Source: Eledone cirrhosa (lineage: Eukaryota). Taken from it: a stretch of DNA of 64,000 bases. The stretch is taken from positions 63,550,001-63,614,000 of the forward strand of contig OZ024742.1 of the NCBI GenBank assembly GCA_964016885.1, read 5' to 3'. A program made the position numbers and the translations under genes. The notes beneath the pieces were generated by a model. That model was not told where the DNA came from and searched no databases. It saw nothing but the letters and a program-made list of their open reading frames with translations. Below are positions 1 to 64,000 of the stretch, one piece after another. Each line of letters starts with the position of its first letter. The first letter of the stretch is position 1.

Positions 1-435
1 ATTGTTTCAAAAATTCTAAATAATGATTATTAAAGCTTCTAATTGTATATTATCATTTTATATTGGATTATGCCAGTTTCTATAACCACCATTTTAACAC
101 ATTATTACTTTAATACAACATTATCAATTTAATGCAACATTATCACTATAATAAAATAATTCCACTATAATACAATATTATCCCTATAATTAAACATTAT
201 CACAATTATGCAATATTATCACTTTACCATTTTGATTGATATTTCTATAATAATTCATTAAACCCTCATTTGATGGGCATTTTTTCTTATCTGTTCTTTT
301 CTTGTTTGTTTGTTTTACTTTTCTTTGGGCAACATTTTGTTATTTGTAACATTTTTCAATAAATTATTATTAATATTATTGTTGTTGTTATTTTTCTATG
401 CTTTCATTATTATTATTATTTCTATTATGAAGGAC

Positions 436-600
436 AATGGATTGGCAGTCATTAGGGTGTTAAACAAAATGCTTTGTAATATTTGTTCTAGCTCTTTACA
501 TTCTAGGTTCAAATCCTGCAAGGTTGATGACCTTTCATCCTTCCTGGGTAAGATAAGATAAAGTACCAGTCAAATACTGGTGTCAGTATAATTGACTCCT
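436..600 (+). mobile_element. degenerate tRNA-derived SINE, family B (Nin/Deu-domain-like)
   Basis: ggttcaaatcc B-box followed by ctttcatccttc...gataaagtaccag; same motif as many other copies in the window. Confidence 0.6.
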
Positions 601-2269
601 CCCCCTCCTCCAAAAAACAAAAAAACATTTGCTGGATTTTGCCTAAATTTGATATCACCATCATGATGATGATCATCGTGTTTTCAAAAGCTTCATGCAA
701 GTTTCTTATGCACCACCAAACACACCTGAGGCGTGTATTTGGGGGTGTAGAATTGTGTGCTATATCTGCCTTGCTTTGTTGTGAGATTTCTTTTGTTTCT
801 GGTGTTACTTTTGTGTTTTGTCTATTTGTTGTGTAGACCGTGTGTGTAATGTGAGTTGTGTTATTGTGTTGGGTAAGGATTGTGCTCCATATGTGAATTG
901 TGCATTTTGTATGTGTTGTGTGAGTTGTACTATATTATAGTGTGACAAATGAAAAGATTTTGTGAGTTGTTGCTAGTGTGTAAGATGTATTATAGTATTG
1001 GGTGTCAATTATGTATGATTTATGCCCATCATCATCATCATTATTCATAGATTTTCACGCTGTTGGCATAAGTAGGACAGGTTACTGCAGTATGAGACTA
1101 GACACTTCCTATCACTAACCACTGTACAGAGTGTACTGTGTGCATTTTATCATGGCATCAGCACTAGGGAAGATGTCACACTCTTCACACAACTGTCTTC
1201 TCAACCCATTTTTGGCTGGGTTTTTTCTATGGCTGAATGCCATTCAAAAACAAAAAAGTACTGTACCATTTGCAATGTTTGTTTTTATATGAAATAAATA
1301 AAATTAATAGAGTGTTTGAAGAGTAGCTTACAAAAATGATTAGTTATTGAATTTGTACATTAGCAAAGAAAATTCTATAAATCCGTAAGTTATAGGGACT
1401 ACCATAATTTAACTTAACCCATTTGACATTAAACTACCTAAATCAGTTCTGGTTCTATGATACAAAACTGTTGTTTTTCAGTTTTTATATTTATCTAAAA
1501 CCTTCCACCATAATTTTAGGTAAAAACCTTTGTTAAGAACCAGCTTAAACAATACTTGAAATAGTTGTAGAATTAATGTACTATTAAGCCGAATTACACG
1601 GTACTTGCTGAAGTTTGCATTAATACATTGAAGAAAAAGTTAATTCAAATATAATAAATGACATATTTAAAACAAGTACGGAAAAAGAAACAGATGAGTA
1701 AGTTAGTTATATTACTATATCACTTCAAACTCTTGATTATTTTTGAAATGATTTGAAAATTATAGGCAGTATCTTTTATTAAAAAAAAATATGGTAACAA
1801 AAGGGTTAAATGTATTTACTTTAATTGCAAAACAAAAATAGATACATAAAATATATTGTAAGAAAACTATTCTTATATCTGGCAACTTTATTCATGTGAA
1901 CCTTGTAGGTGATGTGAACTGAGTTTTTCAATACTTGTTTGCAGTATTGTTAGTAAGAAAGGATGATCGCATCTGTTTATTATACAAAGGAGAGAACACA
2001 GGATTGAACTGACTAGTGATATGCCATAATGCAAAAAACTCATCCACCACTACAAAACAGCTCCACGGACTTTCCAACTCATGACAACATGGAAAGAGGA
2101 TATAAAATGATGATGATGGTGATGTTTGTGAGATTTTGATAGTAGATTAATAACATGACTGAAGCCAGGTTCAAGAAGATAACATATTGGATGAGTATTA
2201 ACATACAATTCTCTTTTGAGAGAAACTTAATAACAATTTCACTACTTTTTCATTGTTTATGTTAGTCAT

Positions 2270-2760
2270 GTTGGTACTCCTTCTTTGAAAGACAGAGGTA
2301 TCAGTATCTTTAAAACAAATAGACCTCTTGGTACCATCTTCCTCTTGGGACAGAGTTATTTCTTGGTACTGCTATCTTAGGATAGCTAGACCTCTCAGTG
2401 CCACCTTCTTTGGACAAACAGACTGCTTAGTACCATCTTCTTGGAACATATAGTCTTCTTGGTGCCACTGTCTTCAGACAGGTAGACTTCTTAGTATCAC
2501 CTTTTCAGTGCCAGTTTCTTGGTACCCCTTATTTGGAATAGATAGACCCCTCAGTACCACATTCGTGGTACTCCTTCTTTGGAAAAAATAAACCCCTCAG
2601 TACCACATTCTTGGTACCACTCCCTTGAAAAGCACCACCTTTTTGAAACAGACTTCTCGGTACCACCTCCTTAGAAGAAATAGATTTCTTGGTAGCACTG
2701 TCTAGGGACAGATTAACATCTCAGTACTGCCTTCTTGAAGAAATGTCAGGTGGTACCAAA
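2270..2760. repeat. degenerate ~31 bp minisatellite
   Basis: recurrent tcttggtaccaccttcttgga(a)cagatagac-like units; no long ORF. Confidence 0.7.
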
Positions 2761-2852
2761 GATGTTATTAAAAGAGCAAATATATATTAACCAACACTTT
2801 CCTCTGGTTGAAGTAATGTACCACATGGAGAGGTATATTATATCATTGACGA

Positions 2853-3233
2853 AGGCGCATAGCTTAGTGGTTAGAGCATTGGCCTTGCAATCGAAAGTTT
2901 GAGAGTTCAATTCTCAGATCGGGTGATGTGTTGTTTCCTTGAGCAAGACACTTTATTTCACATTGCTCCAGTTTACTCAGCTGTAGAAATGAGATGATAG
3001 TACTGGGGTCCCTATCATTCCACTGCAAAGTGGTTGTGGAGGTGCCACGGCAAAAAAGCACCCAGCCAATACTGTAAAGTGGACATGTAGGTGCCACAGA
3101 AAAGGAAGCACCCAGCACTCACTGTAAATGAGGTTGGTGTTAGAAAGGGCATCCAGCTGTAGAAATCAAGCCAGAATCAGTTCCCGTCCCACCCTTGCAA
3201 GCAGGGAAAAGCGGACGTAAAACGATGATGATG
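2853..3233 (+). mobile_element. tRNA-derived CORE-like SINE (family A) with RTE-derived 3' tail
   Basis: A-box agcttagtggttagagc, B-box agttcaattc, ccttgagcaagacactt core, tail ggttggtgttagaaagggcatccagctgtagaaa ending in (GAT)n. Confidence 0.85.
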
Positions 3234-3247
3234 TACTCATAGACAGT

Positions 3248-6200
3248 GATAGAGAAGTACAGTTCATTGTTATAGCAGAGAGAGAGAGAGAAGTACAGTT
3301 CATTGTTATAGCAGAGAGAGAGAGAGAAGTACAGTTCATTGTTATAGCAGAGAGAGAGAGAGAAGTACAGTTCATTGTTATAGCAGAGAGTGAGAGAAGT
3401 ACAGTTCATTGTTATAGCAGAGAGAGAGAGAGAAGTAGATTGTTGTTATAGCAGAGAGTGAGAGAAGTACAGTTCATTGTTATAGCAGAGAGAGAGAGAG
3501 AAGTACAGTTCATTGTTATAGCAGAGAGAGAGAGAGAAGTAGTTTGTTGTTATAGCAGAGAGTGAGAGAAGTATGTTCATTGTTATAGCAGAGAGAGAGA
3601 GAGAAGTACAGTTCATTGTTATAGCAGAGAGAGAGAGAGAAGTACAGTTCATTGTTATTGCAGAGAGAGAGAGAAAGAGAAGTACAGTTCATTGTTATAG
3701 TAGAGAGAGAGAGAAGTACAGTTCATTGTTATAGCAGAGAGAGAGAGAGAGAAGTAGTTTGTTGTTAAAGCAGAGAGTGAGAGAAGTATGTTCATTGTTA
3801 TAGCAGAGAGAGAGAGAAGTACAGTTCATTGTTATAGCAGAGAGTGAGAGAAGTACAGTTCATTGTTATAGCAGAGAGAGAGAGAGAGAAGTACAGTTCA
3901 TTGTTATAGCAGAGAGTGAGAGAAGTATAGTTCATTGTTATAGCAGAGAGAGAGAGATAAGTACAGTTCATTGTTATAGCAGAGAGTGAGAGAAGTACAG
4001 TTCATTGTTATAGCAGAGAGTGAGAGAAGTACAGTTCATTGTTATAGCAGAGAGAGAGAGAGAAGTACAGTTCATTGTTATAGCAGAGAGTGAGAGAAGT
4101 ACAGTTCATTGTTATAGCAGAGAGTGAGAGAAGTACAGTTCATTGTTATAGCAGAGAGTGAGAGAAGTACAGTTAATTGTTATAGCAGAGAGAGAGAGAA
4201 GTACAGTTCATTGTTATAGCAGAGAGTGAGAGAAGTACAGTTCATTGTTATAGCAGAGAGAGAGAGAGAGAGAGAAGTACAGTTCATTGTTATAGCAGAG
4301 AGTGAGAGAAGTACAGTTCATTGTTATAGCAGAGAGTGAGAGAAGTACAGTTCATTGTTATAGCAGAGAGAGAGAGAAGTACAGTTCATTGTTATAGCAG
4401 AGAGTGAGAGAAGTACAGTTCATTGTTATAGCAGAGAGTGAGAGAAGTACAGTTAATTGTTATAGCAGAGAGAGAGAGAAGTACAGTTCATTGTTATAGC
4501 AGAGAGTGAGAGAAGTACAGTTCATTGTTATAGCAGAGAGTGAGAGAAGTACAGTTAATTGTTATAGCAGAGAGAGAGAGAAGTACAGTTCATTGTTATA
4601 GCAGAGAGTGAGAGAAGTACAGTTCATTGTTATAGCAGAGAGAGAGAGAGAGAGAGAAGTACAGTTCATTGTTATAGCAGAGAGTGAGAGAAGTAGAGTT
4701 CATTGTTATAGCAGAGAGTGAGAGAAGTACAGTTAATTGTTATAGCAGAGAGAGAGAGAAGTACAGTTCATTGTTATAGCAGAGAGTGAGAGAAGTACAG
4801 TTCATTGTTATAGCAGAGAGAGAGAGAGAGAGAGAAGTACAGTTCATTGTTATAGCAGAGAGTGAGAGAAGTAGAGTTCATTGTTATAGCAGAGAGTGAG
4901 AGAAGTAGAGTTCAATGTTATAGCAGAGAGTGAGAGAAGTAGAGTTCATTGTTATAGCAGAGAGAGAGAGAGAGAAGTACAGTTCATTGTTATAGCAGAG
5001 AGTGAGAGAAGTACAGTTCATTGTTATAGCAGAGAGTGAGAGAAGTACAGTTCATTGTTATAGCAGAGAGTGAGAGAAGTACAGTTCATTGTTATAGCGG
5101 AGAGTGAGAGAAGTACAGTTCATTGTTATAGCAGAGAGAGGGAGAGAGAAGGACAGTTCATTGTTATAGCAGAGAGAGAGAGAAGTACAGTTCATTGTTA
5201 TAGCAGAGAGTGAGAGAAGTACAGTTCATTGTTATAGCAGAGAGAGAGAAGTACAGTTTATTGTTATAGCAGAGAGTGAGAGAAGTACAGTTCATTGTTA
5301 TAGCGGAGAGTGAGAGAAGTACAGTTCATTGTTATAGCAGAGAGAGAGAGAGAAGTACAGTTCATTATTATAGCAGAGAGAGAGAGAGAGAGAAGTACAG
5401 TTCATTGTTATAGCAGAGAGTGAGAGAAGTACAGTTCAGTGTTATAACAGAGAGAGAAAGAGAAGTACAGTTCATTGTTATAGCAGAGAGAGAGAAGTAC
5501 AGTTCATTATTATAGCAGAGAGAGAGAGAGAAGTACAGTTCATTATTATAGCAGAGAGAGAGAGAAGTACAGTTCATTGTTATAGCAGAGAGAGAGAGAG
5601 AAGTACAGTTCATTGTTATAGCAGAGAGAGAGAGAAGTACAGTTCATTGTTATAGCAGAGAGTGAGAGAAGTACAGTTCATTGTTATAGCAGAGAGTGAG
5701 AGAAGTACAGTTCATTGTTATAGCAGAGAGAGAGAGAAGTACAGTTCATTGTTATAGCAGAGAGAGAGAGAAGTACAGTTCATTGTTATAGCAGAGAGTG
5801 AGAGAAGTACAGTTCATTGTTATAGCAGAGAGAGAGAGAAGTACAGTTCATTGTTATAGCAGAGAGAGAGAGAAGTACAGTTCATTGTTATAGCGGAGAG
5901 TGAGAGAAGTACAGTTCATTGTTATAGCAGAGAGAGGGAGAGAGAAGTACAGTTCATTGTTATAGCAGAGAGAGAGAGAAGTACAGTTCATTGTTATAGC
6001 AGAGAGTGAGAGAAGTACAGTTCATTGTTATAGCAGAGAGAGAGAGAGAAGTACAGTTTATTGTTATAGCAGAGAGTGAGAGAAGTACAGTTCATTGTTA
6101 TAGCAGAGAGTGAGAGAAGTACAGTTCATTGTTATAGCAGAGAGAGAGAGAGAAGTACAGTTCATTATTATAGCAGAGAGAGAGAGAGAAGTACAGTTCA

Positions 6201-8145
6201 TTGTTATAGCAGAGAGTGAGAGAAGTACAGTTCAGTGTTATAACAGAGAGAGAAAGAGAAGTACAGTTCATTGTTATAGCAGAGAGAGAGAAGTACAGTT
6301 CATTATTATAGCAGAGAGAGAGAAGTACAGTTCATTATTATAGCAGAGAGAGAGAGAAGTACAGTTCATTGTTATAGCAGAGAGAGAGAGAAGTACAGTT
6401 CATTGTTATAGCAGAGAGAGAGAGAAGTACAGTTCATTGTTATAGCAGAGAGTGAGAGAAGTACAGTTCATTGTTATAGCAGAGAGTGAGAGAAGTACAG
6501 TTCATTGTTATAGCAGAGAGAGAGAGAAGTACAGTTCATTGTTATAGCAGAGAGTGAGAGAAGTACAGTTCATTGTTATAGCAGAGAGAGAGAGAAGTAC
6601 AGTTCATTGTTATAGCAGAGAGAGAGAGAAGTAGAGTTCATTGTTATAGCAGAGAGTGAGAGAGAAGTACAGTTCATTGTTATAGCAGAGAGAGAGAGAG
6701 AGAAGTACAGTTCATTGTTATAGCAGAGAGAGAGAGAAGTACAGTTCATTGTTATAGCAGAGAGAGAGAGAAGTACAGTTCATTGTTATAGCAGAGAGTG
6801 AGAGAAGTACAGTTCATTGTTATAGCAGAGAGAGAGAGAAGTACAGTTCATTGTTATAGCAGAGAGTGAGAGAAGTACAGTTCATTGTTATAGCAGAGAG
6901 TGAGAGAAGTACAGTTCATTGTTATAGCAGAGAGAGAGAGAAGTACAGTTCATTGTTATAGCAGAGAGTGAGAGAAGTACAGTTCATTGTTATAGCAGAG
7001 AGAGAGAGAGAAGTACAGTTCATTGTTATAGCAGAGAGAGAGAGAAGTACAGTTCATTGTTATAGCAGAGAGAGAGAGAAGTACAGTTCATTGTTATAGC
7101 AGAGAGTGAGAGAAATACAGTTCATTGTTATAGCAGAGAGAGAGAGAAGTACAGTTCATTGTTATAGCAGAGAGAGAGAGAAGTACAGTTCATTGTTATA
7201 GCAGAGAGAGAGAGAAGTACAGTTCATTGTTATAGCAGAGAGTGAGAGAGAGAAGTACAGTTCATTGTTATAGCAGAGAGAGAGAGAAGTAGAGTTTATT
7301 GTTATAGCAGAGAGAGAGAGAAGTAGAGTTCATTGTTATAGCAGAGAGTGAGAGAGAAGTACAGTTCATTGTTATAGCAGAGAGAGAGAGAGAGAGAAGT
7401 ACAGTTCATTGTTATAGCAGAGTGAGAGAGAAGTACAGTTCATTGTTATAGCAGAGAGAGAGAGAGAAGTACAGTTCATTGTTATAGCAGAGAGTGAGAG
7501 AGAGAAGTACAGTTCATTGTTATAGCAGAGAGAGAGAGAAGTACAGTTCATTGTTATAGCAGAGAGAGAGAGAAGTACAGTTCATTGTTATAGCAGAGAG
7601 TGAGAGAGAAGTACAGTTCATTGTTATAGCAGAGAGAGAGAGAGAGAGAAGTACAGTTCATTGTTATAGCAGAGAGAGAAGTACAGTTCATTGTTATAGC
7701 AGAGAGAGAGAGAAGTACAGTTCATTGTTATAGCAGAGAGTGAGAGAAGTACAGTTCATTGTTATAGCAGAGAGTGAGAGAGAGAAGTACAGTTCATTGT
7801 TATAGCAGAGAGTGAGAGAAGTACAGTTCATTGTTATAGCAGAGAGAGAGAGGAGTACAGTTCATTGTTATAGCAGAGAGTGAGAGAAGTACAGTTCATT
7901 GTTATAGCAGAGAGTGAGAGAGAAGTACAGTTCATTGTTATAGCAGAGAGAGAGAGAAGTACAGTTCATTGTTATAGCAGAGAGAGAGAGAAGTACAGTT
8001 CATTGTTATAGCAGAGAGAGAGAAGTACAGTTCATTGTTATAGCAGAGAGAGAGAGAAGTACAGTTCATTGTTACAGCAGAGAGTGAGAGAAGTACAGTT
8101 CATTGTTATAGCAGAGAGAGAGAGAAGTAGTTTGTTGTTATAGCA
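3248..8145. repeat. ~4.9 kb minisatellite: AGAAGTACAGTTCATTGTTATAGC + variable (AG)n
   Basis: constant 24-mer separated by variable-length GA tracts, well over 100 copies. Confidence 0.98.
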
Positions 8146-8489
8146 TAAAGTTAGAGAGAGGGAGGGAGAGAGTGTGTGTGAGAGAGAAGTACAGTTTGTT
8201 GTTATATCATAGAGAGAGAGACAAAGAGGACTGTATAGTTGATTGTTGTACTACAGAGGGAGTAGGTAGAGTATATTATTGTAACACCACCAACAACTAC
8301 AATACCACCTAAACAACACTCTATTACCCACTCAATGCAGACACACCAGTAACATCCCCAGAACACTTGTAGAAATCATCCTAATACAACCGCCCCTACC
8401 ATCCAATGTAGACATATCTTTAACACATCAGAACACACTATTGTTATCGTAAGGGGTAGTAGCCTAATTTCTCTAAAACTACATCCTAC

Positions 8490-9640
8490 TCATCATCACC
8501 ATCCTCATCATTATTTTAACTTCTGCTTTCCATGCTAGCACGAGTCGGACCGATCTACATAGACCAAGACAGTACTGAAGTGAGGCTACTGACCTTCCAG
8601 ACAGGCTAGGGCTCTGTTATCTTGCTTACATATGGTCTCACGTTCTACCGAGTGCACAAGAGAGACTGTTATGTCTTTGATCACCTGAAAAGTTCCCCCA
8701 ACCTTTTGTTTAGCAAGCTTTCTACAGCTAGATGCCCTCTTTATCACCAACCACTTTACAGCATGTACTGGGTGCATTTATCATTAATGATAGGGAGGTT
8801 ACTATACCATTGCATGACTGAAGGGTCTTCTCACACACTAATATTATACATCCATCGTAGCATACTCAACTCATTTCTTTCTAGCCTACACAGGTATTCT
8901 GCTGTCAAGGCCCATGTTTCACTGCTGTGTAGCATTGCAGGCATCATACAGTCTACCCTTCACTCAGAGAAAAGCCCTATTAGTCAGAAGCAGTAACAAC
9001 TCTCTAAACCTCTTCTATCCTGTTCTTATGCTAGCTATCACACTTTCAGCACATCCTACTCCACTGTTAATTTGATTGTCTGAGTAGCAAAATCTTCTAA
9101 GGAGCCTCCCTGGCAACTGAAGGAATCTATTTCATCTCTGCTCTTTGTGCTCACTTCTGTGCATCTGCTGCATATAAAGTCTCTCTTTTCTGTTAACCCA
9201 CCTGCAATTTCACTACATCTCTTGTGCATTCATAAATTACAGTGTGTGCACCTTATGAAATTAATGCCTTCGCCTCCTTTCTGACATATCAAACAAGGTC
9301 AATTTTCTGTTGGTATCACCTTCCTGTCTTCTGTCCTACTTATTAATACTTTCGTTTTGCTAAGTTTACTTTTAGGCCTTTCAACTCTAGGTTTTTCTTC
9401 AATGCTTAAAACATTGTCTCTAATTATCCTACGGATTCAGCTATGAGGACTAGATCATCAGCATATAGGAGCTCCCATGGAGTACCAGATTCAAACAGCC
9501 CTCAGTGATGGCCTGAAGGACAATGATAAACAGGAGTGGGCTGAGGACTAATCCCTGGTGAACCCCCATCTGCACTTTAAATTCATCACTGTACCCATTG
9601 CCAACTCTCACAGAACTTTAGAAGCTTGGACCCTGATCAG
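8490..9640 (-). mobile_element. degenerate RTE-clade LINE 3' fragment
   Basis: minus strand encodes VHQG.VLSPLLF, ELLYADDL and NLAKTK remnants; 3' end with (GAT)n near 8500. Confidence 0.8.
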
Positions 9641-10124
9641 ATCATGTGATAATGTAGTTCTAGATACAGTGTGTGTCAAACATATACAGGATGGTCACAA
9701 CTAGAATGCTTTTTTTTTTTATCAGTGCTGACCTAAACAACAACAATAACAACTACAACATACCTACTCAGTTTAGATATATCTACAATATTCCACAATG
9801 TTGCCACTACACCATACCTCCACCCAGATGGGATTTCTACAATATCCCATCACAACACCACCATTACATCATAGCTTCCAACTACTCTGTTAAGACACAA
9901 TTACAACACACTAAAACATAACTACAGTACAACACTAAGAATATTATCTCCACCACCATTGAGTCCAGATAAATACATAAAAACAACATACACACCAACA
10001 TCAACATCATTAACCCTTTCATGACCATATCCCTAATAAAACACACTGTAGTTCAATTAATTAATGAAGAATTTGGAAAGATTTACTAAAATTATGAATT
10101 ATTTAAGTAAGATGGTAAAAGGTG

Positions 10125-10570
10125 TAAAAGCCAAACTCGCTATTTGGTATTTGTGGCAACCCTTACCTATGGTCATGAATCTTGGGTAATGACAGAAAGA
10201 ATACAAGCGGCTGAAATGGGGTTCCTCCGCTTTGGAGTAAGACAATAGAGTGCATAGCTCAGAGATCAGAAAGTCACTCTAGGTAGAGCCGATACTTTTC
10301 CGCCTTGAGAGATCACAGCTCCAATACTATGAGCATGTGGTTAGAATGTCTTAGGAAAGAATCACTGGACAGATTTTGGGCAAAACTAACCAGCAGGAGA
10401 CCCAGGGGTAGACCCTAAGCAAGATGGTTGGATAACATCCATGAGTTTGGCTGGTCTTGCTTGGGGATCCAGCCGGATCTTTTGGAGATGGTTGCTTCTG
10501 ACAGGACCCACTGAAAAGAGTGTTTGAAGATTCTGCCCCCATGACACTCTCAGGAATAAGTGGGCAAAGG
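10125..10570 (+). mobile_element. degenerate RTE LINE 3' fragment
   Basis: TLTYGHESWVMT and IQAAEMGFL remnants; homologous to 54950-55400. Confidence 0.75.
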
Positions 10571-10599
10571 AGGAGAAGGAGGGGATATGGAGGAAGAAT

Positions 10600-10790
10600 C
10601 GACCTCGGTATTGGACAGGTACTATTTTATTGATCCCGAAATAATTGTTTCTACTTTTGGCACAAGGCCAGCAATTACTGGTACTTTATTTTATCGACCC
10701 CGTAAGGATGAAAGGCAAAGTTAACCTCGGCGTGATTGATCCCGAAATAATGAAAAGCAAAGTTGACCCCAGCGAGATTTGAACTCAGAA
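10600..10790 (-). mobile_element. nested family B SINE fragments
   Basis: ggtactttattttatcgaccccgtaaggatgaaaggcaaagttaacctcggc. Confidence 0.75.
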
Positions 10791-10894
10791 AGCTGGAATA
10801 AACATTGCCAAGTCACTGTAAAATAACCTCATTAGTACACAAATCAGATTCGTTGAAAATATAAAGAAAACAAAAACAAACTAGCAAAGTAAAA

Positions 10895-11345
10895 AGTTCG
10901 GCACTACAACGCTATTAGCTGTCAGTCGTGAAAGCAGCCGATAAAAAAAAAAAAATTTCATTTAAGTAACCCCACTTACGCGTGGTAGTAATACGGAAAT
11001 AAACGATGTTTAAAATGCAAGTCAACAAAACTCTCTTGCAACATTGTAGAGTGGATGTAAAATTTTATAAGCTTCAGCTTTGAGAAACTACTCTCACCAT
11101 TTTCCATCGATACTGGAAGTGTGAAAAGGAAGCTCAATGCAATAGCATCATTTGAGTGATATAAAAAAATTTCCCGATTTTAGAATTATTCCAGTTTATC
11201 ATTTTTCCGAACTTACAAGGAATAAATACGTATATACGTATAGACGCATTCACATATTTAGAGGTAATATCACGTGAACACAATCACGTGACAAATCACA
11301 TTATTCTTTCAAATGGAAAAGTTTGGCGCCATTTTTCTCCAGCGA
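10895..11345 (-). promoter_or_regulatory. putative promoter and 5' mini-exon region of a leftward-transcribed gene
   Basis: CpG-enriched unique DNA; two TCACGTGA E-boxes (11270-11291); TTTGGCGCCATTTT E2F/YY1-like site (11322-11335); minus-strand GTAAGT/GTGAG donors near 10979, 11097 and 11215. Confidence 0.5.
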
Positions 11346-11539
11346 ATATCGCAAGTGTCAACAAACGCAAGAGAAAAGAAGAAACAGTAAAAGCAAAAGA
11401 TAAGAAAATGGTAAATAATATCAAATAATTATTAAAAAGTATTGACATTAAAAACGTTACAGGAGTCGCATTACACGAATAATTAAGTTTCATACATACA
11501 TATATATATATGTGTGTATGTATGTATATATATGTATGT

Positions 11540-11595
11540 TTTCTGATGAAAGCGCACCATAATTTGCCTTGGTGGCCCTTGAAATATGTATAAAA
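11540..11595 (+). ncRNA. hammerhead ribozyme type I, probably degenerate or 5'-truncated
   Basis: CTGATGA (11543), stem II AAG..CACCA/TGGTG..CTT, GAAA (11581), near-palindromic ATATGTAT stem III, AUA site; stem I only 3 bp. Confidence 0.5.
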
Positions 11596-11658
11596 TAAAT
11601 ATGGTTTTATAAATATAGTTTCCATTTATTAATATATTATATGTATGTATGTATGTAT

Positions 11659-12050
11659 GGGAGAGATGACCCCTTAGCCTTTGTCAAGGCAGAATTCTAG
11701 GAGAAGGAAAACTCTGATATAACACCTGCAACCCTGATGGTATCCAATGATGTTGACTTGTTCTTCTTTTTGGTAAATATCATCTTGGTTAAGAGAGTGG
11801 GACTGGCTTTGTGCAGTGCCTTTGCTCACTATAAAAGCTTCACGGCACAGGCATTGCTTTATATCTGGAGATCTCTCTGCACTTGTCGTCACATGGTACC
11901 ATGGGCCCAGCACTGTGTGTCAATAATTGTCACAGGTGTAGTGTTTGTACCAGAGTTTTCAAGTCGCTGGCTGAACTCCCATCGGTAGGGGTTCTCCTAC
12001 ATGGATATAAAGTAGTGGCCGTACTCGAAAACGAGTTGGCAGCCACCATG
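11659..12050 (+). mobile_element. non-autonomous RTE-derived (bipartite) element
   Basis: ggagaaggaaaactctg RTE 5'UTR-like motif; 3' stem-loop gtggccgtactcgaaaacgagttggcagccac then (TATG)n; homolog at 37488-37830 (-). Confidence 0.65.
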
Positions 12051-12280
12051 TATGTATATGTATGTATGTAAAAAAAAATGATCAGCAATTAAATGTATTA
12101 AACTAAGATTTTATTGTTTTATATTTTGTATCTCGGCTCTGTAATACACTTGAAAATTTACATTGAGCCTTTTCTCCTACCGGTAACTGGCTAGTACTTA
12201 GTACTACCATCCATATTTATAATCATATATAAGTATAAATATTATTATTATTACTATGTATGTATATGTATGTATGTATG

Positions 12281-12335
<55 letters not shown>

Positions 12336-12421
12336 GTAGGTCCCGGGTTGAGTCGGGGATAACCACAGTAAGTAAGGTACTCAATACATGGCAGAGTAAA
12401 ATTTTTTTATTTTATAGAAGG

Positions 12422-12472
12422 AGCTTCTACAGGACTAGTACTGTTTCATTCAGATGAAATCTTCAGGAAGCT
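12422..12472 (-). ncRNA. hammerhead ribozyme type I in the PLE terminal region
   Basis: AGCUUC-CUGAAGA-U(UUCA UC UGAA)U-GAAA-CAG UACUAGUC CUG-UA/GAAGCU; complete core with three stems. Confidence 0.9.
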
Positions 12473-12934
12473 GGGTGTCATATTAAGTTCTGGTATTTAT
12501 ACATTTAGGTAGTGGTAAGGGAGGGGTGGTGGATTGGGGGGTGGGGGAATGGTATTTAGATACATAGGACCACTTCATGGCACAGGCCGTTTTTTCTTTG
12601 GGGAGTGGTCAATTAGCCAGAGTGCTTTTTGAAATAAATAAATAAGTAAATAAATAAATAAATGAATAAATAAATAGATAAATGAATAAATAAATAAAAT
12701 AAATTAAAAAATAAAATAAATAAAAAATAAATAAATAAAAAAAGTAATTCAACAGATATATAGTAGGGAAATTTTTTAGGTGGGTTGGTAATAGAAATTA
12801 AACATTTAACAAGACCGAATCATGGCACAGACTGGGGTGAGTGGTCAAGTTAATATACAAGCCACAGGTGGCCAGAGTGTTTTTGTAGAATGGAAAGAAT
12901 AAAATATATTTACATACTCACAACCACATACAAA

Positions 12935-12959
12935 AAACCTTTGCACACACATACACACC

Positions 12960-13001
<42 letters not shown>

Positions 13002-13092
13002 CACACCTACACATTCACACACACATACACACATATATATATATATATATACACTCACACACATATGTGTGCGTATACACATACACATACAC

Positions 13093-13123
<31 letters not shown>

Positions 13124-13650
13124 TACATACATACACATATATACACAAGAAAAACACAAACACACAAATATACACACACACAAATATACACACACACACG
13201 CATACACATACACACACATATATATCTACACATACACACGTGCGCATACACATACATATATATGTATACATATATATATATAAATATATACACACCTACA
13301 TGTACGTATGTCTCTCTCGTGTAAACTATACTATACATACACATACATATGCACACACATACATACACATACATATACACACAAACACATACATTCACAC
13401 ATATATATATACATATATACACATACACACACACATACATATATAATCTCATATATATATATATATATACTTATATACATATATATATATACATACACAT
13501 ATACATATATATACACACATACATATACACATATACATACACACACATACACATTTACAAGCAAACACGCATGCATACACATACATACATACAAATAAGT
13601 ACACATAAACGCATATGCACAAACACGCACTCGTTCGCACTCATACATGT
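12935..13650. repeat. compound (CA)/(TA) microsatellite
   Basis: dinucleotide low complexity; the overlapping ORFs are artefacts. Confidence 0.95.
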
Positions 13651-15484
13651 GTCTATAATATGAGGTAGTGGGACGAATTTTAAATTTTAAATTTAAACTG
13701 GGCCTGATAGAGGATTAAAATAATTAATGTCACTATTAAGTTATTAATATTATCATCAAGTAATTAATTACTATTTATTATTTATTATCTATTACTTATT
13801 ATTTACCATTCACTATTCGTTACCTATCCTTTATCCTTTATCTATTCATTACCTAATCATTCACTCATAAATTAATAAATAAATTAATGAGTTAACTAAC
13901 AAACAAACAAACAAACAGATAAACAAATAAACCAGTAAATAAGTAAATAAATAAACAAATAAATAAATAAATAGATAAATAAGTAAATAAAGTAACTAAA
14001 TAAATAAATAAAATAAATAAATAAATAAATATACAGTTAAATAGATAAATAAATCATGAACGTGTGCGTGCAGCAGTTCATAACTGCACGTATGCAAACA
14101 TGAGAAGGTATATACGTGAATTTGTGTGTGCGGCCACGGAACTTTACTCAGAGGCATACAACACAATATATAAGACCTGGAGGGGAGGAAAGAAGGTAAT
14201 AATGAGAGATAGAGGGGAGGAAAGAGGGTAATAATGAGAGATGGAGGGACGGAAATGGGATGGGGGCGGGGTGGGGTGGTGATATGGGGGGGGGTCAGTC
14301 GGGGGGCCGGGTGGGTGGGTGGGGGGGGGTCTGTAGTTTTTGTAATTTGCATAGTTCTTGTGCATGCAATTAGGGGAGTGTTCCGAGATCTTGTTGAGGA
14401 GAGGGCCTTTGGCGAATAGAATCTCATAGCTCTCGGAGATACAGAGGTCACAGCAATTATGGCCTCCCGTGTTTGATCGCGCTCTCCGGAGTAGTCTCCA
14501 TTGGGTCTTGAAGGGGATGGAGTTCCTTTTTAGGTGCCAGATGTGGGCGGCGAGTGTAGTCTGGTTAGATTTGTCTGGGCGCCGGAACGAATGTGTGTGG
14601 GCGTACCAGCGAGACTTAAAACTATTAGAAGTCATCCCGATGTACGAGTTTCTTTTTTCATCGGGGCCTGAGAGTACATCGCATGTATACACGAGATCTT
14701 TTTTTAGACAGTTGTTGTTGAGAGGGCAGGTCGTCTTATCAGGGCAATTGCAGTTGCTATCGGTTGCTGGATGGGCTACGGAAAAAGTAGACTTATTTAG
14801 CTTCTTGATGTTGTTGTTGGCTAAGTTTCTAGCTAGATTAGGTGTGGTAGAGTAAGAGAGTCTAATGGTATTCTTATTAAGGATAGTATAGTACCTATGT
14901 TGGGTGGGGAAGTGTTTTTGTAAGAGAGTGAAGAAAATTTTAGCTACAGGTGTTGAAACTTCTCGGTTGAGGGGGGGGGGGGGGGACCAGCTAATGTGCC
15001 TTCGCCTATTCTTCCTGGGTGGGCGTGGGGCTATAGTTAGGTAGGTGATCTTATCTCTAAAGCCGCTGCGGACCAGGGCCTCGTTGTAATAGGGGGCTGC
15101 TGCTCTAAAGATATCTTCATTGGCGGCGAGGCTAGATATCCTAATGGAGACACTTTTTACTAGGTTGTCTAATATATTTTTGGGGTGGTTAGAATTAACG
15201 TCTATATATCTAAGGGATTCATTAGGTTTGTGGTACGGGTAGTAAAGGGAAGTTTCTAAGTCGAGGGTAACGTCTAGGAAGTTAGCTTTAGTTAAGTTCG
15301 AATCTAAGGTAATCCTAAGGCCTAAGTTTTTAAAGAAGGTGTAAAGGTTTTTCCTGAATCCATCCGTGGTCCTGGGGTTGATTTTGTGGAGGGCAAAGAG
15401 GCCGTCATCTCGGTAGAGACCGCCGGAGAGGCCTGTGAAGAGGGTCTATATATATATAAGGAAATATATATATATAAGGAAATA

Positions 15485-15563
15485 GCTATCTGATGAAATC
15501 TACTTTCCGTTGGAAATTCTCTGAATTTCCAATCTTTTGTGGATGGAAACCGCCGGTAATAGC
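15485..15563 (+). ncRNA. hammerhead ribozyme type I with extended stem II (copy 1)
   Basis: GCUAU-CUGAUGA-A AUCUAC..UUGGAAAUUC/GAAUUUCCAA..GUGGAU G-GAAA-CCGCCGG-UA/AUAGC. Confidence 0.85.
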
Positions 15564-15962
15564 ATTATGAACAGGTAGATATTTAAATCATTTTTAATTT
15601 ATTTAAAGGATTGTTTAATGTTTGTTTGTTCTGCTCATCAATTTTTATAGTTCTGGTATCTCTAATTAGTACCATAGAACAACAATTATATTATAGACAC
15701 CCTATATATCTCAATGTGTACTTAGTACTCAATGAGATATTTACCTCATTTTTATATATTCTCCAATCTATGTAGAGAAAAAAATTCGTTGTTGCTTACT
15801 GCTATTTTTTTAGCAGCCAAGCCATCAACAAGTCTATAATATTCCCGCTTGCTCTAGTGGACAGGTCACGTATGGGTCACTTTAACGGCTATAACTCATA
15901 CGAGCTGGTAGTTAGCATTATATTTGCGGACCATGGGACGTATGTCCTATCGAAAGGAAATA

Positions 15963-16041
15963 GCTATCTGATGAAATCTACTTTCCGTTGGAAATTCTCC
16001 GAATTTCCAATCTTTTGTGGATGGAAACCGCCGGTAATAGC
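15963..16041 (+). ncRNA. hammerhead ribozyme type I with extended stem II (copy 2)
   Basis: same as copy 1, with a single change in the distal hairpin loop of stem II. Confidence 0.85.
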
Positions 16042-16119
16042 ATTATGAACAGGTAGATATTTAAATTATTTTTTAATTTATTTAAAGGATTGTTTAATGT
16101 TTGTTTGTTCTGCTCATCA

Positions 16120-16212
<93 letters not shown>

Positions 16213-16230
16213 TGTGTGTGTGTGTATATA

Positions 16231-16499
16231 TAATAATAAAGAAGAAAGACGGTATCACTTGTTCATCCCTATTTATTTTATTATACTTATTTCGAAGACA
16301 TATGTCATTTGTATAATATCTGCCCTACGTGTTTTCTTCCGACAAAAATCCATGCAAGATGTAAATATCCGTTGATATGAGATATTCGTTGATATCCGTT
16401 GATATGAGAACACGTAGGGTAGATGTTATACAAATGAAATACGCATAATAAAATAAATAGGGATGGGCAAATGATACCGTCTTTCTTGTTTATTATTAT
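16231..16499. mobile_element. MITE-like inverted repeat
   Basis: taataataaa..aagaaagacggtatca..atccctatttattttatta mirrored by taataaaataaatagggatg..tgataccgtctttctt..tttattatta. Confidence 0.7.
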
Positions 16500-16997
16500 A
16501 ACCCGCCGAAGTTAACTTTGCCTTTCATCCTTATGGGGTCGATAAAATAAAGTACCAGTAATACACTGAGTAATTGCTGGCCTTGTGCCAAAGTAGAAAC
16601 AATTATTATAATAAAATTCCAGATAAACATAAACTGTTGAGTGTTTGTCATCTCTTATGAAAGAGTCGGCAGATTTTCAATCAACCAACTTTCCTTAGTT
16701 GAATAAATATATGTATGTATATATATATATACGTATATTTTCTTTAATATTGCAACATTAAAGAAATATATCCTTCTGAAAGAATCGCGAGCAATTTATA
16801 ATGTTATTTAAGCATTGGTTATGTTATTTATATATATATTTAAAACATATTTGCTATGTTATTCTACTGTAAATTTATTTATATGCTTTGTATGTATTAT
16901 ATATACACAAATAATGAATCTGTATATTAAAACATCGTTTGTATTATTCAATCAGTTTATTGAACAACTAGAATGCTCATCGTCAAGTACTTTATAC

Positions 16998-17029
<32 letters not shown>

Positions 17030-17152
17030 ATGTATGTATGAATCTATATATATGTATATATATATGTATGTATATCTATATATATGTGTTTATGTATATA
17101 TATGTGTGTATGTGTATATATATGTGTGTATGCATATATGTGTGTATGCATT

Positions 17153-17183
<31 letters not shown>

Positions 17184-17551
17184 GTGTGTGTGTATGCATA
17201 TATGTGTGTGTATGTATATATATATGTGTTTATGTATATATATGTATATATATATATATGAAGATAAATTAACGGAGCCATAGAGTCGCGTTATTCCCTA
17301 TAAATTATGTGCTCAAAGGGAAAGGAATCCTATACATATTGTATATGGATATATATATGCATGTATATATATGTATATGTGTATATATATGCATGTATAT
17401 GTGTATTTATATATATGTATACGTGTGTATGTATGTATATATATGAATGTATATATATATATATATGTATGTGTATATATATAGATGTAATCTGAATTTT
17501 ATAGATGTAATCTGAATAGTATGGTAGAATATTAAGTGTTAAATGTTAATG

Positions 17552-17589
17552 GAACAAGTACTTTCATTCTTTCGCAATCTTCAGGTTCA
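17552..17589 (-). ncRNA. minimal hammerhead ribozyme, left arm
   Basis: UGAAC-CUGAAGA-UUGCGAAAGAAU-GAAA-GUAC-UU/GUUC; palindromic AAGUACUU stem III; stem II has a mismatch. Confidence 0.7.
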
Positions 17590-18510
17590 TATTCTGTGGT
17601 GACAGTCAAGTTTGCAATTTTCAACTGTAATGAGATGGGGAAATTTTGTGCCTTATATACAGTGAAAAGCGGCTACAGAATGGTAAATCTTGCAAACTGT
17701 ATTTCGACCAATTGGTGTGTAGTTTCACTGGATTACTGAAGCTGATTGGTTTAGGCCTCATGGTTGGTTGAGTATGTCTAACGACTTCTATTTGGCTCTA
17801 TCCAAAGCATCAATTGTTTTGCTATTTTTAGAAATGATGTAAATAGCATTTTCTAGGGTTTTTATGCCCCTAAGAATTATTATTGTTCATTTAGCTTGGG
17901 TTGGAATTTATCAATAAAATTATTTTCTTTGATTTTTCTCTTGATTTCACTTGGCCTGTGTAATTTGTAGAATGTAAATATTATAAATATTTTCTAACCA
18001 CATGTTGCTAGATGGTTACTCAGGGGTATCTGACAGACATTTGGGTCTCTGATTTGCTGTCGGTGCATCCGTGCACGTTCCGATAGTGCATTTCCAGTTT
18101 GACCGACATATAGTTCTTCACAATTCGGGCATTTAATGCAGTAAATTAGATTTCTGCTTTTGCAGTTCATATTTGCATTTGGGAATATTTTTCAAAATTC
18201 CAACCCAAGCTAAATGAACAATAATAATTCTTAGGGGTATAAAAACCCTAGAAAATGCTATTTTCATCATTTCTAAAAATAGCAAAACAATTGATGCTTT
18301 GAATAGGGACAAATAGAAGTCGTTAGACATGCCCAACCGTGATGCCTAAACCAATCAGCTTCAGTAATCCAGTGAAACTACACACCGATTGGTCGAAATA
18401 CAGTTTGCAAAATTTAGCATTCTGTAGCCGCTTTTCACTGTATATAAGGCACAAAATTTACCCATCTCATTACAGTTGAAAATTGTAAACTTGACTGTCA
18501 CCACAGAATA

Positions 18511-18549
18511 TGAACCTGAAGATTGCGAAAGCATGAAATTACTTGTTCA
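18511..18549 (+). ncRNA. minimal hammerhead ribozyme, right arm
   Basis: UGAAC-CUGAAGA-U(UGC GAAA GCA)U-GAAA-UUAC-UU/GUUCA; stem III palindrome broken. Confidence 0.7.
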
Positions 18550-18708
18550 ATTAATACTTAACACTTAATATTCTACCATACTATTTCATTCTAATACCAT
18601 TATAATTTTAAAGGATTGTAAATAAAACGAGTAAATTAGACAAAGTTGGAATTCCTTTTATTAATATAATCTTCTATACACAATCATACACACCCGTGTA
18701 TATTTATT

Positions 18709-18742
<34 letters not shown>

Positions 18743-18929
18743 GCTTTTAAGCTATTTTGTAGTATCTCTGTTCAGGAACACACCACTTATATTAAATTTA
18801 TCTCCCTGGAGCTTTGTTATTCTGAGAGATTGGCTACATATATGTTTTATATTTTTTTTTTGTTTAGATGGAAGACAAAACAAAGATGAATACAAAGATG
18901 AAGAAGATAAAGATAAAGATGAAGAACCT

Positions 18930-19858
18930 CACTGCACCGCACTGCACAACACCGCACTGCACAACACCACACTGCACCGCACCGCACTGCACAACACCAC
19001 ACTGCACCGCACCGCACTGCACCACATCGCAGTACACCGCACCACATCACACCACACCACATAAAAACATACAACACTACACCACACCACATAACACCAC
19101 AACACACACACCACTCCTCACTACTCCACTCCACATAAAAACACACCACAACACACCACTCCTCATTAGAACACACCACACTACCCCACTCCACATCACA
19201 CCACAACACAACACACCACTCCTCACTACATCACACCACATTAGAACACACCATACTACTCCACTCCACATAAAAACACACCACAACACACCACTCCTCA
19301 CTACATCACACCACATAAGAACACACCACACTACTCCACACCACATAACACCACAACACAACACACCACTCCTCACTACAACACACCACATAACACCACA
19401 ACACAACACACTACTCCTCACTACAACACTACACACCACTCCTCACTACAACACACCACACTACTCCACACCACATAACACCACAACACAACACACCTCA
19501 CTACATCACACCACATAAGAACACACCACACTACTCCACATAAAAACACACCACACTACATAACACCACAACACAACACACCACTCCGCACTACATCACT
19601 CTACATAAGAACACACCACACTACTCCACATAAGAACACACCACACTACTCCACACCACAACACAACACACCACTCATCACTACAACACACCACTCCTCA
19701 CTACAACACACCACACTACTCCACATAAAAACACACCACACTACTCCACACCACAACACAACACACCACACCTCACTACATCACACCACATACAAACACT
19801 CCTCACTACATCACACCACATAAAAACACACCACACTACTCCACACCACATAACACCC
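18930..19858. repeat. (CACCA/CACTA)n pentamer-based satellite
   Basis: pentamer low complexity; a second block lies at 20873-21485. Confidence 0.9.
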
Positions 19859-19860
19859 AA

Positions 19861-20872
19861 AATTTTTTCCTCATCTTTTTTCATGTGTTATCAACTAATC
19901 TGATCTCCAAGATGTTTGTTATTGACTCTCTCTTCATGGAAAACTTGGTGGATGCACTTCTCTCATTTAACCCCAGAGTTTTCTCTAAGATTTTTCGTAT
20001 GTTATCAACGAATATGACCTCCAAACCAGTTGGAGGGGTAAAGCAGGTGAAAAAACCATTGTCGTTTTGTAGATATATACTCTAATGATTTTTCTTCGGT
20101 CTCCTTTTGAGTACTATCAACTAATCTGACCTTTTAGTTGCTCTCAATCAATTTTTTTTCCTGGGATTTGGAAACTAAAACAAAATTAAACATAAAATTA
20201 AATCTAGCCCCAACCCTAAACTCTAAATCTAAACCAAACCAAGCTAAATCTAAATATAAAAATTACCCCAACCCTTAAACTAAACCCTAAACTATACCCC
20301 AACCATAAAACTAAACCCTAAACATTACCCCAACCCTAAAACTAAACCCTAAACATTACCCCAACCCTAAAACTAAACCCTAAACTTTACCCCAAACCTA
20401 AAACTGAACCCTAAACTTTACCCCAACCCTAAAACTAGACCCTAAACATTACCCCAACCCTAAAACTAAACCCTAAACTTTACCCCAACCCTAAACATTA
20501 CCCCAACCCTAAACTTAACCCAGGGAAATAAGTTGATTGGAAGCATCTAGGAGGTCAGATTAATTAATAGCACAGGAAATATACCGAAAATGATTAAGTC
20601 CCACAACATGTGAGTGGGGTGTAGATCTGCAAAACTCTTCCCCTCTCCCTCTCCTCTTTCTCCAAAGCTAGTTGTTTTTGACTGGTTTGGAAGTCATATT
20701 CACTGATAACGCATGAAAATAGAATCAAAGAGAAAATTCCGAGTAAGCAGGGGTTATCCGGGTGAAGGGGGAACCACCTCACCCCGCCGTTTTCCTGGGG
20801 GGGAAAAGTCAGTTTCAAGCATCTTGGAGATTGGATTAGTTGATAGCACATGAAAAATAGGATGAAAAAATT
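19861..20872. mobile_element. element with nested terminal inverted repeats around a telomere-like ~30 bp satellite
   Basis: aattttttc..tttcatgtg(t/c)tatcaactaatc..ctccaagatg at both ends in inverted orientation; inner inverted pair ~20113/20570; (aaccctaaaactaaaccctaaacattacccc)n at 20210-20520. Confidence 0.6.
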
Positions 20873-21514
20873 TCACATCACACCACATCAAATCACTCCG
20901 CACGCCATCACATCACACCACACCACATCTCACCACACCCCATCACACCACATCTCATCTCACCACACCACATCACTCCACACCACACCACATCACACCA
21001 CACCACATCACATCACACCACATCACATCACACCACACCGCATCATACCACATCACACCATATCTCACCACATCACACAACACCACATCACACCACACCA
21101 CATCAGACCACACCACATCACATCTCACCACATCACATCACACCACACCACATCTCACCATATCACAGCACACCACATCAGACCACACCACATCACATCT
21201 CACCACATCACATCACACCACACCACAACACATCACGTCTCGTCTCGTCTCGCCTCGCCTCATTTCACCACGCCACGCCACATTTCATCACATCACATCA
21301 CATTTCACCATGCCACGCCACATCACATTACATCACATGCCATCACACCACATGCTACCACACTACATCCCACCACACTCCACTACACCATATTCCCCAC
21401 CCTACATTGAACCACACTCCACTCCACCACATTCCACTACACCACACCACTCTCCACTACACTAAACCACACTACACCACACCACTGTCTATTTGACTGT
21501 TTTCTATTTCGTAG

Positions 21515-22518
21515 GTATGTCCAGTTACAGTAAGAGAAAGAAAGTTATTTCAAAGGATCTGAGTAAGTAAACACTTCATTGACCATCATTTTAAGCAGAA
21601 TCTCAGTGTAGTTTTAAATTGACCTTTTCATATGATTACACCTCAGTCTTAACTTAATCACCTGTAGATGGATGCTACATGTAATGTTAAAATTATTTAA
21701 ACACTGTTTCCCCTTTCTCATCACATGTGGATGCTACATGTGTATTGTTAACATTAATCTAACGTTGTGCCCCCCCCCTCCCACCTCACCATATCATACC
21801 ACACCACATCACACCATGTTGTACCACACCAGACCACATAACACCATGCTATACCATATATATATATATATGAGCTCCCCACTCGTTATATTAACTGTAT
21901 CTCCTCGGTGTTTCGTGAAAGTCTGAGAGATCAGCTATATATTTGTTTACAATTTTTTTTTATATTTAGATGGAAAAGAAGAAAAAGACGACGAAGCAGA
22001 CGACTAAAATGAAAATGACAACAAAGACAAAGAAGACACGGGAAACGAAGATCACGAAAAGAAGAAGAAAGTATGATCTCAGTTCAGTCTAAACCTAATG
22101 ATTTATAGATATGATCTTAGTTCAGTCTTAACCTAATGACCTGTAGATACGATCTATTTAAGTTTAACTTAAACATTCAAAGATATTTGTATATACTTTT
22201 GTTGATGTTTGACATTGTTTTTTAGTTATGAAATAGCTTATAAGCTACATTATAGGATCACAGTGCATGAGCACACTGCTCTTTAAATTAACTTTATCTC
22301 CTCAGCACTTTGTAAAGTCTGAGAGATAGGCAACATCTATGTTTTACATTCTTTGTTTTTGGTATTTAGATGGCAGAGGAGAAGATAAAGGCACAGAAGA
22401 AGTCAAAGGCACAGAAGCAGTCAAAGGCACAGAAGCAGTCAAAGGCACAGAAGCAGTCAAAGGCACAGAAGAAAACAAAGGCACAGAAGAAGACAAAGAA
22501 AATGAACAAGAAGAACAA
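21515..22518 (+). pseudogene. candidate exon remnants of a low-complexity acidic protein gene
   Basis: AG..GTAAGT mini-exon 21515-21562 (MSSYSKRKKVISKDL); paralogous acceptors tttagATGG at 18868, 21970 and 22370 leading into D/E/K-rich frames; in-frame TAA in the 21970 exon. Confidence 0.3.
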
Positions 22519-22532
22519 TTATTATTACTATT

Positions 22533-22725
22533 AGGGCGGTGGATTGGCAGTATTGGTAGAGGGTCGGACGCCATACTTTCCAGCATAGTTACGTCCCTTT
22601 ACGATCTGAATTCAAATCCCGCCGAGGTTGACTTTGCCTTTCATCCTTACGGGGTCGATAAAATAAAGTACCAGTAATGCACTGGAATAATTGCTGGCCT
22701 TGTGCCTAAAGTAGATACAATTATT
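22533..22725 (+). mobile_element. family B SINE
   Basis: ggtggattggcagtattggtagagggtcggacgcc..ttcaaatcccgccgaggttgactttgcctttcatcc. Confidence 0.85.
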
Positions 22726-23029
22726 ACTATTATTATTGTTATTATTATTTGTATTATTATAATCAAACTAAGCCACACTACATCAACCTATACCATACCA
22801 CACCACACTGACAAACATTATACCATACCACATTATCCAACACCACACTACGAAACACTGTACGACCTCACATCAGACCAGGCTATGAAACAATATACCA
22901 TACTACACTATACAACAATAGACAACACCACACAAGACTATGAAACACTATACTTTACCACACTATATCACACCACTCAAGTTAGAGAGGATCAACTTTT
23001 TTCCTGGAAAGTAGAAAACCTAACTTTAA

Positions 23030-25185
23030 GCTAAAACAGAACTTTAAAAATAACACTTACCCTAACACTTGCACTCACACATGCTCTAACAGTGAACTTA
23101 GCGCTAACATGAAAACTAACACAAACACAAAATCTGAAAACTAACGTTAAATAGAAAACTAACACAAACACTAACCTGAACACTAACACTAAAACTGACA
23201 CTAACACTAACCTGAACACCAGCACTAACACTAATACAAACACTAACACTAACCTGAACACTTACACTAAAACTAACATTAGCACAAACATTAGCCTGAA
23301 CACTAGCACTAAAACTAACACTACCATAAACACTAACACTGACCTGAGCACTAACACTAAAAGTAACACTAACACAAACACTAATCTGAAAACTGATACT
23401 AACCAGAAAACTAAGCTAACATTAACTTCAACACTAAAACAAACACTAACGCTAACAGATACTAACACAAATATTAACACAAAAACAAACACTAACACAA
23501 TCTCTAACACTAACCTCAACACTAACACTAAAACTAACATTAACTTGAACACTAACTCTAACCTGAAAATTAAGCTAACATTAACCTGAACACTAACATA
23601 AACACTAATGCTAACACTAACAGAAATACTAATGCTAACCTTAACACAAAAACAAAGACTAACGCGAACACAATCACTAACACTAATGGAAACATCAAAC
23701 ACTAATGCTAACAGAGATACTAACACAAATATTAACACAAAAACAAATACTAACACTAACACAATCTCTAACACTAACCTTAACACTAAAACTAACACTA
23801 ACATTAACTTGAACACTAACACCAACCTGAACACTTACACTAAAACTAACACTAACAGAGATACTAACACAAATATTAACACAAACACTAACACAATCTC
23901 TAACACTAAAACTGACATTAACACGAACATTAACCTGACGCTGGTGTAGATGTAAATACAGACGCTGACGTAGAAGCTAACACAAACGCTGACAGAGACA
24001 CTAATGTAAGCGCTGACGTAGAAGCTAATGCAGATGTTGACGTAGAAGCTAACGTAAACGATGACGTAGATGTTAACGTAGACGCTGACGTAGAAGCTAA
24101 CGTAGATGCTGACATAGAAGCTAACAAAACGCTGACGTAGTTGTTACGTAGAAGCAGGCGTATAAATTAGCGTTTACCTTTACCGCCGAAGCTGATCTCC
24201 AAAACGCAATTGCTGATGCGGATTGCTGAAGCCAAAGCCAAAGCTAACGCTGACGCTAACGCAAATGCTGATGCGGACGCTAAGGCTAACGCTGACGCAA
24301 ATGCTGAAGTTAACACTTACATGGAATATGCAGACGCTGCAATGATGCGGATGCCACAGGAAAGGTTGATGGAAACGCCAATGCTAACGGAAACGCTGAC
24401 GTAGAAGCTAACGTAAACACTGACGTTAACTGAAACGCTGACGCTGATGTAGATGTAAATACTGACACTGACACAGACGCGGTCGGAAACGCTGACGTAG
24501 AAGCTAACGGAAACACTGACGTAGAAGCTAACGTACACGCTGACACAGACGCTAACGGAAATGCTGACATAGATGCTAACGGAAATGCTGACAAAGACGT
24601 TAAAGGAAACTCTGTTGCAAACGCTAATGTGAATGCTGATGCAGATGCTGACGCAAATGCTAACCCCTACACAAATGCAAACGCTGACGCTAACACTGAC
24701 TCAAACACTAATGCAAATGCTGACACTGAGGGAAATGCTGACACTGACACAAGTGCTGACGCGGATGCTAATGATAATGCTGACTCAGAAGCTGACGTAG
24801 ACATAGGCACTGAAACAAACACTAATGCTAACACTAATGTTGACTCAGACGCTAAGGGAAATGCTAACACAATCACTATCACCAATGCAGACGCTGATGC
24901 AAATGCTGACATAGATGCTGACACTTACGCAAACACTAAGGCTAATCCAAACACTAACGCAGATACTAACACCAGTCTACATAGACACTAACACAAAAGC
25001 TTACATAGACGCTTATGCAAATGCTAACACTGATGCAGACAGTAACGCAAACAGTAACTGTAAGAGTAACAGTTACAGTAACACTAACAGTGACAGTAAT
25101 GCTAACAGTAACACAGTCACTAACAATAAACTTACCATTAACAGTAAAACTTACCCTAACACTAACCCTAAATCTAACATTAACC
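23030..25185. repeat. hexamer-based satellite grading (ACTAAC)n > (GCTGAC)n > (GTAACA)n
   Basis: 6 bp periodicity; ORFs broken and compositional. Confidence 0.85.
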
Positions 25186-25673
25186 CAGAGAAAAAAGTCA
25201 TTTGCAATCACATTTAAGGTCACTCTTTAAGATATAGAAGATAGGCATTACATTTTAATGATTTTAATTTAAAGAGAATCACGCTACACGATGCAACACA
25301 ATAACACACCACACTAACCTACACTACACTACACCAGATTATACCATACCTTGGTAAATTTATGATAGGTTTCCATGTTATAACTACACCAAACCAAACC
25401 ACACCATAACAAACTACATCGCACCATGCTATTAAACTCAGTGTGAAAAATTTTCTTCCTGCCTTTTTTGTGTGTGTGCTTACCACCCAATCTGACATTA
25501 AAAGTGTTCGCAATTAACTATTTTTTGCCCATATTATCAATGAAGACTTTGAAACCTGTTGAAAATGACTAGCTTTGTAGAAAAAAAGAGGGCGGAAAGT
25601 GGGTGGAAATACCATTCACAAAGCTTGTCATTTTTGATTGCAGTGTAAGTCATATTTGTTGTTAATATGGTAA

Positions 25674-26010
25674 TGGATGCACATGGCTTAGTGGTTAGAG
25701 CATTGGCCTTGCAATCGAAAGGTTGTGAGTTCAATTCTCAGACCAGGTGGTGTGTTGTTTCCTTGAGCAAGACACTTTATTTCACATTGCTCCAATTTAC
25801 TCAGCTGTAGAAATGAGATGATAGGGACTGAGGTCCCTATCATTCCACTGCAAAGTGGTCATGTAGGTTCCATGGCAAAAACCACCCAGCACTCACTGTA
25901 AATGAGGTTGGTGTTAGGAAGGGCATCCAGCTGTAGAAATCAAGCCAGAATCAGTTCCCGTCCCACCCTTGCAAGCAGGGAAAAGTGGACGTAAAATGAT
26001 GATGATGATG
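25674..26010 (+). mobile_element. family A SINE inserted in the satellite
   Basis: full copy flanked by atggtaa target-site duplication. Confidence 0.85.
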
Positions 26011-26927
26011 GTAAAAGCATAGTCGTCTGTGAGCATGTTAGAGGTTGGAAAACAATACCACATTAAACTACATCAAACTACACCATACCAAACTACACCA
26101 TAATACATCACACCATGCTATTAATCTCAGTGAGAACATTTTTCTTCCTTTTTTTTTTTCTGTGTGTGTGTGTGCTTACCACCCAATCTGATATCAAAGG
26201 TGCTCACAAATGACTATTTTTTTACACATTATCAATGTATATAACATGGAAACCTATCATTTGCAATAGGTTCCCATGTCATAACTACAACAATCCAAAC
26301 CACACCATAACAAACTACACCATTCTACATCACACCATGCTTTTGATCTCAGTGTGAAAAATGTTCTTCTTGTTTCTTTTTTTTTTTTGTTCTTACCACT
26401 CAATCTGACATCAAAGGTGCTGCAATTGACTATTTTTCGCACATATTATCAATAATTATGACATGGAAAACTGTCGATAATGACTAGCTTTGTAGAAAAA
26501 AGAGGGAGGATATGGGTAGAAATACCATTTACAAACCTAGTCATTTTTTATTGCAGCGGAAGTCATATTTTTTGTTAATATGCTAAAAGCATAGTCCACT
26601 GCGAGCATCTTGGAAGTTGTATTAGTTGATAGCACATGAAAAAGTGAAGGAAAAAATTTTTTTATTACATAAATCAAAGTGGAAATTTAATTCCTTACTT
26701 ATAACAAAGCACACCACACCACATTAATCTACCCCAAACTACACCATATCAAACAGCACCATATTATGGTAAATTTATTACAGAACACCTGCTCCTATCA
26801 TTTACATCACACCATGGTATGGACATCAAAGTGACAAATTTGCTACCTGCTTTTTTTTTTTTTTTGTGGTTACCACCCAAACTAACATCAAAGGTGCTTG
26901 CAAATAACTATTTTCCCACATTATCAA

Positions 26928-27110
26928 GGTGGATTGGCAGTATCAGTAGAGGGTCGGACGCCATGCTTTCCAGCATAGTTACGTCCCTTTACGATCTGAG
27001 TTCAAATCCCGCCGAGGTTGACTTTGCCTTTCATCCTTACGGGGTCGATAAAATAAAGTACCAGTAATGCACTGGGTAATTGCTGGCCTTGTGCCTAAAG
27101 TAGAAACAAT
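26928..27110 (+). mobile_element. family B SINE inserted in the satellite
   Basis: flanked by attatcaa; absent from the paralogous satellite modules. Confidence 0.85.
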
Positions 27111-30100
27111 TATCAATGAATATGACATGGGAATCTATCGTTTAGAATTGGTTTCCATTTCATAACTTCACCAAACCAGACCACACCATACCAAATTACA
27201 CCATACTACAATCACACCAAGCTATTGATCTTGATGTGAAACATTTTTTTCCCGTTTCATTTTTTTTTTTTTCTGTGTGCTTACCACCCAATTTGAGATT
27301 AAAGGTGCCCCCAATTTACTTTTTTTTTTCACATATCAATAATTATGACATGGAAACCTGTCGAAAATGACTATCTTTGTAGAAACTTCACCAAACCACA
27401 CCATACCAAGTTACACCATACTACATCACACCAAGCTATTGATCTTGGTGTGAAACATTTTCTTCCCGTTCCCTTTTTTGGGGGGTGGGGTGGGGGGGTG
27501 GGTGCTTACCACCCAATCTGACATTAAAGGTGCTCCCAATTGACTATTCTTTTTCCACTTATCAATAATTATGACATGGAAACCTGTCGAAAATGACTAT
27601 CTTTGTAGAAACTTCACCAAACCACACCCTACTACATCACACCAAGATATTGATTTTGGTGTGACAAATTTTCATCTGGCATTTTTTTTTTTTTTTTTTT
27701 GTGCTTACCGCCCAATTTGACATAAAAGGTGCTTGCAAATTACGATTTTATGCACATATTATCAATGGTTATGACATGGAAACCTGATGAAAATGACTAG
27801 CTTTGTAGAAAAAAGAGGGAGGATGTGGGTGGAAATACCATTTACAAACCTACCCATTTTTTTATTGCAGCGGAAGTCATATTTTTTGTTAATATGCTAA
27901 AAGCATAGTCCACTGCGAGCTTCTTGGAAGTTGATAGCACATGCAAAAATGAAGGGAAAATTTTTTTTCTAACATAAATCAAAGTGAAAATTTAAATCCT
28001 CACTTATAACAAAGCACCCCACAGCACATTAATCTACCCCAATCCACACCATAACCATACTTCACTATATGGTAAATTTATTACAAAACACCTACTCCTA
28101 CCATTTACATCACACCATGGTATGGACATCAATGTGACAAATTTGATGCCTGCTTTTTTTTGTGGTTACCACCTCAAACTAACATCAAAGGTGCTTGCAA
28201 ATGACTATTTTCCCCACACATTATCAATGAATATGACATGGGAATCTATCGTTTAGAATTGGTTTCCATTTCATAACTTCACCAAACCAGACCACACCAT
28301 ACCAAATTACACCATACTACAATCACACCAAGCTATTGATCTTGGTGTGAAACATTTTTTTCCCGTTTCCTTTTTTTTTTTTTCTGTGTTCTTACCACCC
28401 AATTTGAGATTAAAGGTACCCCCAATTTACTTTTTTTTTTCACATATCAATAATTATGACATGGAAACCTGTCGAAAATGACTATCTTTGTAGAAACTTC
28501 ACCAAACCACACCATACCAAGTTACACCATACTACATCACACCAAGCTATTGATCTTGGTGTGAAACACTTTTTTCCCGTTTCATTTTTTTTTTTTTCTG
28601 TGTGCTTATTACCCAATCTGACATTAAAGGTGCTCCCAATTTACTTTTTTTTTTTCACATATCAATAATTATGACATGGAAACCTGTCGAAAATGACTAT
28701 CTTTGTAGAAACTTCACCAAACTACACCATACTACATCACACCAAGCTATTGATTTTGGTGTGACAAACTTTCATTTGGCATTTTTTTTTTTTTTTGTGC
28801 TTACCACCCAATTTACCACCCAATTCGCAAATTACTATTTTATGCACATATTATCAATGGTTATGACATTGAAATCTAATGAAAATAACTAGCTTTGTAG
28901 AAAAAAGAGGGAGGATGTGGGTGGAAATACCATTTACAAACCTAGTCATTATTTATTGCAGCGGAAGTCATATTTTTTGTTAATATGCTAAAAGCATAAT
29001 CCACTGCGAGCATTTTGGAAGTTGATAGGACATGCAAAAATGAAGGAAAACATTTTTTTTCTAACATAAATCAAAGTGGAAATTTAAATCCTCACCTATA
29101 ACCAAACCACACCATACCAAGTTACACCATACTACATCACACCAAGCTATTGATCTTGGTGTGAAACATTTTCTTCCCGTTTCCTTTTTTTGGGGAGGGG
29201 GGGGGGTGCTTACCACCCAATCTGACATTAAAGGTGCTCCCAATTGACTATTCTTTTTCCACTTATCAATAATTATGACATGGAAACCTGTCGAAAATGA
29301 CTATCTTTGTAGAAACTTCACCAAACCACACCATACTACATCACACCAAGATATTGATTTTGGTGTGACAAATTTTCATCTGGCATTTTTTTTTTTTTTT
29401 TTTTTTTTTGTGCTTACCACCCAATTTGACATAAAAGGTGCTTGCAAATTACGATTTTATGCACATATTATCAATGGTTATGACATGGAAACCTGATGAA
29501 AATGACTAGCTTTGTAGAAAAAAGAGGGAGGATGTGGGTGGAAATACCATTTACAAACCTACCCATTTTTTTATTGCAGCGGAAGTCATATTTTTTGTTA
29601 ATATGCTAAAAGCATAGTCCACTGCGAGCTTCTTGGAAGTTGATAGCACATGCAAAAATGAAGGAAAAATTTTTTTTCTAACATAAATCAAAGTGGAAAT
29701 TTAAATCCTCACTTATAACAAAGCACACCACAGCACATTAATCTACCCCAATCCACACCATAACCATACTTCACTATATGGTAAATTTATTACAAAACAC
29801 CTACTCCTACCATTTACATCACACCATGGTATGGACATCAATGTGACAAATTTGATGCCTGCTTTTTTTTTTGTGGTTACCACCTCAAACTAACATCAAA
29901 GGTGCTTGCAAATGACCATTTTCCCCACACATTATCAATGAATATGACATGGGAATCTATCGTTTACAATTGGTTTCCATTTCATAACTTAACCAAACCA
30001 AACCACACCATACCAAGTTACACCACACTACATCACACCAAGCTATTGATCTTGGGTGAAACATTTTCTTCCCGTTTCCTTTTTTTTTTGTGTGTGTGTG

Positions 30101-31107
30101 CTTACCACCCAATCTGACATTAAAGGTGCTCCGAATTGACTATTTTTTTTCCACTTACCAATAATTATGACATGGAAACCTGTCGAAAATGACTATCTTT
30201 GTAGAAACTTCACCAAACCGCACCATACAACATCACACCAAGATATTGATTTTGGTGTGACAAATTTTCATCTGGCATTTTTTATTTATTTATTTTTTTT
30301 GTGCTTACCACCCAATTTGACATAAAAGGTGCTCACAAATTACTATTTTATGCACATATTATCAATGGTTATGACATGGAAACCTGATGAAAATGACTAG
30401 CTTTGTAGAAAAAAGAGGGAGGATGTGGGTGGAAATACCATTTACAAAGCTAGCCATTTTTTATTGCAGCGGAAGTCATATTTTTGGATAATATGCTAAA
30501 ACCATAGTCCACTGCGAGCTTCTTGGAAGTTGATAGCACATGCAAAAATGAAGGAAAAATTTTTTTTATAACATAAATCAAAGTGGTAATTTAAATCCTC
30601 ACTTATAACAAAACATACCACAGCACATTAATCTACCCCAATCCACACCATATACTTCACCATATGGTAAATTTATTACAGAACACCTACTCCTACCATT
30701 TACATCACACCAATGCTCGCAGTTGACTATTTTTTTCACATATTATGAATGAATATAACTTTGAAACCTATCGTCAATGATTAGCTTTGTAGAAAAATGA
30801 AGGCAGAAAGTGGGTGGAAAAACCATTCACAAAGCTAGTCATTTTTAATTGCAGTGGAAATCATATTTGTTGTTAATATGCTAAAAAAATAGACAATTGC
30901 AAGCATTTTGGAGGTCGGATTAGTTGATAGGACATAAAAAAACAAAGGAAAACAAATATTGTCTACATGTTCCTGTGGAAAGTCGGGTCTTCTGTATTAC
31001 TGTGTGACGCCAGAGGTCATGGTCGTGTGTCATTGCCCTTGAGAGGTGCAATTGGGAAAGGTCGGCTTAGAAATATTTACTTCTGCGTTCACAGATTGAT
31101 TTTTTTT

Positions 31108-31159
31108 AGTTTCAGAAGATCCCATTAAGGGTGAAAGCAGCCAATTCTTTGCTTAAACT
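31108..31159 (+). ncRNA. hammerhead-like ribozyme with U4A core variant (copy 1)
   Basis: AGUUU-CAGAAGA-U(CCC AUUAA GGG)U-GAAA-GCAG CCAAUUCU UUGC-UU/AAACU; stem I extended by ACAGAUUGA/UUAAUCUGU. Confidence 0.75.
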
Positions 31160-31480
31160 TTAATCTGTTATTTTAATAAATATTTGCTCTACAGTTCTTA
31201 TATATTTGATATATATTTATCCTTATCGAGCCCTCTTTGGATGTTAGTCTTCAAATTTATTATTATTACTGTTTGGATCCCTTGATTGAGTACTCTATTG
31301 ACTTATATTCATCATGCAGAAACAACATCTCGATATTTCTACAAAGAACATACCCGTACCAAGCAGGAAGAAATACCTAAAACTACGTCTCCACGAACCA
31401 AAGTATCGCCTTCCTGTCTTCCTTCGGTTGCAACGTTTTTCGAAATATTTACTTCTGCGTTCACAGATTGATTTGTTTTT

Positions 31481-31532
31481 AGTTTCAGAAGATCCCATTA
31501 AGGGTGAAAGCAGCCGATTCTTTGCTTAAACT
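31481..31532 (+). ncRNA. hammerhead-like ribozyme with U4A core variant (copy 2)
   Basis: same fold; differences confined to loop III and the stem I bulge. Confidence 0.75.
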
Positions 31533-31659
31533 TTAATCTGTTATTTTAATAAATATTTGCTCTACGGTTCTTATATAATTGATATATATTTATCCCTATC
31601 GAGTCCTCTTTGGATTTTAGTCTTCATATGTATTATTATTACTATATATATATATATCA

Positions 31660-32917
31660 TCATCATCATCATCATCATCAACGTTTAACGTCCGTGTTCC
31701 ACGCTTGCATGGGTTTGGACGGGGGTAGTCCCACTTGAGGCAAGAGTGATTGTCTTGCTCGCATAGGACTGTCTGGCAGGTTTTCTACAGTTGGATGCCC
31801 TTCCTAACACCAACCACATTTACAGTGTGGGTCTGGGAGGTTTTTACCGTGTTGCCTACACGGCCACATTACAGCGTGGACTGTGTGTTTTTTTGTCGTG
31901 ACACCTACACGATCTCATTTGTTTCGGCCTCGATGGCGCGGCACCAACATAACTTTACATAGAACGGGGTGGTGTGGATGGGGTGGTGGTGGTGGTGGTG
32001 GGACGGGGTGTATTTTGTTAGAGATGCCTACTGGCTGTAGTAGATTTTACTATGTATTTAGGTAAGGCGGGTCTTCTCTGTTACTGAGTACCGCCAAAGG
32101 TCTCGGTCCAGTGACATTGTCTTGGAGAGGTGTAAGTGTGTGAGGTCGGAGTTTATCAGCTCGTCCCAGGTTTTTCTAGGTCTGCCTATTCCGTGGCTAC
32201 CGTCTATCTTTATTTCCCTGCACTTTGTTATACAGCTATCGACTTTCATGCGCATCACATGTCCATACCAACGTAGCCTTCTCTCGAGTAAACAACATCT
32301 GATCCCTCTTATTTCTAATTTTTTCCTTAGTTCGTTTATGCTTTGCCGTTCACGTATATTACTGTTACACATCCAGCGGAGCATGCAAGCTTCGTTCCTC
32401 TCTAGTCTGCGTATATCCTCTGCACACAATGCCCAGGTCTCACTGCCATGCAACATTGCTGTTCGTATGCAGGCATCGTACAACCTGCCTTTCATTTTTA
32501 GGGAGAACCCTTTAGCAGCTAATAGTGGTATAAGCTCTCTGAACTTTTTCCAACCAGTTCTGACTCTAGCTACTGTACTTTCAGAGCACCCTCCCCCACT
32601 GCTGATTTTATCGCCCAGGTAACGGAAGCTGTCCACTATTTCTATAGAACCCTCAGCGCAATTGAAGGAGCTAGTATTTTGTGGGCACTTGCTGCTACTT
32701 ATTGCACCAGAGCACCGGCCACATGTAAAATCTATGTTCTTAGTTAGCTTACCTGTGATCCCACTACATCTTTTATGCACCCATACTTTGCATTTAGGAC
32801 ATAAAATGGAGTTTCTACCTACGCCTTTCCTACACACCGAGCACGACCATTTCCCAGAAGGGACCGCCGCCTTGTTTTCTTTCCTACAAACTAGAACTTT
32901 AGTCTTAGCCAGGTTAA
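31660..32917 (-). mobile_element. young 5'-truncated RTE LINE with PHD-type finger
   Basis: open frame INLAKTKV..CSVC..CPKC..HKRC..CGRC..FRYLG..LHGSETW..RRLRWYGHV..GRPRKTW; 3'UTR ending in (GAT)n. Confidence 0.92.
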
Positions 32918-32920
32918 TTT

Positions 32921-32953
<33 letters not shown>

Positions 32954-32984
32954 ATATTAGTTTATATATATGTGTGTGTATATT

Positions 32985-33348
32985 GAGAGCATTGGCCTTG
33001 CAATCGAAAGGTTGTGAGTTCAATTCTCACACCGGGTGATGTGTTGTTTCCTTGAGCAAGACACTTTATTTCACATTTCTCCAGTTTACTCAGCTGTAGA
33101 AATGAGATGATAGGACTGGGGTCCCTATCATTCCACTGCAAAGTGGCCGTGGAGGTGCCATGGCAAAAAAGCATCCAGCCCACACTGTAAAGTGGATGTG
33201 GAGGTGCCACGGGAAAAAAGCACCCAGCACTCACTGTAAATGAGGTTGGTGTTAGGAAGGGCATCCAGCTGTAGAAATCAAGCCAGAATCAGTTCCCGTC
33301 CCACCCTTGCAAGCAGGGAAAAAGTGGACGTAAAATGAAATGATGATG
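32985..33348 (+). mobile_element. family A SINE
   Basis: near-identical to 2853-3233. Confidence 0.88.
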
Positions 33349-33349
33349 A

Positions 33350-33682
33350 ATGCTCCCAGCTGTGGTCACCCAATAGTATCAAACTAACCATGGAGCTTGA
33401 AGCAATCCAATGAAGCTACATCAAGAAGGTTGCCACGATGAAGGAGATAAACTACTGTGAGAGTCTAAAAGAACTGAAACTCTACTCCTCGGAATGAAGA
33501 TGGGAGAGATATGCAATGATATACATATGGAAAATCCTGGGGGGACTATGACCAAACTTTCGCATTGAGAGCTGGACCAATTCTCGAACAGGATGTCACT
33601 GTTTGGTACCAAAGGTCCCGTCTTTCACATCTAGAATCAGGAGCAGCTATTGCAATAGCCTGGGGTTCAAAGGCCCTCAACT
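33350..33682 (+). mobile_element. CR1/L2-like LINE fragment
   Basis: LEAIQ..YCESLKELKLYS remnants; homologous to 36667-37200 (-). Confidence 0.7.
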
Positions 33683-33754
33683 TGGTTTTCAAAATTTAAA
33701 TTTGTGTTTCCTATTCATCAATGCTTCAAGTAAGCTATAAAACTCTGTTATATT

Positions 33755-34138
33755 TCATCATCATCATTTTATGTCAGTTCTTCTACGCTAGCATGGGTTG
33801 TCCTGTTGTGGGCAGTGTCCGGTCGGCTGACCTTGTCTTGCACATACGGGAACTGATTCTGTCTTGATTTCTACAGCTGGATGCCCTTCCTAACACCAAC
33901 CTCATTTACAGTGAGTGCTGGGTGTTTTGTTTTTTTTTGCCGTGGCACCTCCACGACCACTTTGCAGTGGAATGATAGGGACCCCAGTCCTATCATCTCA
34001 TTTCTACAGCTGAATCAACTGGAGTAATGTGAAATAAAGTGTCTTGCTCAAGGAAACAACACATCACCCGGTTCGAGAATTAAACTCACAACCTTCCAAT
34101 TGCAAGCCCAATGCTCTAACCACTGAGCCATGTGCCTT
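33755..34138 (-). mobile_element. family A SINE
   Basis: reverse complement of the family A consensus. Confidence 0.8.
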
Positions 34139-34169
34139 CTATTGTTGGCAATGTTAGGTTAGGTTACCA

Positions 34170-35125
34170 TGTCTTGCTCATAAAGAACTGATTTTGGCTT
34201 GGTTTCTACAGCTGGATGCCCTTCCTAATGCCAAGCTCATTTACAGTGAGTACTGGGTGTTTTTTGTTGTGATTCCTCCACGACTACTTTACAGTGTGGA
34301 CTGGGTGTTTTTTACCCTGTCACCATCACGACCACTTTACAGTGTCTCGGCCTGTTCTCATGAAAGATATATTGGTGTGTGGGATGGAGTGGTGCATACT
34401 GTATGTATGTTTCAGCCTTGGCCTGGGCCCGTGGGAAGTTGGGGTTTCTGTATTACCTCATAACGCCAGAGATCTTGGTCCTGTGTCATTGCCTTTCAGA
34501 GGTGCAATTGAGCAAGGTCAGCTTTTATCATTTCATCTCAAGTCTTTCTGGGACTTTATGTAGCTGTCATCCTTCATACGAATCACATGTCCATACCAAC
34601 ATAATCTCCTCTCCTGCACACAACATTTTATTCCTCTTATGCCTAGTTTCTCTTTCAGTTTGTTTATGCTTTGCTGTTCGCGTATATTACTATTACACAT
34701 CCATTGGAGCATACAAGCTTCATTCCTTTCTAATCTATGCAAGTCTTCTACACACAGCGCCCAGCTCTCACTACCATGCAACATTGCTGTTCATATGCAC
34801 ACATCATACAGTCTACCTTTTATTCTGAGGGAAAAGCCTTTTGTATCCAGCTGTGGCAGTAGCTCCCTCAACTTCTTCCATCCCGTTCTTTCAGAACACC
34901 CCCCTCCGCTGCTAATTCGGTATTGTTTTTACCAAGTCCTCCCAGACTTTGATGTCACTTGTTTTCAGTGATTGTTTGCTACTTACTGTCCTGGTGCAAC
35001 TGCTACATGTAAAGCCTACATTATTAATTAAACTTCCTGAGATCCCACTACATCTCTTGTGTACCCATAGTTTGCATATGGGGCAGAGGATGGCGTTTCT
35101 ACCTACACCTCTCCTACATAATGAG
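34170..35125 (-). mobile_element. degenerate RTE LINE fragment
   Basis: MLHGSESWALC..RRLCWYGHV; PHD remnant. Confidence 0.85.
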
Positions 35126-35414
35126 CACACACACACACACATATATATACACACACTCACATATATATATATATATACTAACCGAATTACCAGCGCCTTG
35201 TTGCGTTTCACACATTTTGTTTGTAAGAAAATGATAATTGATTTTAAATCAGTGATATAATTTATGGAGAAAAACTCAATATTACTCAATGTAAAATGTA
35301 ATGCATGAAAAATTGGAAAACATAATTTTTTGTAATATATCAAATCAAAATTGCATTATTAAATCTTATTCTTATTTTGTTTCTTGTAAATAATTTTTTT
35401 CAAAATATCAATTG

Positions 35415-36159
35415 AAAACTTTTGTGAATAGGCATCATATCTTGTCATTTACCTATGGTTTAAGTTTCATATAAATCGAAACGGAAAAGTTTTCAGCGGG
35501 GGTTTGTACCCTCGGGGAACCCTAATAGGGGGTTTAACCTCCATTAAGATGTCTTATAGTATTGAAATTTTGTGAATAGGCATCATATCTCTTCATTTAT
35601 CTATGGTTTAAATTACATATAAATCGAACCGAAAATATTTTCAGCGGGGATTTTGTGCCCCCTGGTGAACCCTAATAGGGGGTTTAACCCCCATTAGGGT
35701 ATTGTAATTTTATTGAAATTTGCTGAAATGATGTGAATAGGCATCATATCTTGTTGTTTACCTATGGTTTAAATTGCATATAAATCGAAGGGAAAACATT
35801 TTCAGCAGGTGAACCCTAATAGGGGGTTTAACCCCCATTAGGGTATTTTAATTTTATAGAAATTTGCTGAAATTTTGTGAATAGGCATCATATCTTGTCA
35901 TTTACCTATGGTTTAAATTTCATATAAATCGAAGGTAAAGTTTCAGCGGCGGTTTTGTGCCCCCGATGAACCCTTTGATTAAAATGAAATATACTTATAC
36001 AAGTACCCTGGGAAATGTAGTTTCAGAATATATATGGTTATGGGGGTCTATCTCCAAAACCATAGGAGGACTTCGTAAAATCTTGTTCCATTTATTGGTC
36101 AAACTTTTCACTATAGGGCGTTTAACCCCATTAGGGTGTCTTAATATTATTGAAATTTG

Positions 36160-36160
<1 letters not shown>
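35415..36160. repeat. ~150 bp tandem repeat (4+ units), possibly transposon subterminal repeats
   Basis: gtgaataggcatcatatct..cctatggttta..aaatcgaa..cagcggg..aaccctaatagggggtttaacc recurs near 35425, 35575, 35735 and 35878. Confidence 0.8.
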
Positions 36161-36237
<77 letters not shown>

Positions 36238-36272
36238 AACACACACACACATATATATATATATACACACAA

Positions 36273-36303
<31 letters not shown>

Positions 36304-36520
36304 CACACACATACACAAACGCACACACACATATTTATATCTTTTAGCAGAGCATTTTAATATTGCGACTCAATGAAAACCCTTTGTTTGTTTGGAATAA
36401 ATGAATTTTGAAAATTAGGAGTGCCTGTCAGTGTGTATGTGTTTGTCTACTTAGCATCAATTTACTACCCTCCCCTACCACCAGAAAATGTATAAATACC
36501 ACCAAATTACATTGACAGTC

Positions 36521-36572
36521 GGCTTTTCTGATGATTTCCTCCGAATGAAACAGTTCTAGTCCTGTTGAAGCC
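36521..36572 (+). ncRNA. hammerhead ribozyme type I, homolog of the 12422 HHR
   Basis: GGCUUUU-CUGAUGA-U(UUC CUCC GAA)U-GAAA-CAG UUCUAGUC CUG-UU/GAAGCC; upstream TATAAATA context shared. Confidence 0.82.
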
Positions 36573-36659
36573 ATTTCTATATTAAATATATATATATATA
36601 CTCTTTTAGCTGTTCCAGCCATCTGGCTGAGACCATGAATGGGCACTGCCCTTGTTGCT

Positions 36660-37210
36660 ACACATTCTATCTCCAGCCTGTGTTGACTGGCCATTGATGT
36701 AAGAGGGAGTTCGTTGCTGCTGCCCTTAGGTTACCTTCGTACCGTGATGTAGGCTCATCCGGGATCCTGGATAACAGGGTGTCGAGAAGTTTCTTGAAAA
36801 TGTCCACGGCCACACCATGTAGATCTCTCAAATCCCTCGGCAGTTTGTTGAAGAGTTGAGGGCCTTTGAACCCCAGTCTATTGCAATATCTGCTTCTTGT
36901 TCTAGATGTGGAAGACGGGATCTTTGTCACCACACAGTGACGTCCTGTTTGGGGGTTGGTCCCGCTATCAATACCAAAGTTTGGCGCTAGTCCCTCCAGG
37001 ATTTTCCATATGTATATCCCTGCGTATCTCTCCCGTCTTCGTTCCAAGGAGTAGAGTTTCAGTTCTTTTAGCCTCTCCCAGTAGCTCATCTCCTTCATCG
37101 TGCAATCCTCTTGGTGTAGCTTCGTTGGATTGTCTCAAGTTCCGTGGTTAGTTTGATACTATGGGGTGACCACAGTTGGGAGCAATAGTCCAGGCAGCTT
37201 AGGACAAATG
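36660..37210 (-). mobile_element. CR1/L2-like LINE 3' fragment
   Basis: SYWERLKELKLYSLERRRERY..GPQLFNKLP..FKKLLD. Confidence 0.85.
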
Positions 37211-37388
37211 GCTTTCATAGAATCAACATGGTCTCCCGGTCTCTTATATAGAAAACCTCAAATAAAAAGTCAAGATTTGTTTCGATTTAACAGAGCAGAA
37301 AGAATTCGCGTCAGGATATTCCAACCAATCCAGCCTATATCAGCTGAATAAATATGTATATGGAGATATATATATACACACCCACATG

Positions 37389-37430
<42 letters not shown>

Positions 37431-37487
37431 CACACACACATATATATACACACACACACACTCATACATACATGCATGCATGCATAC

Positions 37488-38117
37488 ATGATGGCTGCCC
37501 CCTCGTTATCGAGTATGGCCATTGCACGATATACCATTATTAATAATTATTAATTAATTCTATCGTGCAATGCCTGTGCATGAAGATAATTTTTTTAATG
37601 AGGAAAGACTGTGCACAGAGCCAATCCCACTCTCTGAGCGACAGTACCTATAACCCGAAAAGAAGAAAATATCAACATCATCGGTAACTACTGAGCCGCA
37701 GGTTTTATATCGGAGTTATCCCAGTTTCCTGAGTTGCCTTCTCCTAGAAGAATGCCCTGACAAAGGCTAGGGGTTCTTCACTCCCAGTTGTTTAACCGCG
37801 CGATCGGGTGTCCAGCCCGATAATTTTTCTATGTCCCTGCGCATGTACATACACATGCACCCATGTATATACACATATACATATACATACATATGTACAT
37901 GTGTATATACATATTTACACACTTTTGGATGGCCGTTGACTCTTATGAGATCTTTCGCCCTTTGTCAGGTTTTGTTTTTTGTCCTGCAGGGTGTCCAAAA
38001 TCACCCTCCTCACCAAGTAAACTTGGTGGGGTTGCCGGTTTAGTCGCCGACGACCCGACCATGCGACAAGTTGTACTGGGTTACATGTTACCAATAGCAC
38101 TCAAGAGTGACCCGACA
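37488..38117 (-). mobile_element. non-autonomous RTE-derived element
   Basis: homologous to 11659-12050, including the terminal hairpin and (TATG)n tail. Confidence 0.6.
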
Positions 38118-38189
38118 TACATACATACTAAATGATGGCTGAAAACTCGTGTTCAAGTATTTCCATCGCCCGATAAAATGTTCAAAAAT

Positions 38190-40520
38190 GTGAAGCACAA
38201 ATGTGACTCTTTAAACCAGCCAAATACTTGCACCCTCTGGCACATACATGGCAACTTTAGGCTCCCCCGAAACCTTCCATTGCTTTGTTCTGGCTGTATG
38301 TTCACATGTATCTTTTAAGACCTCCCATGCTTGTACATTTCTTACATCTTTCAGATCATAATCTACATGAGGTCTACTGATATGACTTTGTTCATGTCTA
38401 ATCAAACCAGCTTTGCTCAGGCTGACTCGACCAAAGTGCTGGCAAACCAGATGATGTTCAACAGCAGGGAGTTCAGAACAGTCTCAATCCTCACCTTCCT
38501 TTTCAGTGTTAGGTGTTCTCTCCGACGAGTTTCAAAGTGTTCACCACCTGACTTGATCAAACGTCTCCACTTCACACGCTCATCAGCCATTTTCTCCCAT
38601 TCGTCAGATGAAATTCCAGCACAAGCCAAGGTGCCCCTGATACAGTCCCGGTACCGCCTTTTTGGTTTATGTGGTGGTCGCCTTCCTTCACATAGTTCTC
38701 CATAGAGAAGTTGCTTTGGAAAACGATCATCAGACATCCGGACCACGTGACTACACCACCTCAACCGATACCGAAAGATTATGCTCTCTATAGTCACGCA
38801 CCTGCTCCGTTCTAGAACTTCCAAATCACTGGCGAACATTTTCCACCACACCCCAAGTAACTTATGAAGAGATTATTGGTGAAATCTCTCCAGATCCTTG
38901 AGGTGCTTTCTGTATATGACCCACGTTTCACAAACATAAAGTAAAGAGGAGACGACACAAGTCAGATACACTTTCACCTTGGTTTCGATAGTGATACCTC
39001 GTCTGGACCATAAACGTTGATGCAGCTGTCCAAAAGCATCACTGGCTTTCTTGATTCTTAAGAATATTTCATTATCATGTGTGCATGAAGTGTTCAACGT
39101 ACTACCAAGGTAAACAAACTTGTCAGCAACTTTTAGCCTCTTTCCGTACACGTACACACTTGGTGCAGTGTACTCGTTTCCAGGTACTGGTTGATACATC
39201 ACAACAGTCTTTTCCAAGCTTATTGTGATGCCCAAAGTGCTGCAAGATGCAGAAAGAGAGTTCATAATATGCTGGATGTCACTTTGTGAGTGTGCAAAAT
39301 GATCGCAGTCGTCTGCATACAAAAACTCTCGGATTATAGATGTTAATACCTTTGTGCTTGTACCAAAGCGCCTAAATATAAGAAAAACAGAGTTGGAGCC
39401 GGAATGTCCCCCTGCTTCACTCCATTTTCAACTGATATTGGTTCAGAGATGCTACCACCAATACTGACCAAAGCCTTCATGTCATCATGGAAAATATGCA
39501 GAATCTTCTACCCTACCTTGGATTTTTTTCCCACAACGCAGTTTGATTGACAGTGTTAAAGGTCTTTGTCAAGTCAACAAAGACCTGGTAAAGGTCCATA
39601 CATTGTTCGATACACTTTTCTTGAAGCTGCCGAGCAGAAACGATCGTATCCACTGTTCCTCTTTTGTTTCTGAACCCACACTGCGACTCAGGCAACACAT
39701 TCAGAGCAGCTCTTGGGATCAATCTATCCATCAATATTCGACACGACTTTACCAACTACTGAAAGAAGGGATATGACATGATAATTGCCACATTTGTCCT
39801 TTCCTTTATAGAGAATCACCATGAGCGCATCTTTCTTGTGGGACATTCTCATCTTCCCACACCATTTTCATGAGGTCAGTCAGGCACTGCGTGAAGTTTT
39901 CACCACCACACTTCAAAACCGCTCCACTCAAACCATCCATACCAGGAGACTTACCACAGTTCAGCTTATGCACAACAGAAGTCCCCTCTGCAAGAGAAGA
40001 TACATTAGCCATCTCATATGCTTCACTGGTTCAATAATAATGGAACGAATGAAATCATCATCAACCTGGGATGGCTGGTTTAAGAGTTCATCAAAATGAT
40101 CTCTCTATCTGTCGAGTGTCATTTGGGTCGCGCAGTAATTGCTTGCCATCTTTCGATCTCAAAGGGGCCACTGGAGAGCTGAAAGGGCCATACACCTCTG
40201 TGAGTAGAAAGTGCGGCAGTTTCACATTGTTGCCGTCAGATGCCACTTGAACTTCATCTGCTTTGTTGTTCCACAGGTATTTTGCAAAGCCCTGAGTTTC
40301 ACCTGCACTTCCTTCTTTACCTGTCTGTAACACTCATAATTGTCACCAACAGAGCTACCACCTTTAAGAACTGCATCAAGTGCCTTTTGTTTTCTGTCTA
40401 GCAGAGCCTTGACCTCCTGGTCATTCTCATCAAACCAGTCCTTGTTTTCTTGTGACAAAGCCAAGGACCTCTGCTGAAGCCTCATAGACCAAGCTCCTGA
40501 AGTCCTTCAAGTTGTTCTCA
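38190..40520 (-). mobile_element. degenerate RTE (BovB-like) LINE
   Basis: DWFDEND, LPESQCGFR, RQLQEKC, FVDLTK, YADD, FVYLGS, RLRWCSHV..QLLYGEL with frameshifts. Confidence 0.92.
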
Positions 40521-41214
40521 TACACGCATACATACTTACATATATACATGTATACATACATGCATACATCCATACATACATGTATACACATACATCCATA
40601 CGTGTATACATACATACATACATACATACATACATACAATGGTTAAAGTGTTTGACTGACGACCATAAGTTCATGGGTTCATATTTGGGACCGAGTAGTA
40701 TTGAATCAACCTGATATCAATGTTTATTATACAGCACACTTCCTCTTTGGTATAATATGACACATAGTAATATCTAACATAGTACCCATCTAATCTGTTA
40801 TAATATGATTTACCTTTCCTCTGTGAAGGCACATGCCTTAGGGGTTGCGGTACTGGACTAACCATTATAAAGTCATGGGCTCGTTTCTTCGATCCTGCAG
40901 CATGTTGCGTCCTTCAGTAAAATACTTTAGTTTGTGTAGCATCTTCTACCAGGACTTGCGGCAGACAGATAATATCAGTAATGGAAAAAACCTTGTTTCA
41001 TTAGTATGGCCTGGAAATCAGTTCCACTCTATTTATCTCTTTATTAAAGGCAATCAAATTATTTTTTATTTTATTCTTTTTCTTATTTTTCCATGTTTGT
41101 TAAATAAATTCCAAAAAATCGAACTAAATTGAAATTTTGTAATAAAATTTCCATAAAAGTTAATGTTTAAAATACAATAAAATGTAATAAAATGTATTGA
41201 AGTCGACGAAATGT

Positions 41215-41497
41215 GGACCTTCATTTTTGAAAGATGGATAATGCTATAAGCAGACCTTGCAATATTGTACCACAATTTTCCCTTGTGCAAAAGTGGGCAG
41301 CCGAATTTAGGAAAGGATAGGGGATTCTTGAAGATGACCCAATGTCTGGACGTCCTACAACTGCCACTACCGAGGAAAATATTGATCTCAGTACTGCAAC
41401 ACCGATGGAAGAAGTGTGTGGAACGCAAGGGAGACTTTGTTGAAAAATAAACCTCATTTGGTCACATTCCATGAGAGTATCTTTGTCAACCCTCGTA
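41215..41497 (+). mobile_element. internally deleted mariner transposon remnant
   Basis: EDDPMSGRPTTATTEENID joined to LQHRWKKCVERKGDFVEK*; terminal cctcgTA. Confidence 0.8.
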
Positions 41498-41529
41498 TCT
41501 ATGTGCAATATACGTAAAGATACCCAATT

Positions 41530-42251
41530 TGCGGGCACTACAACACTATTAGCTGTCATATTTGTTGGTGAAAAAAATTTGATTATAAAACTTAAATTTA
41601 TGAATGACTTGTTTTCTAATTAACTTAAATTTGTTTTCTAATATTTTCATTTAAGTAACTCTACTTACATCGATATGCTTTATAACCATGACTTGTTTTC
41701 TATTTGTTTTCTAATTTGGCCTTTTTAAGTCTTACCTCTCTCTCTCTCTCTTCCCTATCTCTCTCAAAAAAACGCGTGAAAACTTACGCGTGGTAGTAAT
41801 ACGGAAATAAACGATGTTGACGTGTGACGTCACCTTCGCCTGTTTTCCACTGGACTGACAGCTAATAGCGTTGTAGTGCCAAAAATTCTATTGAAGCATT
41901 ATTATTGTTGGAAAAAAAAATGCATAATTTCTGATGGCTTTGGATTTAAGATTCGTTAAAAACACGTAAAAAAATCAATTTCCCATCAAACGTGAGACGG
42001 ATGTAAATCTATAAATTTACCGTCGAAAATTGCCCTTTACTTTATCGCCCTCGTAAGGTTGAAAGCAAAGTTGACCGCGACGAGATTTGAACTCAGAACG
42101 GGATTAAAATGCTAACGGATTCCCGCCAGAATAGTGTAACAAAAGAGAATATACAAAGGGAGATAAGTCAGAATTTCCGCGCCACAAAACGAAAAAGACT
42201 GCAAAAAATCTTTCCAACATTTTCACAACTCGGAAGTATCTTGGATTGATT
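41530..42251. promoter_or_regulatory. putative bidirectional promoter upstream of RPA3
   Basis: CpG-enriched; CRE TGACGTCA at 41825; E2F-like TTCCCGCC (42120) and TTTCCGCGCC (42174); minus-strand donor GTAAGT at 41782-41787. Confidence 0.55.
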
Positions 42252-42608
42252 ATGTCTTCCTTAAAACATGCTACTTCTCGTATCTCTGGCAAAATGATGG
42301 AGAAATACCAAGGCCGGAAAGTCTGTTTACTTGGTATTGCTGAGGGAGTTGACAACAGTGGCTTATCTTTTCAACTGAAGACCTGCGACAATGTAAACGT
42401 GAAAGTCCATTTAGCTGAACCATTGAACGAATATGTTGGTGGATTAACGGAGGTGATCGGCGAAGTAAGTTCGAACACCAGCATTAACTGTCACGACTAT
42501 GTGCTCTTCACTAAGGAACAGACTGATTCTTTTGATATGGATATGTATAATACTGCAGTGGACATGATAATCAAATATTCTGATTATTATAAAGTTGGTG
42601 TGAACTGA
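42252..42608 (+). CDS. RPA3: replication protein A 14 kDa subunit, single coding exon
   Basis: 118 aa OB-fold pattern RISGKMMEKYQGRKVCLLG..LKTCD..V.V.L..P..EVIGEV..FDMDMYN.AV; intact ATG to TGA. Confidence 0.9.
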   Translation: MSSLKHATSRISGKMMEKYQGRKVCLLGIAEGVDNSGLSFQLKTCDNVNVKVHLAEPLNEYVGGLTEVIGEVSSNTSINCHDYVLFTKEQTDSFDMDMYNTAVDMIIKYSDYYKVGVN

Positions 42609-44514
42609 GTTACTCAAAGAATTCATGGTATTTACTTATTGGAGAATTATTATTATTATATAACAAATTGTTATCTGCTAGTGTCTATATTAGAAAACAT
42701 TGACGCGGGGCGGTATATTGGCGTTATAGAGCCGGACAAAATGCTTTGAGGCATTTGTTCCGGCTCTTTGCGTTCTGTGTTTACATCCCGCCGAGGAGAA
42801 TTCATTTTATTATTTCATTAATGACTGATTTTAATCGTTGCTATGCAATGAAAGCTATAAAAAAAAAATCACAAACTTTTATCAAAATTCCTTTTGTTTT
42901 TTTTTATTTTTATTATTTGTTGAATATTCGGCAAAATCCTTTATATTGATGTGAAAGCTAAATGACATGAGTCTGACCCGTAAATGTCGCAAGAGAGTGT
43001 GATTTTGCCAAATATTCTGTTGATATGCATTGTTTTGGAAATTATGCACAGTAAAACATATCTCGAAAGATAATTTGAATACTTATACATATCAATGTGT
43101 AAATATATTGGATATTATTAATTATAGATACAAAGAATATCTCGTCTGATTCACCCTATTCATTTGGCATGGTCCGCTTACGGTCGTGTTTTTCTCTCGG
43201 CATTGTGCTCATTGTGAATTATATATACGAGGCAACGAAGGAATTCTAACTATACCCCTCCCCCCGTTTCCTTAACTAAACTTGTAACGTATATTGTTTA
43301 AGTGAATTGGGTGAGATTTATTGTGAAGAATACCCAATATATTAAATATTTATTTTGATACCTCGTTTCTAATCGCATCTCTACCTTCTGAACAAACAAT
43401 TCATTGAGGCCTCAATCTCTAATATACCTCTGTAGAAAGTGTAATGTTTATATATATTTAAACAATGTAATTGTTGAATTTGATAAATTTCCACAACCCT
43501 GCTTTACGTTCACATTTACCATAATGTTGATATACAGGTTAGCCCTGACCTAGCAAACCTAGCAAACCTACAATCAGTAATGTTCCAGCTATGTATATTC
43601 ACGACTACATTATATAATTTTCTACTTTTGGCACAGGGCCAGCAAATCACCCATACATTACTGGTACTTTATTTTATAGATCCCGTAAGGATGAAAGGCA
43701 AATTTAACCTCGGCGGGATTTGAACTCAGACCATAAAGGTGTCTATAATAGTGTGTGGTTTGATGAGAATTTGGCTGCTGTTTCTAGTAGGTTAGGTGAT
43801 TAGATAGAGCAGTTCCAAATGTTTTTTTTTAAATTTATTTTTTACTCTGCGCACTTTATATATATATAAACGTAGCGGTAAATATACTCGGTAGATTTAT
43901 ATATCTACACACGCACACATTAGAAAAGAGTCAGGACAGGACCCCGACGGCTAAGCTCCGACCGTTTCGACAGCTAGATTCGGTATATGTGTGTGTGTGT
44001 GTGTATATATATATATAATTATATATATATATGTGTGTGGCTGATGAGTTAGAGAACTGGATTCGCAATCGTGAGGTTGTGAGTTCGATTCCTGGACCGG
44101 GCGATCGTTATGTCCTTGAGCAAGACATTTTATTCCACGTTGCTCCTTCTACCTGGAGTTACGACCGATAGATAGTACTAGCAATTGGAAAGACCAACGG
44201 AAACATTGTTCCCTCGGTCCGATTTGACGAAAGTCGATCGACAAAAATTATGTCGGCAGATATTTGACTAGTAATTCCAACAGGTTCTGTTGAGCGGCCT
44301 TCAGTTTAAGAAATATAAATTTTCGTTTAAGGGACGTAACTTTTGATAAACTTAATATTTGCTTCCGTCAACCAAACAACAGGTTTGAAGAAATAATAGC
44401 CAAATGACTTCATCATCATCATTTCATTTTACGTCCGCTTTTTCCCTGCTTGCAAGGGTGGGACGGGAACCGATTCTGGCTTGATTTCTACAGCTGGGTG
44501 CTTTTTTGCCGTGT

Positions 44515-45025
44515 TTCTACATTTGGCACAAGGCCAGCAATTATTCCAGTGCATTACTGGTACTTTATTTTATCGACCCCGTAAGGATGAAAGGCAAAGT
44601 TAACCTCAGCGGGATTTGAACTCAGAATGGAAAGGGCCGCAACTCTATGCGTCAAAGCATGGCGTCCGACCCTCTACCGATATTGCCAATCCACCACCCT
44701 ATAATAATAAGTAGGAACGAGGTATCAGAGTATCATCTTTAAGTTTATTCAGGCATGGCGTAGGTTTTGTCATGTGTATCAATCGGGCCCAAATAGCTCA
44801 TCAGACTTCTAGTTTCCTAATGACGGGGTATATTTGTACACGTCACACCTCAGTATCGGTAGAGGGTCGGACGCCATGCTTTGACGCAAAGAGTTACGGA
44901 CCTTTCCATTCTGAGTTCAAATCCCGCCGAGGTTAACTTTGCCTTTCATCCTTACGGGGTCGATAAAATAAAGTACCAGAAATGCACTGGGTAATTGCTG
45001 GCCTTGTGCCAAAAGTAGAAACAAT
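44515..45025. mobile_element. inverted pair of family B SINEs
   Basis: 44515-44700 (-) and 44852-45025 (+) are near reverse complements. Confidence 0.8.
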
Positions 45026-47380
45026 TATTATTATTAACACTCTACTTATGAAGGAAACCAACCATAGTATAACATCATATGTACAACAACATTTACTTAG
45101 ACAAACCCAGCTGTGCATTAAGTGCTTAAGTTGGTGAACCAATAGTAACATAAAGTTACAATCCATTAACTATAGATATGTGTGTGTGTGTGAGAGTATC
45201 TGGTTTAGAATAGGTACACAGTATCCTCATGTCATAAGAAGCAAGTATCAGGAAGGGCATTTGACTGTGAAATATCACCTCCAAATAACCCATCCAACCC
45301 ATGCCACCATAGAAACATTGACGTGAGAACAATGATGATGATACCACCATCATCATCACCATTATAATTAAACATCCACTTTCTCTTCTAGACAAACAGG
45401 TACCCCTCTGATTCTACATTTTATCAGTATAGCAAGTTATGTAACTAAATTAAAGACAGGCCTTTGTTTGTTCATTGCAATGTGAAAAGGTACACGATAT
45501 CTCAGTATGTCATCAGAATGAACTAAAATGGTTGGTGTCAAGATGGCCTTTGACAATAAAACATTGCCTAAAAAGGACACCATGATGAATATGATTAACC
45601 CTTTATTTTTGTGAGATTTACTAAAATTATTATTACAAAGACAGTAAGTTAACATTATTCTGATGTAAATCTAGTAGACCAGTGCTGTTAATAATAATAG
45701 TAATAGTATTGAATGTATTTAGGTTTTTGAGTCTAGGATTGGTATGCTATGCATACAAAGAATACTGGATATGTGAACAACCATACAAACTGGGAAATTT
45801 GATTCAATAAATTTGTTTGCATTAAAAAAACTTATAGTTTATATTGATTACTGACACAGTGATTATAGAAAAAATTATATTTTAATCATTTATTTCTAGT
45901 ATATTAATTACATAAACATTTAACATGTATGTACAAATGACATACAGGATTAAACATATGGGTATCTTTTGAGGAATAACTATTTACATAGAAAAATGTG
46001 TGTATGTTTATGTGTAGATATTAAAGAGTTACAAATGGAGATATAAATAAATATACAAACACACAATAGATATTATGGTTGATTATGTTGAAAGATTTTA
46101 ATTTAAATAGTAACCCTTTAAAATGGGTGATTTTGTTTCCTATAAGTGGAGCTGATTTTAACTGGGTTGGTATAAAAAGAGTTAAAACTCAATCTAATAT
46201 GATATGCTAACTTCATATCTGCTGGAAATACTACCATGTCTTTCTCAGAGGGTCATCACAGTCCATTTGTTTCAGCACTTCTACTTTTGTGTTATGCTTT
46301 ACAGCAGCACTGACACATGCACTGTGATCAAAAGTCATACCTAAGGTTAAATGTAAACACAACATAGATGTAGGATTTCCTCCAATTAGTAGAGCTACAG
46401 CAGCTACTAATAGGGTAATTCTGATAATCACAACTGACATATAGCACCACCTGTGGTCACTTAATGAAATAGTCTTATAGGCCATGAACATTTTTATTCA
46501 ACATTATTGTATGTGAATTGGCAGTATCGGTAGAGGGTTGGACGCCATGTTTTCTAGCATAGTTACGTCCCTTTACAGTCTGAAGTTAACTTTGCCTTTC
46601 ATTCTTACGGGGTCGATAAAATAGAGTACCAGTAATGTACTGAATAATTGCTGGCCTTGTGCCTAAAGTAGAAACCATTATTGTATATCCATTCTCTGTG
46701 TTGCCATAGGTTGGATGGGGGATTATGGATCAGGTCAGTACTTAATCTAAAGTGGTCGGGGTTCATATCTTGCACAATACATTCAATTTTTGGCATAGTT
46801 CCTACAACTGGATGCTCTTTTTAATGCCAACTACTTTACAGAGTGTATTGAGTGCATATTATTGAAGAGCATATATGTCCACTTATAATTGCATCCACAT
46901 TTAAAGAGATGTGACTTAAAAGATCATCAGTGGTGTAACTGTGTATGTTTATATATTTTTATCATCACCATCATCACCATTTAACACTTATTTTCCATGT
47001 TTGCATGGCTTAGACATGCTGTCATATACTGTGACTGACTGGTCATGTTTTGCTGATATGCTCCATTTTTAGCTTGGTTTCTATGGTTGGGTGCCCTTCC
47101 TGATGCCAGTTACCTTACAGTGTGCACTGTGAGCATCTTATTGTGAAATGGGTGTTTTGGGTTGTAGTACCAGTACTTACAAGGTGGAGTAGGGCATCAG
47201 CCCTTCCAACTTACAGGATAAACAGAGTGCTTTTTGTCATAGCACCAGCACTACCACCTTAGAGGTTGTAATCTATAACTGTTTTGATAGACTGCAGTAC
47301 TGAGCACTTCTTCTTCCATGTGAGGAAAAACATGCAATAGATTGACATATTATACAGCAGAACAAATATGTCACAATAGT

Positions 47381-47975
47381 TTATCTATCTATCTCGGGTG
47401 GGTAAAATTCCCGAGATCCATGGACAAGTTCTCTCCAGCGGTCTCTATCCCTCATCGCTGCCATGTCCTGCGTCTCCCACAGACCAGTGTCTGTCCTTAG
47501 GGCATCAACATACGTTAACCTTGGTCTTTCTCTTCCAGTGTGTCCATGCAGGGGCTCCCACAAGAGCACTGAGTGTAGTGTCAACTCTGGATGTCGGTGA
47601 GCATGTCCAGCTAACTTCAGTCTCCTCTGTGTCACTTTTGAGCTGACTTTTGGGAGGCTCCCATACAGCTCTGAGTTTTTCATCCTCAGTGTATACTGAT
47701 TAATGTTCAGAGCCATCCTCAGCATTCTCGTGTAGCACCCATCCACCATCTGAGTGAGTTTCTTGGTCAGTGTTCAAGTCCCAGACCCGTACAGCAGCAC
47801 AGACTCCACTAAAGCAATGAAGAAGCGGATCTTCAGGTCTTCACGAAGGTCCGACTTCCACACCAATCTCAAGCTGTGGCACACCACCCAGGCTTTGCTC
47901 TTCCTCTCAACCACATCATCTTCTGTATTCCCAATCTTTTCTCCCAAATACAGGAAGTCCTTAACTAATTCCAGC
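47381..47975 (-). mobile_element. RTE/RTEX-like LINE 3' fragment
   Basis: DFLYLG..VESVLLYGS..DGCYTRMLRMALN..RRLKLAGH..LLWEP. Confidence 0.85.
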
Positions 47976-48512
47976 GGCAATAGTTTATTTATAACTTTAA
48001 ACATTGGTATATACTCTAACACATTGAAAAAACTTACAGCAGTGGCACTGGATGAAAAGAACATTTTAGCTATGTATTTATTAATGCTGTAGCATCAATG
48101 AAGTCAGAGTTTTTAGTTTTATATGAGTTATATATATATACACATGTATTTGTGTGCATATATATGACCCAGTATGACCATGGCCACTGGTTGTTACCAG
48201 TAAACAATATAACAAAGTACAAATAAACAAGAAAAATATAAAATATAAATATTCATTTTCAAGCTTTTAAAAAAATTGTAAATTTAAAAACTTATTTGCT
48301 TTCAACAATTTTTGGTGTGATTTTGAAAATGTCTTCATTCAGAAAAAGAAAAAAAAAACACCAAATTATAATAATAATAATTATTATTATTTTTTATTAA
48401 TGTTGGGTATTTGAGGCAGTTGACACCACTCACTTCAAAATTCTTCTTGACAGACAGAACTCTACACCTCCAAATAATTATTTTCTTTTATATATATATA
48501 TATATATATATA

Positions 48513-48744
48513 AATACATGGTATTAGTTAGATGTTCAAGAAACTAATACATTTATAGTTTTTGTTAACAAAGGCACATATTTGCCATTATCATATGTAT
48601 GTATGGCCCGTAAACACTAATCATCAGCCCTAGTTAGCTTTTGCAGATTGTACATACATATTCTGATAATGGAAAATATGTGCCTTGTTCAACAAAGACT
48701 ATGAAAGTTCCAGTTTCTTGAAAATCCAACTAATACCATGTATT
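48513..48744. mobile_element. MITE-like hairpin flanked by (TA)n
   Basis: aatacatggtattagtt..caagaaact..aaggcacatattt.ccattatca mirrored at the right end. Confidence 0.75.
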
Positions 48745-48785
<41 letters not shown>

Positions 48786-49095
48786 CATTCAAAAACTAAG
48801 TTGACATTATCCTTAAAATACTGTCCAGCACACACAACCTATTTCAGTAGCCATTGTAGGTGACTGGATTACAGGGAGAGAGAATTTTCTGATCCCTGAA
48901 CAATGACACTTAAAAGCAATAAAATGTGTACAATTGTAAGCAAAATTAAAGTTGATGTAAAAGCACAGAAAAATATTATAAATATAAATCAGTCGAAACA
49001 AGATGTTCCTTGTTTGTAAGCTTAATGAAGTTTGGCATTTCCCCATGAGGTGGAAATGAAATCTTAACTCATCCTTCTATCTGATGGTTGTCAGT

Positions 49096-49200
49096 TCATT
49101 TTCGAAGATTCTTTTTTTCACTGTCAATAGTTGCCTCCTTTGCCATATCTGGGTTTTTTCTGGGATGACTTAGTGTTTTGCTGGCATCATTCATGTATTC
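49096..49200 (-). CDS. SLC44A1: SLC44A/CTL gene, last coding exon
   Basis: cag acceptor; EYMNDASKTLSHPRKNPDMAKEATIDSEKKNLRK*; phase 0 fits the preceding exon. Confidence 0.7.
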   Translation of the reverse strand, partial: EYMNDASKTLSHPRKNPDMAKEATIDSEKKNLRK

Positions 49201-49689
49201 CTGTTATTAAAAGACCAACAGATAAGAGAAAATTTTAATTATTTAGACTAGCTGACTACCTGGGAAGTTCAACAATTAAATTAGAAACAACCACCAAAAA
49301 GAGTGTTTTAAAAGTTTATTTAAAAGAATGAAGAATAAGGCAGTATTCTGAAGTCATATATCATTTTATCAATTACATCATTGCTATTATGCACATTTTA
49401 ATGGCAACAATTATATAATTGATACAATCGTGTCAGATAGCAATTATTCATGGCTAGTATTTTCAATATTGTCACCTCAAGCCCAGCAAAGATATAAATC
49501 TTGTTACGGAATTATCACTTGTGGCATGTTCACTTCAATCATAGGTTGATTATATATCTCCTATAATTGTTTCTCATTAATTCTCCATTTCCCTTATATT
49601 AGATCATTATATTATCCATTAAGAGAATTTCAAGATAGTAAGTGTCTCCCAAATGGTGTTTGTTGTAATATATATATATATATATATAT

Positions 49690-50402
49690 ATATACATGGC
49701 AGTGAGACATGGGCATTACGTGCAGAGGACCTGCGTAGACCGGAAAGGAACGAAGCATGCATGCTCCGTTGGATGTGTAATAATAATAAACGTGAACGGC
49801 AAAGCATAAATGAACTAAGTGAGAAATTAGGAATAAGAGGGATCAGATGCTGTTTACTTGAGAGAAGACTACGTTGGTATGGTCACATGATGCGTATGAA
49901 AGACGACAGCTGCATAAAAAAGTGCAGGGCGATTAAAATTGATGGTAGTTACGGAGTAGGTAGACCCAGAAAAACATGTCTCTGGACCAAGATCTTTGGC
50001 GCTACGCAGTAATACAGAAGACCCGCATTGCCTATGTACAAAGCAGAACCTACAGTCAGTAGGCACCTCTTAACCAAATATACACCCCAATCTACTACCC
50101 CTACCCTATCCTCCCACTCCCACCAACAGCATGAGGAAATGAGATTGAGATCGTGTAGGTGTCACGACAAAAAACACAGTCCACGCTGTAATGTGGCCGT
50201 GTAGGTAACACGGTAAAAAGTTCCCAGTTCCACACTGTAAATGTGGTTGGTGTTAGGAAGGGCATCCAGCCGTAGAAAACCTGCCAGATAGTCCTATATG
50301 AGCGAGACACGATCACCCGACCACCCGACCAGCCTTGCCTCAAGTGGGACAACTCCCGTCTAACCCATGGAAAATGGATGTTAAACAAAGATGATGATGA
50401 TG
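49690..50402 (+). mobile_element. RTE LINE 3' fragment (intronic)
   Basis: HGSETWAL..RRLRWYGHM..GRPRKT, 3'UTR and (GAT)n. Confidence 0.9.
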
Positions 50403-50606
50403 ATATATATATATTTCAGAAGATAAGTTGTTTGTACACAGTTGTTACATTGTAACTTCTTGAGAATAAGCCAGTCCAAGTCATCCAAAAGCACTTCACG
50501 TCAGTAGTTTATCCCAGTTAAGAGTTGGTGAATAGGAATGACGGAGTATTCATTTATCAAATAAGAGTAGTTAAGACAGGATTATATCAACATAATTGCT
50601 TTATTG

Positions 50607-50655
50607 CATGATATATATTTCTATTATATGGTTATGCATGTGACTTCATCAGATG
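50607..50655 (-). ncRNA. degenerate minimal hammerhead ribozyme
   Basis: CAU-CUGAUGA-imperfect stem II-GAAA-UAUAUA-UC/AUG followed by AAUAAA; stem II has two C.A mismatches. Confidence 0.45.
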
Positions 50656-51122
50656 TTTACACAATCATAGGTGCAATTATATGTGGCTGGCCATGTATAA
50701 CTATCTTGTTGTAATGGCAGCAGGCATATGCTCTGGGATTTTGTAATACTATGATGACTGGAAATTTATAAATTAGATTTAACTCTGAATTGTCTTTCGT
50801 CAATCTTAGTATGGATAAAATTACATTAGAACTTTAAATATCTGACAGCCTTATACAGTTGTATCATTAACTCATAATCTACCTGAAGCTCACAGAGGAG
50901 ATGACAAAGGACCGTGACAAATGGAGAGATGCGGTGCTCAATAGGACCCGTCCCATCCTTGCAAGCAGGGAAAAGCGGAGGTAAAATGATGATGGTGATA
51001 TATATATATATATACACATATGCACACATAGATACACACAAATAGATGAAGCATATTAGATTCATGTTTTCAATCACACACTCACACACAGTTGAAGGAG
51101 AATGCAAGGTAGTATAACTCAC

Positions 51123-51218
51123 CATAAATGAGGGATTCATATGGTATGGTTTCTCTTCAGACCCATCATTCAATTCCATATCCTCACAGAAACACAGCAG
51201 AAGTGTATTAACCACCAT
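51123..51218 (-). CDS. SLC44A1: SLC44A/CTL exon
   Basis: [32 protein letters not shown] (CTL LCFCED..NDGS..KPY motif); ag/gtgag; 96 nt. Confidence 0.92.
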
Positions 51219-51959
51219 CTGGATGGAAAAAAAAACAAAACAACAAAATAAGAATAGTTCACATGTTTTAATCATAATAATTCTTGCCATGGTCAACTTT
51301 GACTTTCATCCTTTCAAGGTTGATAAAAAATGCACCAGTCCATTGTTGGGGTTGATTCTTTATCTATATCTTTTTCTCACTCTCCTTCTCTGATAGGGAG
51401 GGGCTTTGCCTAGTTTAAAGTACTTAAGATATACTATATGTCACAATGGCACCTGTATGACTAACAGGAATTACAGGTTTGAGAAGAACCATAATAATCA
51501 GGTAGCAAATTGGCAGAGTTATTAGAGCATAAGATTAATTGCCCTGATTTTTGCACCTTAAGTTCAAACCCCATCGAAATCAATGTTTCCTTTCATCAAA
51601 GGACAGTGGAATTGTTAAATGGTCAGATGACATCCATTGTAGTATCTGATCCTGCTCTTTGCAGTTCAAATCCCACCACCTCCTGCCAGCAATGGAAAGA
51701 CCAATGGAAACATTGTTTCCTTGGTCTGATCTGATCTGATGATTGGCTCCTTTTCTTTAAAGATATATATTTTAGGTATGTTAAGACCAGCAGATAGTAT
51801 CAGCAATAAAAAGTTCAGTGGAACCATATTTTTTCCTTGGTCCAATATGACAATTGTCTCATGATTTAACTCTTTAGAAACAACTATCTTGACAATGAAA
51901 CACAATAAGAATACGTGTCATTATATAAAATACTCAAAGGGAAAGGAGGGGAGAACCAG

Positions 51960-53090
51960 ATTATGGATCTATTATTATGGATCTAAGTTTTTTCTTATTA
52001 GTTTTAGGAGAATGGTCTGGAAAACAGGGAATATTCTCTGAGAAGCCACTATTGCATAAGGCTATGTTATAGTATGGGGATACCATATCAAAGATAGCTT
52101 TGTTTGATGAGAGGTTAGAGATCCATTTGCTAATATTCTTAACTACATTTTTAAAGACTATAGATGGATGGCATGAGCTTTTATGTATGTATCTAAGGTT
52201 TTCACTGGGCTTATGGAATGGTTTATGTGTGTGTAGACATAGGTCCAGGTTAAAGTCTAAACAGTTAACATTAGTCAGGTTGGCTGATACTGTGATTGTT
52301 AGTCCTATGTTTCTAAAGGCAATGATTAGATTTTTCTTACATGTGTCAAGGTCATGGCCATTTTTATGACTTGATAAGGCTACACCATAGTCGTGGTATA
52401 AACCCATCTGAAAATCCATCCATGAATTTGATGCATAAAATATCCAGGATAAAGAACCACACCAAATAATGATCTGATAAGGACATAGAAAAGGATGTTA
52501 CTTACAGACTTCTTTAGGCAGGCATCTACCTTATTGAAGAGGAGGGTCTGTCTGCAGTGGGATATGACCATATGGTCCAAGTCATGGATATCATTAAATT
52601 TACCGGCAAAGTGCAGATATCAAAGGCCACAATATCAAATTGGATGAATCTGGCACTATCCGTGAGTTTAAGGGAGTTAAACTAATTTAGTACAAATTGA
52701 CTATTTTCTGATTGGTTTAGCTAACTGTTTCTTAATGTTAGTATTTAAATTTCTAAATAAGTTTTTACTTAGACCTAATTCTGTTTTGGTGAGATTAATG
52801 AGTCTGCATGTAGGGTTAGTAATAAAATCATCCTTGTGTGCTTTCTGTGTTATGATAAGCCTCCCTTTTTGCTAAGCTTTCTAATTTATTTTCTACTCAT
52901 GGTCATGGCAATGTATTTAGCTTAATCATTGATAGTGTTATATGTGGTAGGGGTCAGCTTACTTATATTTAGACTGTATGGTCTTATCTATTAAGTGGCT
53001 GTGGGTAGTAGGATCATGTTCATAGAGGCTATTAGTTTTATCAGATAGGACAGAATGCTTATTGAAATATTTAAAACTATTTATGTCTCT
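51960..53090 (-). mobile_element. degenerate Penelope-like (Naiad-like) RT fragment
   Basis: FIQFDI, GLYHDYG, HKP..LRYIH..HP, PYYN.AL..SGF. Confidence 0.8.
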
Positions 53091-53639
53091 GGAAAAGTGG
53101 ACATAAAAATGATGATGATGATGAGATGGAAGGAGGGATGGATGGATACAGATGTATATAAAGAGTAGATGCAAACATGCAGAAAGGGAGTGCTCTGTAT
53201 GAAGTGTATACATACAAATTTTGCAGTCTGAATATGGCAAGTGGAAAAAAACTGCAAACAATTAAGACTATCCTTGCAAACTATTTTGTGAGATGTTGAG
53301 ACATTGAGAAGGAAACTCCTATAGTTTGAACTGATCTATGTAGCTCCCAAGAAAACTCTCACAACACAGTGATGTAGCTATGATGAGGCGAGTAAAGGCC
53401 ACATCTAAAAAAACCTAGTTTTCACAGTTTTGACAAAGTAGCAAGTGACTGGCCCAAATAAGACCATTGTAACTGAAACTGCAATATGATGAGGAAACCA
53501 AAAAAGAACCATATCGCATTGTCCTTCAATCAAGAGGTCAAAGATGCCATCTGAGCAAAGAAAGAGGTTTCCAAACTTGGCTTGAAAATAAGTCCTCCCT
53601 TTTCCACTTGCAGTATAAACAGGCATAAAGAATCGCAGC

Positions 53640-55400
53640 AGAGACGGTAAAGGCATCCAAAGTGAACATGAGAGGACTGGGGTTAAGCTGGAATATGAAT
53701 TCAGATCAGCAAATAAAGTGTCCTGGCAGACCATCCACCGACTTCATAATAAGAAGCTCTCATCCACACCTGCTATCAAGAATGTGTCTGGGGTTTTCCT
53801 CTTTTCAGAGAGGTGCATCTTTGTGAAGTGGAGAGAATACTTTGCTGATCTCCTAAACCTGATCACAACAGCATCTTCTGATGTACACGAGGTACATCTG
53901 GGAGCGGTGACTAATCTCTCAGAGGCTGAGGTCACAAGAGCAATTAAAGAACTCAAATGTGGCAAGGCCACTGGGAAAGATGAAATCTGGCTTGAGATGT
54001 TAAAAGCTATAAATAGAGAATGTATTTTCTGGCTGACTCGTGTATGCCAGGTAGCCTGGATCTCTGAGCAAACGCAATCAGAAGTGATATTCCCAATTTT
54101 CAAAAAGGGAGATGAGAGATTATTCCAATTACAGAGGGATTTCCTTGTTAAGCCTCCCTGGTAAAGTCTATGCTAAGTGCCTAGCAAAGAGAAGCAAGGA
54201 GATTGTCGAGTCAAAGCTAGCTGATGAACAGTGAGGTTTTTGCCCCAGATGCAGCACAGCTGACCAAATATTCACAGTGTGGCAGGTCTTCGAGAAATCG
54301 TGGAAGTATTGACAAAAGGTATATTCTTGTTTTGTTGACCTTGAAAAGGCATATTACTGCATTCCTTGGGACCTGCTGTGGAAGGTTCTGCAGGAGTATG
54401 GGATCGATGGTCAGCTCCTTGCTGCCCTGATGTCTCTATACAAATTCCCAAGTATTTGTGTTCGGATAAATGGTGGTAAATCAAAATCATTCAATGTGGG
54501 AGTTGGACTCCGCCAAGGGAGCATACTGTCACCTCTCCTGTTCATTATTTTCATGAACAGGATTGACATGCGTAGCTGGGTTGGAAGTGGTATCATGACT
54601 GGTGAGTGTAAAATCAGTCAGCTAGAATTTGTAGACAACATGATGTTACTTAACTTGACAGAAGGTGATCTCTGACTTGGACTGGATAGGTTTGATGCCA
54701 AGTGCTGCATGGCTTGAATGAAAATCACTGCTTTAATGACTGAGACACTTATTTTTACAAGGAAGCCTGTGCAGTGCACTCTACATGTAAATGAAATTCC
54801 ACTGATGCAGGCAGAGAAGTTCAATATCTCGAGACCGTGTTCAAGAGTGATGGAAAGCAGGAGGCTGAATTAAGTGCAAGAATTGCAGGAGCTGGTGCAG
54901 TAATGTACCAGCTTCAGCATTCAGTAATCAGAAGAAAGGAGGTAGGTGAAAAGCCAAACTCGCTATCTTCAATTTGGTATACGTGCCAACCCTTACCTAT
55001 GGTCATGAATCGAATACGATCACAAATACAAGCGGCCGAAATGGGGTTCCTCCAAAGGGTCTTTGGAGTAACGTTACTCGATAGAGTTTGTAGCTCAGAG
55101 ATTAGAGGGTCACTTAAGATAGAGCTGCTACTTCTCCAAATTGAGAGATCACAGCTGCGATAATATGGGCATATGGTTAGAATGTCTCAGAAAAGAATCG
55201 CTGGACAGATTTTATGAGCAAAACCAACCAGCAAGAGACCCCGAGCAAGATGGTTGGATAATATCCATGAGCTTAACTGGTCTCACTTGGGGATCTAGCT
55301 GGATCAGTCAGAGACAGTTGCTTCTGACAGGACCCGCTGGAGGAGTGTTTGAGGACTCTGCCCCCCCATGACCATCTCTGGAATAAGTGGGAGAAGAAGA
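53640..55400 (+). mobile_element. degenerate RTE LINE
   Basis: WREYF, GKATGKDEI, VGLRQGSILSPLLF, IQAAEMGFL. Confidence 0.88.
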
Positions 55401-55464
55401 AGAATATCAATGACTAAAATCTAAAAAAGAATTAGTAGAAAAATATAAAGTAATAAGTGCTTAC

Positions 55465-55557
55465 TTCATAATGAGACATAAAACAACTGGAAAATATATA
55501 AGCAAAGACACAGACAAACAGAACTGGAACGGCATAATAATTGATTTCTTCCATCAT
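55465..55557 (-). CDS. SLC44A1: SLC44A/CTL exon (transmembrane segment)
   Basis: MMEEINYYAVPVLFVCVFAYIFSSCFMSHYE; cag/gtaag; 93 nt; not listed in the ORF track. Confidence 0.88.
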
Positions 55558-55869
55558 CTGTTGTAATAGAAATGGTAAAGAGTATTACATGTTATAATTA
55601 TATGTAGAATGCTGACACTGTTTCTATATCATTTCTTTCAACTATTACAAAGATTTTCTACTGGATAGATTTGTGGATTGTTGCATAGACTAGCATATGA
55701 ATATATATTCTTTTATCGATTTGGGTCATTAGACTGCAGCCATGTTAAGGCACCATATTAGTTAACTATATCAACACCAGTAATTATGCTTTGAAGTTTG
55801 GCACTTATTTTATCAATCCCATTTTTGTCAAACCACTAAGTTACAGGACACACACATACATATATATAT

Positions 55870-56612
55870 AAAGCTGCAGAACCATCAAAGATAGTTGGTG
55901 AGATGCTAAAAGCATCAGAAGTAGGAGTTGAGCTAATAACCCGCATAGTCAACCAGGTAATACAGGATGGTAAAATACCCAATGACTGGTGCAGTAGTAC
56001 AATCCTAAATTGTTAAAAAGGCAAAGGTGATGCCCTAGAAAGGAGCAATTATAGAGGAATAAAACTAATGGACCAAGTTATGAAAGTAAAGGAAAAAGTT
56101 ATGGCACAACTAATTTTAGAAAGAGTCAAATTAGACGAGATGCAGTTTGGCTTCATGCATGGATAAAGTACTAAAGATGCCCTCTTCTTAGTGAGATAAC
56201 TACAAGAGAAGTTCCTAGCCCAAAATAAGCCATTATAATTAGCTTTCATTGATCTAGAAAAAGCATCTATTATCTGGTGGTCCTTAAGAAAATTAGGTGT
56301 AAAAGTGAAAGCCATGTACAGAGGAGCTGTCAGCAAAGTGAGAGTAGGAAGTGAGTTTAGTGAAGAATTCAAGGTACAAGTTAGAATTCATCAGGGTTCA
56401 GTTCTTAGCCCACTACTACTCATTATAGTTCTCTAGGCAATAACAGAAGAGTTTATGACTGGCTGGCCACTGGAACTTCTCTATGTAGATGATCTGGTCC
56501 TTATAGCTGACTCCAACTAGAAAATAAGTTCTGACTATGGAAACAGAACTTAGAATCGAAAGGTCTGAGAGTAAACTTAGCCAAAACTAAAGTGCTAGTG
56601 AGTAGGAAAAAG
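55870..56612 (+). mobile_element. degenerate RTE RT fragment
   Basis: KGKGDAL..NYRGIKL, FIDLEKA, HQGSVLSP, LLYVDDL, NLAKTK. Confidence 0.85.
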
Positions 56613-56715
56613 ACTGTCGTCGCAATATAAACCGAGAACAGAATTAGGCCTAGCTACCAAGAACATCTTAGGAGAAATAAGTACACATATCATAAACAAC
56701 ATGAGCCTGTTACTC

Positions 56716-57850
56716 ATCATCATCATCATCATCGTTTAACGTCCATATTCCACGCTCGCATGGGTTTGGACGGGAGTTTTCCCACTTGAGGCAAGAGTGG
56801 TTGTCTTGCTCGCATAGGACTGCCTGGCGGGTTTTCTACAGCTGGATGCCCTTCCTAACACCAACCACATTTACAGTGTGGAACTGGGAGGTTTTTACCA
56901 TGTTACCTACACGGCCACATTACAGCGTGGACTGTGTTTTTTTTGTCGTGACACCTACACGACCTCATTTGTTTCGGGCTGGATGTTGTGGTACCAACAT
57001 AACTTTACATTGAAAGGGGTGGTGTGGATGGGGTGGGGGTAGTGGGACGGGGTCTATTTTGTTAGAGGTGCCTACTGACTGTAGTAGGTTTCACTTTGCA
57101 CTTAGGTAAGGCGGGTCTTCTCTATTACTGTGTAGCGCCAAAGATCTCGGTCCAGTCACATTGTCTTGGAGATGTGTAAGTGTGTGAGGTCGGAATTTAT
57201 CAAGTCGTCCCAGGTTTTTCTGGGTCTGCCTACTCCGTGACTACTGTCTATTTTTATTGCCCTGCACTTTTTTATACAGCTGTCGTCTTTCATGCGCATC
57301 ACGTGACCATACCAACGTAGTCTTCTCTCGAGTAAACAACATCTGATCACTCTTATTTCTAATTTCTCCCTTAGTTCGTTTATGCTTTGCCGTTCACGTA
57401 TATTACTATTACACATCCAGCGGAGCATGCAAGCTTCGTTTCTCTCTAGTCTGCGTATATCCTCTGCACACAATGCCCAGGTCTCACTGCCATGTAACAT
57501 TGCTGTTCGTATGCAGGCATCATACAGCCTGCCTTTCATTTTTAGAGAGAACCCTTTAGCGGCCAATAGTGGTATAAGCTCTCTGAACTTTTTCCATCCC
57601 GTTCTGACTCTAGCTACTGTACTTTCAAAGCACCCTCCTCCACTGCTGATTTTATCACCAAGGTAACGGAAGCTGTCAACTATTTCTATAGAACCATCTG
57701 TGCAATGGAATGAGTTAGTATTCTGTGGGCACTTGCTGCTACTTATTGCACCAGAGCACCGGCCACATATAAAATCTATATTCTTAGTTAGCTTACCTGT
57801 GATCCCACTACATCTTTTATGTACCCATACTTTGCATTTGGGACATAAAA
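56716..57850 (-). mobile_element. RTE LINE 3' fragment nested in the PLE
   Basis: close copy of 31660-32800; actc at both junctions. Confidence 0.9.
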
Positions 57851-59691
57851 CTCTGAAACAATACCATATCGGTTATATACTGGTTCAAAGAAACCCTATT
57901 GAAAGGCAAGGCTAAGTTTATTCAATTTGATATAACCGATTTTCACCCTTCTATGAATAAAATACTACTAGACAAGATGTTAGACTTCGCTCGTACCTTC
58001 AGGCCTATCAGTCTTTCTCTAACCCATGACCGCAACAGGTACGATATGGACAAGTTCCGTAAAGACCTAATAAATACCTTTCACAACCTAGGCCTTAAAA
58101 TCACAATAGACACGAACATTACTAGCATAAACTTTCTCGATGTCAACCTAGACCTATGAAGAGGCACATATAAACCATATCACAAACCGAATGAGAGACT
58201 GAAATACATTAACAGAGGATCATACCACCTGCCCACGGTGTTTAAAAATCTAGTACTTAACATTAGCCATTGAATCTCAAACTTATCATCCAGCAGAGAG
58301 ATATTTGATAAAGCAGCGCCGTACTATAACAAGATTCTCCGAGATAGTGGATTTAAAGAACAGATCAAATACATACTTAATAGTCACCCACCTAGAAATA
58401 ACAATAGAAAAAGAAAAATAATCTATTTCACACCTCCTTTCTCACAAAATGCAAAAAATAAAATAGGTAAGAAATTCTTAGACCTTATAAGATAAGCACT
58501 TTACCCCTCAACATATATACAGTAAGATCTTCAATCAATGTTCAGGATGCTCTTGCAGGAAGAAAGACGACTGCTCATTACAATTAAACTCTAATGTTAA
58601 ATCCATAATATACGAAGCAGAAATCAAATGCACAAATGCCAACAAGCCAGAGACCCACAAAAAAATATGTACATATGATCCATGACTGTTTTAAAAAGAG
58701 ATTCTACTTGCACCTTTCCTCATTAAGACATCCTAACATGAAAACCACCACAGCATGACAAAAAGGGTCTGGGAATACCCGATGACATGGAAAGTGCTCA
58801 AAATGTCAATATCATATAAAAACGGAAGCAAAAAAATACTTGCTCTGCCTAAGTGATAATTTCAGGATTTTACTCACTGGATACTTACCTAAACTCAAAG
58901 ACAAATCTTCAGATCATGCTTGCATCAATTTTTATCCAACTGGAAACCCACCTGCAAGACACCCTCTGACTGGACCTCCTGAACCCTCTATGATACTACC
59001 TACCTCTAGTACCCATTAATGAGGACACCACATGCATATACAGATTAACAATTTGTTGAAAGAGACATTAAAATTACAACAGCACATTACAACCGACGGA
59101 CACACAAACATACAAATTTTTACATCTCAGAACTTATATTTGGTGACATACCAATAAATATAGAAATTTTGAGTATATATGCATGTGTGTGTGTGTGTGC
59201 ATGCATTTATAGGTTCCCATACAGATATGTGCAAAGCTATATATGTATGAGCATATGTGCTGCCAAATGCATGTCTGTTTTTTTTAAATCTTAATAATTT
59301 GTTATATGTGTGCATGTGTGTGTCTGTATATGTATGACAAGTTAATTTAATAATTTTAGCTATCTACAAACTACCTGACAGAAAAAAACCCTAGAAATTC
59401 TGAAAAATTCATATACAGATTTCAAGCCATATTTGCCTCCCCTGTTTCAAATATGAAGATCTCACCACTCAGAGGAAGAATTAGTCGAGGGATAACTACA
59501 TCCCTTTTCATATCTTTGTCCCACGTGCCTAAATGATGGGCCAGTTTCAAAGTGCCTCCTCCATTATACAGTGGTCGCCATGACTAGACCCTGAAACCAA
59601 TGGTAGCACATACATGTTAAGTGTATGAAACTTTCTTTATACTAAATAAACTTTCTTCCAACAGATTGACCACTGTTTATCCCTGTGAGAG

Positions 59692-59739
59692 ATACTCCCT
59701 TGATAATGGGTTTTTAAACCTGAAAATATTTGGGATTAT
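59692..59739 (+). ncRNA. minimal hammerhead ribozyme, U3-A8 core variant
   Basis: AUAcUCCC-UUGAUAA-UG(GGUUU UU AAACC)U-GAAA-AUAU-UU/GGGAuUAU; palindromic AAAUAUUU. Confidence 0.7.
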
Positions 59740-59945
59740 TAAATTTGCTACGGTAAGATTCTATTGTTATCTTGGCAATTTTAATTTTCTCGTGCATTGT
59801 ATGGTTTTCAAAATTATTTAAATCTGTGTTTCCTATTCAACAATGCTTCAAGCAAACTACAACACTCTGTTATATATATATATATGGACGATAAATGAAG
59901 ATGATGATGATGATATATATGAGGGGAAGGATATATTTGTCTCAC

Positions 59946-60074
59946 CTTAAAGTAAAGAATTGCTACAGCTCCTGTAATGGTCATGACATAGATTTTGGAT
60001 ATGAAGAGCAGAAATTCGCCAATGCTGTTGACTGCAGCCACACGCAGAATATTGTTAAGCACTAGACGAAATGC
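59946..60074 (-). CDS. SLC44A1: SLC44A/CTL exon
   Basis: AFRLVLNNILRVAAVNSIGEFLLFISKIYVMTITGAVAILYFK; tag/gtgag; 129 nt. Confidence 0.92.
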
Positions 60075-60690
60075 CTACAATTAAATTTTCAATAAAGTTT
60101 GAATTGTATTTTATAAAATGAAGGGAAAATTGAAATATTTTAAATGTCAGTGTAACAAATATCTATCAGATAATCCTTTTGATACCAAACCACCTGAAAC
60201 CATCCTTGGTTCTATGATTTTAAGCTGTTTATTTTAATTATTTTGATATCAAACCACTCCTGAGAATTATGTTAAACATACATGTATCTGTGGAATGCTC
60301 AGACACTTTCACTTTATTTCAAGATGGACTGTACCTGTAATTCAAAGGGCCGGCCTTGTCACACACATTGCCATGTTGGATTTCCCTGAAAACTACTATA
60401 AGAGTACATGTCTGTGGAATGCTCAGCCACTTGCACTATAATACAATATGGAGTATATTTGTAATTCAAAGGATCAGTCTGTGTCATGCTGAATCTCCTT
60501 GAGAATTATGTTAAGGGTACACATGCTTGTGGAATGCTCAGTCACTGACACATTTATATCGTGAGCAGGCTGCTTCATTGATTAAACAACTGGAACAGTC
60601 ATTGTCAACACTGACTGAGGTCCATTCCATGACTAAGACAGCTAGATATAAACTAAGAAGAAAATGTGAAATGTTTAAAAGATCTCCTAC

Positions 60691-60728
60691 CCATTTGGCT
60701 GAAGTGCACAAATCAGTGCCTTTGATGG
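60691..60728 (-). CDS. SLC44A1: SLC44A/CTL 38 nt exon
   Basis: (A)IKGTDLCTSAKW, matching the CTL AI.G..FC.SA motif; phases 1/0 join its neighbours exactly. Confidence 0.88.
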
Positions 60729-61264
60729 CTGTAAAAAGAAAATTTAACAAAGCATAAATATTCTAAAATGAATTTTCCAGAAGCTTCTATATACCAAACA
60801 ACAACAACAAGGTTATCTTACATGAGTAAAAGACCAGATATTTAGTAAGTCAATTATACTGACCCCCAAAGGTCGAGATTTAGCAGGATTGTTACAGTGT
60901 CAGATTAAAAATGCTTCAGTATTTGTTCTGTCTCACTACACTCTGAGTTCAAATCCTGCTGAGATGAACTTTGCCTTTCATCCTTTTGAGGTTGATAAAT
61001 AAAGTACCAGTTAGGTACTTGGATTAATTCTTCCTTTCTTTCTCTGGAAAACATTGGCTGTTCTGCCTAGAGAGATGATGGGCTATGCCCAAGACGCACC
61101 ATGTATCAAGACAGCACCCCAACTACTCCATAACAAGTTATCTATATTCACCCCAGTGCTTGACTTGTACTCTTTTATCGATCCTGGAAGGATGAAAGAC
61201 AAAGTGAACTGTAGCAGGATTTGAACTCAAACTCTATAGAGCCAAACTAAATAATGGTTTCTTA

Positions 61265-61460
61265 AATAGGCACAAGGCCAGCAATTTGGTGGGGAAGGGA
61301 AAGTCGATTAAATCGACCCCAGCGCCTGCCTGGTACTTTATTTTATCGACCCCTTAAGGATGAAAGGCAAAGTTAACCTCGGCGAGATTTGAACTCAGAT
61401 CATAAAGGGACGTAACTCTATGCTTGAAAGCATGGCGTCCGACTCTCTACCGATACTGCC
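61265..61460 (-). mobile_element. family B SINE
   Basis: reverse complement of the family B consensus. Confidence 0.8.
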
Positions 61461-61615
61461 AAAATGTAAGATATTTTGTTTAATAATTGTCAACCCACCT
61501 AACTAGAGTTGCCAGATCAACTTCATAAAAAGTGAAAGAACATTTTCAAAATACATCTGTTTGCATTAGAAAGTAGCCCAATATGAAAACTTTGCAAGAA
61601 AATTTATAATAAATA

Positions 61616-62457
61616 TACCGTATTTCCCAGCGAGGAAGACACTACTTATTTCTTAAAATAAGTCTCAAAAATCTACCATACATCCTGGAAGCCGAAGGTT
61701 CATCATCATCATCATCATCATCATCGTTTAACGTCTATCTTCCATGCTAGAATGGGTTAGACAGGAATTATCCCACTTGAGGCAAGATTGGTCGGGTGAC
61801 CATGTCTCGCTCATATAGGACTATCTGACAGGTTTTCAAACACCAACCACATTTACAGTGTGGACTGGAAGCTTTTTACCGTGTTACCTACACGACCACA
61901 TTACAGCGTAGACTGTGTTTTTTTGTTGTGACACCTACACGACCTCATTAGTTTGGACTGGATGTTGTGGTACCAACTTTACAGAGAGAGGGTGGTGTTG
62001 GTGGGAGTAGGAGGGTGGAGTAGGGGTAGTGTGTTGGGGTGTATATTAAGTTAAGAGGTGCCTACTGACTGAAGGTTTCACTTTGTACATAGGCAAGGCG
62101 GGTCTTCTGCATTACTGCATGGCGCCAAAGATCTTGGTCCAGTGACATTGTCTTAGATAGGTGTAAGTATGTAAGGTCGGAATTTTTCAAATCGTCCCAG
62201 CTTTTTCTGGGTCTACCTACTCCATAACTTCCATCAATTTTGATTGCCCTGCACTTTTTTATACAGCTGTCATCTTTCATGCGCATCACGAAACCATACC
62301 AATGTAGTCTTCTCTCAAGTAAACAGCAACTGATCCTTCTTATTCCTAATTTATTACTTAGTTCATTTATGTTTATTTTTTTTTCTTCAAATTTTTAGTT
62401 GTCGAAATTAGGGTGCGTCCTGAGGACGAAGTGTCTTCGGCACCAGGAAATATGGTA
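61616..62457. mobile_element. Tc1/mariner (pogo/Tigger-type) MITE interrupted by an RTE fragment (~61700-62370, -)
   Basis: TIRs taccgtatttcc..gaagacac / gtgtcttc..ggaaatatggta with TA flanks. Confidence 0.65.
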
Positions 62458-62891
62458 TATATAAGTATTGCTTTCCTAGCTAGTTCTAATTTACTAATTA
62501 GCAAAGAAAACAGGCATTAAATACCACAACATAAAACACTCAGTTTACCCTGTAAGGTGGTAGTGCCAAAGTCACAATAAAATGCTCCCAGTACATACTG
62601 TAAAGTAGTTAGCATTAAAAAGGGCATCCAGCTATAGAAACTGAGTAAAAAATGAGCAAGGCATGATCACCTGACTTTTCTATTCTCATAATGTGACAGA
62701 TGCAAGCATGGAAAATAGATGTTAAATGATGATAATGATTTAAGCATACAATTGGTTAGTATTGACATAAAAGTAGCACTCAATGCCATATTAGAGATTA
62801 ATAGTTTATTAAAGGGGATCTAGAGTAACAGGTCACTGGATCATCCCTGACAAACAATTTAAGACCATACAGATAAATATTTGTCACTTAC

Positions 62892-63007
62892 CAGTGACAG
62901 TGTAGGCATTAGCATTCAGATATTTCATACACTTTTCAAGGCACCATAAATAGCAACAGCAAGATTTCACTACAAATTTTACACATTTATTGTCGTAGTT
63001 TTTCAAT
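62892..63007 (-). CDS. SLC44A1: SLC44A/CTL exon (upstream exons lie outside the window)
   Basis: [38 protein letters not shown] (CTL CC..C.W.LEK...Y.N.NAY motif); cag/gtaag. Confidence 0.93.
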
Positions 63008-64000
63008 CTGATAGCAAAGAATAAAAATATGATAATAAACAAATAATATATACATTTTTGTATTTCTTATGTAAGATTTTTTATCTGAAAATGTGTTTTG
63101 AAACATATTCTTATACTTTGGGAGGGTTATGCTGCCAATAAAAACACACGCACCTGTTGGTTTTCACTTCAATTTATTATAAATTTCCAGTTGGATAGTT
63201 TAATAACTGGATGGTTGTTTATTTGTTTATTGTCATAAAATAAAGTACCAGTAATGTACTGGGATAATTGCTGGCCTTGTGCCAAAAGTAGAAACAATTA
63301 TTTTATTTTATTTTATTTCATTTCATTGCATTGGATTTTTTGATTTTTATTAGTTTTTATTATATTTAATATTCCAAAGATAATTGTGTACACCTTAACT
63401 TACAGGTTATCTTATACCTCATATGTGATGCTATTTTCTAATACCACATGTCTCAGTAGGGTCTCCAAACTAATAGCTTCAACTAGGTATTAATCATTAT
63501 CATTCATTAATTGCATTTCACTACCATGTTTACTTATTTACTATCCATTAATTATATATTTAATTATTTCCCCCACCCCATGAAATTTACTCACCGTCTA
63601 ACATTCGATATAGTTCTCTTGTATTATAATAACTACATAGGGACATACATACTTCAAAATGTAAAATTTACTCTTATTCTACACATTAGTTTTCTATAAT
63701 TTCGTATTTTATCTTATAGTAAATAATTATATTAGCTGGCCCCGTGCTGTCAAAAATGACGGCTAATTGTAATATCTATACATAATATAAAACAGAGATG
63801 TTTGTTTGTTGGTTGGTTGGTTGGTTCCTTCAAGCTCACTCACACAAGTGATACAAACATACAAACCTTTCTCAGTCAATGTTATCACCCCTTCCTTTCT
63901 CAGTCAACGTTATCAAACCTTCCTTTCTCAGTTTGTCATGACCCCTTCCTTTTTCAGTCATCTCTTGTGAGGACAAAAACACAAGGGTATTATATATCGG

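Follow-up and report, generated by a model that had tools for sequence, protein, structure and literature searches.

A non-coding 478-nt hammerhead repeat with a long stem II and Penelope-like insertion anatomy in the genome of Eledone cirrhosa

The window analysed here, a 64,000-nt stretch of the Eledone cirrhosa genome (assembly GCA_964016885.1, contig OZ024742.1, positions 63,550,001 to 63,614,000 of the forward strand), contains two type I hammerhead motifs 478 nt apart, with CUGAUGA cores at 15490 and 15968 and GAAA-stem III-GUA ends (GAAA-CCGCCGG-UA) at 15558 and 16036, after which cleavage is predicted. Both are located where the sequence-only reading had placed them. The copy amounts to 1.36 units between TA tracts, one full unit and about 170 nt of a second (Table 1), and its own 3' end, at about 16120-16123, is the equivalent of the position termed end A below. 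The longest ATG frame in the cut-to-cut monomer has 58 codons, and the unit, which carries no reading frame for a reverse transcriptase with a GIY-YIG domain, is not an autonomous Penelope-like element (PLE). The earlier description of the ribozyme core as canonical holds for the core boxes, but not for the usually conserved G10.1-C11.1 pair, which is A.G here. An Rfam scan of the window returned 80 weak matches with no hammerhead among them, and Tandem Repeats Finder, run on the same stretch, did not list the unit.

Table 1. Features of the 478-nt element, its surroundings in the window and related families (positions of the window unless a locus is named)
Feature	Position	Strand	Remarks
Hydra-clade Penelope-like element, 5'-truncated	12335-15446	-	open frame 14144-15445
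Type I hammerhead of that element	core 12466, predicted cut after 12428, end 12335	-	short 12-nt stem II
5' junction	15447-15484	.	TA repeats with an 18-bp tandem duplication over the unit's first bases
Full 478-bp repeat unit	15476-15953	+	5' end truncated, joined to TA repeats
GGAAA strand	15478-15482	+	2 nt ahead of stem I; predicted to form a pseudoknot with the internal loop of stem II
Hammerhead 1, type I	15485-15563	+	predicted cut after 15558 (GUA)
Hammerhead 1, stem I	15485-15489 with 15559-15563	+	
Hammerhead 1, core; stem II; stem III	15490-15496; 15497-15545; 15549-15557	+	
Stem II extension	15504-15538	+	UUUCC (15504-15508) opposite CUUUU (15534-15538), distal 11-bp helix (15509-15533) inside
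Predicted cut-to-cut monomer	15559-16036	+	478 nt, 34% GC; candidate circular RNA
3' end A of family insertions	15639-15649	+	about 87 nt past the cut; U-rich, unpaired in the consensus fold
Hairpin opening with GUUCUG	15650-15683	+	directly 3' of end A; base kept in two other long-stem-II families
3' end B	15747-15759	+	110 nt past A
Partial second unit	15954-16123	+	stops at 3' end A, then (TA)n; 97.7% identical to unit positions 1-174
GGAAA strand, second copy	15956-15960	+	
Hammerhead 2	15963-16041	+	layout as hammerhead 1; core at 15968, predicted cut after 16036
(TA)43 target tract at the 3' end	16123-16209	.	
Three further long-stem-II families	loci L083, L115, L130, L288; L241, L263; L046, L165		

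As had been read from the sequence, the unit adjoins, across TA repeats, the truncated 5' end of a PLE on the opposite strand. The open frame of this neighbour contains CxCX5C, CxxC and CxH motifs, with DKT in longer relatives, and these identify it as Hydra-type, a classification that rests on the motifs, as Pfam returned no family for the frame. The predicted cut of its hammerhead lies 93 nt ahead of the element end, and its 3' region consists of more than 1 kb of microsatellite-like sequence common to its relatives, followed by a canonical hammerhead. The neighbour was considered as the source of the unit and rejected, since ribozyme and ends differ. The best BLASTN match of the unit to PLE termini (20 PLE loci and the window's own) has an E-value of 0.059 over 16 nt, in agreement with the earlier remark that the two are not visibly homologous, and the unit is absent from all 29 loci of the neighbour's family as well as from 20 of 20 further PLE loci. 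Among these 49 loci, all of Hydra-like lineage, there is no autonomous element that shares the ribozyme, the ends or the terminal homology of the unit. The neighbour is probably an insertion separate from the retrozyme copy; a single chimeric event that joined the two head to head is not favoured, because TA repeats separate them, while the arm junctions in our census of genomic copies (see below) are direct or nearly so.

The genome also encodes near-identical Hydra-type PLE copies of a family related to the neighbour, with open frames of 758 aa (loci L246 and L248-L253; e.g. L249:1835-4108) and a hammerhead just upstream. This Hydra-type lineage likewise ends at two sites in TA. We regard its intact proteins as the likeliest candidate helpers of the 478-nt element, although no sequence link to the unit was found. 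Naiad proteins also target TA.

Several other hammerheads were noticed in the window and in the loci retrieved from the genome. Positions 17515-18585 comprise an inverted repeat with arms of about 400 bp and one small hammerhead per arm (cores at 17584 on the minus and 18516 on the plus strand), with a U.U-closed stem II, a GAAA loop and, in the minus copy, a palindromic stem III; it looks like another two-armed insertion. A motif at 11535-11640 (+), with its core at 11543, a 30-nt stem II and a palindromic stem III, belongs to a frequent family whose insertions lie in TA and have two 3' ends, and two short-stem-II hammerheads 472 nt apart at L246:6542-7014 (-) are probably a further retrozyme. 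Short-stem-II motifs that carry the stem III of the unit (4 and 7 matches) were dismissed as degenerate, with no PLE protein match nearby. The remainder of the window includes a 34-bp satellite of about 141 copies (3251-8145), LINE fragments, one with a PHD finger and one with a reverse transcriptase match, together with a second PLE-like fragment (32058-33026, 57156-57872, 38417-39427, 51961-52497), and an uninterrupted frame matching replication factor A subunit 3 (42135-42608, plus strand; PF08661, E-value 2.9e-18), which is a single-exon gene or a retrocopy.

The locus is one of many. Searched exactly, a 21-mer taken across the predicted cut matches 314 times in the 3.0 Gb genome (none for the reversed control), a wider long-stem-II pattern that includes sister subfamilies (together, the clan) matches 1,303 times (again none for the control), and a sequence search of the genome gave 111 matches at the best 40 loci scored. 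In three contig sets from one sample the unit is covered like a repeat family, a pattern that carries nothing on expression; the loose ends of these contig sets led to sister families of 457-468 nt, about 69% identical to the 478-nt unit, and the repeat period is kept at 457-480 nt across the sisters. Copies are about 96% identical to the column majority, most private changes having arisen after insertion. For a census we took the first 100 listed of the 314 matches (all of C1 and most of C2), chosen by the ribozyme motif alone, which correspond to 80 loci of 5 kb with 126 arms after removal of one unrelated match at the edge of locus L225. Upstream of these arms lies, without exception, unit sequence, an inverted arm or target DNA, and none of the 80 loci runs on into a PLE reading frame; PLE protein matches occur at 11 or, in a second scan, 13 of the loci, at scattered distances and on scattered strands. 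The partial-tandem genomic copies expected from the sequence-only reading were found, dispersed and up to 2.0 units long in the 478-nt family. As sampled in the census, the element is a dispersed, multicopy, non-coding repeat without an attached ORF or LTR structure, and it combines several features of retrozymes: a non-coding unit of a few hundred nt, a type I hammerhead, head-to-tail repetition and a self-paired monomer.

The census arms nearly all run into TA repeats at their 3' side, and end there at two fixed places: 66 of the 126 stop at A (unit positions 160-178, the exact base being blurred by the TA target), 51 at B (275-284) and 9 elsewhere, whereas the 5' ends are scattered. Single-armed insertions account for 36 loci and multi-armed ones for 44. 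At the latter the outer ends are A and B in 36 cases, A and A in one, B and B in none, and not scorable in seven (an end elsewhere), so that 36 of the 37 scorable insertions pair A with B against an expected proportion of 0.49 (p = 1.7e-10). Nine of the 126 arms span two cut sites, and the longest arms seen in the 478-nt family measure 867 nt (1.8 units) and 971 nt (2.0 units). Partial tandems, an inverted 5'-truncated arm, an optional tail and a microsatellite target thus occur together, and this insertion anatomy is that of PLEs, for which partial tandems, inverted 5'-truncated arms and optional tails have been described, along with hammerhead-carrying Hydra elements that target (TA)n (PMC8557442). 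The 110-nt stretch between A and B corresponds to the optional Penelope tail. In vitro, the tail of an anole PLE lies between two internal start sites, and the anole protein nicks and extends both strands (PMC11167929); the rule that one end is A and the other B fits two start sites combined with such two-strand nicking. The hairpin that follows end A may serve as a protein-recognition element.

The core boxes CUGANGA, GAAA and UH surround a three-helix junction with helix I open, as in type I hammerheads, and position 7 is the sole core column with a common variant among 103 copies. Stem I has 5 bp. The 49 nt of stem II lead from an A.G mismatch through 6 proximal pairs and a 5x5 internal loop of pyrimidines to a distal helix of 11 bp capped by a 3-nt loop, with predicted pair probabilities of at least 0.90; the distal helix, counted as 10 bp when the locus was first read, has 10 Watson-Crick pairs plus a G.U. 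Stem III, which had been called too tight as a monomer and nearly self-complementary, behaves accordingly in folding calculations, with +0.4 kcal/mol as a hairpin against -10.2 kcal/mol as a duplex of two ribozymes, and the duplex is predicted with a probability of 0.60-0.65 in the natural 648-nt precursor. Stem I is absent from single-sequence folds (p about 0), and in the consensus fold of 24 monomers three of its pairs form along with stems II and III. Like the window copy, 15 of 19 representatives of the clan lack the standard G10.1-C11.1 pair. This pair is reported as highly conserved in PLE-associated hammerheads (PMC4209133) and is not obligatory, U-U variants being known in hammerheads (PMC7229834, PMC3088659).

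The same 19 representatives, picked from 154 distinct clan ribozymes, support the helices by covariation. In all, 91.7% of cells pair, and 12 of 31 pairs change on both sides (one in helix I, six in proximal and five in distal stem II), while helix III is invariant, being partly fixed by the search pattern. The covariation score was reached by none of 500 shuffles, a kind of test that kinship of the sequences inflates. Folded as a circle, the monomer reaches -119.0, compared with -90.3 +/- 4.6 for 100 dinucleotide shuffles (z = -6.3), and in the circular consensus of 24 monomers 22 of 143 pairs show two-sided changes. All four spacer helices listed in the sequence-only reading (atattatagac/gtctataatat, atatctca/tgagatat, ctgcta/tagcag and gggac/gtcct) are present in the predicted circular fold.

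The length of stem II is suggestive of a tertiary clamp. The GGAAA ahead of stem I is kept in 141 and the UUUCC of the internal loop in 142 of the 154 distinct clan ribozymes, and both stay while proximal stem II turns over almost completely. The two strands are complementary and, with helices I and II in a parallel arrangement, would be adjacent; being invariant, they show no covariation within the clan. Three other hammerhead families with stems II of 49-55 nt and the same shape carry, at the equivalent positions, complementary pairs of other sequence (GAGAA/UUCUC and GAAAA/UUUUC; GAGU/ACUC and GAGC/GCUC; AAAGA/UCUUU). The cognate complementary run averages 4.9 nt, against 3.1 nt when strands are matched across families, and the observed total was reached by 4 of 720 permutations and 1 of 10,000 shuffles, in windows picked after inspection of the sequences. 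Two of the three families share the tail hairpin with the 478-nt family, which makes them distant kin rather than independent cases. At one locus of the third listed family (L046) we noted a repeat period of about 479 nt. UUUCC could instead form a hairpin with the GGAAA present in the distal helix, but this is disfavoured, since the distal helix covaries. We think it probable, judging from sequence, that stem II acts as a clamp in which UUUCC pairs with GGAAA and replaces the usual loop 1-loop 2 contact. Triples of the U.A-U type, as known from ENE elements, could also involve the opposite U-rich strand, CUUUU, although a triple helix of this kind seems rather unlikely. Stem I-stem II pseudoknots are reported as common in hammerheads generally (PMC3088659).

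The copies also carry information on the RNA from which they were made. At 60 subfamily-diagnostic columns the opposite arms of one insertion agree in 1209 of 1301 comparisons and its tandem repeats in 848 of 907, i.e. 93% within insertions against 70% between loci, which indicates that both arms derive from one RNA lineage. Long arrays are lacking from the sampled 478-nt family and were seen only in a sister: a 457-nt locus (L322, L323; G000:C1:156424800-156439500) contains 19 and 9 ribozymes in two arms with ends equivalent to A and B, and all 26 of its complete units share two variants that are absent from 7 units at three other loci, each of which has shared variants of its own. This homogeneity favours a circular monomer as template, since copying from linear RNA would require a separate homogeneous array for each locus. 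The sister array is very young, and one of its two locus-specific variants is an A-to-G change on the sense strand. In the 478-nt family there is no A-to-G excess on that strand of the kind left by RNA editing (25 changes versus 47 T-to-C), private changes are shared in 6 cases and unshared in 144, and the alleles of terminal and internal repeats do not clearly differ, although a difference would be expected had the master been linear with two repeats. On balance, the template was probably circular.

A possible trace of cleavage was sought in the 5' ends, tallied by eye for arms extending past unit position 94, of which the first 100 in a list of 365 were used. Twelve arms (two of them belonging to one insertion) start in the 11 nt after the predicted cut, six within the first 3 nt, versus two in the preceding 21 nt (p = 2.3e-4). 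The census rate would predict 4.2 starts after the cut, and against this expectation p is 0.0013. In the matched control, where the same five letters lie upstream of the core, the counts were 4 versus 0, and the reversed pattern gave 2 chance matches. The census as a whole has no step at the cut site, the stopping rate rising steadily with length (0.32, 0.40 and 0.33 per 40 nt around the cut), and the stretch after the cut is AT-rich, which could favour junctions with TA targets. The cluster is a hint that part of the template pool may be cleaved linear RNA.

Taken together, we consider the element likely to be a retrozyme, i.e. a non-coding repeat whose RNA would self-cleave and circularise and would be copied into TA microsatellites by a Penelope-like enzyme. 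A partial-tandem copy would be transcribed, and its two hammerheads would, as folding predicts, pair through the palindromic stem III and cleave as a double ribozyme. The 478-nt monomer would then be ligated, by analogy with the retrozymes of coral, mussel and axolotl. Next, both strands of the TA tract would be nicked by a PLE protein, for which the Hydra clade with its TA targets is the most plausible source, and reverse transcription would be primed, following the model of the anole PLE, at the two fixed internal U-rich sites 110 nt apart at which the observed ends lie. Copying through the ribozyme junction would give rise to the partial tandems and the head-to-head two-armed insertions that are seen in the genome. 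The proposal of the sequence-only reading, a non-autonomous retroelement mobilised by PLE machinery, is thus supported at the genomic level by insertion anatomy, copy number and the absence of an attached ORF in the census; neither a single-copy locus nor constant attachment to an autonomous PLE ORF, the genomic grounds for refutation given there, was found. In related systems, cleavage in vitro is reported for only one of nine Xenopus retrozymes (bioRxiv 10.64898/2026.07.22.740005), and hammerhead mutants had no effect on insertion by the anole PLE in vitro (PMC11167929).

Three other explanations have to be weighed against a retrozyme. The element could be a non-autonomous Penelope derivative copied from linear read-through transcripts of tandem copies, uncleaved or cleaved once, with a ribozyme that trims the 5' end or is dispensable and with no need for a circle. 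Such a template would account for arms that rarely exceed 1.2-1.8 units in the 478-nt family, for 5' ends that gather just after the cut, where it would start, and for the two polymorphic columns at which the repeats of the window copy differ; unprocessed RNA is, moreover, the main substrate of the anole PLE (PMC11167929). It fits poorly, however, with the nine census arms that span two cut sites, and with the 28-ribozyme sister array, homogeneous in both arms, and the locus-specific variants at the three other sister loci, and we consider this explanation improbable.

Type I hammerheads with a small palindromic helix III are carried by PLE pseudo-LTRs (PMC4209133), and the unit could be the ordinary pseudo-LTR of an unsampled autonomous PLE family, its short copies being truncation products, especially as rare full-length elements could escape genome searches that score the best 40 DNA candidates. 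Against this, the motif-chosen census loci never lead upstream into anything but the unit, an inverted arm or target DNA, no sampled PLE locus contains the unit, and the period is held within narrow bounds across the sisters, which together leave this origin very improbable. Least credible of all is satellite-like DNA that was amplified as DNA and whose ribozyme has decayed beyond function: the high identity of copies to the column majority and the post-insertion age of most private changes would suit it, yet the copies are dispersed and sit in TA targets, their 3' ends fixed and their 5' ends random, the core is invariant except for position 7, and compensatory changes distinguish the subfamilies. 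A retrozyme mobilised by a Penelope-like enzyme remains our preferred interpretation.

Animal non-LTR retrozymes have been described as tandem repeats with type I hammerheads that are expressed as circles in coral, mussel and axolotl and for which PLEs are the suggested helpers (Cervera and de la Pena 2020, PMC7229834), and retrozymes have also been linked to PLE pseudo-LTRs (Li, Clavereau and Pollet 2026, bioRxiv 10.64898/2026.07.22.740005). The 478-nt family resembles the elements described in these two studies in being non-coding and of low GC content, with one type I hammerhead per unit, a self-paired monomer, no LTR and a weak palindromic helix III suited to dimer cleavage, and in its co-occurrence with PLEs, by which both studies propose mobilisation. 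At 478 nt it is larger than the 170-400 nt circles and 150-450 bp repeats given in PMC7229834, and falls inside the 51-972 bp range of the bioRxiv preprint. Unlike animal non-LTR retrozyme arrays, its copies are mostly dispersed insertions of 0.3-2 units with two fixed ends and inverted arms, and its 49-nt stem II sets it apart from known animal non-LTR retrozymes. As both Rfam and Tandem Repeats Finder miss the unit, a tandem-repeat-first pipeline like that of the preprint would miss this copy.

With Hydra-clade and other EN+ PLEs (Craig et al. 2021, PMC8557442; Frangieh et al. 2024, PMC11167929) the family shares (TA)n targets, 5' truncation, partial tandems and an inverted arm, as well as an optional tail, which in PMC11167929 is traced to two internal start sites 3' of the hammerhead. 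It differs from them in the absence of a reverse transcriptase-endonuclease frame, in a tail of 110 nt versus 30-40 nt, and in having no homology to the Hydra elements examined; the cut-site motifs are absent from one supplementary file of Craig et al. 2021. The PLE-associated hammerheads of Cervera and de la Pena (2014, PMC4209133) are described as having a helix I of 4-5 bp, a helix II of 7-8 bp, longer than usual, and low activity except as dimers. The ribozyme of the 478-nt family has the same short helix I and small palindromic helix III, whereas its helix II adds an internal loop and 11 more pairs, and G10.1-C11.1 is missing. Compared with the pseudoknotted hammerheads of Perreault et al. 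(2011, PMC3088659), whose drawings may include a similar case, the partners here are an internal loop 7 pairs up the long stem II and the 5' flank of stem I, in an animal retroelement. A literature search found no description of the 478-nt family or of the clamp, and supplementary files may show similar ribozymes.

The class itself, animal non-LTR retrozymes, is known, which limits the surprise; what sets the 478-nt family apart is the architecture of stem II together with a clear two-site insertion record. The long stem II points to a hammerhead tertiary clamp overlooked by descriptor and Rfam searches, so that elements of this kind are probably undercounted. More tentatively, one may picture a group of animal retrozymes in which the loop-loop contact has given way to a pseudoknot, perhaps even a U.A-U triple helix, that joins an internal loop of the 49-55-nt stem II to the strand ahead of stem I. 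Standard searches would miss such ribozymes, and their copies may record cleavage in vivo, through 5' ends at the cut, and two Penelope-type reverse transcriptases that start at fixed sites on one circular RNA. Intact candidate enzymes in the same genome make the route testable in vitro with the 478-nt RNA. Mobilisation of retrozymes from RNA circles by PLEs has so far been proposed from co-occurrence and terminal similarity, whereas this family displays the two-start-site footprint of PLEs directly.
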